Source: Chloropicon primus
Lineage: Eukaryota
Reading direction: 5' to 3'
NCBI GenBank assembly: GCA_023205875.1
Contig: CP060766.1
Span: forward strand, 248,001-312,000
Length of the DNA: 64,000 nt
Shown here: in pieces, positions 1 through 64,000 of the stretch
Layout: every line of letters starts with the position of its first letter
How positions within the stretch are numbered: the stretch's first letter is position 1
Program-made: the position numbers and the translations under genes
The notes under the pieces: model-generated
The model's database searches: none
What the model was told of the DNA's origin: nothing
The model's input: only the letters and a program-made list of their open reading frames with translations

Positions 1-263
1 TGGCGAGGGCGTGGGACTACTGTCACGGGCCCGTGGTTGCGGCACCAGCGATGAACACGAGAATGTGGACCCACCCGGTGACGAGCGATCACATAGAGAC
101 CCTCAAGAGGAGGGATAAGATCCGGATCGTGGACCCCGTCGTGAAGGCCCTGGCTTGCAAAGATGTCGGGGTGGGTGCGATGGCGCCGGCCGGAGACGTC
201 GCTGACGCTGCCCTCGACGCAATTCAAGAGGCAAGGGAGAGGCCCAAGAGCGACCAAAGGTAA
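1..263 (+). CDS. PPCDC: Phosphopantothenoylcysteine decarboxylase (HAL3/PPCDC flavoprotein), 3' part only
   Basis: Frame from base 3 reads ARAWDYCHGPVVAAPAMNTRMWTHP...KALACKDVGVGAMA: RAWD, PAMNxxMW and LACxDxGxGAM motifs. Truncated by the window start. Confidence 0.85.
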   Translation, partial: ARAWDYCHGPVVAAPAMNTRMWTHPVTSDHIETLKRRDKIRIVDPVVKALACKDVGVGAMAPAGDVADAALDAIQEARERPKSDQR

Positions 264-363
264 GAGGATGGGTGGGAGGTAATCACATTGCGTCGTTGTG
301 TGTGTATGGTATAATGTACTATAAACTTTTATTTTCTGTTGTAGCGTCGGACAGAAAATGCTA

Positions 364-2382
364 TTACTTGGTCCTGAACGACTTGGAGTCAGACCACAAG
401 AAGGAGCCATCTCCAAAAAGCGCTTTGACGCAGAAGATGTACTGCGTGTTTGGCCGCAGGCCCATGACCTTGAACCGCGTGTACTTGCCCTCGCAAATCT
501 CTTTCACTACACCAGTGTTCGTCGCCATCATCAGCTTGTACGACTTGATCCTCTCCAAGTTCTTCGCCGGTGGCCTCCAGACCACCTCAATCGTGTTGGA
601 CGTCGTCATCCCCGTGTCGATGAGCTCGAACTTGTCCTGGGAGTCTTCCTGGTTGTACTTTTGCTGGGAGTTCAGCCCTTGAATGTTCTGCGGCAAAGTG
701 ATGTCGACGATCTCTATCTCATCGAGGTGACCTTCCTGGTTCGCCTTGACACGGAACAGCTGGCTGCCGAAGAAAGTGCAATAGGACCGCACGGGTTTCT
801 GAAGCAGAAGCTCGGGCGTGCTCTCTTGGAGGCACTGCCACTCCAAACTCTGCAAGTCCAACACCCAGAGGTCCGTCAAGGTCTGTGTTCTGCCGCTGTC
901 CGTGATGGTCACGCCACCAGAGATGAACAAGTACTCTGAGCTCAGGGTGGCGGCATGGTCGTACCTAGCCTGGGGAGACCGCGCGCTCCCGACTTGGATG
1001 TTTGTCCACGTGAACGTCTCTATCTCCAAAACGTTCACTTCGTTTGAAGCGATCGTCCCGTTGGACCCGCCGAAGAGCCACATGTGCCTGCCGTCGTCGG
1101 TGCAGCACAGGGAGCATCCCTTCATAGGGGCAGGGACAGAACCCGATTGCTGGGGCTGGTGCCACTGCATGGTCTCGAAGTCCAGCATGAAGACGTCGTT
1201 GTGGTAAATGAGATCGTCGTTTTGCACGCCGGGGCCGTACAGGTTCCTGAAACCGCCCTTGGATGGAGAGAAGGACGTACCGCCAAACAGAATCAGTTTT
1301 TCCCTCGCAGGGCACGCGGCATGGCCTTCCCTAAGTCCACACTGGCCTTTGGTGATGAGCTCGCTCCATTTCATGGTATCGATGTTGAACACTCCCACAT
1401 TGTTGATGATCTGTATCGTTTGCCCCTCCTTCTCGTCCACCGTCGTCGTCTTTCCTCCGAGGACCACCACTTTGGTTGCACTGATGATACAGGAAGCGTG
1501 TCCGGCCCTCTTCCAGTTCGTGGTGGACGACATGTTGCCGAGCCGGGCAATTTTGGGCTTGACAACCTCCCACTTGTTGTTCTCCAGGTTGCACATCGAG
1601 ATTCCGTTCATGTCGTTCTGGCTGCCAGCGTAAACGAAGTCCCTCTTGTCCTCCCCCTCGGTCGCGTAGCCTCCTATGAGCACCAGAGACTTCCCAGCTA
1701 TGCAAGTGAGCGTGCTCTCCACGTTATCCATGGGCAGTTCGCCACGAAGCCTGTACTTGGAGTTCTTCACAAGCCAAGGCTCGCCAAAGAGGACCATGAA
1801 CTTGGTCTCACCCTCTGCCTTGAGCCTCAGCTCGTCGTTCTCCTTCTCGGTCTGCGCCAGCTTCAGGTGCACCTCCTCGAGGGTCTTCTGGGCCTTCTCG
1901 AGCTCGTCAGACAATTTGGTGACCGTGGTGTCCTGCTCTTTCAGCGTGCTCTCCAAGTTTGATATCTGGTCCTTGTACTTGGAGCTCTCCTTGAGAGTCT
2001 TCGAAGCGTTATCGATGTCCGCCTCGAGCTCGTCGATTTTGGTCCCCTTCTCCTCGAGGTCCTCCGACACGTTCTTCAGCCTGGTCTCCAAGTCGATGAT
2101 CCTGTCCTCCTTCTTCATGATCTCCTGCTGCTTGTGCTCCAGTATGTCAGCCGCATCGGAGATGGACGTCTCTTGAGCAACCTTGATGCTGTTCAAAGAA
2201 TCCGCAAGCGTGTTGTTCTCCTCCTTGTACTTCCTCGCCTTCTCCCTTGTCAGGGCAAGCTCCACCGTCAGGTTCTCCTTCTCAAGGTTCAGGGCCTTGA
2301 TCTCAGAGGCAGCCTTGTCCTCCGGGGCCTTGTCCCCACCCTTCTTGTCCTTCTTCTTGTCTCCTCCCTTCTTCTTCGCCAT
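364..2382 (-). CDS. Coiled-coil + Kelch beta-propeller + C-terminal FN3 protein
   Basis: Likely start MAKKKGG at 2382. About 190 aa of heptad coiled coil, then Kelch repeats (LIGG, VLGG, LFGG, ISGG...W), then FN3-like IEVVWRPP...GLRPNTQYIFCVKA. Confidence 0.8.
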   Translation of the reverse strand: MAKKKGGDKKKDKKGGDKAPEDKAASEIKALNLEKENLTVELALTREKARKYKEENNTLADSLNSIKVAQETSISDAADILEHKQQEIMKKEDRIIDLETRLKNVSEDLEEKGTKIDELEADIDNASKTLKESSKYKDQISNLESTLKEQDTTVTKLSDELEKAQKTLEEVHLKLAQTEKENDELRLKAEGETKFMVLFGEPWLVKNSKYRLRGELPMDNVESTLTCIAGKSLVLIGGYATEGEDKRDFVYAGSQNDMNGISMCNLENNKWEVVKPKIARLGNMSSTTNWKRAGHASCIISATKVVVLGGKTTTVDEKEGQTIQIINNVGVFNIDTMKWSELITKGQCGLREGHAACPAREKLILFGGTSFSPSKGGFRNLYGPGVQNDDLIYHNDVFMLDFETMQWHQPQQSGSVPAPMKGCSLCCTDDGRHMWLFGGSNGTIASNEVNVLEIETFTWTNIQVGSARSPQARYDHAATLSSEYLFISGGVTITDSGRTQTLTDLWVLDLQSLEWQCLQESTPELLLQKPVRSYCTFFGSQLFRVKANQEGHLDEIEIVDITLPQNIQGLNSQQKYNQEDSQDKFELIDTGMTTSNTIEVVWRPPAKNLERIKSYKLMMATNTGVVKEICEGKYTRFKVMGLRPNTQYIFCVKALFGDGSFLWSDSKSFRTK

Positions 2383-3395
2383 CTTGACAACCAGAAGCAA
2401 CCCAGCACCAAACCAATGGCTCTGTTCCAAAGTTCCAAATTCAAGGGCCTGAAAGTCAACGAGGCACTGGAGCTAATTGTAACTCAGCCTTCCCCTCTCA
2501 CGCTCTCTCCGTGTCCGTCAGCACTCACTCGGCTCGTCTCAACGAAGCAACTGGTCACTCCAGTCCCACCAGTGTGGACATCAGTAGGGACAAAGATTTG
2601 CACAAAAACCAGAGCGCCAAGGTCCCTCTCCCAGCTTGATAGGATGCGGCAAGGAGAGACAGAAACACGAATTAGATGGATGCGTTGGGGAAAATTACTC
2701 GAGCAAGTATCCACAAGCTCCCTCCTCTCCGTCCTCTCGTCACCCTCCCTCCTTCCTACTCTGCTCCCACAACTTGTCAAACTCTCTGTCCACCTCAACC
2801 TTTCCTCCTTCCAACTTGCTCCACACCGCGTCAAATGGCTCGAGTGAGAGGTCCTTGGAAAGGCAAAGACGCAATATTTCGTAATAACACAACAATGTCT
2901 CCCTTCCTCCCTCCTGCTCGCGACCCTCCTCGTCCAAAGACACTCACCTTGCCAAACCGCAAAGCTCAGGCTTGCTTTCCAAGGTTTTGGGTTTTGGGTC
3001 AAAACCAAGGCGAGGCGGATGCACCTCCAGGAGGGGGAGGACACATCGGAGTTTCCAGGGGCTTGTAAGGGCGGAGGTGGCGGAAGGAGAGGGAAGGAGG
3101 GAAAGAATCACGAAACTACGTCTCGAGATCTTTCGATTGGTACCTCGTTTGACCATTTTGGCGCCCGGAGTCCTCGACAGCTCCTTGATGAAGAGGATCT
3201 GAAGGTGTCGAAGCATCGAAGAGAGTGCTTTTGTCGAGGAGGGTGACGGCGGGGGAGAGGGGGGGAGGGCTCGAGCGGAGGATCAGTCGAGGGATCTTGT
3301 GCTGATCTTTCGAGCGACGTTTTCTGGACTCGTTTGGCGCTCGCCTGTGAGGAGAAAAAGGTCCGTGTTGGATCACTCAGAAGCTCGGGAGGAGG

Positions 3396-4262
3396 ATGGC
3401 GAACTTGCTGAACGTGGCGTTGCCCTCGAGTGACGAGGAGGACGATGACTACGACCCAACGGGGGACCTCGCGGAGGCCAAGAAGCGGGAGAAGGAGGAG
3501 CTCCTGAATGGCGGAAGGCAGGGCGGAGCCACCATGAAGAGGACGGGAGGCCTCGCGGAGCTGCCAGAGTTGAAGCAGTTGAGGGACACCCAGGGGGCGG
3601 TGGAGAAAGGGTCGGCGTTGGCGGGTGAAGCGGGTGGTGGTGCAGTGAATGAGAGCTGGAGGGAACTTTCCAAGAGGCGGAAGAGGGCGGGCAGGGTGGA
3701 CGAGGCCTGGAAACGCTTGAAGGCCGAGCCGTCTACTTCCAAGCCGGCGGCGAGCGAGGCGTCGTCCCTGAGCAACGGGAGCGAGAGGGACAAGAGGTCT
3801 TTTGCCGCCGATGCCATCAAGACGATGAAGGATGCTGCCAAGTTCGGGTTCAGGAGCAGCAGCGCCTTCACGGGCAAGAACGCGAAGAGGGTCCTGGTCA
3901 AGGAGACGAGGAACTTTGCGGGAAAGAACATAGAAGTGGAGACCGAGGTCGACGCCGCGAGCAAGCGGGGAGCAAAGGCCGTCGAGAAGTCTCGGGCGAC
4001 GGAGAAGAAGCGGGGCCTCGACTACGTCCTCCACCTCCTGGACAGCAAGAGGAAGTTGAACATCATAGACAAGTCCAAGCTCGACTGGAAGGCGTACAAG
4101 AGAGAAAACAAGCAGGTGCAAGAGGAGCTCAACGATTACGCAAAGGGGGGCGAAAGGTACACGGAGAAGCAGGACTTCTTGAAGAGGGCGGAGATCAGGG
4201 AGTACGAGATCGAGAGGGACACGAGGCTCGCCGCCTCCACCAGAAACCGAGGAAGGCTCTAA
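3396..4262 (+). CDS. SWC5: BCNT/CFDP1 (SWC5) family SWR1 complex subunit
   Basis: Acidic N-terminal SSDEEDDDYDP; BCNT-C motif KLNIIDKSKLDW...YTEKQDFLKRAEIREYE. Confidence 0.85.
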   Translation: MANLLNVALPSSDEEDDDYDPTGDLAEAKKREKEELLNGGRQGGATMKRTGGLAELPELKQLRDTQGAVEKGSALAGEAGGGAVNESWRELSKRRKRAGRVDEAWKRLKAEPSTSKPAASEASSLSNGSERDKRSFAADAIKTMKDAAKFGFRSSSAFTGKNAKRVLVKETRNFAGKNIEVETEVDAASKRGAKAVEKSRATEKKRGLDYVLHLLDSKRKLNIIDKSKLDWKAYKRENKQVQEELNDYAKGGERYTEKQDFLKRAEIREYEIERDTRLAASTRNRGRL

Positions 4263-4388
4263 CGCTCTGAAGCTCTTTTGGTGAAACAAACAAACAAACA
4301 AATCACGATCGTTTTTACGACTCCGCCTTTCACGACGTGTCGTCGTCCTCGTCCTCGTCCTCATCCAGCCGCTACTGGTCCGACCTAC

Positions 4389-5030
4389 CTACTGGAGAGA
4401 CTCGTCGATGCTTTGAAGCTTGCTCAGGACGCTCTCTCGGACGTCTTCCGTCAGCCTGGAGTTGGGCCCGTTCGCCCTGTAAAAGTTTCCCAGCTCCTGA
4501 AACGTGTCCTTGAGAGAGATGAAGCTCTCGTCGCCATTCACCCGCGCATCCGAGTCATACTTTGTCAGCAGCTCCCTGTAATACCCTTTGACAGGATCCC
4601 CGCTCTTCCTGATCTCCGAAAGGGACGCTCCGCTCTCCTCAAGCTCTACCGTCTTTCGTATCGTTTTCGTGATCTCCCTCGCAAGTTTATCGTAAGCCTT
4701 TGGCCTCTGCGCATTCCCCTCCGCCAATGCCTCTCCAGGGACAAGATCCCAGCCAACGGATGAAGCGAAGAAACCTAGGGATGCCGCCGAGAAGAAACAC
4801 CTCCTGCTCGATGACGCAGCAACATCATCAACGTGGTCATCGTGATGATGATGTTGTTGTTGTTGTTGTTGTTGTTGATGATAAACACCAGCACGACCTT
4901 CGAGCTCACTGGTGGTTTCCGTTTCGAGACCATCGCGACGCCTCCTCCAGAGATCGATGACGCGTCCAAGACTCCGCTGACTTCCTGCTTGTGCCTTCGC
5001 CATCGCAGGGAGCCGTCTGCTGTGACGCAT
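4389..5030 (-). CDS. Psb27 family photosystem II assembly factor (Psb27-H2/LPA19-like), lumen-targeted
   Basis: Bipartite transit with twin-Arg (SSSRRCFF...GEALA). Mature part has SFISLKDTFQELGNFYRANGPNSRL, resembling Psb27. Start codon uncertain. Poly-Q/H from a CAA/CAT tract. Confidence 0.7.
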   Translation of the reverse strand: MRHSRRLPAMAKAQAGSQRSLGRVIDLWRRRRDGLETETTSELEGRAGVYHQQQQQQQQHHHHDDHVDDVAASSSRRCFFSAASLGFFASSVGWDLVPGEALAEGNAQRPKAYDKLAREITKTIRKTVELEESGASLSEIRKSGDPVKGYYRELLTKYDSDARVNGDESFISLKDTFQELGNFYRANGPNSRLTEDVRESVLSKLQSIDESLQ

Positions 5031-5284
5031 CAGCTCTAGGTTCCTCATCCTCTTCCCTGGTGTTTGATTTGATTTCTTCTTCACACCAAACGCTTTGTTG
5101 GACTCGTGATGCCAAACGGGTCAAGAGAGGGATGGATGGAAAGACAACGCGTTTCGATCTCCGTTGTCCCCCTATCGAATCCCTTCGATGCTCACGCTTG
5201 TCGTCCACTTCCCTTCCTCGTCGCAAAGCCGTCTGCTGCTTCTCTGGCTCCTCTGGAGAGATTTTCTTAGGGGTCAATCAATCC

Positions 5285-5620
5285 ATCCAATCCATCCATC
5301 TCTCGTCTGCGTCTTCCTGTCGCTCTGTTTCTCCAATCGATGCAAGGGACGGCGCAATCGAAAGCCAAGAAGACGAGGCTTCTACCTGTTGCCCTCACCA
5401 CTCCCTCACTCTTGGCCTTGACCTCATCCTTCCACCTCAAAGTGTGCGTTGTTTCCTCCTCATCTCTCATCTCTCATCAATCCAATCCATCCATCTCTCG
5501 TCTGCGTCTTCCTGTCGCTCTGTTTCTCCAATCGATGCAAGGGACGGCGCAATCGAAAGCCAAGAAGACGAGGCTTCTACCTGTTGCCCTCACCACTCCC
5601 TCACTCTTGGCCTTGACCTC
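5285..5620. repeat. Direct duplication, about 141 bp at 5285-5425 and 5480-5620, offset 195
   Basis: ATCCAATCCATCCATCTCTCG...GGCCTTGACCTC occurs twice, essentially identical. Confidence 0.95.
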
Positions 5621-5914
5621 CCCATTGTCTGTCAAAGTCTGTGACTTTGTCCAAGTTTCCTCCCCAAAGCCAAAGACCGCCAAAGGAGATCTCAGTGGTG
5701 GACAGGGACAGCGCAAGTTCAAAGGCCGGGGAGGTCAAGGCCGAAGAGGCATTCGGCGGAGGAGGCCCAAGCAGAGCAAAGCAGACCAGGAGCGGAGGTC
5801 TTGCACACCTGCATCACCTGCATCACCAGCTTCACTGCCAGTGGTTGCCAAGTCAATTGGTTTTTCCAGAGAGGAGAAGAGCTTGGTGTGCGCTTGGTTT
5901 GTGTGTGAAGAGTC

Positions 5915-7339
5915 ATGGCACCTAACGCCGTGAGTGAGTTGAGGAACAGGGGAGGGAAGGATCAAGCGGTGGAGGACGAGGGTAGGAAGGGTGCGAGCAA
6001 CACAAGCTTCACCGTGGAGGAGGTGAGGAAGCACAATACCTCCAAAGATTTGTGGTTTATCATTCAAGGACAGGTCTACGACGTCACGAAGTTTGTGCCA
6101 AGGCACCCAGGAGGAAGCATTATCTTCGTCAAGCCAGGTGGGGACGTCACTCAGCTGTTTTACTCGTACCATCCGGATTACGTGCACAAGTTGCTCGACA
6201 AGTTTCACATCGGGAAGGTCAAGGACTCCGAGAAGACGATTAGGTACGAGGAAGATGACTGCGAGTTCTTCAAGGCCTGCAGAAGCAAGGTGAGCAAGTA
6301 CTTCAAGCAGAACAACCTTGACCCTCGGACCGCGGTCTCGATGTACGTCAAGACTGCCGTGATCTTGGCCACCCTCGTGGTGTCTTACTTGGCCACGTTC
6401 TACTGGACCTCCAGCTTCGTTTTGGCCTTGCTCTTTGGTGTGGTGTTCGGGACCATGAAGGCGGAGGTCGGCGTCTCCATCCAACACGACGCAAACCATG
6501 GGGCTTACCACAAGAATGGCGGTGTGGGCGACTGGATGGGGACCACGCTCGACCTTGTGGGCGCCTCGAGCTTCATGTGGAAGCAGCAGCACGTCGTGGG
6601 CCACCACGCTTACACGAACGTCGTGAACGAGGACCCTGACATAAGAGTAGGCGACAAGGACATGAGAAGGTGCGAGGAGTCTCAGCCGTGGTGGTCGATT
6701 CACAGGTACCAGCATTACTACCTTGGATTCCTTTACGGACTTCTCTCGATTAAGAGCACGCTCTTGGACGACTTCAGCGCGCTTACGAGCGGCAAGATTG
6801 GAGCGGTAGAGGTTTCCAAGTTCACGCGGAGAGAGTTCCTTGTCTTCTGGAGCTCCAAAGTTTTCTACTACACTTACTGGTTCGTGCTTCCTTCCCTCTT
6901 CAGCGACTTTGCCTTGGGCAAGCTTGCTTTGATTTGGTTCTGCTCGGAGGCCGTCACCGGGTGGTTGCTCGCGTTCATGTTCCAAGTCGCTCACGTGTCG
7001 GAGGACTTGTCCTTCTATCACAAGGACGAGAAGAACGCGATCAAGGAAAGCTGGGCGGTGACCCAGGTGAAGACTACTGCTGATTTCAGTCACGATTCCT
7101 TCTTCTGGACCCACTTCAGCGGCGGTCTGAACTACCAGACCGTGCACCACTTGTTCCCGGGGGTGTGCCACTGTCACTACCCACAGATCGCGCCGATCAT
7201 CTTGGAAACTTGCAAGGAGTTTGGCATCAAGTACAACGTGTACAAGACCTTCTGGCAGGCCCTTCAAGGTCACTTCAAACACTTGCAGAGAGTCGGGAGT
7301 CAGGAGCCACTGTTCCCTTCCTTGGCCACAGTCGGTTAG
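5915..7339 (+). CDS. Cytochrome b5-fused front-end fatty acid desaturase (delta5/delta4-like)
   Basis: HPGG heme motif; His boxes HDANH, QHVVGHH and QTVHHLFP. Confidence 0.92.
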   Translation: MAPNAVSELRNRGGKDQAVEDEGRKGASNTSFTVEEVRKHNTSKDLWFIIQGQVYDVTKFVPRHPGGSIIFVKPGGDVTQLFYSYHPDYVHKLLDKFHIGKVKDSEKTIRYEEDDCEFFKACRSKVSKYFKQNNLDPRTAVSMYVKTAVILATLVVSYLATFYWTSSFVLALLFGVVFGTMKAEVGVSIQHDANHGAYHKNGGVGDWMGTTLDLVGASSFMWKQQHVVGHHAYTNVVNEDPDIRVGDKDMRRCEESQPWWSIHRYQHYYLGFLYGLLSIKSTLLDDFSALTSGKIGAVEVSKFTRREFLVFWSSKVFYYTYWFVLPSLFSDFALGKLALIWFCSEAVTGWLLAFMFQVAHVSEDLSFYHKDEKNAIKESWAVTQVKTTADFSHDSFFWTHFSGGLNYQTVHHLFPGVCHCHYPQIAPIILETCKEFGIKYNVYKTFWQALQGHFKHLQRVGSQEPLFPSLATVG

Positions 7340-7631
7340 AGGATGAAGGCCGACGCTCCGACGGCCGACGCTAATTAGAACAACTCGGAAGTAAAGACTC
7401 GTTCATTCTTTTTTTGTAGGTATATACGTAGGCAGGTGTCAACAAAAGTGGAAGAATTATGGTTGGTTTATTCCAAGCATGTTTCGAGTTTTATAAGCGA
7501 GCCAAGTGGTTTGTCTTCTCTGATGTACATGATGTTTTTGTCTAGCATTGGCAGCAACTCCTGGGTGAAAAAGAATAAAACGGCGAGCGTGTGCTGGAGG
7601 TTGACTCTGAGAACCCTTCGAGGCGAGTGCT

Positions 7632-8807
7632 CTATTCTTCGAGGGACTCCATGATCATCTTCGGATCGTTCTCGCTGATGGACCCCGTGATCGACCTCCT
7701 CCTTGGCCTCACGTTCAATTTTCTGGTTGCCTCGTTGACCACAGTGACCCCGCTGCCCACGAACTGAGACCTGAAAGACTCGAGGAGGATGCCATCGGTG
7801 ATGCGGTCTCCCAGAATTTCACACAACTGGTTCAGAAGGTCTTCGTCGTCCTTGGTAAACGCAGAGTTGGTCGCCTTGTTGATCAGCTGGATGACAGCAA
7901 CGCATTCCCTCTCCTTGTCCTTCCCTTCGCCGGTGGCGTGGGTCGTCACCGGGGCGCAAAGTATGCTTCGAGTCGTGTACCCTGTCTGCGTGTCCACCTC
8001 ACTGTTAAACCGTGGATCATCGTAAGCGTTCTGGATGTTGATGGTCTTGCAACCGGTGGCGACGGCTCCCACCACACCGCTGTTCAGGGGGAGCTTAATT
8101 TGCTTCCCGCTGTCCGTCGAGGCGCTCCAAAGGATCTCCCTGGGCTTGTCCACGACATACATGGTGCACTTCTCCGCCCTAAAGAGCTCCTGAGACCTCC
8201 TGCTCACGGTGAACAGGAAGCTGTTCGCGGCCTCGTCGTTCGCCGTGCCCACGGCTTTGATGATATCAAGCAAAGCCCTGCACTGGATCTCGTTGTTCAC
8301 CTCCTGCTTGTGCAGCAGGTAAGTCTTCAGCAAGAGCTCTCCGAGGTAAGAGAAACTCTCCGCGTCCTCCAGGCACTGGTTCTGGAACTTGGTACCTTCC
8401 AACTTGTTCTTGAAACACATGAGACAAGTGCTGTTCTCCTCGCTATCCGAAGCCGGGACCACTAGCAGGGTCTTCACTTCCTTGTCGAGCTCAAGATTCA
8501 GGCTGGAAGCTTCCTCCCTAGAGTTCAGCAGCAGTGGACCATTCTTGAACGCATACTCAAACAGCTCCCCTATCTCTCCCTTCTCGACCTCCTCGTAACT
8601 CGGTTGGTCATCCCCATTTCTATACTTCACAATGAGATACTTTCCGGTCTCCTCGTTCAGCATGCACGCCGAAGTGTTCTCGCAACCTATCAGCTTGCTC
8701 GTTGACTTGAACAGCTCATGCACGGCATCTTCTGGGTTACGTATCGAGCAAATGTAACGAAAGTGCTCGTGAAAGCCAGTGTCTGGCTTGGAGAACCCGC
8801 ACCCCAT
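7632..8807 (-). CDS. Tandem GAF domain protein with N-terminal acylation motif
   Basis: MGCGFS N-terminus. PDE-type GAF signature AYDDPRFNSEVDTQTGYTTRSILCAPV...VIQLINK...FTKDDE, preceded by a degenerate GAF (CFKNK...F). Confidence 0.85.
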   Translation of the reverse strand: MGCGFSKPDTGFHEHFRYICSIRNPEDAVHELFKSTSKLIGCENTSACMLNEETGKYLIVKYRNGDDQPSYEEVEKGEIGELFEYAFKNGPLLLNSREEASSLNLELDKEVKTLLVVPASDSEENSTCLMCFKNKLEGTKFQNQCLEDAESFSYLGELLLKTYLLHKQEVNNEIQCRALLDIIKAVGTANDEAANSFLFTVSRRSQELFRAEKCTMYVVDKPREILWSASTDSGKQIKLPLNSGVVGAVATGCKTINIQNAYDDPRFNSEVDTQTGYTTRSILCAPVTTHATGEGKDKERECVAVIQLINKATNSAFTKDDEDLLNQLCEILGDRITDGILLESFRSQFVGSGVTVVNEATRKLNVRPRRRSITGSISENDPKMIMESLEE

Positions 8808-9214
8808 CTTGACAACAGCTGCGTGTGTTGAACGAGCACAACGTCACTCTCTAACTCAACCTCCTTTTGCCGCAACAATTCCCAAGTCAAACACCTCCGC
8901 TTCTTACTGTCCTACGTCACTCCTATGGCTGCTAGGCATCTGATTCACCTCTGAGAAAGGGCCAAGGGATTCGTCTACAAGTTCTGTTCTGGACACGAGA
9001 GCTAGTTGGCCATGGGGGTTTGAACTCAAACCCAATCCTCTTGTAAGGGACAGAACCTTGGCGCTTTGTCCTGTGTCAGTTACCTCCACTCCACCAGGGC
9101 CAGAGTGAGTGAGAGAGAGAGACCTATGGACAGACTAGCCTTGGGATCACTGCACCATGAAGCAGCGAAGAGAAGCCAAAGCAAAGAGAGGCCAACCGAA
9201 GAGGCAAGAACAAC

Positions 9215-9350
9215 CAAGGACTTGATTAGGGAAATCGTATTCCAAGCCCAAAGGAGAAGTCTTCTTCGTTGACAGAAGTCCAGGCTTCTTGACTCGGAAC
9301 ACCGTCCTGATCAAGGACTTGATTAGGGAAATCGTGTCAAGCCCAAAGGA
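9215..9350. repeat. About 40 bp imperfect direct repeat (9215-9255 and 9312-9350)
   Basis: CAAGGACTTGATTAGGGAAATCGT...CAAGCCCAAAGGA occurs twice. Confidence 0.85.
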
Positions 9351-9636
9351 CAAGGGGGACGTCTTGCACGGAACAAAAGCTTGGCCTTTCCTCTATTCTT
9401 CTTTTATTCTTCTTTTGCTCCCCTGATGCTCCCCTCTAAGTTGTCAGGAGGAGGACCTGACAAAGGCGGCTTTAAAGAAGTCAACCACGGAGGATCAAAC
9501 ACGTGAAGGGTGGAGGGCATTGGTGGCTCGGTCAGTTACCGCTTGATCCGTCGTTACTGTTACTTCTAAAAAAACTTGTTCCGTTGTTTGGGAAACCAGC
9601 TGGGGCGTTGGAGATGAATTAATAACAAAGATTAAT

Positions 9637-11553
9637 TTACTTGAGCACAACTAGCATTTCTCTCAGCTGTTGCCTCTGCTGGTCGTTCGCGTGCGGCAAC
9701 ATCGATCTTATGAGCTGCACCGGCACCTCCCTCCTTATGTTCTCCACCTCGTCCTCTGTCTTGGCCTCCTTGTAAGCGGAAAGCTTCTTGTTCATGTGCT
9801 CCTGCAGGAGCGCGAAGAAAGCGTTCACCGCGCCGTCCCAGGCGGCCACGAGGTTTGCTGGTGGGGCAGCCAGGGAGTAGGAAGAGGGCGAGGGCGTCAC
9901 TCCAAGGCCAAGGCCGGAGGCCTTGGAAAGGAGCGCGCAAATGATGTGGCCCGCGCAGTCAAACAGCTTGGGGTCGAACTCCGCCCTCGGCTTGATTGGG
10001 AGGCCCTTGCTCTTGCAGTCGCCGATCAAGAAAGCCGTGAGACTCTGGCACACCCCCGAGATGTCTAGCTGAGAGATCACCTTCGCCACGGCCGTGGAGA
10101 GCCCAGTCATTGGCGAGCTCGGGCCGTAATGCGGCTTGAAAAGGAGGTTCATGTTCCTCAAGATGGACCAGAGGATCTGGTTGGTGTAGCTCTGCACGCC
10201 CTCGCAGAGGTTGAGGTAGGACGAAACGAGCTTCTGTCCCTTCCTCAGGTCGAGGAGGTACAGGAAGACACTGTCCCCGTCCGGGTCTTCGAGCATGGGC
10301 GAATTTCCCACGGGCAGGTGGAAGGAAGACGCGATGCTCTCGAGCAACGCGACCCTCCTCTTCTTGAGCTGGTCCGCGCTCTCCTCGTCCACTTCTCTCT
10401 CATCAAGAATCCTGTCCACGTCATCGACGTCCAAGAGCAAGGAAAGGCCGTCCTCAATCATCACTCTCGCGGCGAGAAGCGGCTCTTGATCTAAGCTCTT
10501 CTGGTTCTCCCCCTTCTCCCCGCCACTCCCTCCGCCAGAGGACAAGTCCATTAGGGGCTTTGGCCTCCTCGTGTTCGAAAGCGGGATCTTCCCCAGTCCC
10601 TCCACGGCCAGGTGGCCTATTCCCTTCTTCGGGCCATTCCCCTGCGCGTCCTCCGCGAATACTTCAATGGGCGAGAACTTTCCCTTCAACTGACCGTCCT
10701 TCTTGAGGTAGGCCAGGTAGTAGTAGTCCTCAAAGTAGGGCCTGCCGGCGTGCGTTGCCGCCCACTGGATTCGAAGAAGGGTGTCGATCTCGTTCTTGGA
10801 CATGATAGAGGAGTTGTACCAGTGGTGCGAAGGCCTTTCCCTCTGCTGTTGGGAATAATATCCGTCCGATCTCCCAGAAGGTTGATGGTGGTGATAGTTG
10901 CTCCCTCCCCGGTTCTGCTGACTCACCGTCCTCTGGGTCTCCCTCTTATTGATCAAACCAAACCGTCCGCCGCCCCTCTCGTTGTTGTTGCCCGAGCCTC
11001 TCGCCGTGTCCCTCTCCAACTCACTCAAGAGCTGCGCTCCCGCGGTCGCCGGTCCGCGTTGTTGCTGCCCCTGCGCATAAGACGCCTCGCTCACCTGCAT
11101 AGGTATCATAGAACCCACCTGCGGTACCTCCCTCAGCTGCATCTGCATCAGAGGCAGAGCAGGCACCGCGGCTTGTGGAGGAGGAGCAGGAGCTCCTCTC
11201 CCTTCCGCCGGCTTCTCCTGACCTTGGCCCGCCACCAGAGATTTCTCCAACTCCTCCAGGGACATGAGCTTCACATTTTCCTCGACCTTGCGTTGGCTCT
11301 GGCTTGCCGAAGTGTCCGATCCTCCTGACAAGGACGAAGCGCTTGACGCGGCAGGAACCTTGGGAGCAAAGTACGAAGCAAGACTGTAGTCCTCATACTC
11401 GTAACCGTCGTTCCCCGTCGCTGGAATGTCCACCTCCTCGGTCTCCTCCAGTCCACCCAACTCCTCTTCAGGAGGGGCCTCGATCCCTTCCTCGAGAGAG
11501 GCGCCTTCTCCGTTCCCCGACGCGAAGAACGCGTACTGACTCGCTCCGCTCAT
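9637..11553 (-). CDS. PAT1: PAT1 homolog (mRNA decapping activator)
   Basis: MSKNEIDTLLRIQWAATH...PYFEDYYY, LGKIPLSNTRRPKPL and EPLLAARVMIEDGLSLLLDVDDVDR resemble plant PAT1. Likely start MSGASQY at 11553. Confidence 0.85.
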   Translation of the reverse strand: MSGASQYAFFASGNGEGASLEEGIEAPPEEELGGLEETEEVDIPATGNDGYEYEDYSLASYFAPKVPAASSASSLSGGSDTSASQSQRKVEENVKLMSLEELEKSLVAGQGQEKPAEGRGAPAPPPQAAVPALPLMQMQLREVPQVGSMIPMQVSEASYAQGQQQRGPATAGAQLLSELERDTARGSGNNNERGGGRFGLINKRETQRTVSQQNRGGSNYHHHQPSGRSDGYYSQQQRERPSHHWYNSSIMSKNEIDTLLRIQWAATHAGRPYFEDYYYLAYLKKDGQLKGKFSPIEVFAEDAQGNGPKKGIGHLAVEGLGKIPLSNTRRPKPLMDLSSGGGSGGEKGENQKSLDQEPLLAARVMIEDGLSLLLDVDDVDRILDEREVDEESADQLKKRRVALLESIASSFHLPVGNSPMLEDPDGDSVFLYLLDLRKGQKLVSSYLNLCEGVQSYTNQILWSILRNMNLLFKPHYGPSSPMTGLSTAVAKVISQLDISGVCQSLTAFLIGDCKSKGLPIKPRAEFDPKLFDCAGHIICALLSKASGLGLGVTPSPSSYSLAAPPANLVAAWDGAVNAFFALLQEHMNKKLSAYKEAKTEDEVENIRREVPVQLIRSMLPHANDQQRQQLREMLVVLK

Positions 11554-11711
11554 CACTCCTCTCACCTCGCTCCTCTCCGCTCCTCTCCTCGCTCGCTCGC
11601 GCGCTCTCTTCCTCTTCCCCTTTCGCCGACGCCTTCGCCGACGCTCTCCTCTTTCGAATGGCGCCAACCTCTCTCCTCCCTCGGGTGGTGGACTTGGCCA
11701 AGGAGGGGCAC

Positions 11712-11971
11712 TGATCAGCGCAAGGGTCGCGATTGAGGGGAAGGGAAGGCACAGGAGGTAACTCAGTCGAAAGAGAATCTCAAGGGCTTTCCATAGGTAC
11801 CGGCATCGGCAGGATCGCTGGGATCTTCGCGGAGGAATCCAAGGGGAAAGGGTGGGTTTGAGTTCGGGAGGCTTGGGCTTTGATCGGCGCAAGGTTCGGC
11901 GATTGAGGGGAAGAGACGGGACGGGAGGTGACTCAGTCGAAAGAGCATCTCGAGATCTTTTCATAGGTACC
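11712..11971. repeat. Diverged direct duplication, about 90 bp at 11712-11801 and 11881-11971, offset about 170
   Basis: TGATC.GCGCAAGG...GATTGAGGGGAAG...ACTCAGTCGAAAGAG.ATCTC...CATAGGTACC in both copies. Confidence 0.85.
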
Positions 11972-12155
11972 TTGATTGACGGCATTGGGAAAGGATTGAT
12001 CCGAGGGGACGCCGTCTGAACAAGATTGATTCCTAGGAGGGAAGGGGAGGAGTGGGATCGCAATCAGCGAGGAAGTTGGCGACCAGAACGGGAGAGGAGG
12101 GAAGAGGAGGATCGTCAGACGGAAAGTGCGTCTCAAGAGCCGGCATTGAGTACAG

Positions 12156-12818
12156 ATGACGCCAGAACCTGTGTTGGTGAGGAAAGGAGGGACCGGGCTT
12201 CTGCTTCATGGGAGAGGAGGGAACGGCAAGCGTTTCTCTGAGCGCTTGGAGCGGTCTTACTTGGGCCAAAGAATCGGACTTCGAGAGGAGAACGTCGTCT
12301 CCCCGAGTGGTCCCGTGAGCCTCGACAAGGAAGGAAACGAGGGCGGGAGGGCCTGGTGGGCGTTTCCCGAGGGCGTGGGGAGAAGCTACGAAGCGGATGA
12401 GTGGATAAGATCTGACGAGGCGATCGAGATTGCCTCAAGGGAGGGCAGGCACTGCGAGCTGTGCATCGGGTTCTCCCAGGGGGCGATGCTTTTGGCCGTC
12501 CTCCTCGCCCAGGGAAAGTTGCCCGACTGCAGGGTCGCTGTCATTGCAGGTGCGGGTTGGCCGAGGCCATTTGCCTCGAGCTTGGAATCGTTTCGATTGA
12601 GGGGCAATAGGCCTGTTGGCGGCTCGGTCCGGGCTCCATCAATCCTTCACGTCACTTCGGCGGAAGACCTCATGAACCCGAGGGATCAAGCCCTCCGGGT
12701 CCACGGCTTGCTTGGCGGTGACGTCCTCGAACACGGTGAGGGCCACGTCGTGCCAATGGAAGAGGGAGAAGTATCTGATGCCATCGCTCAGTGGATAAAC
12801 CTTCGCCTGGCAGAGTAA
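12156..12818 (+). CDS. FSH1/OVCA2 family serine hydrolase
   Basis: LLLHG, RAWW, nucleophile GFSQGA, Asp in SAEDLM, His in HGEGHVVP. Confidence 0.85.
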   Translation: MTPEPVLVRKGGTGLLLHGRGGNGKRFSERLERSYLGQRIGLREENVVSPSGPVSLDKEGNEGGRAWWAFPEGVGRSYEADEWIRSDEAIEIASREGRHCELCIGFSQGAMLLAVLLAQGKLPDCRVAVIAGAGWPRPFASSLESFRLRGNRPVGGSVRAPSILHVTSAEDLMNPRDQALRVHGLLGGDVLEHGEGHVVPMEEGEVSDAIAQWINLRLAE

Positions 12819-13493
12819 AAGTGGGACCCCGTATCTCGTCTTTTAACTTGTACAATGCAGCTCTGAACTTGTAATGTATTGCCCGATGATGTAGTTTCAC
12901 TCCCTCGCTGGTGCTGATGGCTCCTCTTGTCCTTCTCAAAAATTCCCTCACCCAGTGCCCCCGATTCTTCCGAGGGAAGACGAAGACTGAAACGAAAGAG
13001 GGACGACGGGACGGTTCCATCGAAAGATCATACCATCCAATTCCAATTCCAATTCCAATTCCAATCCGATGGCCTTTCCCCTCGTCCCTCGTCCCTCGTC
13101 CCTCCTTCGAGCTGCTGCCGAGGGACTGATACTGATGGATGGCCGTCAATCGTAATCTGAATATCAACCAGAGGCAAGGTGGACCAAGGTGCCAGGAGAG
13201 AGAGGCCAAGACGGACCAAAGGTCGTGCGAGGGAAGGGAAAAAGGGATGCAGGTGCCTTGGCATAGGACCTCTTCATTCAAAGCTCACACTTTTATCACG
13301 TTATAACACTGTGTCGTCTTGTGTGTGTGTACATACTTGGTCGGTTGTATCCAGTGAAGTGGAGGGGTGAAGCAGGGAAGCGAGGGGTTGAGGCGCAGGA
13401 GGTTGACTCGATGGTTAGCGGGGCTCGGCGAGACGGTTGGGAAGTCGAGTGAACGTATGCGTGTCCCGGCAACTTTTTGAGCTGACGGCGGGC

Positions 13494-13532
<39 letters not shown>

Positions 13533-13570
13533 TTGTAGGCACGGGACGAGGAGAGAGAAGGTCACACGAT

Positions 13571-16500
13571 ATGTCTGGGAAAACAGAAAAGCAGGAGGTA
13601 TCTTACGAGTCTCTGAACGGCGTCGGCTCGGCCACCTCTCGGAATGGGCTGGCCGTGAACTTGGAAGGGGCGAAGGCGAAAAATATCATCACTTCTTCGC
13701 CGAGGAGGGAGAGAGCAGAAGTAAGGAAGGTGTACTGTGACTACTCACTGGGGTTGTTTAGCAAGGGCAATAGGCTCCGACACGCTTGCATCAAGATCGT
13801 GGAGAGCCCAATATTTGAGGCCGTCATCATTGCGGCTATTGTCCTCAACTGCACGTTCCTGGCCCTTACGGAACCAACGCGGGGCCCGAACGAAGGCAGA
13901 AACAAGTTGGTCAATGATTCAGAGATACCGTTCAGCGTCCTGTTCATACTCGAGGCTTTCATCAAGGTGATGGCGATGGGCCTCTTCTTCGAGCCGACGA
14001 AGGCTTTTCGATCCACGGCAAAGTCGCAGAAGAAGGCAAAGCAGGGGAAGTACTTCCCCGCGTCCGTGGAGTACGTGTACATGCCTACCTATCTCAGGGA
14101 CGGTTGGAACGTCCTTGACTTTATTGTGGTCGTTGGTGGGATCATCTCCCTCTCGGGAACCAAGTCAAGCATATCGAGTATCAGGACGATACGGGTGCTT
14201 AGGCCGCTGAGGACGATATCTGCGTTACCAGGAATGAGGATCCTCGTTGGAACTATTATTAGGTCACTGCCGATGATGGGAAACGTGCTCCTGTTGAGCG
14301 CCTTCCTCTTCATCGTTTTCGGCATCTCCGGTGTGCAGCTCTTCAAAGGGATCTTGAGAAACAGGTGCTTCTCTGTGGGACCAGGTTCGAGCTTGACCCT
14401 CGTGGACAGTGAAAGGGTCTGCACGATGTCTGGCAAATATGCATGGGTTGGGAATGTTTGCGGCGCGGGGGAAGTGTGCAGGGAGTACGAAAATCCCAAT
14501 TACGGGATCACGTCGTTCGACAATATCCTCTGGGCGTGGTTGACGATCTTTCAAATCATCACGCTAGAGGGCTGGACGCCCATCATGTACCACGTGATGG
14601 ACGCGACGAGTGGCTGGAGCATGTTCTATTTCATAATGCTGATAGGCCTGGGGGCTTTTTTCTTGATCAACCTAGCCGTGGGAATCGTCGCTGAGGTGTA
14701 CGATCAGGTCCAGGAAGAGGACGAGAAGGAGGAGGAGGAGGAGGAGGAAAACGAGGAGATCGATTTGTATAGCTACCTTGATCTGAATCCCGAGCCGGAA
14801 AAGGGGCTGTGGATCAAGAGCCTGGTCCAAGGGTTTTGCAAGCCTGTCATCAACCACGTCTTGTTCGACCCGTTCTTCACCGTGATGATTGTGATGAATA
14901 CCATCCTGCTCGCGATGGAGTACGACAACATGCCAAAGGACTACGAGCACAAACTGACCGTGCTTAACACGATCCTGACGTATTCCTTTGTGGTGGAGAT
15001 GGTACTGAAGATAGGCGGCAAGCAGATGCTGTACTTCAAGGACAAGTCAGATCTGTTCGACATGTTTGTCACCATCGTGTCAATGGTGGAGACGCTTGCG
15101 ACGTCCAACGGGTCTTTGACGGCGCTGAGGGCGTTTAGAATTCTGAGAATTCTTCGCATCTTCCGAAGGTGGAAGAGCCTGCAAGACTTCATCAAAATTC
15201 TTTCGGAGACCGTGTCGAACCTTGGCAACTTCACGTTTATCGTTCTCCTCGTCATCTTCATCTACGCGCTCCTGGGCATGGATTTATTTGGGAATAAATT
15301 CCATTTCAGCGACGGGAGACCTCGGCACAACTTTGATACCTTGATATGGTCCATCTTGTCGGTGTTTCAGATACTGACGGGGGAAGATTGGAATGCGATC
15401 ATGTACGATGGGATAAGGGCCACGAGCAGCGTCTCGGCGTTCTACTTTCTTTCCCTCATCTTGGTCGGGCAGTACATCATCTTGAACCTGTTCATCGCCA
15501 TTCTGCTGGCAAACTTCGAGGCGCAACACTTGGAGGACGAGGAAGAAGAAGAAAAGGTGGCGCAGGGGTTCACATCCAAGTCAAAGAAGACTTTTCACAG
15601 GATGCTGGTCTCCGCAAGGAACCGCATGACTTTCGCTGTGCAGAAGATCAAGTCTTCTGTCTTTGGAATCACGAGGAGGGAGTCGTACCTGCCAGGGGAG
15701 AGCGGGGGCAACAGAAACAAAGTGTTGGAGGATGAGAGGTTCCACAACTTTGTGGAAAACGCAAAGCTGTTGGACTTGGAAGATCTCCAAAACTTGGAGG
15801 AGTACAATGAGCTTGACGAGAGGCAGGCAGAGCTGGTGAGGAAGATCATAGAAATAAAGAACAAGAAATCGTTCTCTGCGAGCAGCAGAGACCCCTTCAG
15901 CCGGCGGCACTCCTTGTCTTTCCAGTACAGCAAGAAAGAGGACGGAACAGTGCTTCATGGGAAGAGTCTGTGCATCTTCCCTCCCGATAGCAAATTTCGA
16001 AAGATGCTGTTCGCCATCGTGGACGACAGGCGGTTCGAGTATTTCATTCTGATTCTGATTCTGATCAGCAGTATCGCAATGGCGTGCGAGGTTCCAAGAC
16101 CTTCCGAAAAGGAGAAGAACTTCTTTTACGTCCTTGATGTGGTCTTCTTGGTCATTTTTGGCTTGGAAGCGATGATGAAGATCACTGCGTTTGGCTTTGT
16201 GTTCGGCAAGAACCATTACATACACGATGCCTGGAACTGCCTGGATTTCCTTATTGTCCTCATGTCCTTCTTCGGTGTTGCCCTTGCAACGTTGAATGTC
16301 GAGGGCCTCAGCATCTTTCGGGTAATGAGGACTCTGAGGCCCCTGCGATTCTTGTCGAGGGTGCCGCAACTTAAAGTTGTCGTGAATGCCCTGCTGAAGT
16401 CGGTTCCCGCCCTGGGCAACGTGGCGGTGATCAGCATTATTTTCTATGCCATCTGTGGCATCCTGTCGATGCAGCTGTTCATGGGCAAGTTCCATTACTG

Positions 16501-18382
16501 CAGCTCTGACCTGTGCTGCACCGCGTCTGGTAACGGCACGGAGCACTGCAGTCAGGTGCTCACAAAGTACAACTGTGTCGGCTACGCGGAATCCGCGACG
16601 AGTGGGGAGGAGTGCAGCTGGGAGAACGAGAGGATGAACTTCGACAACATCTATAACTCGTTGCTGACTCTCTTCGAGATGTCGACGACGGAGGGGTGGA
16701 CCACAGTGATGTACGCCGCCGTCGATGCAACGGGGAAGGACAAGCAGAGGGTTCGCGACTATTCGCCAGTGGTAGCGTTGTACTTTCTGATCCTCATGGT
16801 CTTCCTGTCCTTCTTCATCTTGAACCTCTTTGTTGGTATCATCCTGGATACTTTCAGCGAGATGCAACGCAAGAACAATTACGCGAGCAACTTCTTGACG
16901 CCCGAGCAGCAGACGTGGGTGGATTCCCAAAAGATGGCCTTTACTTCTACTCCGAAGCCAGTGCACATATACAGCGATTCCTTGAAGAAGGACTTGCTGA
17001 AGTGGGTGGACAGCTCTCAGTTCGAGACAGGAATATTGGTTCTGATCGTGACGAATGTGATCTTCATGATGTTCGAGCACGAAAACCAGCAAAAGTGGGT
17101 CTCGGACACCCTCATCATATCGAACTTTGTGTTCACTATGATCTTCCTGCTGGAGGCCGTAATCAAAATCATCACGTACTCGATGAACAAGATCAATTAC
17201 TTTGGTAACGGGTGGAACAAATTCGATTTTGTGGTCGTCCTGTTTTCCGTCTTCGGGCTGATCAGCGGGAACGGCGGGGGCGCGTCCGTCTTGCGTGTTT
17301 TCAGGATCGCCAGAGTATTCAGGCTCGTGAAGAGGTTGAATGGCTTGAACATCCTGTTCAAGACCCTGCTGATATCGCTTCCGACCATGCTGAATGTCGG
17401 GGGGCTCATGTTCATCTTCTTCTTCATCTTTGCGGTGCTTGGAATGAACTTGTTCGGGAAAGTGGAAACCAGCGAGACGTACGCTAACTTCCAGCACTTT
17501 GGCTGGTCCCTCTTGACCTTGCTGAGAATGTCGACGGGTGAGGCGTGGAACAGCATCATGGAAGAGCTGATGGTGCAGCCTCCCGATTGCGAGAAGGCGA
17601 AGTTCCCCTACTGCAAGAACACGACCTCTGCCCCCGCGTTTGGCTTGGCGATGTACACGCAAGCCAATTGCACAGGGCCAGACATGTCTTGGATCACGGC
17701 CGTTGACAACTGCGGTGCAGCAGACTTCGCGATCCTTTACATGGTCGCGTTTATTCTGTTCGGCAGCTTCATCTTTCTGAACCTTGTGATAGCGGTGGTG
17801 CTCGAAAACTTTTCTCTCATGCTCAAGCTAGACGCGGGTCCGATCACTCCCCACGACATCAGATCGTTCGAAGCCGTTTGGTCTACGTTCGACCCGAGGG
17901 CAAAGGGTTACATCATGCAGGCTGATCTGAAGAAGCTGTTCTTTTCCACGCCGCCTCCGCTGGGTTTGCAGGGCCAGAGGATCCTGCCCAACGATTTGGA
18001 GACCTGGATACGGGAGCTGAAGCTCGGGGACAAGCCATTCAAGAGCTATCACGAGGTGCTGGGGTCTCTGCTGCGGAGGGCTGTCAAGGAGAACGACGTC
18101 GCAGCCTCGATTCCAGAGGAGGTCAAAATTCTGATGGACATCCAACTGAAGAAGACGTTGACGAAGCACGAGCACAACCCCATAAAGAAGCAGACCAAGT
18201 ACAAGAAGCTGGCAAACAAGGCCGACATCTTGTTCGCGGTCATCACCATCCAGAGAGTCTGCCGCAGGTGGCTGGACAAGAAGAAAAGGGGCGAGGAGAA
18301 GGCGACCGAATCGGAATCGCTAGAGGAGAGGGCGACAAAGTTGATAAAGAAGAAAAGCTTCTTCGAGAACGGGGGGCTTTGA
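13571..18382 (+). CDS. Four-domain voltage-gated calcium channel alpha subunit (Cav-like)
   Basis: Four S4 segments (e.g. IRTIRVLRPLRTI). Pore loops TLEGW, TGEDW, TTEGW, TGEAW give EEEE. C-terminal EF-hand-like (W...DPRAKGYI) and IQ motif (IQRVCRRW). Confidence 0.95.
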   Translation: MSGKTEKQEVSYESLNGVGSATSRNGLAVNLEGAKAKNIITSSPRRERAEVRKVYCDYSLGLFSKGNRLRHACIKIVESPIFEAVIIAAIVLNCTFLALTEPTRGPNEGRNKLVNDSEIPFSVLFILEAFIKVMAMGLFFEPTKAFRSTAKSQKKAKQGKYFPASVEYVYMPTYLRDGWNVLDFIVVVGGIISLSGTKSSISSIRTIRVLRPLRTISALPGMRILVGTIIRSLPMMGNVLLLSAFLFIVFGISGVQLFKGILRNRCFSVGPGSSLTLVDSERVCTMSGKYAWVGNVCGAGEVCREYENPNYGITSFDNILWAWLTIFQIITLEGWTPIMYHVMDATSGWSMFYFIMLIGLGAFFLINLAVGIVAEVYDQVQEEDEKEEEEEEENEEIDLYSYLDLNPEPEKGLWIKSLVQGFCKPVINHVLFDPFFTVMIVMNTILLAMEYDNMPKDYEHKLTVLNTILTYSFVVEMVLKIGGKQMLYFKDKSDLFDMFVTIVSMVETLATSNGSLTALRAFRILRILRIFRRWKSLQDFIKILSETVSNLGNFTFIVLLVIFIYALLGMDLFGNKFHFSDGRPRHNFDTLIWSILSVFQILTGEDWNAIMYDGIRATSSVSAFYFLSLILVGQYIILNLFIAILLANFEAQHLEDEEEEEKVAQGFTSKSKKTFHRMLVSARNRMTFAVQKIKSSVFGITRRESYLPGESGGNRNKVLEDERFHNFVENAKLLDLEDLQNLEEYNELDERQAELVRKIIEIKNKKSFSASSRDPFSRRHSLSFQYSKKEDGTVLHGKSLCIFPPDSKFRKMLFAIVDDRRFEYFILILILISSIAMACEVPRPSEKEKNFFYVLDVVFLVIFGLEAMMKITAFGFVFGKNHYIHDAWNCLDFLIVLMSFFGVALATLNVEGLSIFRVMRTLRPLRFLSRVPQLKVVVNALLKSVPALGNVAVISIIFYAICGILSMQLFMGKFHYCSSDLCCTASGNGTEHCSQVLTKYNCVGYAESATSGEECSWENERMNFDNIYNSLLTLFEMSTTEGWTTVMYAAVDATGKDKQRVRDYSPVVALYFLILMVFLSFFILNLFVGIILDTFSEMQRKNNYASNFLTPEQQTWVDSQKMAFTSTPKPVHIYSDSLKKDLLKWVDSSQFETGILVLIVTNVIFMMFEHENQQKWVSDTLIISNFVFTMIFLLEAVIKIITYSMNKINYFGNGWNKFDFVVVLFSVFGLISGNGGGASVLRVFRIARVFRLVKRLNGLNILFKTLLISLPTMLNVGGLMFIFFFIFAVLGMNLFGKVETSETYANFQHFGWSLLTLLRMSTGEAWNSIMEELMVQPPDCEKAKFPYCKNTTSAPAFGLAMYTQANCTGPDMSWITAVDNCGAADFAILYMVAFILFGSFIFLNLVIAVVLENFSLMLKLDAGPITPHDIRSFEAVWSTFDPRAKGYIMQADLKKLFFSTPPPLGLQGQRILPNDLETWIRELKLGDKPFKSYHEVLGSLLRRAVKENDVAASIPEEVKILMDIQLKKTLTKHEHNPIKKQTKYKKLANKADILFAVITIQRVCRRWLDKKKRGEEKATESESLEERATKLIKKKSFFENGGL

Positions 18383-18510
18383 CCTCGCCACGCTGAATGC
18401 TGCCGCATATTTTTTTTGGAGAAAATGTAATCTACTATTATTTGCCTTCTTCTAAACCTCGAAGAAGTTTGGGCTTATTGGATGTCAAAATAATAATAAC
18501 CGTCGGCGCC

Positions 18511-20175
18511 TCAAGGCTCCCCAACTCCGTCGTACAAAGGATTAGACTGCGGGGCCACGGGGTTGGACACGTTGCGTTCTTCGCGCTCAGGAGACCCCTC
18601 TGGGATGTCCTGGAGGTCAACAGCCTCTGGCTGAGTGCTTGGGGTCAAGTACTCGTCCGCGACAGTGAGTCCGGTCGCTTGCGCGATGGCCTGCTGCTCC
18701 TGGCCGCTCATCGTCGACACTCTCCTCTTCATCAATTTCTCAGAGTCCTTCTTGAACGAATCGTCGATCTGTCCGGTGATCAAGACGGAGGCCCTCTTCA
18801 CCTGCTCCGTCGTGCCGGATATCAGGAGCTTGGAGTAGTAGTTCTGGATAATTCCAGCGGCCATGGAGTCTCCCAAAACGTTGGTCATGGTCTCCAGCCT
18901 GTCGTTGAGGAAATCGATGGCGATGATGACAGAGAACAGCTCCGTGATAGGGACGTTGACGGTGTCCATGATCATGACAAGGAGGACCAATCCCGCGCTC
19001 GGGACAGGAGCGGCTCCCATGGAAGCCAGCGTGGCCACCAAGGCAATCATGATGATCCTCCCCGCGTGCACCTTCTCTCCCTGGGCCGTCGCCAAGAAAA
19101 GCACGGACATTGGGAAGCCGATAGCGGTTCCATCCATGTTCACGGTGGCCCCGAGGGACAGCACAAAGTTCGCAACAGCGTGGGAGATGTTGTTCACCTC
19201 CGTGGCCACGTTGATCGTCACGGGCAGTGTCGCCGCCGAGGACGAGGTGCTGAAAGCCGTGAGAACAGCTGGCGAGGCGTTCTTCATAAATGGCAGTGGG
19301 TTCTCCTTGGTGAAAAGGAAGTACAGCGATGGGTACGAGATCAAGCAGTGCATGGCGATACCCAAGGTCAAAGTGCAGACAAGGATGAGGACGCTCGTGA
19401 TGAGGTCCTCGAGGTGCTTCTGGGTCGCAATCGTTGGGTACAAGAGGCAGAACACGGCATACGGGGTGAAAACAATGATGCCTTGGACAGCCATGAAGGA
19501 GATGTCATTCAGCTCCTTGAGAATCTTGTAGATAGGACTTGGCTTCTTCTCAGAGTGGTCCATCAAGGCCCCCAAGGTGATGAAGAATATGATGCATCCC
19601 AGCAAGTTTCCTGATCCCATCGCAGAGACAATGTTGCCCGGCACCAAGCCGTAAAAGATGGCCTCAATCTGCCCCACAACGTCACGCTTCTCCAAGGAGG
19701 TCACCGTCTCGCCGTCTTTCGGTGGGTCCAAGTCGTCGTCGACGTTCGGAATAAGTATCGTGGCGGACAGCAAGATTCCAATGGCGGCCGCCATCAGGGT
19801 CGTCGTGAAGTAGTATCCCAGCGTGCGCACGACCAAGTCCTTTGCGCCCTTAATCTCCTTGATTTGTACCACAGAGATTGTCATGTTCGAAGCTATCAGT
19901 GGCAGGACCACCAGCTTCAACGAGTTAATCCAAACTCTACCGGCCAGTGATATGAGACGGTGGATGGAGTCCGAGCCCTTCTTCTTGATGTCCTTGTGCG
20001 GGACGCACAAGTTAATGACGAGACCCAAGCCAATTGCCACGGTCACGGCGAACAGCAGCTTGGTTGTCTCAGAGGTTTGAGACAAAACTCTTTTCACCTT
20101 CTGAAAGAAAGCGATAACAGGGTTATCGCTCACCGGGGCCTCGGCCACCGGGTTCTGCTTCGTTTCGGCCTGCAT
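18511..20175 (-). CDS. Dicarboxylate/amino acid:cation symporter (DAACS/SLC1/GltP family)
   Basis: FSTSSSAATLP, LGATVNMDGTA, ASMGAAPVPSAG and TM8 DFLNDRLETMTNVLGD. Confidence 0.93.
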   Translation of the reverse strand: MQAETKQNPVAEAPVSDNPVIAFFQKVKRVLSQTSETTKLLFAVTVAIGLGLVINLCVPHKDIKKKGSDSIHRLISLAGRVWINSLKLVVLPLIASNMTISVVQIKEIKGAKDLVVRTLGYYFTTTLMAAAIGILLSATILIPNVDDDLDPPKDGETVTSLEKRDVVGQIEAIFYGLVPGNIVSAMGSGNLLGCIIFFITLGALMDHSEKKPSPIYKILKELNDISFMAVQGIIVFTPYAVFCLLYPTIATQKHLEDLITSVLILVCTLTLGIAMHCLISYPSLYFLFTKENPLPFMKNASPAVLTAFSTSSSAATLPVTINVATEVNNISHAVANFVLSLGATVNMDGTAIGFPMSVLFLATAQGEKVHAGRIIMIALVATLASMGAAPVPSAGLVLLVMIMDTVNVPITELFSVIIAIDFLNDRLETMTNVLGDSMAAGIIQNYYSKLLISGTTEQVKRASVLITGQIDDSFKKDSEKLMKRRVSTMSGQEQQAIAQATGLTVADEYLTPSTQPEAVDLQDIPEGSPEREERNVSNPVAPQSNPLYDGVGEP

Positions 20176-20679
20176 CCTGATCGAACGACGACGGGATGCA
20201 CAAGACCCTGGGGTTTCAGGAGGTCAAAGCAACAGAATTCAATTCAATTCAATGCTCTTGATATTCAATTTTCGAACCACCTCTTTTGGAAGCTAGAAGT
20301 TGCACACGAACAAGTCAAGAGGATACTCGACGCACGCCAAGACGCTCGCCTCGTGGGTTGTGGTGGTGGAATGCCAAGACTTTAAGCGCTAGCTAGCATT
20401 CGATACAAGCCAGTGAGTGTCTTGTTGGTGTCCGGGGGTGTAGGGTGCCGCACCCAACCAGCTGCTTCCCTCGTCACAAGTTGCTCTACCACTGCAGCCT
20501 TCCTCGACGAAAAGTTGGACGTTCCATGACGTTCTTTGGGAGACATTCAAACGTTGAGGGGAAAAGAGTAGTGGTACCTACATTGCTCCAGTGACGCGGT
20601 AACGTCTTGAGAGGAACAGTTGCCCCGCGAGGGAAGAATTGCTTATTCGTTGGAGAGCTCGCCCGCCAGCGCCTCGAAA

Positions 20680-20681
<2 letters not shown>

Positions 20682-20719
<38 letters not shown>

Positions 20720-20846
20720 GCCCTTTGGAGCAAGGGGAGGGGATCTTTCGTGTCGTCCGCCATGTAACAAGGAAAAGAAAGAGCCAAGAAGAAGAATATC
20801 CTAATCGTGCCTTGCGGAGCGGAGAGCGGAGAGCGGAGCTTGTGCC

Positions 20847-20877
<31 letters not shown>
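20682..20877. repeat. (GA)n at about 20682-20716 and (CT)n at about 20849-20877
   Basis: Directly visible dinucleotide microsatellites in opposite orientation. Confidence 0.9.
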
Positions 20878-20879
<2 letters not shown>

Positions 20880-21309
20880 GATCTTCTCTTTCTCTTTCGT
20901 TGTCTCTTTGTCTTGGTTTGGTTTGGTTTGAATACATTGCGTATTCCTGAGTGCAAACACAGAAGAGGGGAGAGAGGACTGATGGAAAAGGGAGGCCTCG
21001 CTGGCTGGCTTGCCACAAAAAGAAACACGAAACCAAAACAATCTCTCCTCTTTTCCTATTCTATTAATAATCCTACAAACTATAATCCTATAATCCTATA
21101 AACGAGAGGACGAGAGGACGAGGACGAGGACGAGAAGGAACTCACTCTCTCTCTCTCTTTCTCCTCCTCTCCCTCTTTTTGTGTGTCTCTCCCTCAGTGT
21201 AAACCAGCAGAGCCAATGAGCAGTCAGAGTGAGGGGTAACGGCTGGTGTCGAGGCAGAAGGCATTGCGAGGAGGAGCGCGCGACACACGGGGTACGGTAC
21301 GGGGCCACG

Positions 21310-21825
21310 ATGGACGCCACGACGACGGGAAAGGGGGGCGCGAAGAAGCCGAGTGACTTCAAGTCCAAGTTCAAGAAGTTCACGAAGAGTTTGAGTACGG
21401 ATAAGATCAAGAAAACGTTCTCGAAAGCTTCTTCGAAGGACAAGATTCCAGACAAGCTGCAAGAGAATGTCCCCCCAGTGCCCGTGACGCCGGAGGAGGG
21501 TGGGAAAACGACGGCGCCGAAGACGCCGGAGCCCAAGGCGACGCACCCCAAGTCCCCTCTCGCCGCCGTGGCCGCCATGAAGTCGACGCCCTTCAACTCG
21601 CCGGAGAAGAAGCAGATCGATGTGACCAGGTCGCCGAGCCCACCTGTGGTGCCGAAGACCAAGCCGAGCGCCCCGCCCCTGCCGAAGATCGAGGACGAGG
21701 GTGACGCGAAGGAGGACGATGGCGGCAAGCGGAGCGCCAGGAGCATCCTCATCAACTGCAGCCGGGTCGTGGGTGCCGGCGTGGCCCTGCTCGCGCTGAA
21801 GGCGGCTGTCGGGAGACAGAAGTGA
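21310..21825 (+). CDS. Lys/Pro-rich disordered protein with C-terminal hydrophobic anchor, unknown function
   Basis: ATG at 21310, coding-like codon usage, many S/T-P sites, C-terminal VVGAGVALLALKAAVGRQK. Confidence 0.6.
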   Translation: MDATTTGKGGAKKPSDFKSKFKKFTKSLSTDKIKKTFSKASSKDKIPDKLQENVPPVPVTPEEGGKTTAPKTPEPKATHPKSPLAAVAAMKSTPFNSPEKKQIDVTRSPSPPVVPKTKPSAPPLPKIEDEGDAKEDDGGKRSARSILINCSRVVGAGVALLALKAAVGRQK

Positions 21826-22100
21826 TGATGGGACGGTTCGGGGAACAGCAAGCCAAGAAGAAAGCAAGGAAGAGCGAGCGAAGGCGCCGGGGAGAGGGGA
21901 TCAAGAAGACTTCTTCCTCCCCCCCTTCCTCTTAAGTTTTGAAAGAATTGGTATTCACAGCAAATGCGGATCGCTCCGTCCAGCCTACCAAAACTGTCCA
22001 CACACACACACAATAAATTACGTACGCCGGCGACTCTCTCTCAGCTCTCTCTCTCTCTCTCTCTACCTGCTCCAGGATCTCCAAAAGTTCGTAGCGTTGT

Positions 22101-23741
22101 TCACTGGAAGTGAGGGTTGTGCTTCTTCTGCAAGGCCTTCATCTCGTCGCTGACGGCGTCCGCGTTGGGCCTGAGCTTGGACCAGGTCTCCGCGACCCTC
22201 GCCCTGACCTCCTCGAAGGAGTCCCACTCCAGGTCGTCCTTGGGCCTCTGATCGTACACCACACGAAGCAGGTTCTCAGAGTCGCCCACTTGGTCCTTCG
22301 GGAACACGGTCGGCGTCCTGAAGCCGTCTCCGGACTCGACGTACTTGACCGCGAGCTTTCCGGGAAGGCTTGTCTTGCCGACATCCGTCTTCGGGGCCTT
22401 CATGACGATTCTCTCGACTCCAGTGGCTTCCGGCACGATCGCGCTCAGCTTGGTCGCAAAGCTCATGGTGTCCCTGTTCACCTTTTGCAGGAGACCGCCG
22501 CCCATGCCGAAGGCCACGTTCTCCGCGCTGTACCCGGCGGCCATCGCGGCCTCCAGGATCTTCCTCAGCCCGTCGATGTTGATCCCGTCCCCCTGGATCA
22601 CGCCGCAGCCGTTGATGACCTTGTAGCCCTTGGCGTTCGTGGTGCATCCGAAGACCTTCTCCGCGGCCTCCAGGGCCATGAGGACCGCCTCCACCGGGTC
22701 CCCGGAGTCCGGCCTGAGCACCATGTACCCCCCATCACCCTTGGCGTTCTTCTTGGAGGCCACGGAGGGCAAGATCTCGTTCAGGGCCTTGGCGTAGTCG
22801 TACGAATCCATGACGCAGGCAAAGAGCCCATCGCCGTAGACCTCGATCATGTTCTCGATGGCCTCCTTCTCGGTCTCCCACGACATCATGACGCTGTGCT
22901 CCGTGGCCGGAATGCTTGAGGCCACCGGCTTGCCCCCGTTCAGCACGAACTGAGCGTAGTACGCCGCGCTCATGGTGTCGCTCCCCTCAAAGTTCAGCAG
23001 GTGAGCGCAGCCCCCAATGACGCTCTGCTCGGCGCAAGTGCAGCCCCTGAAGCCAAAATCGTGAAGCCTGGAGGGGATCAGGAAGTTCTTCTCCTCCTCC
23101 ACGCTCCTGTCAAAGGCATCCTCCACAATCTGCCTGCACCTTCTGCTCAACGTGGCCACCGTCGTTGGGTACCACACCTGGCACAGCAAGGTCTCGAAGA
23201 AGGTCACCAGCCCGGTGTACTTGCCCTCTGCGGTGATCTGGAACACAGGCACGTGGGAGTTCACGCACGTTCCCTCAGGAAGAGCCTCCAGCTTGATCGG
23301 GAAGTACCCGTCGCACTCCTCCAAAATGCTGTAGAACAGGTCCTCCGGCCAAGGGTACCTGGTATTGAACGGAGCCTTGTGCGTGTCATAGAACTTGGCA
23401 ATGTTGTCCACCTCCTGCTTGGTCCACTTCTTGTGCAAGAAGGTCTCCACGATGTAACGGATGCCGTAAAACACGCAACGAGTGTCCTCCTTGTCCTTGT
23501 TGTACCCTCTCCTGAACTCGCCATAAGCACTCGCCTCCGTGGCCTTGGGATACTGCGTGAAATGTCCCGCCTTGTACGAGTCGGAAAGGATCCCAATGGG
23601 CAACCCACCGAACAAGCTCTCGCTTCCGAACGCTCTCGCCATCATCCTGTTCCTGTTCCCAAGCACCGTTGTCCTCTTCCTCGCCGTCAAGTTCCACCTC
23701 CCAGCAGCAACCCAGCTAAAGTGCCGAGCCACGCGAAGCAT
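22101..23741 (-). CDS. NAMPT: Nicotinamide phosphoribosyltransferase
   Basis: SDSYKAGH, WYPTTVAT, LHDFGFRG, GSDT, PATEHS, RPDSGDP, IQGDG, FGMGGGLLQK. Likely start MLRVARH, which looks like a transit peptide. Confidence 0.9.
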   Translation of the reverse strand: MLRVARHFSWVAAGRWNLTARKRTTVLGNRNRMMARAFGSESLFGGLPIGILSDSYKAGHFTQYPKATEASAYGEFRRGYNKDKEDTRCVFYGIRYIVETFLHKKWTKQEVDNIAKFYDTHKAPFNTRYPWPEDLFYSILEECDGYFPIKLEALPEGTCVNSHVPVFQITAEGKYTGLVTFFETLLCQVWYPTTVATLSRRCRQIVEDAFDRSVEEEKNFLIPSRLHDFGFRGCTCAEQSVIGGCAHLLNFEGSDTMSAAYYAQFVLNGGKPVASSIPATEHSVMMSWETEKEAIENMIEVYGDGLFACVMDSYDYAKALNEILPSVASKKNAKGDGGYMVLRPDSGDPVEAVLMALEAAEKVFGCTTNAKGYKVINGCGVIQGDGINIDGLRKILEAAMAAGYSAENVAFGMGGGLLQKVNRDTMSFATKLSAIVPEATGVERIVMKAPKTDVGKTSLPGKLAVKYVESGDGFRTPTVFPKDQVGDSENLLRVVYDQRPKDDLEWDSFEEVRARVAETWSKLRPNADAVSDEMKALQKKHNPHFQ

Positions 23742-23941
23742 ATGCCAAACGAAGACAAGATCTACCACAGGAGCACAGTGCTGTGTCTTCGTCTCCAAGA
23801 ACCCTTCGTCTCCAAGAACCCAAACCAGAACCTTCCCATCCAACCAAGTGACAGCGTGGCACCCTTCCCCTTCCTTCACTTGAGAGAGGGCGAGGCCTGG
23901 CCAACCCAAGGGAGAGTGTCGATGGCCGAGGGGACGCGATA

Positions 23942-24270
23942 GATTCGTAACCGTAACGCCTCTACCAAGCCGTTACGAATCGAGTCAACCTCTCTCTCGC
24001 TCTCTCACTCTCTGTCTCTCTCTCTCTCTCGGGTCGCTGCTCTTCGATAGACGACACTGAAGGAGACGAAGACAGCAACAACACAATCCTCATCAGGAAG
24101 TTGAGGTTGATTGATTGATGCCCCTCGAGGGGTACAGGGCTTCGGACGATTTCGTAACGGTTTGGGAGAGGCGTTACGAATCGAGTCAACTTCTCTCGGG
24201 TCGGTGCCTCTCTCTTCGCGACAAAAGCGTCGCGCAAATCGATAGACGACACTGAAAGGAGACAGCATCA
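23942..24270. repeat. Diverged direct duplication, offset about 195-205 bp
   Basis: CGTTACGAATCGAGTCAAC at 23971 and 24172; TCGATAGACGACACTGAA at 24044 and 24239. Confidence 0.85.
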
Positions 24271-24408
24271 CCAACATCAATCACCAGCAGCATCACCAGC
24301 AGCATCACCAGCAGCAACAAGGGGGGCGAACGCATTGGGGAGGAGGTCGAGGGGTTGAGGTGCGAGAGGTGAAAGATACCGAAGCTGCGTCTCGCGGCCT
24401 CTCGTTGG

Positions 24409-24909
24409 ATGCGTCGGTTGCCGCGAATGGTGGCGAGGATGAGGATTAACCTTCGGGCAGGGGCCAGGAGGTGGAGGCTGGAGCAGCCGAGGAGGGGGAG
24501 GGGGGGGCTTCGACGGGGTGCGGTGGACTGGGCGAGGGACTACGGTCGAGGGGAGGCTCACCTCTCCGCGGATTGCGACGAGGGCGACGTCGTGGCGTAC
24601 TTGACGGGGCAGTGGGAGGTGGACGGAGTCCTGGTGGGGGACGAGGAGGCAGACCCGAAGGTGGAGCTCATGGTCCTCGACCACCTCCAAGTGGTGTGGA
24701 CCCACAATTGCGAGCACGGCCAGTGCCGGGGCTGGGCCCTGGCGGTGTCCCCGGGCGGAGGAGTCGAAGTGACGGGGAGGGAGGACCTCGTCCAGTGCGG
24801 CCCGGAGCAGCTGGTCGCCAGGCTCGGGTGCCGGTGGAAGGACGAGGACACGGGCCAGCTCGTGGACGACCTTCCGGAGGAGATCGGACGACTTGTTCAA
24901 ACGCAGTAG
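24409..24909 (+). CDS. Hypothetical small protein, possibly organelle-targeted
   Basis: Arg-rich N-terminus, then a globular-looking region EGDVVAY...WEVDGVLVG...VVWTHNCEHG...GPEQLVARL; high GC3. Start uncertain. Confidence 0.6.
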   Translation: MRRLPRMVARMRINLRAGARRWRLEQPRRGRGGLRRGAVDWARDYGRGEAHLSADCDEGDVVAYLTGQWEVDGVLVGDEEADPKVELMVLDHLQVVWTHNCEHGQCRGWALAVSPGGGVEVTGREDLVQCGPEQLVARLGCRWKDEDTGQLVDDLPEEIGRLVQTQ

Positions 24910-25452
24910 CCGCTCGTGCGGGGAGCACGACCCAAGAAGCGGCGTGAGGGCGCCGAGTGTTGGAGGCTAGAGCGGCGCCGAGAGATGTTGTTCTCGTCGC
25001 TCTGTGTAGTCCCACACGTAAGCATATGGTAATAATGTGAGTTTGTCCTGCTTCTCTCCGTGACAATGGCAACGGATGATGGCAGACAAAGGGGAAAGCA
25101 GGCTATGCATTCGATTGTGACCTCGGCCACGCACTACCTACTGTCCCTTTGTTCCTCATCAATCACCGTCCTGCTTCTCCTGTGAACAACTCCCAACGAC
25201 ACAGAGAGAGACAAAGACAGAGAGACAAAGACAGAGACAGAGAGAGAGACAGAGAGAAAGAGGGGAGAACATCTAACGAGGACAATGCACCCCCCATTGC
25301 CATTGGCATTGCTCTCCTCCTCCTCTTCCTTCATCTCCTCCCCAAGGAGGCGAGATATTTTTCACGATAAGAAAAGCGGGCCAGAAAGCTTACGTCAAAG
25401 GCGGCGACGACGCACAACGAGAGAGAGAGAGAGAGAGAGACAAACTGCCAGT

Positions 25453-26948
25453 ATGGGAGGAGGAAACATCGGCGAAGGAAGGCAGCCAGTATACGGCACA
25501 ATGGTACGGAACCCAACCTCTCTCTCTCTCTTGCCTTTCCCCCCCCCCCCTTTTTTTTTTTTCCTTTTCCCCAAAACCATGACTGACCATGGCATGCATG
25601 AACTTTTTTCTCCTCCTCCTCCTCTTCCTCATCCCTTGCTCCTGGTGATGGGTTGACGCTTGGTGCTGGCGTTGGCGTTGTGGTGATGCATTAGGTGCCG
25701 TTCGGCGACCCATCGTGGTACAGGGGGCACAACAGTCCGTACTACCGGGATACGCATCACGCTTGGCGCGCGAAGATCAGAGCGTTCTGCGAGTCGGAGA
25801 TCATGCCGTACTGCAAGGAGTGGGATGACGAGAAGAAGTTGCCCGACGACTTGCTGAGGAAGTGCTACGAGGCCCAGATCTTGCCAGCGTCTTGCGGAGG
25901 CCAGTGGCCAACCGAGTACGTCGGACCAGGACCAGCCGACTTTGATGCTTTCCACGAGCTCATCATGATTGACGAGCTCTCCAGGTGCGGCTCCGGTGGA
26001 GTCATGTGGGGCATCATGGGAGGTCTCGCTATCGGGCTTCCCCCGGTGTTGCAGAACGCCTCCAAGTACATCAAGGACAAGGTTGCCGCGGACTGCTTGA
26101 ACGGAAGCAAGAGGATTTGCCTGTGCATCACGGAGCCGACCCACGGCAGTGACGTCGCCAACTTGAGAACATCTGCGGTCAAGTCCAAGTGCGGAAAGTT
26201 CTACGTTGTGAACGGAGAGAAGAAGTGGATCACCAACGGTATTATGAGCGACTTCTTCACCGTCGCTGTCAGGACTGGCGGTCCAGGGCCACAGGGGATC
26301 AGCATGGTGTTGATCGAGAAGTCGATGCCTGGCGTCAAGTGCAGGCAGATGGACTGCACTGGAGTCTGGGCCTCCGGAACCACCTACATCACTTTCGATG
26401 ACGTCAAGGTTCCCGTGGAGAACCTCATTGGCCAGGAGGGCCACGGCTTCAGGTACATCATGTACAACTTCAACCACGAGAGGTGGATGCTCATCGCTCA
26501 GGCCGTCAGGTTCGCCAGAGTCTGCCTCGAGGAGTCCGTGAAGCACGCCATGAGAAGAAAGACTTTCGGAAAGAAGCTCATCGAGCACCCCGTGATCCGT
26601 CTCAAGATCGCCGAGATGGCCAGGCAGGTCGAGGCGACTCAGGCCATGCTCGAGTCCCTCACCTACCAGATGAACACCATGTCCAAGGAGGAGCAGAACC
26701 TCAAGTTGGGCGGAGACACCGCCATGCTCAAGGTGCAGGCCACCAAGGTTTACGAGTATTGCGCCAGGGAGTCCCAGCAGATCTTGGGAGGCATCGCCTA
26801 CACCAAGGGAGGACTTGGGGAGAAGGTTGAGAGGCTTGGAAGAGAAGTCAGGGCTTACGCCATCCCAGGTGGTTCCGAGGAGATCATGCTTGACTTGAGC
26901 GTGAGACAGGCGATGAAGATCTCCAAGGTGTTGAAGAGCAAGATGTAA
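25453..26948 (+). CDS. Acyl-CoA dehydrogenase with PTS1-like C-terminus (exons 25453-25503, 25695-26948)
   Basis: CITEPTHGSDVA, NGEKKWITNG, NFNHER, AIPGGSEEIM. GT-AG intron 25504-25694 joins YGTM|VPFGDP in frame. Ends in SKM. Confidence 0.9.
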
Positions 26949-27059
26949 AGCCGCGATCTTGTTCCGCTTGACTTAAAACCCCTATATTTCAATTCCTTTG
27001 TTTTTTGTTCAATTAGGTTTTGTGCAAAGCCCGGTGGTGCCCTCCCAGTGCTCCGCCTC

Positions 27060-28337
27060 TCATTGCCCCTCCTCCTCCTCCTCTCCCGAGACCTCCATCA
27101 CCGTCTCGTCCACGTAGGTCAGCGACTGGGGCGGGCAGATCATGTGTAGGCTGAAGATGGCCTTGCAGAACAAAGAATTCGCCATGGAGTCGAGGTCGCC
27201 GTCGCTCGACCTGCTCGCAGACTTGATGAGTGCCGCCTCGACCGGCACGCACATTCCTTCCGAGGACATCAGGAGGTAAAATTCCACCGCCACCGGCACG
27301 TCCTTCAAGCTCTTCTCCTCGTCGGTCATGATCAGGTACACCGTCGAGCAGAAAATAAGCGTTACCAAGTTCTCGAAGAGGTCCTTGTCCACGGCCCAGG
27401 CGTGGGAAGTCATGCGCCAGGTGAACAGCTGGTCCTGGATGGCCACCACGAGAGAATCCTTGAAGTCGTCGCTCAGGACGAACTCCTGGTCCGATGGCAG
27501 CACCTCGTCCTGAGATTGGGTGAAGTATAGCGCCCTGGTGTTCCGAAGGAAGTGGTGCATCCGACCCCTCAACCCGTCCACCATGAACATGAACTCGTGC
27601 TTCTCGAGGAAGCCAACCCCGTTTGTGTCTATGGAAGCAAACATGTACTCCACTTTTTCCTTGAACTTGTCCGAGTTGTACACTTGCTTCGAGTGCCGCC
27701 ACGCCGGGTTGGTGGTCTCGACCTTCTTCGACTCGAGGAACGTCTCCCACATCATCGGCTTCTCCTCCTTCTTGGGCTTGCCGCCCTTCTTCTTATTCTT
27801 TGAGGACGCGAAGAGAGACAGCAGCCCCTTCCTGCTGCTTTTCACCGCTTTCCTGTCCTCCTGCCACTGCTCCAGCACCCTCGCGAACCCCAGCTGCGAC
27901 GACGAGTCCTCGCCCAGCTCCATGTCCATGTCCTCGGCCTCCGACGCGCCAAGCGTCGTGCCGCGCCGGAAGTTCAGCGTCTGCAGCGGCATCTTGTCCT
28001 CGTAGCTGTCCGTCCGGTCCCTCGAGTTCCTCGATGTCGTGACCTTCGCCGCTCCATACGACAGAGTTCCCCTCTCCTCGATCTGCTTTTGTATCTCCGT
28101 GTAGTCCGGCTGGAACGGGGGAGCCCTCGCTTGCTCTTGGGATCCCCCAACCGCCGCATTCATCCTCCCCGTCTCCCGCCTGTCGTGGAACTCCATCGAG
28201 TCGCACGACAGGGAAGACCCCGAGCCCGTTGAGCTCTTCTCCAACGCCCTCCGCATGGAAGTCTCCATACTTCCCAGCTCCGTCGCCTCCCCTTCGCCGG
28301 GTCCGGCGAAGGGCACGACGCTGCAGCAATTGCCCAT
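27060..28337 (-). CDS. EF-hand-containing protein with N-terminal myristoylation/palmitoylation motif
   Basis: MGNCCS start at 28337; EF-hand loop FASIDTNGVGFLEKHEF. Confidence 0.65.
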   Translation of the reverse strand: MGNCCSVVPFAGPGEGEATELGSMETSMRRALEKSSTGSGSSLSCDSMEFHDRRETGRMNAAVGGSQEQARAPPFQPDYTEIQKQIEERGTLSYGAAKVTTSRNSRDRTDSYEDKMPLQTLNFRRGTTLGASEAEDMDMELGEDSSSQLGFARVLEQWQEDRKAVKSSRKGLLSLFASSKNKKKGGKPKKEEKPMMWETFLESKKVETTNPAWRHSKQVYNSDKFKEKVEYMFASIDTNGVGFLEKHEFMFMVDGLRGRMHHFLRNTRALYFTQSQDEVLPSDQEFVLSDDFKDSLVVAIQDQLFTWRMTSHAWAVDKDLFENLVTLIFCSTVYLIMTDEEKSLKDVPVAVEFYLLMSSEGMCVPVEAALIKSASRSSDGDLDSMANSLFCKAIFSLHMICPPQSLTYVDETVMEVSGEEEEEGQ

Positions 28338-28657
28338 CGCAGCTCGACCGAGCGGATCTCTCGCTGCCCTTCCCTCCTCGTCCTCCGCCTTGTCAACCAC
28401 AAGCACGGCACGGCGTCGTCGTCCTCTTCCGCCCTCCGCAGTCCTCAATGCTCAAGCAGCCCGTGCGTTACGATTGAGATGAGGGGAGATTGGTCGAGTC
28501 GAGGACGAGAGCCAGCCAGGAGCAATGCTGGCAATCATCAACCAAGCAAGGGGAGATGGATGGGACAGGCTGAGGACTGCCTTGACCTCTGCCTGCGATG
28601 TGTTTCTCTCTGTCTGTCTCTGTCTGTTTGTGTTTGGTTGCACTATTCAAGTTAGTT

Positions 28658-29517
28658 TTACAGTCGATTCTTTTTAGAAGAAGAGCAGAAGGCCTTGAGC
28701 TTCTTGAAGACCTGCACGGGGGTCAGCCCGCTGACCTGCATGGCGAATCCCTTGTTCGCACCGAGTTCGAGAAAGGTCAGCTGAATCTGGCGGACCTCTA
28801 GAACTTGGGCAAAGAGGGCGAGGACCTCCTTCTTTCCCTCCAGGCTCGTCGGATGGGCTTCTCCCAGTTTGACGCTTATCTTGTCGTGAAACAGGTTATA
28901 TATCCCGGCCTTGGCCCGGCTGGAGTAAGAGACGTCAAGAAGCAGTCTGACCACAGCTCCGGTCTCTTTCAGCTCCTCTTGAATCCCCGGAGGAAGGTGA
29001 GACTCGCCGTAAGTCTGCTCCTTCGTTTGATAGTCCTTCAACGCGTCTTTGAGAATGTAAAGCACCTGGACGACGAGAGACGGACATGCGCGTCAGTGAG
29101 TCGCCGTCGCAGTAAGCGTGGGGAGCGATGGCGTGGAATCCCTTATCCTCTATTCTTGCGTGCGTGTGCCCGTGCATCCGGCACTTCGCTTACCTTGCCC
29201 TCCGGCTTGAACGTGTACGCGACGGGGAGGTCCCCCAGCACCAAGCGGTGCTGCCTTTCCACCTTCCCGTCATCCCTCCGGATCCGCTTCGCCCCGCCCT
29301 CCGTCAAGTAGAGCTTCGTCTGGTGCTTGTCCATATCAAGCACGCTGGAGCCGTCCCTCGGCCTCAAAGGCAGCGACTTCAAGGACACTTCGGTCACCAG
29401 TGCGTGCTTTCCAGTGTATTTGCATATGTACACAAAGAGCTTCCCTCCGGTGCCCTCCGATGCCGCAGCTCGGGAAGCATTCTCGCTCGAGTAGTACTGC
29501 GTGGTCACCCGTGGCAT
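28658..29517 (-). CDS. STEEP1/CXorf56-like + DUF167 (YggU) protein, plant UPF0235/CSU4-like (exons 29517-29194, 29065-28658)
   Basis: MPRVTTQYYSSE...LFVYICKYTGKHALVT...LPLRPRDGSSVLD, joined in frame across GTAAG...CAG intron 29193-29066 to a DUF167-like region ending VSGLTPVQVFKKL. Confidence 0.8.
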
Positions 29518-30302
29518 CCCTCCCTCCTTCTTCCCCAACAAGCAACAAGAAGCCCAGACACCAACCTCACTCCATCAGACAGTCAAGCGAGACAGAGAGA
29601 GAACCTGACGAACAAACGGTTCCACAGCTCGTCTCAAACCGCATGAAACGCGTGCAATAAAAAAAACCACCTCGATTCAATCGTTCGATTCGAGGTGTCG
29701 CTCCCAGCCCCTTTCTCTGTCCTCCTCGCCGTCCACTCCCTCCACACGACGCGAATCCTCCACAGGTCCCAGATGGCCAAACACACACACAAGTGTTTGT
29801 ATCAGATCACTCAGAGCGTCAAACGAGTCGATGGAACGCTCGTTGGAATCCTCGCGAGATGAACTTTCGTCCTGTATCTTCTCCCCACCCTTTCCTGCAC
29901 CGCGAAGCCTTGTAAAACGCTTTCCGGAGAACAAGGTCCCGCCTGAGACGAGCTTTCCCGCGTATTTTTTTGACCCCCAAAAGCGCGGGAACAGGTGGCG
30001 AAGCACTTGGGAACGAGGTACGCTTGCGACCGGCACGGAGGCCGAGGACGGAGAGAAAGGGCCTCGAGGTTGGCACTGGCGGAATCCTCTCCCTCTCCTC
30101 TTTCGAACGACCCCTCGCGAGGCAGGAATGACTTGGTTGGACTGAACAAGAGCTTCCTTCTTCGACGATCCCGTTCATAATCATCATCATAGAGTGGTTT
30201 GTGATCATAAGTGTGAGGCTGCTGAGGTTGAGAAGGTTGTTGGGGACACCTTCGCGCGGTGCAAGAGGAGGCAACAGCACCAGGGACATCGTTACCGGAA
30301 GG

Positions 30303-30815
30303 ATGCCATCGCAAGCGGACGTTGCTCGCATGACGACGGAGGTGAGGCCGACCAAGGTCCAGGCGACCGGTCCGGGACCAGAGTTTCACTTGGCGCTTCA
30401 AGTGAAGAAGCTCTCGGAGTCGGCCAAGATCCCGTGCCGTGGCTCGGACGGGGCAGCTGGATACGATCTGTACAGCGCCCACGATTGCGTGATCCCAGCG
30501 AGAGGGAAAGGCATGGTGAAGACGGACATCTCCATCGCCATACCTTACGGGACCTATGCGAGGATCGCGCCGAGGTCTGGACTCGCTTGGAAGAACAGCA
30601 TCGATACGGGAGCCGGTGTCGTGGACTACGACTACAGGGGGCCTGTTGGCGTTATCCTGTTCAACCACTCGGATGTGGACTTTGCGGTGAGCAAGGGGGA
30701 CAGGGTCGCGCAGATGATCCTCGAGAAGATCGTGACGCCAGAAATTTTGGAGGTCGAGGAGCTTTCGGACACCAAGAGGGGCGCGGGCGGCTTCGGAAGC
30801 ACTGGAACCAACTGA
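30303..30815 (+). CDS. DUT: dUTPase (trimeric)
   Basis: [40 protein letters not shown]. Start uncertain. Confidence 0.95.
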
Positions 30816-31002
30816 AGTCAATCGATTTACTTGGTTCGTTCTCGTTGTGGTCAAAAAGTAGTGTGATCACAATAATATACAACTTTTCAAACAACGCTTG
30901 AGTTGTCCCCAACTGACTCTCCCTTGCGCGGCTGGGCTCAGAGGCACCCCCCGACTTCTTCAGTCTTATACCCCAACACGCTTGTACTGTATAGAGCTCC
31001 TC

Positions 31003-33418
31003 TCAGGCCAATTCTGGGTCCGTCATGAAGGTGCTCCCTCCGCTACCGAACCCACCATCGCCGTTGTCCTTCTCGCCTCCTTGGCTGGACATCACGTAGT
31101 ACTTGCTTGGCCTGATCAACTTGCTCGACAGGTTTCGGATGAATTCTGAAACCTCCACCTCCTCGCCCAGCTCCATGTAGAACTTGACGTCCTCCACAGA
31201 GTTGAGGTGCGCGCCCCTCGCCAGGTACATGTACACGTCGTCCTCCGTTTTCCTGGCGTCGAAGTTGGCGATGACGTCCTTGAGATCGGCAAGCTTGGCA
31301 AAACCGTTCTCGTCCGCCTTGACTTGCATCAAGCTGCTCTTCAAAGTGTTGCTGTACTTGGCGATGTCACCGAGATACTGGAGCAAAAGAGTGTCCAAGA
31401 ACTGTCCCCGGGTCTCGTTGCCGTCTTCCGTGTCGAACAGGAGCATGTACTCGATCTCGTCCTTCTCTTGCTCGGCGGCCAGAGCTTCTTTTAGCTTCTC
31501 GACCGCTTCCTTCTCCATGTAAGGGAAGAACCTGTCCAGCGTGGCGAAGAGATCAGCTTTTGGTATGCTCGACTGATCCTCGCCCTTGAGACAGCTTTGC
31601 ATCTCCTGCATGAGCGCCGCCATCAGACACTCGAAGTCAAAGTGACACTCCTCGCTTATCTCGCCGTACAAAACCCTTTTGAACATGAGAACGTCACCGT
31701 CCGCGGCGTAGCAGTGCACCGAAAGAAACAGCTTATACCCCTCCTCTGCAATCATGTCAGTGCGATTGCCGTAATTCTCAAGCAAGTGAGCAAAGACGTA
31801 CTCCATCATAGTCGAGGACCTCGTCCTGAGCCCGTCGTACTCGTCTTTCGCGGACCAGATGTCGGTGATCAGGCTCTTCGTCTCGCTCCTCGACAAGAGC
31901 TTGAACGTTAGCTTCTTTGTGTACCGCAAGAATCTTGGTATGACCATCTCCGCTCCCAGTGGTTCTACCTCGTGCTCCCTCTTGCTCTCCTTGATCGAAT
32001 CTTGAGAAAGCTCGCTCAGAACTCCCAAGACGCTAGGCAAAGCCGCCGCCTCGCCTTGGGCCTTCTCGTCAGCGCCCTTGTCCTTGTCCGCGTCGTTTTG
32101 CTTCAGCTGCTCAAGGATGCGAGTGGCAAACGCAGCTGGATCTGGATCAGGGTTCAAGAAGCTCAAAGCGTTCCTGTTCTGCTGGCGAAGCATGCTCATG
32201 TCTTTCTGGGCCAAGGAAAGATTGACCATGCTCCGCTTCAGCCTCGTGACAACCTCTCCAACGATGGCTTTGGTGCTGCCGTCGGTCTTTGGAGGGGGTT
32301 CCGCGATGCCTTGCTGCTCCACCTTGAAGGGATCCAGCTTTTTCCAGTCCGGTCGAGGCGTGAGGCTCCTTGCCGTCATGATGTTGTCCACACCGGACAG
32401 TTTTGTGATCTTCGTCTCAAGCTCCTCGATGGTCTGCTTCGCCATCTCAAGCTCCTTCTTGGAGGCCGAACCCGCGCTCGCGATCTGAATCTCGTTCTTC
32501 TCCTTCGAGACCGAGTCCAGCTGACCCCTCAGAGTTGCCACTTCTTGCGTCAGGCTCTGAAGCTGCTTGGATTTGTCCGTGTTCCTCGATCTCATGTCCT
32601 TCAGCTCGTCAGAAGTCCTAATGAGGGCCTGCCTTGCCTGCTTCAGGTCGTCCACGCAAAGCTTGAACTCGCCCGTCCTGTTCTTAAGGTCCTTCTCGAC
32701 CTGGTCCAGCTTCTCTTGCAACGCGGCCTTTTCCTGTCGCTCGGTGGCCAAATTCTTCGTCAACTCCTTGATGCTATTGTCGATGTTGTCGATCTCTCCT
32801 TCCCTTTCCTCTAGCATCTGCCGAAACTGCTCTTTCTCCTCCAGGAGCTCCTCCTTCTCGGCCTCGACATGCTCCAAAGCCGAGAAGAACGTCTGCTGCT
32901 CGAAGATCAGATCCTCCTTCTGCGCCGCGTAATACTCGCTGTATATCGCCTTGCAGACTTCATCCCTGACAGTGCTGAGGACCTTCCCGAATGGTCCACT
33001 CAACCCAACAAGCTCTCCCAGCAAGTGAATGCAAAAGGCCGTGCGATACATGTCTGGGTTGCCTTCCGTGTCGTCCTCGCCATTCAGCTTCTTCTCCAGC
33101 GTCCTCTTGTTGAGTGCCTCCGCCAGCTTCACCTCCGCGTACACCGCCGCGGAGCGAAAGTCTTTGTTCTTCGACAGACCTGGCAAGTTTACCAACCAAG
33201 ATGGGTGAAATCGATGAAAACGGTGTGAGTTCGCGATGACTTTGAAAACCTTGTCAGATATCCTCACCTTCAGCGGACTTGAACGCTTGCTGGTTCCAGT
33301 TGACAACCTGCACACCATCTTGGTCGTCTCCGTTGCTGTACGACTTCTGCCTCGACTTGACCGTCCTGGAACCAGGTCTGGCAGACTCCTTCACATCCAT
33401 GCCATCGAGCTTAAACAT
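31003..33418 (-). CDS. Translin-associated factor X-interacting protein 1-like coiled-coil protein (exons 33418-33268, 33179-31003)
   Basis: Coiled coil, then LTPRPDW, PLG...IPRFLRY, IWSAK and EF-hand-like C-terminus. Phase-1 intron 33267-33180 (GTGAG...CCAG) links MFKLDG...AEG|LSKNK. Confidence 0.7.
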
Positions 33419-33666
33419 CTTGACAGGCTCTCACTCCCTGCCCTGTCCCAGCTGCTTTGCTCGAAGATAGGACTCGTTGTCCTGTCAGACCCTGCCTCTC
33501 TCTCCCTCTGTGCTCAGTATCAGGTATCCCTTCCCAGTCCCCTCCTTCAAGTTTTGAAAAGTAACTCAAGTGAGTCCGACAGCAATCAAAGGCAAAGCTT
33601 TGCGTGTGGCATAACGTGACTCTCGCGCACTGCCCTCTCCCACCTGCTTGATAGGACTCGGTCCAC

Positions 33667-33707
<41 letters not shown>

Positions 33708-34253
33708 TGTGAGTTTTGGTACCGGAGTTGACTTTCCTTCAAAGTCAATCGCAAGTCAACACTTGGTGGTTCCACACAAGAAATCAAAGGCAAAGACCTC
33801 GGTGTGGCATAAAGTGACAGGCATCAGGTCAACGGGGATGCTCTCTGCAGTTGTCCTCTGCCTTTGTTCTGAGCTTCCAGGCCACCCTCAAAGACCTACT
33901 ACTGGATCTTGGGTCAAGAATTATTTGAACTTTGAACAAAATTTCAGCATCGAGAGACAGATGAGGAGGAGGATGGAACAACTGGCGATGCGATGCAAGG
34001 TTGAAGGAGGGAGGGGGGGAGGATGGTCTCGTTCCCTCCATCGTTGCTGTCCTCGATTGCCTCCTCCAAGATCAAATGAGTGGTTTCTGGCCATTAAATC
34101 ACAGGAGTGTGATTGATTGATTGATTGATTGCGTGCGGAGAACCCTGGGATGATGGCGATGATGGATGTTATGGAACGCCCCAAAAGAGCCTTGATTGTA
34201 CAATCCCAGTACGTATGAATCGATTATCCCTTTCGTGGCCGTTCGCGTGGTTT

Positions 34254-35806
34254 CTACGGATCGAACCAACCTGGCTGCCAATTCGGATCTTTCTTCAAGG
34301 TGTTGTTGTCGACAAAGAGCCTCTTGGACTTGTCGCACACGGCCATCAGCTCGACTTGCTTCTCGCCCGTGGTCTGGTTTTTCGAGTGTCCCACAATTCG
34401 GAAAAGCGTCCAGCCCATGACCTTCTTGCTTGTCGTCCACTTGCCGTTTATTTCAAACGCCTTTGGACGCGGAAAACAAACGAGTGGGGAAGAGGGTCAG
34501 AACAAAGCAGAAAGGAGAGAGCCACACCTACCTTGAAAGAATAGCTAGCGTTCCTACCATTTACGAAAGCATCCACTGAGAAGGCCTTGTGAACACCCTC
34601 GTCCAGCTGTTTCGAAGCCATGCCACAGTCCCTTTTGATTTGCGAGACCAGCTCCTGAATCCCATCGAACTTCTTCTCGGGGCGGATGAAACCGAGGAGA
34701 ACCACCCGCATCTCCTCGCCGTAAAAGTCATCCTCGAGGCAGTCCATCACGTGAACCTCGATCGTGATGTCCGTGCCGTCTTCGAAGCTTGGCCTCTGCC
34801 CCACATTCGCCACGACCTTCTTCGGGGCTTTTCCCAAGGACCCCGCTCTGCCTTTGTCCTTGTAGTTCACCTTGGCCCACCCAAAGTAAACCCCCTTCTT
34901 CAAGCCCGCGATCTGGTCCTCGATGGCAGAGACCTCTAAATTGGCTGTGGGAAACCCGAGCTGCTTGCTCCCCCTCTGAAAGCCGTGGACGACTTTGGAC
35001 TTCAGGCGCAGTGGGGACTCTTTGAAAAGGTAGCTCTGCGGCAGCCGCAGGCAAAGCGAGGAGGGCGACGAGTGGACGACCTCCAACGGAAGCTTCTCTT
35101 GGACGATCCCCCTGATCTCATTCAAAATTTTCTCCGACTTGGAGTTGTCGCCCAGGACAAGCTCCTGAAAGACCACGATCCCCCCGGGCCTGAGAAGGTC
35201 CACGCACTTGTTCAGCCAGTTCGCCACGAATTCCTCTTCCACCCTGCCCACGATTTCACCGGGCCTCTCGTCCTGAAAGGCTTGGGAGGTGGCCCACTCG
35301 CTCTCGAAGCAAGAGCACATCACGATTTGGTCCATGGGAGCAAAGTAGTAAGGGACGCTCAAAAAGTCCCCCTTCCACAACCGGAGCCCAGGCTCGTTAC
35401 CTAGGGTCCCTGCCTCTGGAAACGGAAGCTTCAGCGACCCTTGCGTGCTCGTATCAACGACGACGACGTCCCGCAGACCGAGAGTCTCGATGACGTGTGA
35501 AGCTCCCATGCCGATCAGGAGGGACCTTGGCCCAGGGGAATCGGGATCGACGTTCTGCACCTCGTGCTGCCAAGCCAGAGGCCCGTACGGACCTCCATCC
35601 GCTCCCGTCGCACGCAAGCCTTGGCGATTCCTGCTTGCGGGAAGAGGAGACCTTCGCGAAGATCTGACCAATCCAAGGTCCAAGAGTGGCTTCCTGCTTG
35701 CGCACGACGTCGAAGTGGACGACACCCGAGCTTGAGACCTCGTAACGGTCCGCGGCGCCCTCCCATGCGAGGCCATCCCTTGCAGCGTCCTCACAGGTGG
35801 CTTCAT
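34254..35806 (-). CDS. Plastid-targeted fusion: methyltransferase-like + riboflavin kinase + Trp-rich TIGR02450-like domain (exons 35806-34532, 34460-34254)
   Basis: Flavokinase motifs GFQRGSKQLGFPTAN, GVYFGW, EVH, FYGE, GFIRPEKKF. Intron 34531-34461 adds AFEINGKWTTSKKVMGW...NWQPGWFDP in frame. Confidence 0.8.
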
Positions 35807-36435
35807 GACGCAGTAGCTGCCTCCCAGAAGATTGTGGAAACTCTTCCCGATGGTGGCTCGATCCCGAGTCTATCCGAGGAAAGCGACCCACCAATCGAAA
35901 GATCTGAAAATGATCTTTCGTATGACACCCTCCTCTCCTCCTCTCGTTGCCGTTCTCGTCGCCCACCGTCCTCAACAAGGTGGGCCAGTCGGATAGTTTC
36001 TGCTTCAAATCCTGAAACACTAGAGTCTAATCGATCACTCCGAGCACCAAATGGGTCAATCAAGGTATCATTCGAAAGCTCGCGAGACGATCTTTCTCTT
36101 GGCTCGGTCTTCCTCTCACCCTGTCGTCCTCAAAGGTTCCATCAAAGCCTCTCCGTCTTCGTCTCTCCCTCTTCTCTCTCCCTCTCTCTGTCGAATGCAA
36201 AAAGGAGTGAGGGGCGTCGATCGAGTGAGCGACGCCGTTGCACAAACGCCGGAGGAGGACGAGGGGAAGGGACGAAGGCGAGGAGGGGAGGAGACCATTC
36301 GACGCGTCGTGTCTTTATCTTTCCAACGAGCCCTCCCTCGTAAACAACAGACGAGTGAGGAGCATTTGAAACAAAACGCACCGATCGCGAATCGTGTGAC
36401 CCGAGCAAGAGGAGAGGCCAAGGAGAGGTGAAGGG

Positions 36436-38123
36436 ATGTTCGGCACGCCTTCGACGAGTTTTGGCGGCGCGAGTCAATCGGCGTTCGGTTCGCCGCTTCC
36501 AATGGGCACGACGCAGTTCGGGGCGACCACGCCAGCAACTGCAGGTGAGTTCAAACTCTTCTCCCTCTCCCATTGAGGAGGAGGAGGAGGAGGAGGAGGA
36601 GGAGGAGGACCATTGCCATTTGGTCTGACCCGTGAGTGAATGCCTTGGTGCTCTCTCTCTCTCTCTGTGCGTCTGTCTGTTTGTGATTTTGTTTTGTTTG
36701 CACTGCAGGAGGAGCGTTCGGTGGGTCCGCGTTTGGAGGAGGGTTCGGCGCAGCCAAGCCTTTGGGTGGGTTCACCTCGACGCCGGCGTCTACCTTTGGG
36801 ACTCTGGGAGGTGGTGGTTTGGGGCTGGGTGCTCCTACTGCACAGCAGTCATCTTTCTCCCTCGGCGGAATGCCTGCTACTTCTGGACCGTCTCCCCTCC
36901 TGGGACAGCAGCAGCAGCAGCAGCAAGTGCAGATCACCCACCTGGGAACCAAGGACAGGAGGCCTGTGACGTATTCGACAAAGATAGAAGACCTTGACGA
37001 TGCGTCCAGGGCGCTTCTGCAAGAGTTGGAGAAGAAAGTGAAGGACCACAGGGAGCACAAGAGGCAGCTGGAGGCCTTCGACAGACTGCAGACGTCGAAC
37101 TCGAACTCGAAGCAATTGAGGGAGGAGCTGGACATGGAGGTCCACGTGCTGTCCAAGAAGGTGCAGGGCCTGCTGAGCATGCTCAAGGCCGACAAGCAGA
37201 ACCTTGACTCCCTTTACCAGGTCTGCATGAAGCTTGTTAGGAGAACGGAGGCCATGAGCAACGCGTCGCAGAGGTTGAAGCTCAGGGCGTCCACCATGCA
37301 ACAGATGCAGAGCACTTCGAGCTACGCCACGACCGGGAGCGTCATGTCGTCCCTCCCGGGTGATTTGGGCTTCCGGCCACCCTCCACGCCGTCCCCCTTC
37401 TTGGTCGAGGCCCTGTCGAACTTCGAGCTGGCCTTTGATCAGATGAGCCACGTCGTTGGGGAGCTGGAGCAGCTGCACTTGCACAAGGGCCAGCGAGGCG
37501 CCGGCAGCGAGATCAGGGGTCTCCTGCACAAGGTGGGAGTGAAGGAGGGAGAGGACATGGATCAAAGCATGTCCAAAATACTGGACAACTTTGTTGTTTA
37601 CTTCAACCACGTGCTCGCGCAGTACTCTCAAGTCAGCGAGAAGCTGCACAAGGTGAAGAAGGACTTTAACAGGAGGCAGAAGCAACAGGGGGTGGACAGA
37701 GACTACTTTGCGGAGGCTGACAGGAAAGCGGTAGTGGCCGAGGAGCGGCTCAGGAAAGAGGCGGAACAGAAGAAGCAGCAAGCTTCGGGAGCCGCGAACC
37801 CGCAGCAGCAGGCCCAGCCCCTGCAACCTCAGCAACCTCAGCAGCAGCCCGGCGCTCTGGGATTCGGAACCGCCGCGCCTGCTGCCGCGACTCCAAACTT
37901 GTTTAGCACGCCGCAGCCAACCCTGGGTATTGGCCAGTCCGCCTCCCTTTTCAGCCCTTCGACCTTTGGAGCTCAGCCAGCTGCGCCGGCCGCGACGATG
38001 CCTGGCCTCTTTGGAGCTCAGCCAGCCACCCCTTTTGGCACCACAGGTGGTTTTGGCCAGAACACCTTTGGCGGAGGGGCGTCCGGCGGGAAGACGAAGA
38101 GCAAGAGCAAGCGAGGAAAGTAA
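36436..38123 (+). CDS. FG nucleoporin, Nup58/p45-like (exons 36436-36544, 36709-38123)
   Basis: FG repeats at both ends around a central coiled coil (PSPFL...F). GTGAGT...TGCAG intron 36545-36708 keeps the frame. Confidence 0.75.
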
Positions 38124-38276
38124 AGAGGCTATAACGAAGGATAAACTAGAACAAATAATTTCACACCATATATTTTTTTTCACGTGGAAGAGCCGCGATT
38201 GACGGTGACGAGTCTACCTTTGAAAAGCTACCACGACTTCCTTGGAGGAAAGAACCAGAGAGAGAGAGCTTGAGTT

Positions 38277-39473
38277 TTAGAACCCAAGGCCTCCGCACTT
38301 TTGAAGCGCCCCGGTACCCCTCTCTTGCCACTCTTCTCTTGAGATCCAAAAGTCGTCCCTGTCCTTCATGATGTCCGCGAGCACGGCGCCTCCAAGGAAA
38401 ACCATGTGCTTCCTCCTCGGGGGGTCCTCTATGTGGAGCGCGCTCTTGAGCTTCTTCATTCCGTCCTTGTTGCCCTTGAGCACTCTGCTCAAGTACAGCC
38501 TCTTGATCTCCCTTTCTAGCCTGGTTGGGAACCCTGGGTACATACTGCTACCGCCGCTGAGAACGATGTTGGAGTACATCTCCATCCTGTTGTCGATGTC
38601 CATCTCCTGGATGCAATTGAATATCTGCTCGTGCAGGCCAACGCCATCTGCTTCGTCTATAAGGCTCGGCTTGAACATGACCTCGGGGGCCATGAACCGC
38701 TCCGCTCCCACCTTGATGGTCCTCCCGTCAGGAAGCGTGTACTCCTTGACGAGAACGGTCGTGTTCCTGGCCAAAACGAGTTCCTTCTCGTAGTCGTAAG
38801 ACACGTAGCACAGGTCCTCCTTGATCTGCCTCACCGTGTCGAAATCCGCGGACCTATTGAAGTTGTAGCCCTGAAGCCTCAGCAGGTCGCACAGGTACGT
38901 GGTGCAGTGCCTTCCGGCGACGTTCAGCCTCTTGGTGTGCTGGGGGAAGGCGTACCCGTCTTTCACCGGTATCGCGTGACTCACGCCATCTCCCGAGTCC
39001 ACCACCAGCCCCGTCAGCAGCCCCTGGGCGTAAAGAGTGAGCACAGCCTGCACCTGGATGTACACGTGCCCAAAGTCATACGTCTCGAACATCGTCTCCA
39101 CCATCTTCTCCCTGTTCTTGACAGGATTCAGTGGTGGGTCCGTGAGCAAGATTTTGCATTCCCTGGGGTTCACATTGAGCCTGTCATTGAAGGTGTGGTT
39201 CCACACGTGGTGCATGTCCTCCCAATTCTGTATCATCCCATTCGATATCGGATACGTGACCTCCAAGTTGTGCCTCAACCTGGCACACTCCTCACCCACC
39301 ACTATGTCTCCAATCTCCTCGTCCACGAAACTTTCCTCGAAACGCAAAAGAGGCCTTCCCACCATGCAAGGGAAGTGAGCTCTCGGGAAGTTGTCCCCAG
39401 CAAACCCGCACTTCACGTACCCCGTGCCGTTATCGCACACCACCGTCTTACTCCTCAACTCCTCCACCGTCAT
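38277..39473 (-). CDS. ARP2: Actin-related protein 2
   Basis: [54 protein letters not shown]. Confidence 0.95.
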
Positions 39474-39708
39474 GACAACAACAACAACAACAAAACCTTT
39501 TCCTATCCCCCCCCCAAAAAAAAAACCAAAAGAAAAACCTTTTGGTGACGTCCCTTCCGTCCCAAGTCAAGTCAAGATGTCACAATGAGGATGAGGATGT
39601 AATGCTCCCTCTCGATCCCCTCTCTCGGTCGTCCGCTCGTCGTCGCCTCAAGTGACTTGGTCCTTCCTCGCCTCGCTTCACCCCCTTTCCCGCCCGATCG
39701 CGATGGGC

Positions 39709-40150
39709 CTCTCCCTGCACCGAAAGAGCTTCCTTGTCCAGGGGATCCGGGCACCTGGAGGAGGAGGACGAGGAGGAGGACGAAGGCAAAGGCTCTCAAT
39801 GGAAGGATGGAAGACGGGGGTACGGATTGTCTTGGTACGGATGAAGGGAAACGAGGTCAAGGACTTGGAACTCGGCGTCGGATCCTCTCCCTGCAACGAA
39901 AGAGCTTCCTTGTCCAGGGGATCCGGGCACCTGGAGGAGGAGGACGAGGAGGAGGACGAAGGCAAAGGCTCTCAATGGAAGGATGGAAGACGGGGGTACG
40001 GATTGTCTTGGTACGGATGAAGGGAAACGAGGTCAAGGACTTGGAACTCGGCGTCGGATCCTCTCCCTGCAACGAAAGAGCTTCCTTGTCCAGGGGATCC
40101 GGGCACCTGGAGGAGGAGGACGAGGAGGAGGACGAAGGCAAAGGCTCTCA
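39709..40150. repeat. Tandem repeat, 176 bp unit, about 2.5 near-identical copies
   Basis: CGAAAGAGCTTCCTTGTCC at 39721, 39897 and 40073. Confidence 0.95.
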
Positions 40151-40715
40151 TGGACAGGGAAGACGGAGACGAGGCCAAGGACTTGGAACTCGGCTGGACT
40201 CGGCTTGGGATCCTTTCCTCCTTTTTCTCCTTCTTCGTTCTCCTCGAAGAGGGTCCTCGTCTTGGTATGGATTAAGGGAATGCTTGCTGGGATCTTTGGA
40301 TGGTGAGCAGGGAAGGGAGTGGGGCAAGCAACATCAGAGGGACGAGAGGTGTGGGAGCGGAAGGAGGATATCCAGCAGACGGAAAGCGGAAGACAACGAG
40401 AGAAGCATCCATTCCATCGCTTGCAAAGCTTTGGAACACGTCAAAGTCCATCCACCTTTGACTGGTTTGGTTTGGTTTGTCCACAACCGTCTTCAGCTTG
40501 GCTTTGGCTTTGCTCAGGAGTGTGTGCTTGGTCTCGAGCGGGTGCAGGGGCCAAAGGTGGCAACTTTGACAAGTGAACGCAAAGCTTTGCTCGTTCCAGG
40601 TCTTTTGTGACGTATCCTTGAGCTGCCAAGGTTCAGACCATCCAGTTTTGTGCTGGTTCTCACTCTTGCCAGTGTTTCTGTGTTCTGTGTTCTTTGTGGT
40701 GTGTGAGGAAGGAGT

Positions 40716-41336
40716 ATGTTTGGCTTGAAGAGGCGTGAGGCTGTCCTGGCCGTGGTGCTGGCGTGTGCCCTCGCCCTGGTGTGCGCTGCAAGCGCGGTGA
40801 GGCCCATCGTTGCATCGAGGGCGCTCCTTGCTTCAGGAGGTGCCCACCAAAACTCAAGGCTGAAGAAGTTCGAGGAGCGTGTGATAGCCAAGGAGTTGGA
40901 ACAGGAGCTGGAGGCCATAGAGGAGGAGGAGGAGGAGGAAGCCAGGGAAGAGGAGGTGCTCACGGACGAGTTCGAGGCGGACGAGATTGAGGAAGGGGAG
41001 GAGGTGGAGGAGATCGAGGAGGGGGAGGAGGGAGAGGAGGAGGGTGGAGCAGACCAGTACGTGGACGAGGAGGACGAGGAGGGAGAGGCAGCGAACCACA
41101 TGCTGGAGGGGAAGGAGCTCGAGGAGGCCGAGCAGCACGAGCTTGCCGAGGACGAGAGCGAGGACCTCTTGGACACCACCGGTGAGGTGAACGAGCATGG
41201 GGACGACATCGAGGACGAAGGCATCAACATCGAGGAGGAGGAAGAGGCCCAAAGGATGTCTTCGGACCACGATTGGGTTGCTGAAGTGGACGCCGCCAAC
41301 CAAGACGAGGAGGATTACGAGGAGAATGCCCAGTAG
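40716..41336 (+). CDS. Secreted highly acidic (Glu/Asp-rich) protein
   Basis: Signal peptide AVLAVVLACALALVCAASA, then SRALL, then a long E/D-rich tract. Confidence 0.75.
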   Translation: MFGLKRREAVLAVVLACALALVCAASAVRPIVASRALLASGGAHQNSRLKKFEERVIAKELEQELEAIEEEEEEEAREEEVLTDEFEADEIEEGEEVEEIEEGEEGEEEGGADQYVDEEDEEGEAANHMLEGKELEEAEQHELAEDESEDLLDTTGEVNEHGDDIEDEGINIEEEEEAQRMSSDHDWVAEVDAANQDEEDYEENAQ

Positions 41337-41431
41337 GCCTGCATCGGTAATGCCACAATAATATTGTTTTTACCCCGGCTTGTTTTCGTGTTTCAGAGGA
41401 GCGAGCTTGCGCTCTTTTGTGAAAATTTCTC

Positions 41432-43726
41432 TCACGACCAGATGTCCCTCACGTACCGGCCACCCTTCTGCATGTCCTGGAGGTAGGACTTTGCTGAGCT
41501 CGGGGTCATCGCAGCATCGCTCGTGCACAGGATATCCTCGAGCTTCTTGTGGACGTCCTTTGCCATGTGCAGGCCATCCCCGCAGACGAAGACGTACGCC
41601 TCCTTTTCGAGGATCAGCTTTCCGAGTTTTTCTTGATGGTCCTGCATCTTGTGCTGCACGTAGACCTTCTCCGCCTGCTCACGAGAAAAGGCTATCTCGT
41701 AGTGGTTAAGCAAACTCTTCTCGTGAAGCTCGGTGAAGTCCTCCTCGTACAAAAAGTCCTTTGTTCGGTCCCTGCAGCCGTAGAACAGCCAGCTCTCCCC
41801 AACGTCCTGCTTGCTCCGGCTTTGAAGGAAACTCCTGTAGTGAGAAAAGCCCCTGAACGGCGAGACGCCTGTGCCCGGTCCGATCATGATGATCGGTTTG
41901 CTGATGCTCTCTGGATGTTGAAACTCCTTCGAGGGTCTCATGAATATCGGGATTCTCACGGTCTTGCCTTGCTCAACTTCCTCTGCGAGCTTTGACAGCC
42001 AGGTCGTGGCGACGCCGTGGCGCACCCTGCCCTTCACCGTCTCGTACTCCACCACGCTGAAAGCAAAGTGCATTTCGCCGGTGTGCACTTGGCTGGCGCT
42101 GCTCACGGAGTACTCCCGAGGAGCCAGTGCCGGCAGAAACTCGATGAGGTCCTCCGCGTGAGGCTTGCAAGATGGGTAGGCCTGGAAGATGTCCAGCAAA
42201 TTTGGCTGGCCCTCGAGGATTTCCTTCCTGTACCTTTCCTTCCCTGCCGTGGAAATCATCTCTAGAAGGCTGGCCTTCTCTTTCTCCTCCCCACAAGATT
42301 CTGCGAGCATCCTCAGCAAGGTCTTCTTTGGTGGGCTGGTAAGGTCGCAGTGGAGCGAAAGGGCGTCCTTGATCGAGCATGGCGTCTGGATCGAGTTCAG
42401 CTGCTCGCTGGTTGTGAAGCATTTAGACCCGTCCTCACCCAGGTAGCTCAGGATCTTGCCCACGAGGTCAGCGCTGTTCTCCGGCAGTACGCCAAACGCG
42501 TCCCCGGGCTTGTAACTGATGTTGCTTCCCTCGAGGCACAGCTCCATGTGAATGATCTGCTTCTCATAATCCGCGGGCGTCACCCTTTTCACCGACTTGA
42601 CCTTGGCAAAGTAGGGCGCCAATGGACCGTAGCTGCCGCGCCCATCCACGTGGTCTCGAGAAAAGCGAAGACCCTTCTTAACCCCCTCCCCCTCCTTCGC
42701 CGAGAGCCAGGTGAATTGCACCCTCCTCGGCAGCAAGGCGGGCAAGCCCAAGAACCCAGAGTCTTTCCCTCCCTTGGCTTCCACGTTGCCTCCGCTCCGG
42801 TTTGTTAGGGCGTTGTACTCCTTCAGGACTGCCTTGACTGCCCCCTCGGTCCACTTGTCGACGGTCTCCTCCAATCCATCGACCTCATCCGCCTCGGCAT
42901 CCCAGTAAATGTTCTCGGCGCCCAAGCTCTGGAACTTCTTTCTCATGTTCCTTGGAACGGCCATGAACCGAGTGTAGTTCGAGTCCCCGAGGCCAAGGCA
43001 CGTGTACTTGACCCCCTTGAACTCGTCGTCGCTCTTCCTCAGCATCTTCGCATAAAACGAAGCGGTGTTGTCAGGCGGGTCTCCGTCTCCCGTGGACGCG
43101 GCTACGAAGGCGACCAAAGGAAATTTGTCTGCCCTCAGGGTATCGATATCGACGTCATTGAAGGCCGCCAGGACGGGTATTTTGGCCGACCCGCAAGATT
43201 CTGCTATTTGAGCGTGGACCACCTTGGCGATCTCGTGTGCCGTTCCCGTCTGACTGGCGTACGCCACGAGAATTTTCTTGTCCGGATTATCCCGTTTGGC
43301 CTGAGCGGCTTTTTGCTCCCTCATCCTCCGAAGGAGGGCGACGCCCCCCGTCAGGGGCCTGCCCCCTTCCACCGAGGACTCGACTTGCGGCCTCTGCGCC
43401 ACCTTCCCCACCACCGACGCCCCGGCCTTGGCTTTTCCCTCGCTCTCTGTCTTCACACCACTCGCCGGCGTCGTGTCGCTCCCAGCCTTCTTCCCCTCCT
43501 CTTCGACCTTAGTCTCCGCCGCTTTCGCTGCGCTCTGCCTCTGCAGAGCCAGGGGCGAGGGAACCATGTTCTGCTGCACGAGAACATAGTACACCAACGC
43601 CAGCGGTGCCGCGACGGGCAGAACAAAGCATGCCAGTGGGAACCCTACGAGGGCACACAACACAGAAGCAAGCGTGTTCCTCTTCACGAGGTCCACGAAG
43701 TCGTCCACTGACGAGAGGGGAGCCAT
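41432..43726 (-). CDS. Diflavin NADPH reductase, methionine synthase reductase-like, with N-terminal hydrophobic segment
   Basis: FMN motifs YASQTGTA, STGDGDPPDN, GLGDSNY; FAD motif REYSVSS and GVATTWL; NADPH motifs GPGTGVSPF and YVCGD-like FVCGD; ends DIWS. Confidence 0.85.
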   Translation of the reverse strand: MAPLSSVDDFVDLVKRNTLASVLCALVGFPLACFVLPVAAPLALVYYVLVQQNMVPSPLALQRQSAAKAAETKVEEEGKKAGSDTTPASGVKTESEGKAKAGASVVGKVAQRPQVESSVEGGRPLTGGVALLRRMREQKAAQAKRDNPDKKILVAYASQTGTAHEIAKVVHAQIAESCGSAKIPVLAAFNDVDIDTLRADKFPLVAFVAASTGDGDPPDNTASFYAKMLRKSDDEFKGVKYTCLGLGDSNYTRFMAVPRNMRKKFQSLGAENIYWDAEADEVDGLEETVDKWTEGAVKAVLKEYNALTNRSGGNVEAKGGKDSGFLGLPALLPRRVQFTWLSAKEGEGVKKGLRFSRDHVDGRGSYGPLAPYFAKVKSVKRVTPADYEKQIIHMELCLEGSNISYKPGDAFGVLPENSADLVGKILSYLGEDGSKCFTTSEQLNSIQTPCSIKDALSLHCDLTSPPKKTLLRMLAESCGEEKEKASLLEMISTAGKERYRKEILEGQPNLLDIFQAYPSCKPHAEDLIEFLPALAPREYSVSSASQVHTGEMHFAFSVVEYETVKGRVRHGVATTWLSKLAEEVEQGKTVRIPIFMRPSKEFQHPESISKPIIMIGPGTGVSPFRGFSHYRSFLQSRSKQDVGESWLFYGCRDRTKDFLYEEDFTELHEKSLLNHYEIAFSREQAEKVYVQHKMQDHQEKLGKLILEKEAYVFVCGDGLHMAKDVHKKLEDILCTSDAAMTPSSAKSYLQDMQKGGRYVRDIWS

Positions 43727-44043
43727 TACGAGGACTCACTCCGCACTCGACGCGAGCGAGAGACACTCCTGACCACTTCGCCTCCGCCTCCACCGACCTA
43801 TGGACCAATGCCTCGAGCCAGGAGCCAGGTGATCTGGATCCTTGTCGAGCCCTAGGACCTCCGGCCGACGACGGATCGAGGCAAGCGACCCACGGTTGGA
43901 AAGCTCGTGAGATGCGCTTTCGATATTTGCGCCCCCCTTCCTCTATTCCCCCCGTCCTCGTCTCCGCCGTCACCGTGTCGCTCGCTGGCTTCGTCACCTT
44001 GGGCTTAAAAAGATCTCCCCAGCAGCAGACGTCATCCTCACAT

Positions 44044-44482
44044 AGAGAGAGAGACAGAGACGGGCAGAGAGAGGAGGGTGAGGGTGAGGACAAGGGGTGG
44101 ATGGTAGAGGAGGGGGGATAGATGGCCACTCCCTGCTCTTGCTCTTGCTCTTTTCGAAGAGCCAGCCAGCCATGCATCACTGGAAACGGTTGAGGAGGAA
44201 TGCATGATGACAGAGAGAGAGACAGAGAGACGGGCAGAGAGAGGAGGGTGAGGGTGAGGACAAGGAGTGGATGGTAGAGCAGGGGGGGTAGATGGCCACT
44301 CCCTGCTCTTGCTCTTGCTCTTGCTCTTTTCGAAGAGCCAGCCAGCCATGCATCACTGGAAACGGTTGAGGAGGAATGCATGATGACAGAGAGAGAGACA
44401 GAGACGGGCAGAGAGAGGAGGGTGAGGGTGAGGACAAGGAGTGGAGGAGGGGGACTCCTTGATGGCCACTCCCTGCTCTTGC
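44044..44482. repeat. Tandem repeat, about 170-174 bp unit, about 2.5 copies
   Basis: CGGGCAGAGAGAGGAGGGTGAGGGTGAGGACAAGG at 44061, 44231 and 44405. Confidence 0.95.
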
Positions 44483-44673
44483 TGTGGTTGTAATGGTGAG
44501 GAGGAGACTCTCCACCGGAAGGAGGAGAAGAAAGAGAGACGACAAGCGTGGAGAACCACTGGAAAGGAAGAGGAGGGGTGCAGGAGTGAAAGCAGCCATG
44601 GAAAGGATGGATGGATGATGCAAGGCATTCATGATGGACGGACGCTCAGTCCCTCCTCGCCAGCCGTTGCCTC

Positions 44674-44788
44674 CTCCCTCTTTCCTCCTCTTTCGTCGTT
44701 TCCCTTGGCCTTTAATTAAGGAAAAGGATCCAGTCCCCTCCCTCTTTCCTCCTCTTTCGTCGTTTCCCTTGGCCTTTAATTAAGGAAA
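44674..44788. repeat. About 52 bp direct repeat, two copies
   Basis: CCTCCCTCTTT(T)CCTCCTCTTTCGTCGTTTCCCTTGGCCTTTAATTAAGGAAA occurs twice. Confidence 0.85.
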
Positions 44789-45410
44789 TCCCATTCGTAC
44801 CGTTCATCTCGTCTCCTCTCTAACGGAAACTTTACGAGGGCTGGAGATCTCGTTCCCCTTTGGTGTCCTAAGACCGCGTCACTACACGACGCACATCTCC
44901 AAAAATCCGTTTTTGTGTCCTCTCTAACGGAAAAGTTTTCGGTTCCGTTCCTGGGGAGGGGACTGTTGAAGCATAACGAGCGAGCACACCAGCGGCGCTC
45001 AGCGACAAGGCTCAGAACCATTGCCATTGCCATTACCATTACGATATCACACGTACGTGTGTGTTTGCTAGATTGATTCATTGGTTTCGTTTCAGTGGAC
45101 GCATCATAGGCAGCATCCTAGGCATCCTATTCCTATTCTTTCCATCCCTTCCTACCCATCTAAACCAATCCTTTGGTTTTGGGTTCCAAGATTGAATCTT
45201 GGGAGGACCTTTGGGGACTTTTGATTCTTTCGATTGAGGAGAAGGATCGAGGCTTGGTTCGATCTTGGCAGGAGGCGAAGCCGGCTTGGTGCTAAGCAGA
45301 CTTGCTCTTGTGGAGTTCTCAAACGAGTGGTTTGGTTTCAAGCTTGAGTCCAGTTGTATTGGTTTCACTCGTCGTCGTGAAGGTTTGGCCAAACGGGAAG
45401 ACAGGACAAG

Positions 45411-47083
45411 ATGAGTCGTATGGATAGAGAGATACTTTCCAAGTTCGAGATACAAAAGTTTCTCGGCAAAGGGAGCTATGGTTCAGTGTAAGTGGACGAG
45501 ATCCTCAACTCAACGTCCTCATCCTCGGAACGGAGCACGGTTGCTGACAACTTCCTCTTCTTCTTCTACCTCTTCGTCCTTCAAGTTTCCGAGTGAGGCG
45601 TATCTCTGATGGAAGGATATACGCTCTGAAAGAAACGAACGTGAGGCACATGTCCCACGAGGAGAGGGCCGAGGCCGTGAACGAGATCCGCCTCCAGGCT
45701 TCTGTGAGGCACCCCAACGTGACGAGCTACCGCGAGGCCTTCCTCGACGGACAGAGGCTTTGCATTGTCATGGAGTACGCCCCGTACGGCGACCTCCAGC
45801 GCTGCATTAGGAAGAGAGAGGCCCACAGAAAGCCCTTCCCAGAGGACCTCGTGTGGTCGTACTTTATTCAGGTCTGCATGGGCATCCGCGAGCTGCACCG
45901 CAGGAACATCATCCACCGTGACATCAAGGCCGCGAACATCTTGAGAACGAGCCCGGTCATCGTCAAGGTGGGTGACCTCGGCATCGCAAAGCTCCTCAAG
46001 GGCGCCATGGCCCGCACACAGATCGGCACGCCTCACTACATGCCCCCAGAAGTCTGGAAGAGCAGGCCGTACTCCTTCTCCAGTGACGTGTGGTCCCTGG
46101 GATGCCTGTTGTACGAGCTGGTGACCCTGAGGGTGCCGTTCGAGGCCAGGTCCCTCGCCGAGCTGAGGTTCAAGGTCATCCGCGGGAAGTTCAACTCCGT
46201 GCCTCGCCACTACAGCAAGGAGCTCTCCGGAATGATCGAGATGCTCCTCAAGGTGGACGCCAAGAAGAGGCCCTCGCTTGAGCAGATCCTGGCCCACCCT
46301 GTCATCGCCGAGAGGATGCACTTGGTCCCGGATGAGATCAAGGCCCAGGACAACTTGCAAAAGTCTGTTGACTCCGCGCTGCTTTTGGACACGATCAAGG
46401 TGCCCAAGAACATCAGGTTGCTGAAGAAGAGGCTCCCTCTGCCATACTACCCGCACGACAGGCCAAGCCCCGAGGACAGTGACACCATCTACTCCTTGCC
46501 GAGCAGCTTGGACAGGTGCGCCTCCGCTGCGCCTTCGTCGGTGGCGTCGGGACCTACGATCTCCACGAGTCCTGAAATCAGAGTGAAGAGCCAGAGCAAG
46601 ATAGAAAGTCTGCAGAACCTCAAGGCCAAGGTGCGCCAGAGCTCCAACTCCCCGCCCATGAGGAGCAGGGGGGGTCACCCAGAACCTGCGAGGAAACAGC
46701 AGCCCAGGCTCAGATCACAATCCAAGGATAGCGCCGTGTCCAAGTCCCACAGCCAGCTTGACTCCAAGCCCATCGGCAGAAGGCCGTCGGAGTTCAACCG
46801 CAGGGCGCCCAGGAGGCAGGCAAGAGTGTCCAGGAGCGAGGATAACCTTCAGCTGAACAGAATGAAGAGGGACAGGCTCGAGCCGGTCTCGGAATCCAGG
46901 GACTCGAGCCCGCGCTCGGACGTGTCCTACCTCGACTTGCAGAATTACAAGAACAAGAAGGAGGTGTCTCCAAAGCTTCCTCCCATATGCGAGGAGCATA
47001 AGGCAGCCCACAGGAGAGGCCCAAGGGTGGGAAACAGGAAACGAATCATGGGGCCATCCTCGCCCAGCTATTTCAGGTGCTGA
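45411..47083 (+). CDS. NIMA-related Ser/Thr kinase (NEK/CNK) (exons 45411-45487, 45586-47083)
   Basis: Exon 1 LGKGSYGS joined via GTAAGT...AAG intron 45488-45585. YALKE, HRDIKAANI, GDLGIAK, TQIGTPHYMPPEVW. Confidence 0.9.
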
Positions 47084-47292
47084 TTGATTTGATTCTCGGT
47101 TGCCTGCCTTTGTACTCTTAGTATCATGTTTCTGTTAGTTGTATATTCTTTTTTGGTTTTGGGGGTAAGCCAAATTCGGTATAAAAAAGAGAAGCCTTTT
47201 ATATGAACAAGCACTTTTATTCAAGCAAAGTCCACTGCGCCCACCATCGCTCCTGCGCCCCCCCCCCGGGCCCGTGCCCCGTTGCTCTTCAT

Positions 47293-48369
47293 TCATTCCA
47301 CAACCAGGATGTTGTTGCTCGATACCGGGTCGCTGCCGGACGTGGGCCACTCGGGCACCAGGCGCCACTGCCCATCCACCAGAAACTTCACTTCGTACAC
47401 ACCGGGCCTCAGCAGAATCTCCCCGACAAACTCTGCGATGCCCCCGCCCGCGATGTCTCGCGGAGAAAGCTGCTCTCCCCTCGTCCAACCGTCGAAGCTG
47501 CCCATCAGCTTGACGTCCTCCGCCGATCCCAGCCAAGATATTTCAACAGCAACTTTCTTGATGTACGAAAGCGCCTCCGTTTCGCCCTTGATCCTCCTCG
47601 AGAGGTCCTCCACGCTCTTCTCTAGAATCCTTAACCGAGAGCTCTGCTCCACGCTGCAAGAGTTTGGATGAAGGAACCAAGAACAGAGTTCTCTTTAGTG
47701 AGCAAGCCGGCCTGACCCCTTGATGCAGGGCTGGAAGGAATCGTGACCCAGCAGAGATGAATGAATTGCCCGCCCAAAACCCAAAACATACCTTGTCTGA
47801 CCCCCGTGGCCCCGCTCTCCTGCCTCCCGAAGCTCCCTCGCCGTGCTCAACACGTGCTCAAACTCCTTCTCAATCAGGCTCAGCTTCTCGTGGTGCGCCG
47901 CGATCTCCCCGTCCCTCTTCAAGAGATCGACCTCGAGGTGCCTCACGTACAAGTTGGCCTCGCTCAGCTTCCTGCTCATTCGCTTCCTCACCTCTGCTAT
48001 CTGTAGATAGAGGTCTTCCTTCGTGAGGAGCTCGACTGCTCCCTTGGGCGGCCTGCCCGGCCCCCCTGGATACCTCGCCGCTGCCACCTCGGCCTCAAGC
48101 GACGGAGGCAACGGAGGCAGCGGCAAGTCCTTCTGAAGCGCGATGCCTCTCCTCCTCCTCGCCCTCTCCGTCACCCGCTTCACCTCCTCGAGCTCGTGGA
48201 GCACAGCCTGACGATGTTCTCCACCACCCTTGGCCTCCTCAACCTTGGCCTTGGCCTTCCTCGCCTTGGTCTTCGAAGCCGCTTTGCCTCCACTGCTGGA
48301 CGACCTCCTCGAGGAGGACGCCACGATGGAGGCGCTCCTCCTCGAGCACGACACCCTCCTCGCGAGCAT
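47293..48369 (-). CDS. Coiled-coil + CBM48 protein, PROTEIN TARGETING TO STARCH 1-like (exons 48369-47792, 47653-47293)
   Basis: Transit peptide; RKLSEANLYVRHLE coiled coil; C-terminal W...VKLMGSFDGW...LRPGVYEVKFLVDGQW...NNILVVE. Intron 47791-47654. Confidence 0.8.
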
Positions 48370-48631
48370 CCTCTACTCTTGCTCTCAAACCCGAAAACTC
48401 TGCAGGCCAGCAAAGCGAAACGAAACGCCAGGAGCTTGAGATTGAGAGAGGAGAGGACAGGAAGAGGAGGACATGGGTTGGTTGGGAGGAGGATTGGTTG
48501 AGGACGATCTATTTAGAAGAAGAACAGACTCGTACAAGTTCTTTTATGTTACAACGGTGATTCGTATCTTTGCGTTTAGTGTTGTTGTTGCCAAATTCGC
48601 CTTTGCTTCTCTCTCTCTCTCTCCTCTTTCA

Positions 48632-51600
48632 CTAACTGATGTACAAACTGTTTGCAAAGACGATGCCCCTCTGTATGGATTCGGAAGCCCGCGAGAACTT
48701 TTCGGCGAGGTCCTCGTCCCCAATCGCGGCGGAAGCTTCCTTGATTTGGTTCAGCAGCTCGTTCAGGCGCCTCATCACCCTGATGATGGACCCCTCAAAG
48801 ACGTCGGTCATCTCGCAGATGTCCGAGAATTTGCTCCCCTTGGACCAGCTGTAGACCACGTTCACGAGAGTTGGCTTGAAGGAGTCGACGTACTCTTCCT
48901 CGTTCATGTCGAGCCCGCACTCCTTGGAGACCTTGGCGATGTGGCTTGCGGTCTCCTTGAGGATCCTCAGGGGCTCCTTCAGGGCTGGCTGGACATCGAT
49001 CTGCGTCTGTGATTTCTCCACGGGGACCAGGCAGGAGGTGACAGCGACAACTTGGTGGATGTCGAGCGAGCTGAAAGCTCCCTCCAGCATGAGCTCCGAG
49101 GCGAGAAGCTCGTCCGCCGTGTCGATCTCACAAGCCGCCCTTCCCTTCAGCTGAAGCACTCCGGACGCGTCGATGTGGCCCAGCCTTTGGAGCACGGCGG
49201 ACCTCAGCTTGATTTCCCTGTTGAAGACGGTGACCTGAGAGTCCTTTATCTTCTCTTCCAGCTTGGCGACCTCTCCCCCGATGTCCATCTTCCTCTTCAT
49301 GGCTCGAATCTGCCTGTAACCCAAGTCCTCTCCCCCCCACGGCCTCCTGTTGTTCAGGACCAAGCCCTTTTTCATGGTGATCTCAAACCACAGGTCGTCC
49401 TGGTCCTGGAGGTTCATGTCTCTCACCGGGTGCATCAGAGGCAGGTTGCGCTCGTACTTTTTGACTATGCCGTGGATCGTCGTCAAAACCTTCTTCCTGG
49501 AATCCGCTGTCTTCAAATTCCTTGGCAACCCGACCCTCAGGGAGCTGACCTCGGCGATGCAGCTGCAAACGACGGGCACGATGAACATGTCAGTCTCCGG
49601 CCCCTTTTCGTCAGCAGACGGAGTCTCCTTCCGACGCTCGCAGTAAGGAGGGACGTCCATAGGAGCGATCTGCCCGCCCGCGTGCTTCCTGCACGGCATC
49701 ATCACGTCCAGGACGTGCTCATCGCTGAGCTCGGAGCCAGCACTCCTCTTCACCCTCTTGAAAGCGGAAACGACGATGCCCCAGCTCCAATCCACTGTCC
49801 CGTCCATCACGTGAACCAGCCTTCCTGGGCACAAGAAGGTGAAGCAAGATTCTGACTTGAGCAGATGATTCATCAGCTCTTGCCTCATGCCTTGAAGCTC
49901 CACGACGGCTTCGGCCTCTTTCCCCATCTTGTCCAAGGCCAAGCCCTTGCAAATGGCCTTCTCCTCGGACAACAGAGCCTCGACCTCCTTCCGCATTGCT
50001 GGAACAGCCACCTGGTGCTGGTACTGGTGGAACGACCTTGAGATGGTCTTCTCCTGCTCGGTGGTGCCGTCCACTCGTCGAAGCAAGTTCAGCAACGTGT
50101 AGTACGTCAGCTTGTAATTCGAGAGGAGCGGAAGCGGTTTCCCCGAGATGATGTCGGAGCATATTTTCTCGTCCATCTCCTTGTCGATCATCATGATGCT
50201 GTTCCCCCTGAGATCCTTGCCTCGCCTCCCGGCTCTCCCGCTCATCTGTATGTACTCCCCGGACGCCATGTACCTGTGAGACTCCCCGTCCCACTTTCTC
50301 ATTGCCGTGAAGATCACGGTCTTCGCCGGCATGTTCAGCCCCATCGCGAAGGTCTCCGTCGCAAACAAGATCTTCACGAGCTGCTCCTGGAACAGGATCT
50401 CGATCAGCTCCTTGAGAATCGGCAGGAGACCTCCGTGATGTATTCCGATCCCCTTCTTGAGGAGGGGAAGCATGTGCTCGATGGCCTGGAGGCTCCTGTC
50501 CTCCTCGTTCAGGCACATCAGGGCCTGCTTGTAGACCTCCTCGATCTGACCCTTCTCCTCTCCGTCCGTAAAGTCCAGCTTCGAGATCTTCAAAGCGCTC
50601 TCCTCGCACTGACGTCTGCTGAAGCTGAAGACAATGATCGGCAGGTCCTCCATGTCCTTCACCGTTTTCACGAGCCGGAAGAGATCCTCATCGCCCCCCC
50701 CTCCATTGCGAGACCCGCCCCTCCTGAACCCGTTCTGCTGATCCCCCTCCCCGTCGAACGAGCGCTTGAGCTCGTTGAAGGAGTTGCTCTTGAAATTCCC
50801 GAATTCGTCGCAAAGCAGATGCATCCCCTCGCCGCCCAAAGGAAAGCCAAAGTGCTGCAAGGGCACCGGCCTCTGGTCCGTGTACACGATGTGGCAGGGC
50901 TCCCCCCTCAGCTTGGCCACCCAGCCCGCAAACTCGTTCGCGTTCGAAAGGGTGGCGGACAAGAAGACCATCTTCACTTGAGGCGGCAAGAATATGATGC
51001 TCTCCTCCCAGACCACGCCCCTCTCCTTGTCCTTCATGTAGTGCACCTCGTCGAAGATCACCCAAGCCACCTCCCTCATCGTCTCACTTCCCTTGTAGAT
51101 CATGGAACGCATAATCTCCGTGGTCATCACGATGCAGGTGGAGTTCTGACCGATGCTGTTGTCCCCCGTCATCAAACCAACGTCGCCGTCGAACTCCTCC
51201 CCAAGCTCACGGAACTTCTGATTCGACAAAGCCTTCAGCGGTGAGGTGTACACGACCTTCTGATTGTCTCGGAAAGCCATCGCGATGGCATACTCCGCCA
51301 CCGCTGTCTTGCCCGCTGAGGTATGGGCAGCCACCTTGATTGCGATAGAGTGAGGGAGACAGAGAGAGAGAGAGAGAGAGAAAGAGTGAGAAAGAGTGAG
51401 GAAGGGGGGGAGGAAAGTTCAAAGTGAGTTCAGTGCGAATACAAGGCAAAGAGCGCCAAGCCGAGGACGAGGAGTTTCACACCAGCACACGGACAAAGGA
51501 AAGCACTGGCCTGGCCACAACTCACCATAACGTTCTCCCTCCTCTCCAAGCACGCGACCGAGACTTGCTGGAAGTTGTCGAGCTCGAAGGGATACTTCCT

Positions 51601-51834
51601 CGCCATCTCTCCGTTCCACTTGGGTTCCTCCAACGTCCCATGAAGCTTCTCATCGAGTTCCACACCCTTCCGCTTCTTCTTCCTCCTCTTCTTCGTCAGC
51701 CCTCCGTCCGCTTCGCCTTGGCTCACTTCCACGCCGTCCACCTCGGGCGGCAAGCAGCACCGGTGGTGACACGGATGCTTCCTCGTCGAAGCGATCGCCG
51801 CCGCCTCCTTCTCCTTCTCCTCCGCCGTCGCCAT
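48632..51834 (-). CDS. HEN2: Ski2-like DExH RNA helicase, HEN2/MTR4 family (exons 51834-51526, 51334-48632)
   Basis: YPFELD, AHTSAGKT, DEVH, SAT, QMSGRAGRRG, C-terminal RGIVFANSLY. The VACLER and FANSLY variants resemble plant HEN2. Intron 51525-51335. Confidence 0.85.
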
Positions 51835-51928
51835 CGCGATCAACTGCACTGCGCGATCGATTGATCGAGCGCGCCAAAAGAAACTGCGATCGGACGCGAT
51901 CGAACGATCAACAAGGCGGCGAGGACGG

Positions 51929-52207
51929 AGGGTGCAAGGGTGCGAGAGACGGAGGGGGAGGACACCAAAGGGAGAAGCACCGTCGCGTCCTCTTTCGATT
52001 GATATTTTGGTCGAACCGAAACACGTTGTGGTGAGGATTTGGACACGAGAACGTGCGAACGTGCGATCGATCGATCGTGGTCGTGGTCGTGGGACAGTAC
52101 GCAGAGAGGGAGAGAGGGTGCAAGGGTGCGAGGGACGGTGGGGGAGGACACCAAAGGGAGAAGCGTCGTCGCGTCCTCTTTCGATTGATATTTTGGTCGA
52201 ACCGAAA
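51929..52207. repeat. Direct duplication, about 93 bp at 51929-52021 and 52115-52207, offset 186
   Basis: AGGGTGCAAGGGTGCGAG...CTTTCGATTGATATTTTGGTCGAACCGAAA occurs twice. Confidence 0.9.
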
Positions 52208-52269
52208 GACCTCGGCCTCGATCGAGAGGAGCAAATTAGAGGAGGGAGGGATAAGGATAGAGCAGAAGC

Positions 52270-54204
52270 ATGCCTCTCGGAAAGAGGGCGGACTGCAAGA
52301 ACGCAAAGTACGCTGGGATTTGGCCCTCGAGGTGTGCGAACGTTTGCGATGGCATCCAGGAGGCGTTTCAAGTCGGGTTCGATTTCGTTGCGGTGTCGCT
52401 GAACCACGAGAAGCTCGGGACGGGCGTGCCCGGTCCGCACACTTGCATCAGGTCGGACCTCGACTTGCAGTCCCAGTCCTGGACTTCCCAGGTGGTGGGC
52501 ATCGCGAGCGCGGCGTCGGGGCCGGCGGGCGGGGAAGACTGCATGGGGGCGGGGGGGCACGAGTGCGGCGGCGAGAGCCGGCGGAGCGAGCTCTCGGCCG
52601 TCCTGGAGAAGGAGTTCGGCTGGGCGAGCTACCTCGGCCTGCAGGCCGTGATCCTGCCGTCGGTCGCCAGCCAGAGCGAGGAGGAGATGCCCCTCGTCGC
52701 CCAGGCCGTCAGTCAGGCCATGATGAGCAAGACTTTCTTGCAGGTTTGGGTCCAGGTGCCGGTGGCACTCGATAGGGGAGAGCACGGGAGGAATTACGAC
52801 AAGTGGCACTGCATCAGGGCGCTGTCGAACTACCACCAGCAGGTGAGGCTGGCCCTCGTTTTGGGGGAAGACCTGCCCGAGCCGTCCGACCTGGACGTGT
52901 GGACGGGCGAGCCGGTCCGAAGCGCGATCGTCCCCGTGTCCGCCTTCAAGTTCAACGCCAAGGGGTACCCCACCCTGCCGAAGGGTCACCAGAATTTTCT
53001 GCGCCGGCTCTTCAGGATGGGCGTGCAAGTCATCGTGAGGGACGACGCCCTGGGCCACAGGCTGGGTGCCGACGCGATCAAGAGCGCCCAGGACCCCGAG
53101 AACAACCCCCTGAGGGTGTACTGGGAGTACCTGTCCTTCCTGTTCCGCGGGATGGAGCAGCCCACGGAGAACGAGGCGGCCGAGCTCGATTACAGGGATT
53201 ACTTGCAGTCTCCGCTGCAGCCCCTCCAGGACCACCTCGAGAGCGCGACGTACGAGGTGTTCGAGAGGGACCAGACCAAGTACACCACCTACGAGGAGGC
53301 CGTGTACCGGGCGCTGCTGGACAAGTTCCCGGGCGGCGCGTCGGGGGGGAGGACGCCCGTCCTGATGGTGGTGGGCGCGGGCCGGGGGCCCCTGGTCCTG
53401 GCGAGCCTGCGGGCCTCCAAGAGGGCCAAGGTGGGCATCAAGGTCTACGCCGTGGAGAAGAACCCCAACGCGTACATCACCCTCCTGCACCTGCACCAGA
53501 AGGAGAAGTGGGGGGACACCGTGACCATCGTGCACCAGGACATGAGGCACTGGAACACGACGGAGAGGGCAGACATCATGGTGAGCGAGCTCCTGGGGAG
53601 CTTCGGCGACAATGAGCTCAGCCCCGAGTGCCTGGACGGCGCCCAGAGGTTCCTGGCGGAGGACGGCGTCAGCATCCCCCAGTCCTACACCAGCTACCTG
53701 GCCCCCATCTCCACCAGCAAGCTTCACGAGGAGATCAGGAACCTCAAGGAGCTCAAGCTGATGGAGACGCCGTACGTGGTCAAGCTCTTCGCCCACACGC
53801 TGCTTGCGGAGAACCAGGAGGTCTTCCGCTTCGATCACCCCAACCGGGCCGAGGTGGTGGACAACGAGAGGTTCCGGACGCTGCACTTCGAGAGGCCCGC
53901 GGGGTCGGGCCCCGGGATCCTCCACGGCTTTGCCGGCTACTTTGAGTCCGTCCTGTACAAGGACGTCCTCCTGAGCATCAGGCCCGAGACCCACACGCCG
54001 AACATGTTCAGCTGGTTCCCCATCTTCTTCCCCTTGGCCCGGCCGGTGTACTTGGGCTGCGCCGACGACGGGGGGGGGAGGATCTCGGTCCACGTGTGGA
54101 GGAGGTCCGCCAGGCACAAGGTGTGGTACGAGTACGCCCTGGCGAGCCCGGAGGTCCACCCTCTGGTGAACCCGGAAGGAAGGTCGTACGCGGCGGAGCT
54201 GTGA
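52270..54204 (+). CDS. PRMT5: Protein arginine N-methyltransferase 5
   Basis: DYLQSPLQPL, VVGAGRGPLV, VEKNPNA, VSELLGSFGDNELSPECLDG, MFSWFPIFFP. Confidence 0.95.
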   Translation: MPLGKRADCKNAKYAGIWPSRCANVCDGIQEAFQVGFDFVAVSLNHEKLGTGVPGPHTCIRSDLDLQSQSWTSQVVGIASAASGPAGGEDCMGAGGHECGGESRRSELSAVLEKEFGWASYLGLQAVILPSVASQSEEEMPLVAQAVSQAMMSKTFLQVWVQVPVALDRGEHGRNYDKWHCIRALSNYHQQVRLALVLGEDLPEPSDLDVWTGEPVRSAIVPVSAFKFNAKGYPTLPKGHQNFLRRLFRMGVQVIVRDDALGHRLGADAIKSAQDPENNPLRVYWEYLSFLFRGMEQPTENEAAELDYRDYLQSPLQPLQDHLESATYEVFERDQTKYTTYEEAVYRALLDKFPGGASGGRTPVLMVVGAGRGPLVLASLRASKRAKVGIKVYAVEKNPNAYITLLHLHQKEKWGDTVTIVHQDMRHWNTTERADIMVSELLGSFGDNELSPECLDGAQRFLAEDGVSIPQSYTSYLAPISTSKLHEEIRNLKELKLMETPYVVKLFAHTLLAENQEVFRFDHPNRAEVVDNERFRTLHFERPAGSGPGILHGFAGYFESVLYKDVLLSIRPETHTPNMFSWFPIFFPLARPVYLGCADDGGGRISVHVWRRSARHKVWYEYALASPEVHPLVNPEGRSYAAEL

Positions 54205-54343
54205 GGAAGTTGTGCTTTGGGAAAAGGATGATTTATTTATTCATAATAATTATAAAAGGAGGAACTAGTGTTTTGTGATTCCATGCAAGCAAAGCTGGCG
54301 TGCATCATCGGGTTTGCTCTCGCCCCAAGTGGTGTGCGCGTGG

Positions 54344-54940
54344 CTACGTCATGCGCACGCTGGGGGAGTGCTCCCTTATCGCGGCGTACACCTGGTTCCT
54401 GAGGTAGACGTGCGTCCTGGCCTTGACGGTCTGGGCCATCTCGTCCGGGTTCAGGGGGAGGCCCAGGGCCTCGTGCTTCCACTTGAGGGCCATGAGGACG
54501 ACGAGCATGTTGATCCCCTTGGACTTGTACACTCTCTTGGCCTTGAGGGCGAGGTCCTGCCTCGACAGCTTGACCTCCCTCGCCAAGCTCAGGGACTCGG
54601 CCACCCGGAGCTCCAGGTCCAGGTTCCGAAGCACGCGCTTGCACCTCAGGTGGAGGCGGACGCGAGGCGCCATTCTGGACGACGTCGAGGCCACCCTTTC
54701 CGAGTCCACCTCGGACGCCGCCGTGTCGCTGCTCCTGCTCTCCGACAGGGATCTCTTGTGACAACCGCTCGACGTGGACGAGTGGAACGGGCAGCACCCG
54801 TCCAGGCGCCTGCACAGGATCGACTGGGGGGACGCGCACTCGGGGTGGCGAACCTGGGTGTGGGGGTTACTGCACTTGAAGAGCTGCTGGTCGTTCCTCA
54901 TTACCACCGTGGTCGTAGTGGCGGTGTTCGCGACGCTCAT
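54344..54940 (-). CDS. Hypothetical protein
   Basis: High-GC3 ORF from MSVANT, with a helical basic C-terminal half; no family recognised. Confidence 0.5.
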   Translation of the reverse strand: MSVANTATTTTVVMRNDQQLFKCSNPHTQVRHPECASPQSILCRRLDGCCPFHSSTSSGCHKRSLSESRSSDTAASEVDSERVASTSSRMAPRVRLHLRCKRVLRNLDLELRVAESLSLAREVKLSRQDLALKAKRVYKSKGINMLVVLMALKWKHEALGLPLNPDEMAQTVKARTHVYLRNQVYAAIREHSPSVRMT

Positions 54941-55230
54941 GATCTTTTCTGGCCGTGCGCACACAAGGTAGCAAGTTAGACTTCGTCTTGCCCCACACTC
55001 AACCCAAAAAGTCAAGGGGTGCCCCACAGAAAACGTGACCTCTCATGAAATGCCCATCCATCAATTGGGGTTTTTTACGGGCTCAAATTAACGCCCGAGT
55101 TGTAAGGTTGTAACGGCCGAGCGCTGTGGTTTGTTTCGGCCTATTTGTAGTGGCCGAAAAGGGTAGGGGTTCAACACAAGAAGCACAGCGTTAAGGTTGA
55201 GGTTGCTCACCTTCCTCCCTCCCACGCGCG

Positions 55231-55263
<33 letters not shown>

Positions 55264-55457
55264 TTGGTCGTTGGTCGCCAGCAGTACCAGCCCCAACCAA
55301 GAGGAGAGGAGATGCGTTGCCACCCGAAGCGAGCGAACACGACGCTTGTGGGATTGACTTCCTTCCTTCCTTCGATCGGTGGCATTGGAGAGAGGAGAGG
55401 ATGGAGGAGCAATCGAGGATGAGGGTGTTGGAGGGGCAGGAAGGATGTGGAGCCAAT

Positions 55458-55494
<37 letters not shown>

Positions 55495-55675
55495 AAATGA
55501 TGGAGACCAGAATAGACGACAGAGACGAGTCAAAAAAAAAGAAACACGTAACAAGTCATGACCCCCACCCATCCACACCCACACAATCAAGAGGATTGGC
55601 TCCTCCTCCCTTTTCTCCTCCTCCCTTTTCTCCTCCAGGAAAAAAAAAAGAAGGGGAGAGAGAAGAGGAAGGAGG

Positions 55676-56780
55676 ATGGCGTTGTCGTGCCCGCTGCAGT
55701 GCGTCAGGAGGACCACGGAGCACGTGGCTAGCGTCGCCAACCACGTCACCATCTCCAAAAAAGGTAAGACACGAGAAAAACCCACAAGTTCCTCGATCCA
55801 TCCAACCTGCTCACTGACGCGTCGCCCTCCTTCTGCTTCTCACCATGGAATGGACATCGCCCGTCGCCGTCGTCACTCAAGGCATCGAGGCCCTGGTGTC
55901 GTCGCGGCTGAGCGAGGAGAGCGTGCGGGGCCTGGACCTGAGGAAGTGGGACGAGACGGACCACCTCGTGGAGACTGATCAACAGGGTCACCATCACCCT
56001 GATGTGAGGGCGCAGTACATGCTCGTGGTGGATGCGGTGAACTTTTGCTTCTGGCCGGACGACGAGCTCGAGTACGAGCACATCGCGGGGAACCTGAAGG
56101 CGTCCGTGTCGGAGAACCCGTCGTGCATCTCTTCCGAGAGCCTGGCCACGTTGACTCCGCTTGGCCTGAGGGCTCTGCTCAAGTGGCCGAGGCCCCTGCC
56201 CCAGGAGGAGGAGAGGGCCAGGCTGGTGAGGGAGGTGGGCATCGAGCTGGGGAGGTCCTTCGGGGGCCAGGCGGCAAACCTGGTGAGGGCCGCGAACCAA
56301 TCGGCGGCCGAGCTGGTGAGGCTCGTGGTTGCCCACTTTCCGGGGTTCAGGGACTCGTGCGTGTACGGCGGGAGCCAAGTCTTCCTGTACAAGCGTGCGC
56401 AAATCTTCGTCGGGGACTTGTACGGGTCCTTCAGGGGCGAGGGCCTCGGGAAGTTCCGCGACATCGCCAACCTCACCATGTTCGCCGACTACAGGGTCCC
56501 AGTCACCCTGCTGGAGCTCGGGGTCCTCGAGTACGGCAAGGAGCTCAGCGGTGCCGTGGCGGCCAAGGAGGTCCTCGAGCCGGGGTGCCCCCAGGAGGTG
56601 GAGATCAGGGCGTGCACCGTCCGCGCGGTCGAGATGATCCTGGAGGAGATGAGGAGGACCTTCAAGGACGCGAGCCTGGTCCCGATGAGCATCGAGCTGG
56701 ACTGGTTCCTTTGGAAGGAGGGAGAGAAGAGGAGAGACGTCTCCGATCCCCACCACAGGGTCCTCACGATCTTTTACTGA
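55676..56780 (+). CDS. QNG1: Queuosine nucleotide N-glycosylase / Q salvage protein (DUF2419) (exons 55676-55763, 55882-56780)
   Basis: VDAVNFCFW, FPGFRD, YKRAQIFVGDL, LTMFADYRVP, EVEIRA, LDWFLW, PHHRVLTIFY. Phase-1 intron 55764-55881. Confidence 0.92.
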
Positions 56781-57246
56781 GTGGGAGGACAGCAAGCAGT
56801 GCGTGTGGGAGAAGGAGAGGACTGTCCAGGGAAGAAAAATATATTAAATATTTAATACTTGATTATAATTTTGCTTTGTTTTGTTTTGTGTTTGCTCGTT
56901 CGTTCGCTCCTCGAGAGCTCGATGACGACAGAGCAGCTTCCGCGATGAGGAGGACGAAGACCACCACCAGCATCGTAGATGGGGACGGGAGTTGGCCAAG
57001 GAGAGAGAGAGAGACGAGGCCAAGGAGGGAACCTCCTGTCCTGTCCTGTTGAGGAGATTCCTGCCCCGGTTTCGAAAGATCCGGCAGGAGCTGAAAGAGG
57101 GAATAACATGCATAAAAAAAGACAAACGTTTGTGTTTGTGTACTTTTAGATCTTGAAAAGGAACAAAGGAGGAACCTTGGGAGGCTCGAAGCAGGACCAG
57201 TGGTCGTTGCTAAAACCCCAAACACTTGATCCACGGTTTCTTTGAA

Positions 57247-59970
57247 TTAAGGCACGTTAACTGTCTTCGACCTGCCATTACCACGAACAAGGACCGGCCT
57301 GACCACGCCTTCCGCTTTCTTGGCCTTGACGGTCACGTCGTTGCGGTTTCCGCGAGCCAAGGCGCGGAGCCTGTTGCGATCAGATTTCTTGGCCTTGACG
57401 GTCACGTCGTTGCGGTTTCCGCGAGCCATGGCGCGGAGCCTGTTGCGATCAGATGCCTCGGTCTCGACGGTCACGCCGTTGCGGTTTCCACGAGCCATGG
57501 CGCGGAGTCTGTTGCGATCAGATTCCGCGGTCACGACGGTCACGTCGTTGCGGTTTCCGCGAGCCATGGCGCGGAGCCTGTTGCGATCAGATGCCTCGGT
57601 CTCGACGGTCACGCCGTTGCGGTTTCCACGAGCCATGGCGCGGAGTCTGTTGCGATCAGATTCCGCGGTCACGACGGTCACGTCGTTGCGGTTTCCGCGA
57701 GCCATGGCGCGGAGCCTGTTGCGATCAGATGCCTCGGTCTCGACGGTCACGCCGTTGCGGTTTCCACGAGCCATGGCGCGGAGTCTGTTGCGATCAGATT
57801 CCGCGGTCACGACGGTCACGTCGTTGCGGTTTCCGCGAGCCATGGCGCGGAGCCTGTTGCGATCAGATGCCTCGGTCTCGACGGTCACGCCGTTGCGGTT
57901 TCCACGAGCCATGGCGCGGAGTCTGTTGCGATCAGATTCCGCGGTCACGACGGTCACGTCGTTGCGGTTTCCGCGAGCCATGGCGCGGAGCCTGTTGCGA
58001 TCAGATGCCTCGGTCTCGACGGTCACGCCGTTGCGGTTTCCACGAGCCATGGCGCGGAGTCTGTTGCGATCAGATTCCGCGGTCACGACGGTCACGTCGT
58101 TGCGGTTTCCGCGAGCCATGGCGCGGAGCCTGTTGCGATCAGATTCCTCGGTCTCGACGGTCACGTCGTTGCGGTTTCCGCGAGCCACGGCACCAACACG
58201 ATTGTCGTCCGCATCGTCAACAGCACCAGCAATCACCATGTTGTCATCACCACGAGCCGCGGCACTAACACGATTGTCGTCCGCATCCTCAACAGCACCA
58301 GCCTCCACTGTATTGTCATCACCACGAGCCACGGCACCAACACGATTGCCAAAGGAATCTACAACAGCACCAGCAGTCACTGTATTGTCATCACCACGAG
58401 CCACGGCACCAACACGATTCATGCTAGATTCAACTTGAGCAACAGCAGTCACTGTGTTGTTCTCACCACGAGCCACGGCACCAACACGATTCATGTCAGC
58501 AAATTCAGCAGCACCAGCCTCCACTGTGTTGTTGTCACCACGAGCCACGGCACCAACACGATTCATGTCAGCAAATTCAGCAGCACCAGCCTCCACTGTA
58601 TTGTCATCACCGCGAGCCGCGGCACCAACACGATTGTCGTCCGCACCATCAACAGCACCAGCAATCACCATATTGTCATCACCGCGAGCCACGGCACCAA
58701 CACGATTCATGTCAGATTCTTGAGAAGCAGTAGCAAACAATAAGTTTGCATTCCCGTCAGCCACAGCACTAACGTTATTCATGGTAGCAAAATCATCAGC
58801 TTCGGCAGTCACATTGTTGCCATCACCGCGAGCCGCGGCATCAACACGATTGTCGACAACATTCTCAGAAGCTGAAGCCTTCACTGTGTTCTCATCGCCA
58901 CGAGCCACGGCATCAACGTCATTCATGGTAGCATTACCATAAGCTTCGGCAGTCACTGTGTTATCATCACCACGAGCCACGGCACCAACACGATTGTCGT
59001 CCGCATCCTCAGAACCTGCAGCAGTCACTGTGTTGCCATCACCGCGAGCCGCAGCATCAACGTCATTCATGTCAGATGCACCAACAGCAACAGCAGTCAC
59101 TGTATTATTGTCACCACGAGCCACGGCACCAACACGATTCATGCTAGATTCAGCTTGAGCAACAGCAGTCACTGTGTTGCCATCACCACTTGCCACGGCA
59201 TCAACGTCATTCATGTCAGATGCACCAACAGCAACAGCAGTCACTGTATTATTGTCACCGCGAGCCACGGCACCAACACGATTCATGTCAGATTCAGCTT
59301 CAGCAGTAGCAAACAATAAGTTTGCATTCCCGTCAGCCACGGCACCAACGTCATTCATGGTAGCAGTCTCAGAAGCTTGGGCAGTCACTGTGTTGCCCTC
59401 ACCACGAGCCACGGCTTCAACGTCATTCATGGTAGCACCAAACGCAGCAGTTGCAGTCACTGTGTTGTTATCACCATGAGCCACGGCTTCAACGTGATTC
59501 ATGTCAGCACCAACAGAAGAAGCAGAAACGGTGTTCTCCGAGCCGACAGCCGAAGCGCGGAGGTCATTGTCGTCCCCGCCGTCAGCCGTAGCACTTGCGG
59601 TGGACGACGAACCTTTTGCTTCGCCCGTCAACATTCCGTCACCAGAAACCTCGGTCATGACGATCTCACCCGCACCACTCATGGAGGCGGTGCTGCTGCC
59701 TTGAGCAGCGCCATCGGTGGTCATCGCCATGACCTTTGCTTTGGTGTCTCCGGCGTCGGCCTCAGCGGAGGCCATGAAGGTGCCGCTGCCGTCGACTTCC
59801 GCCTTGCTTGTTTCGCTCGCGATGCCAATACCGCTGCTCCCAACGGTGCTCGCCTTGGACCTTCCGTAGCTGTGGGGCCTCCCCCACCTCTGGCCGTACA
59901 CAGGCGTGGCGGCGGCCACCACCACCACCACGGCCAGCCAAACGCACAACCACTCGACGTTCTTTTTCAT
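57247..59970 (-). CDS. Secreted 23/24-aa tandem-repeat protein, predicted curlin-like beta-solenoid, copy 1
   Basis: Signal peptide MKKNVEWLCVWLAVVVVVAAATPVYG. 72-nt repeats NRVGAVARGDDNTVxAxAxxxxxx, then 69-nt repeats NRLRAMARGNRNDVTVxTxxSDR. Confidence 0.85.
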   Translation of the reverse strand: MKKNVEWLCVWLAVVVVVAAATPVYGQRWGRPHSYGRSKASTVGSSGIGIASETSKAEVDGSGTFMASAEADAGDTKAKVMAMTTDGAAQGSSTASMSGAGEIVMTEVSGDGMLTGEAKGSSSTASATADGGDDNDLRASAVGSENTVSASSVGADMNHVEAVAHGDNNTVTATAAFGATMNDVEAVARGEGNTVTAQASETATMNDVGAVADGNANLLFATAEAESDMNRVGAVARGDNNTVTAVAVGASDMNDVDAVASGDGNTVTAVAQAESSMNRVGAVARGDNNTVTAVAVGASDMNDVDAAARGDGNTVTAAGSEDADDNRVGAVARGDDNTVTAEAYGNATMNDVDAVARGDENTVKASASENVVDNRVDAAARGDGNNVTAEADDFATMNNVSAVADGNANLLFATASQESDMNRVGAVARGDDNMVIAGAVDGADDNRVGAAARGDDNTVEAGAAEFADMNRVGAVARGDNNTVEAGAAEFADMNRVGAVARGENNTVTAVAQVESSMNRVGAVARGDDNTVTAGAVVDSFGNRVGAVARGDDNTVEAGAVEDADDNRVSAAARGDDNMVIAGAVDDADDNRVGAVARGNRNDVTVETEESDRNRLRAMARGNRNDVTVVTAESDRNRLRAMARGNRNGVTVETEASDRNRLRAMARGNRNDVTVVTAESDRNRLRAMARGNRNGVTVETEASDRNRLRAMARGNRNDVTVVTAESDRNRLRAMARGNRNGVTVETEASDRNRLRAMARGNRNDVTVVTAESDRNRLRAMARGNRNGVTVETEASDRNRLRAMARGNRNDVTVVTAESDRNRLRAMARGNRNGVTVETEASDRNRLRAMARGNRNDVTVKAKKSDRNRLRALARGNRNDVTVKAKKAEGVVRPVLVRGNGRSKTVNVP

Positions 59971-60257
59971 TTTTTCTTTTTTTTCCCAGTTGGTGTTGTT
60001 GTTGTTCGGCTCCGCAGCTGTCAACCACCGAGCGCCTTCTGCTCACGTCGCTTCTCTCTTCGTCCTCGCCGCCTTTCCCTCTCTCCCTCCCTCCCTCCTC
60101 TCCGTTCCGTTCCGTTTCCCTTCACGAAGAGAAAAGCGCTTTCGACGGAGGGGTTCCCTTCCTGCGCGTCGTGTCGTTTCGTTGCGTTGTCGTGGACGCG
60201 TTCTCGTCCCCTCGTCCCCTCCCTCTCCCTCTGGTGGTCGCCCTCCTCCCCTCCTCC

Positions 60258-60385
60258 CCTCTCCTCTGCCCGGGCGTTAATTCTCTCGGGCCTCATCCGT
60301 TAGCCACGGAATTAACCACAGCACTCGGGAATTCTCCTCGAAAAATCTTGGCAATCCGAGAGTTAACGCCCGGGCAGAGGAGAGG
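60258..60385. repeat. Inverted repeat with about 30 bp arms (60258-60289, 60356-60385)
   Basis: CCTCTCCTCTGCCCGGGCGTTAATTCTCTCGG versus CCGAGAGTTAACGCCCGGGCAGAGGAGAGG; complementary apart from a 2-nt indel. Confidence 0.85.
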
Positions 60386-60534
60386 AGAGGAGAGGAGAGG
60401 CCTCGGGAGGAGAGACAGGGACGGGAGTTGGGCAAGGAGAGAGACGAGGATAGGGAGGGAACCTCCTCCTGTCCTGGGTTCGAGAAAGATGAGTGCTTTG
60501 GTCAATGGAAACGACGACGATCGACGTTGGGAGT

Positions 60535-60663
60535 GGAGGACCTTCAAGGACTGCGAGCCTGGTCCCGATGAGCATCGAGCTGGACTGGTTCCTTTGGAAG
60601 GAGGGAGAGAAGAGGAGAGACGTCTCCAATCCCCACCACAGGGTCCTCGCGATCTTTTACTGA
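60535..60663 (+). pseudogene. 3' fragment of QNG1 carried by the duplication
   Basis: Copy of 56653-56780 with a 1-nt insertion (GGACTGCGAG vs GGACGCGAG) and substitutions; no 5' portion. Confidence 0.85.
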
Positions 60664-61129
60664 GTGGGAGGACAGCAAGCAGTGCGTGTGGGAGAAGGAG
60701 AGGACTGTCCAGGGAAGAAAAATATATTAAATATTTAATACTTGATTATAATTTTGCTTTGTTTTGTTTTGTGTATGCTCGTTCGTTCGCTCCTCGAGAG
60801 CTCGATGACGACAGAGCAGCTTCCGCGATGAGGAGGACGAAGACCACCACCAGCATCGTAGATGGGGACGGGAGTTGGCCAAGGAGAGAGAGAGAGACGA
60901 GGCCAAGGAGGGAACCTCCTGTCCTGTCCTGTTGAGGAGATTCCTGCCCCGGTTTCGAAAGATCCGGCAGGAGCTGAAAGAGGGAATAACATGCATAAAA
61001 AAAGACAAACGTTTGTGTTTGTGTACTTTTAGATCTTGAAAAGGAACAAAGGAGGAACCTTGGGAGGCTCGAAGCAGGACCAGTGGTCGTTGCTAAAACC
61101 CCAAACACTTGATCCACGGTTTCTTTGAA

Positions 61130-64000
61130 TTAAGGCACGTTAACTGTCTTCGACCTGCCATTACCACGAACAAGGACCGGCCTGACCACGCCTTCCGCTT
61201 TCTTGGCCTTGACGGTCACATCGTTGCGGTTTCCACGAGCCATGGCGCGGAGCCTGTTGCGATCAGATTCCTCGGTCTCGAAGGTCACGTCGTTGCGGTT
61301 TCCGCGAGCCATGGCGCGGAGTCTGTTGCGATCAGAGTCCACGGTCACGACGGTCACGTCGTTGCGGTTTCCGCGAGCCATGGCGCGGAGCCTGTTGCGA
61401 TCAGATTCCAAGGTCTCGACGGTCACATCGTTGCGGTTTCCACGAGCCATAGCGCGGAGTCTGTTGCGATCAGATGCCTCGGTCTCGACGGTCACGCCGT
61501 TGCGGTTTCCGCGAGCCATGGCGCGGAGCCTGTTGCGATCAGATTCCAAGGTCTCGACGGTCACATCGTTGCGGTTTCCACGAGCCATGGCGCGGAGTCT
61601 GTTGCGACCAGATGCGTCGGTCTCGACGGTCACGTTGTTGCGGTTTCCGCGAGCGATGGCGCGGAGCCTGTTGCGATCAGATTCCTCGGTCACGACGGTC
61701 ACATCGTTGCGGTTTCCGCGAGCCATGGCACGGAGTCTGTTGCGATCAGATGCCTCGGTCTCGACGGTCACGCCGTTGCGGTTTCCACGAGCCATGGCGC
61801 GGAGCCTGTTGCGATCAGATTCCCCGGTCACGACGGTCACGTCGTTGCGGTTTCCGCGAGCCATGGCGCGGAGCCTGTTGCGATCAGATGCCTCGGTCAC
61901 GACGGTCACATCGTTGCGGTTTCCACGAGCCACGGCACCAACACGATTCATGTCAGCAAATTCAACAAAAGCCTCCACTTCATTGCGATCACCACGAGCC
62001 ACGGCACCAACACGATTGTCGTCCGCATCGTCAACAGCCAAAGCCATCACCATATTGTCATCACCGCGAGCCACGGCACCAACACGATTCATGTCAGCTT
62101 CACCTTCAGCACCAGCAACAACTGTGTTGTTCTCACCACGAGCCACGGCATCAACGCGATTCATGTCAGCAGATTGAGCACCAGCATTCACTGTGTTGTC
62201 ATCACCACGAGCCACGGCACCAACACGATTGTCGTCCGCACCCTCAAAAGCCTCAGCAATCACTGTGTTGTCATCACCACGAGCCACGGCACCAACACGA
62301 TTCATGTCAGCACCAAACTCAGCAGAAGCCTCCACTTCATTGCGATCACCACGAGCCACGGCACCAACACGATTCATGTCAGCAAGTTGAACAGCCAAAG
62401 CCATCACCATATTGTCATCACCGCGAGCCACGGCACCAACACGATTCATGTCAGCTTCACCTTGAGCACCAGCAATCACCATATTGTCATCACCACGAGC
62501 CGCGGCACCAACACGATTGTCGTTCGCATCCTCAACAGCAGCAGCCTCCACTATATTGTCATCACCACGAGCCACGGCACCAACACGATTCATGTCAGAT
62601 TCTTGAGAAGCAGTAGCAAACAATAAGTTTGCATTCCCGTCAGCCACAGCACTAACGTTATTCATGGTAGCAAAATCATCAGCTTCGGCAGTCACATTGT
62701 TGCCATCACCGCGAGCCACGGCACCAACACGATTCATGTCAGCTTCAGCATCAGCAGTAGCCATCACCATATTGTCATCACCACGAGCCGCGGCACCAAC
62801 ACGATTGCCAAAGGAATCTACAACAGCACCAGCAATCACTGTGTTGTTCTCACCACGAGCCACGGCATCAACGTCATTCATGTCAGATGCAACAACAGCA
62901 ACAGCAGTCACTGTATTATTGTCACCGCGAGCCACGGCACCAACACGATTCATGTCAGATTCTTGAGAAGCAGTAGCAAACAATAAGTTTGCATTCCCGT
63001 CAGCCACAGCACTAACGTTATTCATGGTAGCAAAATCATCAGCTTCGGCAGTCACATTGTTGCCATCACCGCGAGCCGCGGCATCAACACGATTGTCGAC
63101 AACATTCTCAGAAGCTGAAGCCTTCACTGTGTTCTCATCGCCACGAGCCATGGCGCGGAGCCTGTTGCGATCAGATGCCTCGGTCTCGACGGTCACGTCG
63201 TTGCGGTTTCCACGAGCCACGGCACCAACACGATTGTCGTCCGCATCGTCAACAGCACCAGCAATCACCATATTGTCATCACCGCGAGCCACGGCACCAA
63301 CACGATTCATGTCAGCTTCAGCTTCAGCAGTAGCCATCACCATATTGTCATCACCACGAGCCGCGGCACCAACACGATTGCCAGAGGAAACTACAACAGC
63401 ACCAGCAATCACTGTGTTGTCATCACCACGAGCCACGGCGCCAATGTCATTCATGTCAGATGCAGCAACAGCACCAGCAGTCACTGTATTGTTCTCACCA
63501 CGAGCCACGGCACCAACACGATTCATGTCAGCTTCAGCTTCAGCAGTAGCCATCACCATATTGTCATCACCGCGAGCCACGGCACCAACACGATTCATGT
63601 CAGATTCTTGAGAAGCAGTAGCAAACAATAAGTTTGCATTCCCGTCAGCCACAGCACTAACGTTATTCATGGTAGCAAAATCATCAGCTTCGGCAGTCAC
63701 ATTGTTGCCATCACCGCGAGCCGCGGCATCAACACGATTCGCTTCTCAGAAGCTGAAGCCTTCACTGTGTTCTCATCGCCACGAGCCACGGCATCAACGT
63801 CATTCATGGTAGCATTACCATAAGCTTCGGCAGTCATATCACCACGAGCCGCGGCACCAACACGATTGTCGTCCGCATCCTCAGAACCTGCAGCAGTCAC
63901 TGTGTTGCCATCACCGCGAGCCGCAGCATCAACGTCATTCATGTCAGATGCACCAACAGCACCAGCAATCACTGTGTTGTTCTCACCACGAGCCACGGCA
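61130..64000 (-). CDS. Curlin-like repeat protein, copy 2; 5' end outside the window; apparent frameshift near 63740
   Basis: Same repeat types and identical C-terminus (…GNGRSKTVNVP). Repeats continue in another frame at 63697-63996. Confidence 0.75.

What the first reader, a model, noticed from the sequence alone, without database searches (positions are those of the whole stretch)
57247..59970. Secreted curlin-like beta-solenoid repeat protein in an algal nuclear genome
Seen: a signal peptide, a Ser/Gly/Ala-rich linker, then more than 30 tandem units of 23-24 aa. Each unit has two Asn-initiated strands with alternating small or aliphatic residues, N-R-V-G-A-V-A-R-G-D-D / N-T-V-x-A-x-A-x(5-6). 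Known: bacterial CsgA/CsgB curlin half-repeats follow N-x-h-x-h-x-Q-x-G-x-x and stack into a cross-beta solenoid with Asn/Gln ladders. The first half-unit here has exactly that 11-residue spacing with Q replaced by A. The repeats lack Pro and Cys and are nearly free of aromatic residues. Inference: an extracellular beta-solenoid or functional-amyloid fibre (cell wall, adhesion, or ice/mineral binding) exported by the eukaryotic secretory pathway. No csg export genes are in this window. I know of no described family matching it.
Basis: partly seen in the sequence, partly recalled or inferred. Interest (0 to 1): 0.9.

Follow-up and report, generated by a model that had tools for sequence, protein, structure and literature searches.

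The report
Curli-like charged rod protein in alga
A tiny marine green alga encodes a 907-residue protein of 32 tandem repeats, acidic in its first part and arginine-rich in its last, that is predicted to be secreted and to fold like the building block of bacterial curli fibres and that likely self-assembles into a surface fibre, though it lacks curli's glutamine ladder and no fibre has been shown.

Summary
The ORF is real: 907 aa, minus strand, with a hydrophobic N-terminus and 32 units of 23-24 aa. Neighbouring genes cluster with Chloropicon primus proteins. The inward-facing codons vary almost only at third positions, so the frame is under selection. Single-sequence AlphaFold2 gives a two-strand-per-unit beta-solenoid (pLDDT 77; 87 for a fragment). 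The top solved match for both models is curli CsgA 8c50 (Z 32-36, next 20-22, but rmsd about 8). The protein has two blocks: 19 acidic units (net -51) then 13 Arg-ladder units (+30), the layout of ice-nucleation-protein WO/R coils. The Arg block matches the NCBIfam CsgA model (E 7e-13, below its cut-off). A tandem second copy lies downstream, and a published C. primus-specific orthogroup holds 7 'hypothetical' gene models. It is not a curlin by definition: Gln occupies 0 of 64 ladder positions and Pfam Curlin_rpt is not met. No relative outside C. primus was found. Best reading: a secreted, curli-shaped rod of about 15 nm that likely self-assembles through complementary charge blocks and/or end-stacking. 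Secretion, fibre formation, function and bacterial origin are untested.

The parts
57247..59970 (-). Full ORF, 907 aa (P0001), no intron needed
   Evidence: the ESM Atlas holds the sequence letter for letter
59893..59970 (-). Predicted signal peptide, aa 1-26 (basic start, hydrophobic core 7-22; cleavage site judged by eye)
   Evidence: hydropathy; SignalP not available
59638..59892 (-). Ser/Gly/Ala-rich N-terminal segment, aa 27-111, low-confidence in the model (tether or degenerate rungs)
   Evidence: pLDDT < 50 for 1-111; composition
59569..59637 (-). Lead-in degenerate rung, aa 112-134, modelled as two strands
58204..59568 (-). Acidic block: 19 units (1x23 + 18x24 aa), net charge -51, acid mainly in the two arcs; 8 N-x-S/T sequons; GC3 0.36
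57307..58203 (-). Arg-rich block: 13 units of 23 aa, near-perfect 138-bp double unit, net +30, Arg ladders on the outward face of strand 1; matches the NCBIfam CsgA model at E 6.7e-13
57250..57306 (-). C-terminal tail, aa 889-907, degenerate rung with two prolines (892, 907); possible cap
61130..64000 (-). Tandem second copy: 846-aa ORF from an internal Met (63670) with 24 acidic-type + 11 Arg-type units in shuffled order and the same last 30 aa. Upstream repeats continue in another frame beyond a 7-nt deletion near 63743; the start lies outside the window
60535..61300 (.). Duplicated flank, 98.4% identical over 766 bp to 56653-57417; carries the 3' end of the queuosine-salvage gene and the 3' end of the repeat gene

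Best explanation
This is a selected protein-coding gene of the picoalga Chloropicon primus whose product is predicted to be secreted and to fold as a curli-shaped, two-sheet beta-solenoid rod of about 15 nm, and which likely self-assembles outside the cell into a surface or wall fibre. Shown from sequence: 32 rungs with invariant Asn (positions 1, 12) and Gly (9); a small Val/Ala (acidic block) or Leu/Ala/Val/Thr (basic block) core in place of curli's Gln ladder; a -51 acidic block followed by a +30 block with Arg ladders on one face. Predicted: one beta-arch per unit. Inferred: the protein enters the ER through its signal peptide; the Arg block of one rod docks on the acidic block of another (as proposed for the R-coils of bacterial ice-nucleation proteins) and/or rods stack end to end by beta-sheet extension as curli do; spare Arg faces bind acidic wall polymers. 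Whether the repeat came from a bacterial curlin or converged on the same rung is open; I put it near even.
For: Purifying selection on this frame: across 35 distinct 24-aa units of both copies, inward positions vary 1.3/0.3/10.2% at codon positions 1/2/3, outward ones 17.5/37.5/25%. AF2 without alignment: whole protein pLDDT 76.6, all five models 71-77, no helix; aa 112-469 pLDDT 87.1, pTM 0.84. VIA-align against 48,161 chains: CsgA 8c50 ranks first for both models (Z 31.9, rmsd 8.3, 355 aligned, next 21.8; Z 36.0, rmsd 7.7, 327 aligned, next 19.7). NCBIfam CsgA is the best of 18,950 models for the Arg block of both copies (E 6.7e-13 and 3.9e-8; two 138-aa pieces 1.2e-5 and 1.5e-8). Of 19 weak hits of the repeat profile among 1.84 billion proteins, 3 carry Pfam Curlin_rpt above its cut-off and 1 more weakly matches CsgB. 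The charge blocks recur in both copies, with 13 and 11 Arg units; INPs keep 10 or 12 C-terminal R-coils in 107 of 120 sequences and need them for multimer activity (PMC10727499). The family is kept at several loci (orthogroup OG0000223, 7 gene models on 4 chromosomes) and two members have RNA-seq depth 22 and 30. Contigs of runs X1 and X2 match parts of the ORF with no differences (189 and 168 nt).
Against: No Gln at ladder positions 7 or 18 in any of 32 units, although Gln ladders are thought to be a major stabiliser of curli (PMC10192328 section 7). The acidic block alone does not match CsgA. Foldseek finds no PDB match at E <= 0.001 for either model (8c50 at E 2.2 and 1.6), and the rmsd to 8c50 is about 8 A; the model's hand may differ, a known artefact of AF2 runs without alignment. 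The C-terminal tail has two prolines and could cap the rod. The other 15 profile hits include plainly unrelated repeats that score higher than the curlins (best E 5.7e-10, a DnaJ protein). Two of four paralogues with data are barely expressed (0.13, 1.55), and none stands out as a bulk wall protein (first 15 genes of that table range 0-79). C. primus is described with a thin, smooth, layered wall; fibrous walls are reported for the sister genus (PMC5656628). The second copy is frameshifted in this assembly.
Confidence: 0.45

Rival explanations
1. It is a secreted beta-solenoid rod that does not polymerise. It works as a single rigid adhesin or spacer: the Arg face grips acidic wall polymers and the variable acidic block is displayed outward (contact with bacteria, viruses, grazers or mating partners).
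For: Possible Pro cap at the C-terminus and a low-confidence N-terminal segment. Units are shuffled between copies and outward residues vary. The next structural matches are non-amyloid adhesins and beta-helices such as EtpA (Z 19.7-21.8). Modest expression. The genome has 59 mostly silent sialyltransferase genes, suggesting an acidic surface in some life stage (PMC6731263).
Against: No recognisable ligand-binding domain or membrane anchor. The conserved two-block charge layout is more simply explained by rod-to-rod pairing. The rung period and Asn ladders match a fibre-forming fold.
Confidence: 0.33
2. It is an ice-nucleating or ice-binding protein: Thr pairs on strand 2 order water, and the Arg block multimerises the rods as in bacterial INPs.
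For: Acidic coils followed by 13 or 11 Arg coils, as in INPs. TxT in 7 of units 2-9. One of 16 segments hits the grass antifreeze beta-roll model at E 0.004. Ice-nucleation clusters appear at rows 9-10 of the Atlas structure list (TM 0.61).
Against: TxT in only 9 of 32 units, and 2 of 35 in copy 2. One Tyr in the repeats and no SLT. The coil is 23-24 aa, not 16. No Pfam Ice_nucleation hit. The published strains come from the Gulf Stream and North Pacific, where freezing is not an obvious pressure (my inference).
Confidence: 0.08
3. It is a young, repeat-expanded orphan ORF with little or no function; the fold is an artefact of periodic sequence.
For: Species-restricted. The Arg block is a 98%-identical 138-bp minisatellite. 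Copy 2 is frameshifted here, and the published strain record A3770_13p69490 stops after 96 aa. Structure predictors give solenoids readily for periodic sequences (general knowledge).
Against: The codon-position pattern alternates with the inward/outward register. The frame is open over 2.7 kb while the other frames hold 3-85 stops. An intact hydrophobic N-terminus. Expressed paralogues on other chromosomes.
Confidence: 0.09

Closest known systems
Curli subunits CsgA/CsgB (Pfam PF07012; Pontibacter korlensis CsgA R15.5, PDB 8c50)
   Same: Period of about 23 aa; two N-x-h-x-h-x-z strands joined by an x-G-x-x arc; Asn at 1 and 12; predicted two-sheet beta-solenoid; top VIA match; Arg block matches the NCBIfam CsgA model at E 6.7e-13; N-terminal export signal.
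   Different: No Gln ladder (Ala/Thr instead); Pfam and NCBIfam cut-offs not met; eukaryotic host with no CsgG-type gene among the window ORFs scanned; acidic/basic two-block layout; possible Pro cap; handedness unknown; fibre formation not shown.
Bacterial ice-nucleation proteins (InaZ, PbINP) with WO-coils and R-coils
   Same: A single long beta-solenoid with an acidic N-terminal block of variable length followed by about a dozen C-terminal Arg-rich coils (13 and 11 here; 10-12 in INPs).
   Different: 23-24-aa instead of 16-aa coils; no regular TxT/SLT or Tyr ladder; no sequence match; no membrane-anchor domain.
Trimeric autotransporter adhesins (KEGG K21449), the automatic label given to four paralogues
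   Same: Low-complexity Ala/Gly/Val/Asn/Thr beta-roll repeats; the BpaC head scores Z 15.7-16.4.
   Different: No YadA-type anchor, stalk or head Pfam match; eukaryotic; longer rungs. The label is a GhostKOALA 'secondary KO' also given to 7 genes outside the orthogroup in the part of the table held (11 rows).
C. primus orthogroups OG0000223 / OG0000274 (hypothetical proteins, PMC12301720 File S1)
   Same: OG0000223 contains A3770_13p69490, 99% identical to this protein's first 96 aa. By gene order this gene corresponds to 13p69460 (inferred).
   Different: Listed only as hypothetical, with no structure or function described. I could not see the other members' sequences, so whether all carry the repeats is untested.

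Membership tests
Curlin (CsgA/CsgB) | Repeat of about 23 aa with two N-x-h-x-h strands and an x-G-x-x arc (N1, G9, N12) | tested here: met
   32 of 32 units; N1, G9, N12 invariant in units 2-32; definition from PMC10192328 section 6
Curlin (CsgA/CsgB) | Gln at positions 7 and 18 (Q-X10-Q kernel) | tested here: not met
   0 of 32 at each position; Ala at 7 in 31 of 31 (units 2-32), Ala or Thr mostly at 18. Degenerate curlins can lose Q; curlin hit P0012 has Q in 2 of 10 half-repeats
Curlin (CsgA/CsgB) | Reaches the curated cut-off of Pfam Curlin_rpt or NCBIfam CsgA | tested here: not met
   Pfam: no hit for the whole protein; 4 of 16 segments, best E 0.35. NCBIfam CsgA: 32.2 bits whole, 48.8 bits Arg block, cut-off 160; acidic block no hit
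Curlin (CsgA/CsgB) | Two-sheet beta-solenoid, one beta-arch per repeat | tested here: met
   Predicted only: AF2 pLDDT 76.6 and 87.1; 8c50 top by VIA
Curlin (CsgA/CsgB) | Left-handed, untwisted solenoid | tested here: inconclusive
Curlin (CsgA/CsgB) | Encoded with the csg export genes (type VIII secretion) | tested here: not met
   No Csg family among 33 window ORFs of 200 aa or more at E 1e-5 or the 5 ORFs; ORFs under 200 aa were mostly not scanned and no whole genome was held
Curlin (CsgA/CsgB) | Polymerises head to tail into cross-beta amyloid fibres | not testable with these tools
Ice-nucleation proteins (InaZ type) | 16-residue coils | tested here: not met
   Units are 23-24 aa; no Pfam Ice_nucleation match
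Ice-nucleation proteins (InaZ type) | Continuous TxT/SxT arrays and Tyr ladder | tested here: not met
   TxT 9 of 32 and 2 of 35 units; one Tyr in the repeats
Ice-nucleation proteins (InaZ type) | Acidic coils followed by 10-12 C-terminal Arg-rich coils | tested here: met
   Net -51 over 19 units then +30 over 13; copy 2: -55 then +20 over 11; INP layout from PMC10727499
Ice-nucleation proteins (InaZ type) | Ice-nucleation activity | not testable with these tools
   Needs a droplet-freezing assay
Trimeric autotransporter adhesins | C-terminal YadA-type beta-barrel anchor and head/stalk repeats | tested here: not met
   No such Pfam or NCBIfam match for either copy

The most novel reading that the evidence does not exclude
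Chloropicon primus has its own curli: a family of ER-secreted, Gln-free curlin-type subunits, derived from a bacterial curlin gene, that builds a functional amyloid coat without any Csg export machinery, and that has independently evolved an ice-nucleation-protein-like Arg block to zip rods side by side into thick fibres.
Probability: 0.2. Interest if true: 0.87.

Novelty: new variant of a known kind. Interest (0 to 1): 0.6.

Why it matters
Curli-type solenoid amyloids are known from bacteria with a dedicated export system, and the searches here found no report of one in an alga. A green-algal version without the Gln ladder would test whether Asn ladders plus a dry Ala core suffice for curli-type fibres. 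The acidic-then-Arg layout would be an independent natural test of the electrostatic model proposed for ice-nucleation-protein fibres. Chloropicon is an important ocean picoplankter whose wall proteins appear undescribed, so this is a concrete candidate for its surface material and for protein in marine gels. The regular, Cys- and Pro-free repeat with two programmable faces would also be a useful biomaterial scaffold. If it does not polymerise, it is one more lineage-specific beta-solenoid surface protein of modest interest.

Tried and rejected
No whole genome was held, so paralogues were seen only as published locus tags. Three word-indexed protein searches found no full-length relative: one unrelated WD40-type protein, none among longer proteins, and only the 96-aa C. 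primus record among shorter ones. Each scored only about 8,000 candidates. The profile search returned no C. primus paralogue either, so these collections may lack or filter such repeats, and absence elsewhere is weakly tested. Exact look-ups of P0001 and 10 alternative starts or shadow ORFs were all absent. Metagenome contigs: 110 pattern matches, none confirmed; a short motif scan gave 3 loci, all single chance matches in short frames. Viral contigs: 42 pattern matches, none confirmed. Viral fold library: 1 match at E <= 0.001 with TM 0.14, rejected. Bacterial and archaeal genome contigs were not scanned at DNA level. PDB sequence search: best E 0.016, a designed LRR; the profile hit to Photorhabdus lectin PHL (E 5e-6) rests on a short ARGxDN word in a beta-propeller and was rejected. 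ESM Atlas features: curlin cluster at 0.79, under the 0.9 bar, a lead only; nothing usable for the Arg block. Its best structural rows are PPE clusters (TM by query 0.92-0.93, no family named). No RNA holder was listed as such; X1-X3 are guessed RNA and held as contigs, so gaps in cover and depth were not used. The complex predictor was not available, so self-association has no model. The antisense 336-aa ORF (57428-58438) was rejected as a shadow frame. The low GC3 of the acidic block was not taken as proof of transfer: units are not independent and the T excess is greater before G (186 of 228) than elsewhere (64 of 115). Earlier scan notes: none by sequence or place.
Full report
Observation. 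The minus strand from 59970 to 57247 is one open frame of 907 aa; the other five frames hold 3 to 85 stops over the same span. It begins with a basic-hydrophobic stretch (best 15-residue hydropathy 2.7, the only such region) that reads as a signal peptide; SignalP was not available. A Ser/Gly/Ala-rich segment follows, then 32 units: one of 23 aa, eighteen of 24 and thirteen of 23. The rung motif occurs 32 times against at most once in 2000 shuffles. Residues 135-888 have no Pro or Cys, 8 aromatic residues and 4 Gln in 754.

The protein has two blocks. Units 1-19 are degenerate and acidic (net -51, with the acid in the arcs: -23 and -32 over units 2-19). Units 20-32 are near-perfect, with a different consensus and net +30; the outward face of strand 1 carries 38 Arg in 52 positions and the face of strand 2 is net -16. 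A second copy lies in tandem from 61130 to beyond the window end. It has 24 acidic-type and 11 Arg-type units in an 846-aa ORF, the same last 30 residues, and units in shuffled order. Its upstream part is 94% identical to copy 1 but offset by a 7-nt deletion near 63743; this may be real or an assembly error. The duplication took along 766 bp of flank, including the 3' end of the neighbouring queuosine-salvage gene.

Host and family. Two neighbouring proteins share 90% clusters with Chloropicon primus records (3 of 9 sequences looked up were found). The window's other genes are eukaryotic housekeeping and algal genes such as actin, PRMT5 and Psb27. The only close protein found in three word-indexed searches was A3770_13p69490, 96 aa, 99% identical to the N-terminus. 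In File S1 of PMC12301720, the list of orthogroups specific to C. primus, it belongs to OG0000223 with 7 hypothetical gene models on chromosomes 3, 8, 10 and 13. OG0000274 lists 7 models on the same chromosomes in the other strain. That file also splits other families by strain, so 'specific' is soft. By gene order, copy 1 corresponds to 13p69460 and copy 2 to 13p69480 plus 13p69490 (inferred). Supplementary Data 2 of PMC6731263 gives four members RNA-seq depths of 0.13, 22.07, 29.58 and 1.55, no homologue in 13 other green algae at E 1e-10, and an automatic secondary label 'trimeric autotransporter adhesin'. The held file is cut before chromosome 13, so this gene's own row was not seen, and I could not see the paralogues' sequences.

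Is it a working gene? Across 35 distinct 24-aa units, the nine inward positions vary 1.3, 0.3 and 10.2% at codon positions 1, 2 and 3; the eight outward positions vary 17.5, 37.5 and 25%. That alternation is what selection on a beta-strand core gives, and a neutral minisatellite should not show it. Contigs from three public runs (guessed RNA) were laid on the locus. X3 splices a GT..AG intron in the neighbouring gene. X1 has a 189-nt exact match to the 5' part and X2 a 168-nt exact match in the Arg block. All three have short contigs with 5-13 differences that look like further paralogous units. This is weak support for transcription, and the exact matches could come from either copy.

Structure. 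AlphaFold2 without alignment gives an all-beta model, two strands per unit, from residue about 112 to 883 (mean pLDDT 76.6, mostly 85-93 in the Arg block, below 50 for 1-111). Residues 112-469 alone give 87.1, pTM 0.84. At 4.8 A per rung (PMC10192328 section 8) the rod is about 15 nm long. Against 48,161 solved chains, curli CsgA 8c50 ranks first for both models (Z 31.9, rmsd 8.3, 355 aligned, next 21.8; Z 36.0, rmsd 7.7, 327 aligned, next 19.7). Foldseek finds nothing at E <= 0.001 and ranks 8c50 at E 2.2 and 1.6. High Z with high rmsd fits a model of the other hand or with twist, which that paper reports for alignment-free AF2 runs on curlins; this is my inference, and the hand is unknown. 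Z-scores of long repeats are inflated, and a shared fold shows no function.

Relation to curlin. The curlin kernel is N-x-h-x-h-x-Q, x-G-x-x, repeated, mean period 23 (PMC10192328 section 6). Here N1, G9 and N12 are invariant, but Gln is at neither ladder position in any unit. Pfam Curlin_rpt is not reached (best E 0.35 in 4 of 16 segments). The NCBIfam CsgA model is, however, the best of 18,950 for the Arg block of both copies (E 6.7e-13, 3.9e-8) and for two 138-aa pieces (1.2e-5, 1.5e-8), far below its cut-off of 160 bits; the acidic blocks do not match. Summed scores over repeats inflate such E-values, and I had no period-preserving control against that library; three-unit pieces reach only E 0.016. 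A profile of 16 three-unit segments against 1.84 billion proteins gave 19 hits, none below 1e-10. Three are Pfam curlins, one more is curlin-like, and the others include unrelated repeats that score higher. The curlin-like hits score 36-45 bits against at most 8.3 when shuffled, but so does the unrelated top hit (54.9 against 5.9), so this control does not prove descent. One curlin hit has Gln in only 2 of 10 half-repeats, so Gln-poor curlins exist. The acidic block has GC3 0.36 against 0.72-0.93 in 14 neighbouring genes, which fits foreign origin but also repeat-specific C-to-T drift. Verdict: built like a curlin, not a member by the defining tests; transfer versus convergence is open.

Mechanism. 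I commit to a secreted rod that self-assembles into a surface or wall fibre (0.45). The strongest clue is the charge layout. Bacterial ice-nucleation proteins have acidic coils of variable number followed by 10 or 12 Arg coils in 107 of 120 sequences; cutting the Arg coils to six collapses activity, and the authors model fibres held by basic-on-acidic overlap (PMC10727499 passages). Here the counts are 13 and 11 Arg units after 19 and at least 24 acidic ones. End-to-end stacking as in curli (section 9) is possible, but the Pro-containing tail may cap one end. Rivals are a non-polymerising adhesin or spacer (0.33), an ice-active protein (0.08; TxT in 9 of 32 and 2 of 35 units) and a near-neutral orphan (0.09). 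Against a bulk wall role: modest paralogue expression, and a wall described as thin, smooth and layered in Chloropicon (PMC5656628 passages). No model of self-association could be run.

Novelty. No description of this family or of an algal curlin-like solenoid came up in library searches (listings and abstract starts only), or in term searches of the two genome papers' main text. The library lacks most subscription papers. Papers seen: PMC6731263 (passages; Supplementary Data 7 parts 55-56; Data 2 part 1 and rows), PMC12301720 (passages, section 7, File S1 parts 1-2 and rows), PMC10192328 (abstract, sections 6-9), PMC10727499, PMC5656628 and PMC13365547 (passages; the last shows that a eukaryote can secrete a signal-peptide-bearing solenoid with charged coils). 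Earlier scan notes list several curlin-like but unrelated prokaryotic repeat families (unchecked), a reminder that a top CsgA match is common for Asn-ladder solenoids.

Noticed in passing
window 60489-60935 (+) and 60535-60661: The tandem duplication copied the last ~125 bp of the queuosine-salvage gene, creating a 148-aa chimeric ORF that probably corresponds to a published 'hypothetical' gene model between the two copies.
   Followed up: partly
window 63600-64000 (-): Copy 2 carries a 7-nt frameshifting deletion (near 63743) and a 9-nt in-frame deletion (near 63837) relative to copy 1. Both published strains also have two gene models at this position; real pseudogene or assembly error is unresolved.
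   Followed up: partly
window 58204-59568 (-): The acidic block uses T-ending codons rare in the host (CGT 20 of 26 Arg codons against 2 of 136 in three neighbouring genes), while the Arg block has host-like GC3 (0.73): the two blocks have different histories.
   Followed up: partly
window 58204-59568 and 61949-63667 (-): RGD occurs 12 times in copy 1 and 17 times in the copy-2 ORF, at the first arc of the rung; probably incidental to the R-G ladder. There are also 8 N-glycosylation sequons in copy 1.
   Followed up: no
window 55760-55879 (+): A contig of run X3 splices a 118-nt GT..AG intron, extending the queuosine-salvage gene upstream of the 311-aa ORF.
   Followed up: no
window 39708-40154 and 44044-44483: Two unrelated 170-176-bp tandem duplications (2.3-2.6 copies, 90-99% matches) between genes.
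   Followed up: no
window 57428-58438 (+) and 61242-62616 (+): Long antisense shadow ORFs (271-380 aa) over the Arg blocks could mislead gene callers.
   Followed up: partly
window 13571-18382 (+): A 1603-aa four-domain voltage-gated cation channel gene (Ion_trans x4, GPHH) in a picoalga described as non-flagellate.
   Followed up: no
P0012 (metagenome/genome record, 350 aa): A curlin-repeat protein in which Gln is replaced by hydrophobic residues in 8 of 10 motif-matching half-repeats' ladder position (mostly non-Gln), useful for testing the origin of Gln-free rungs.
   Followed up: partly
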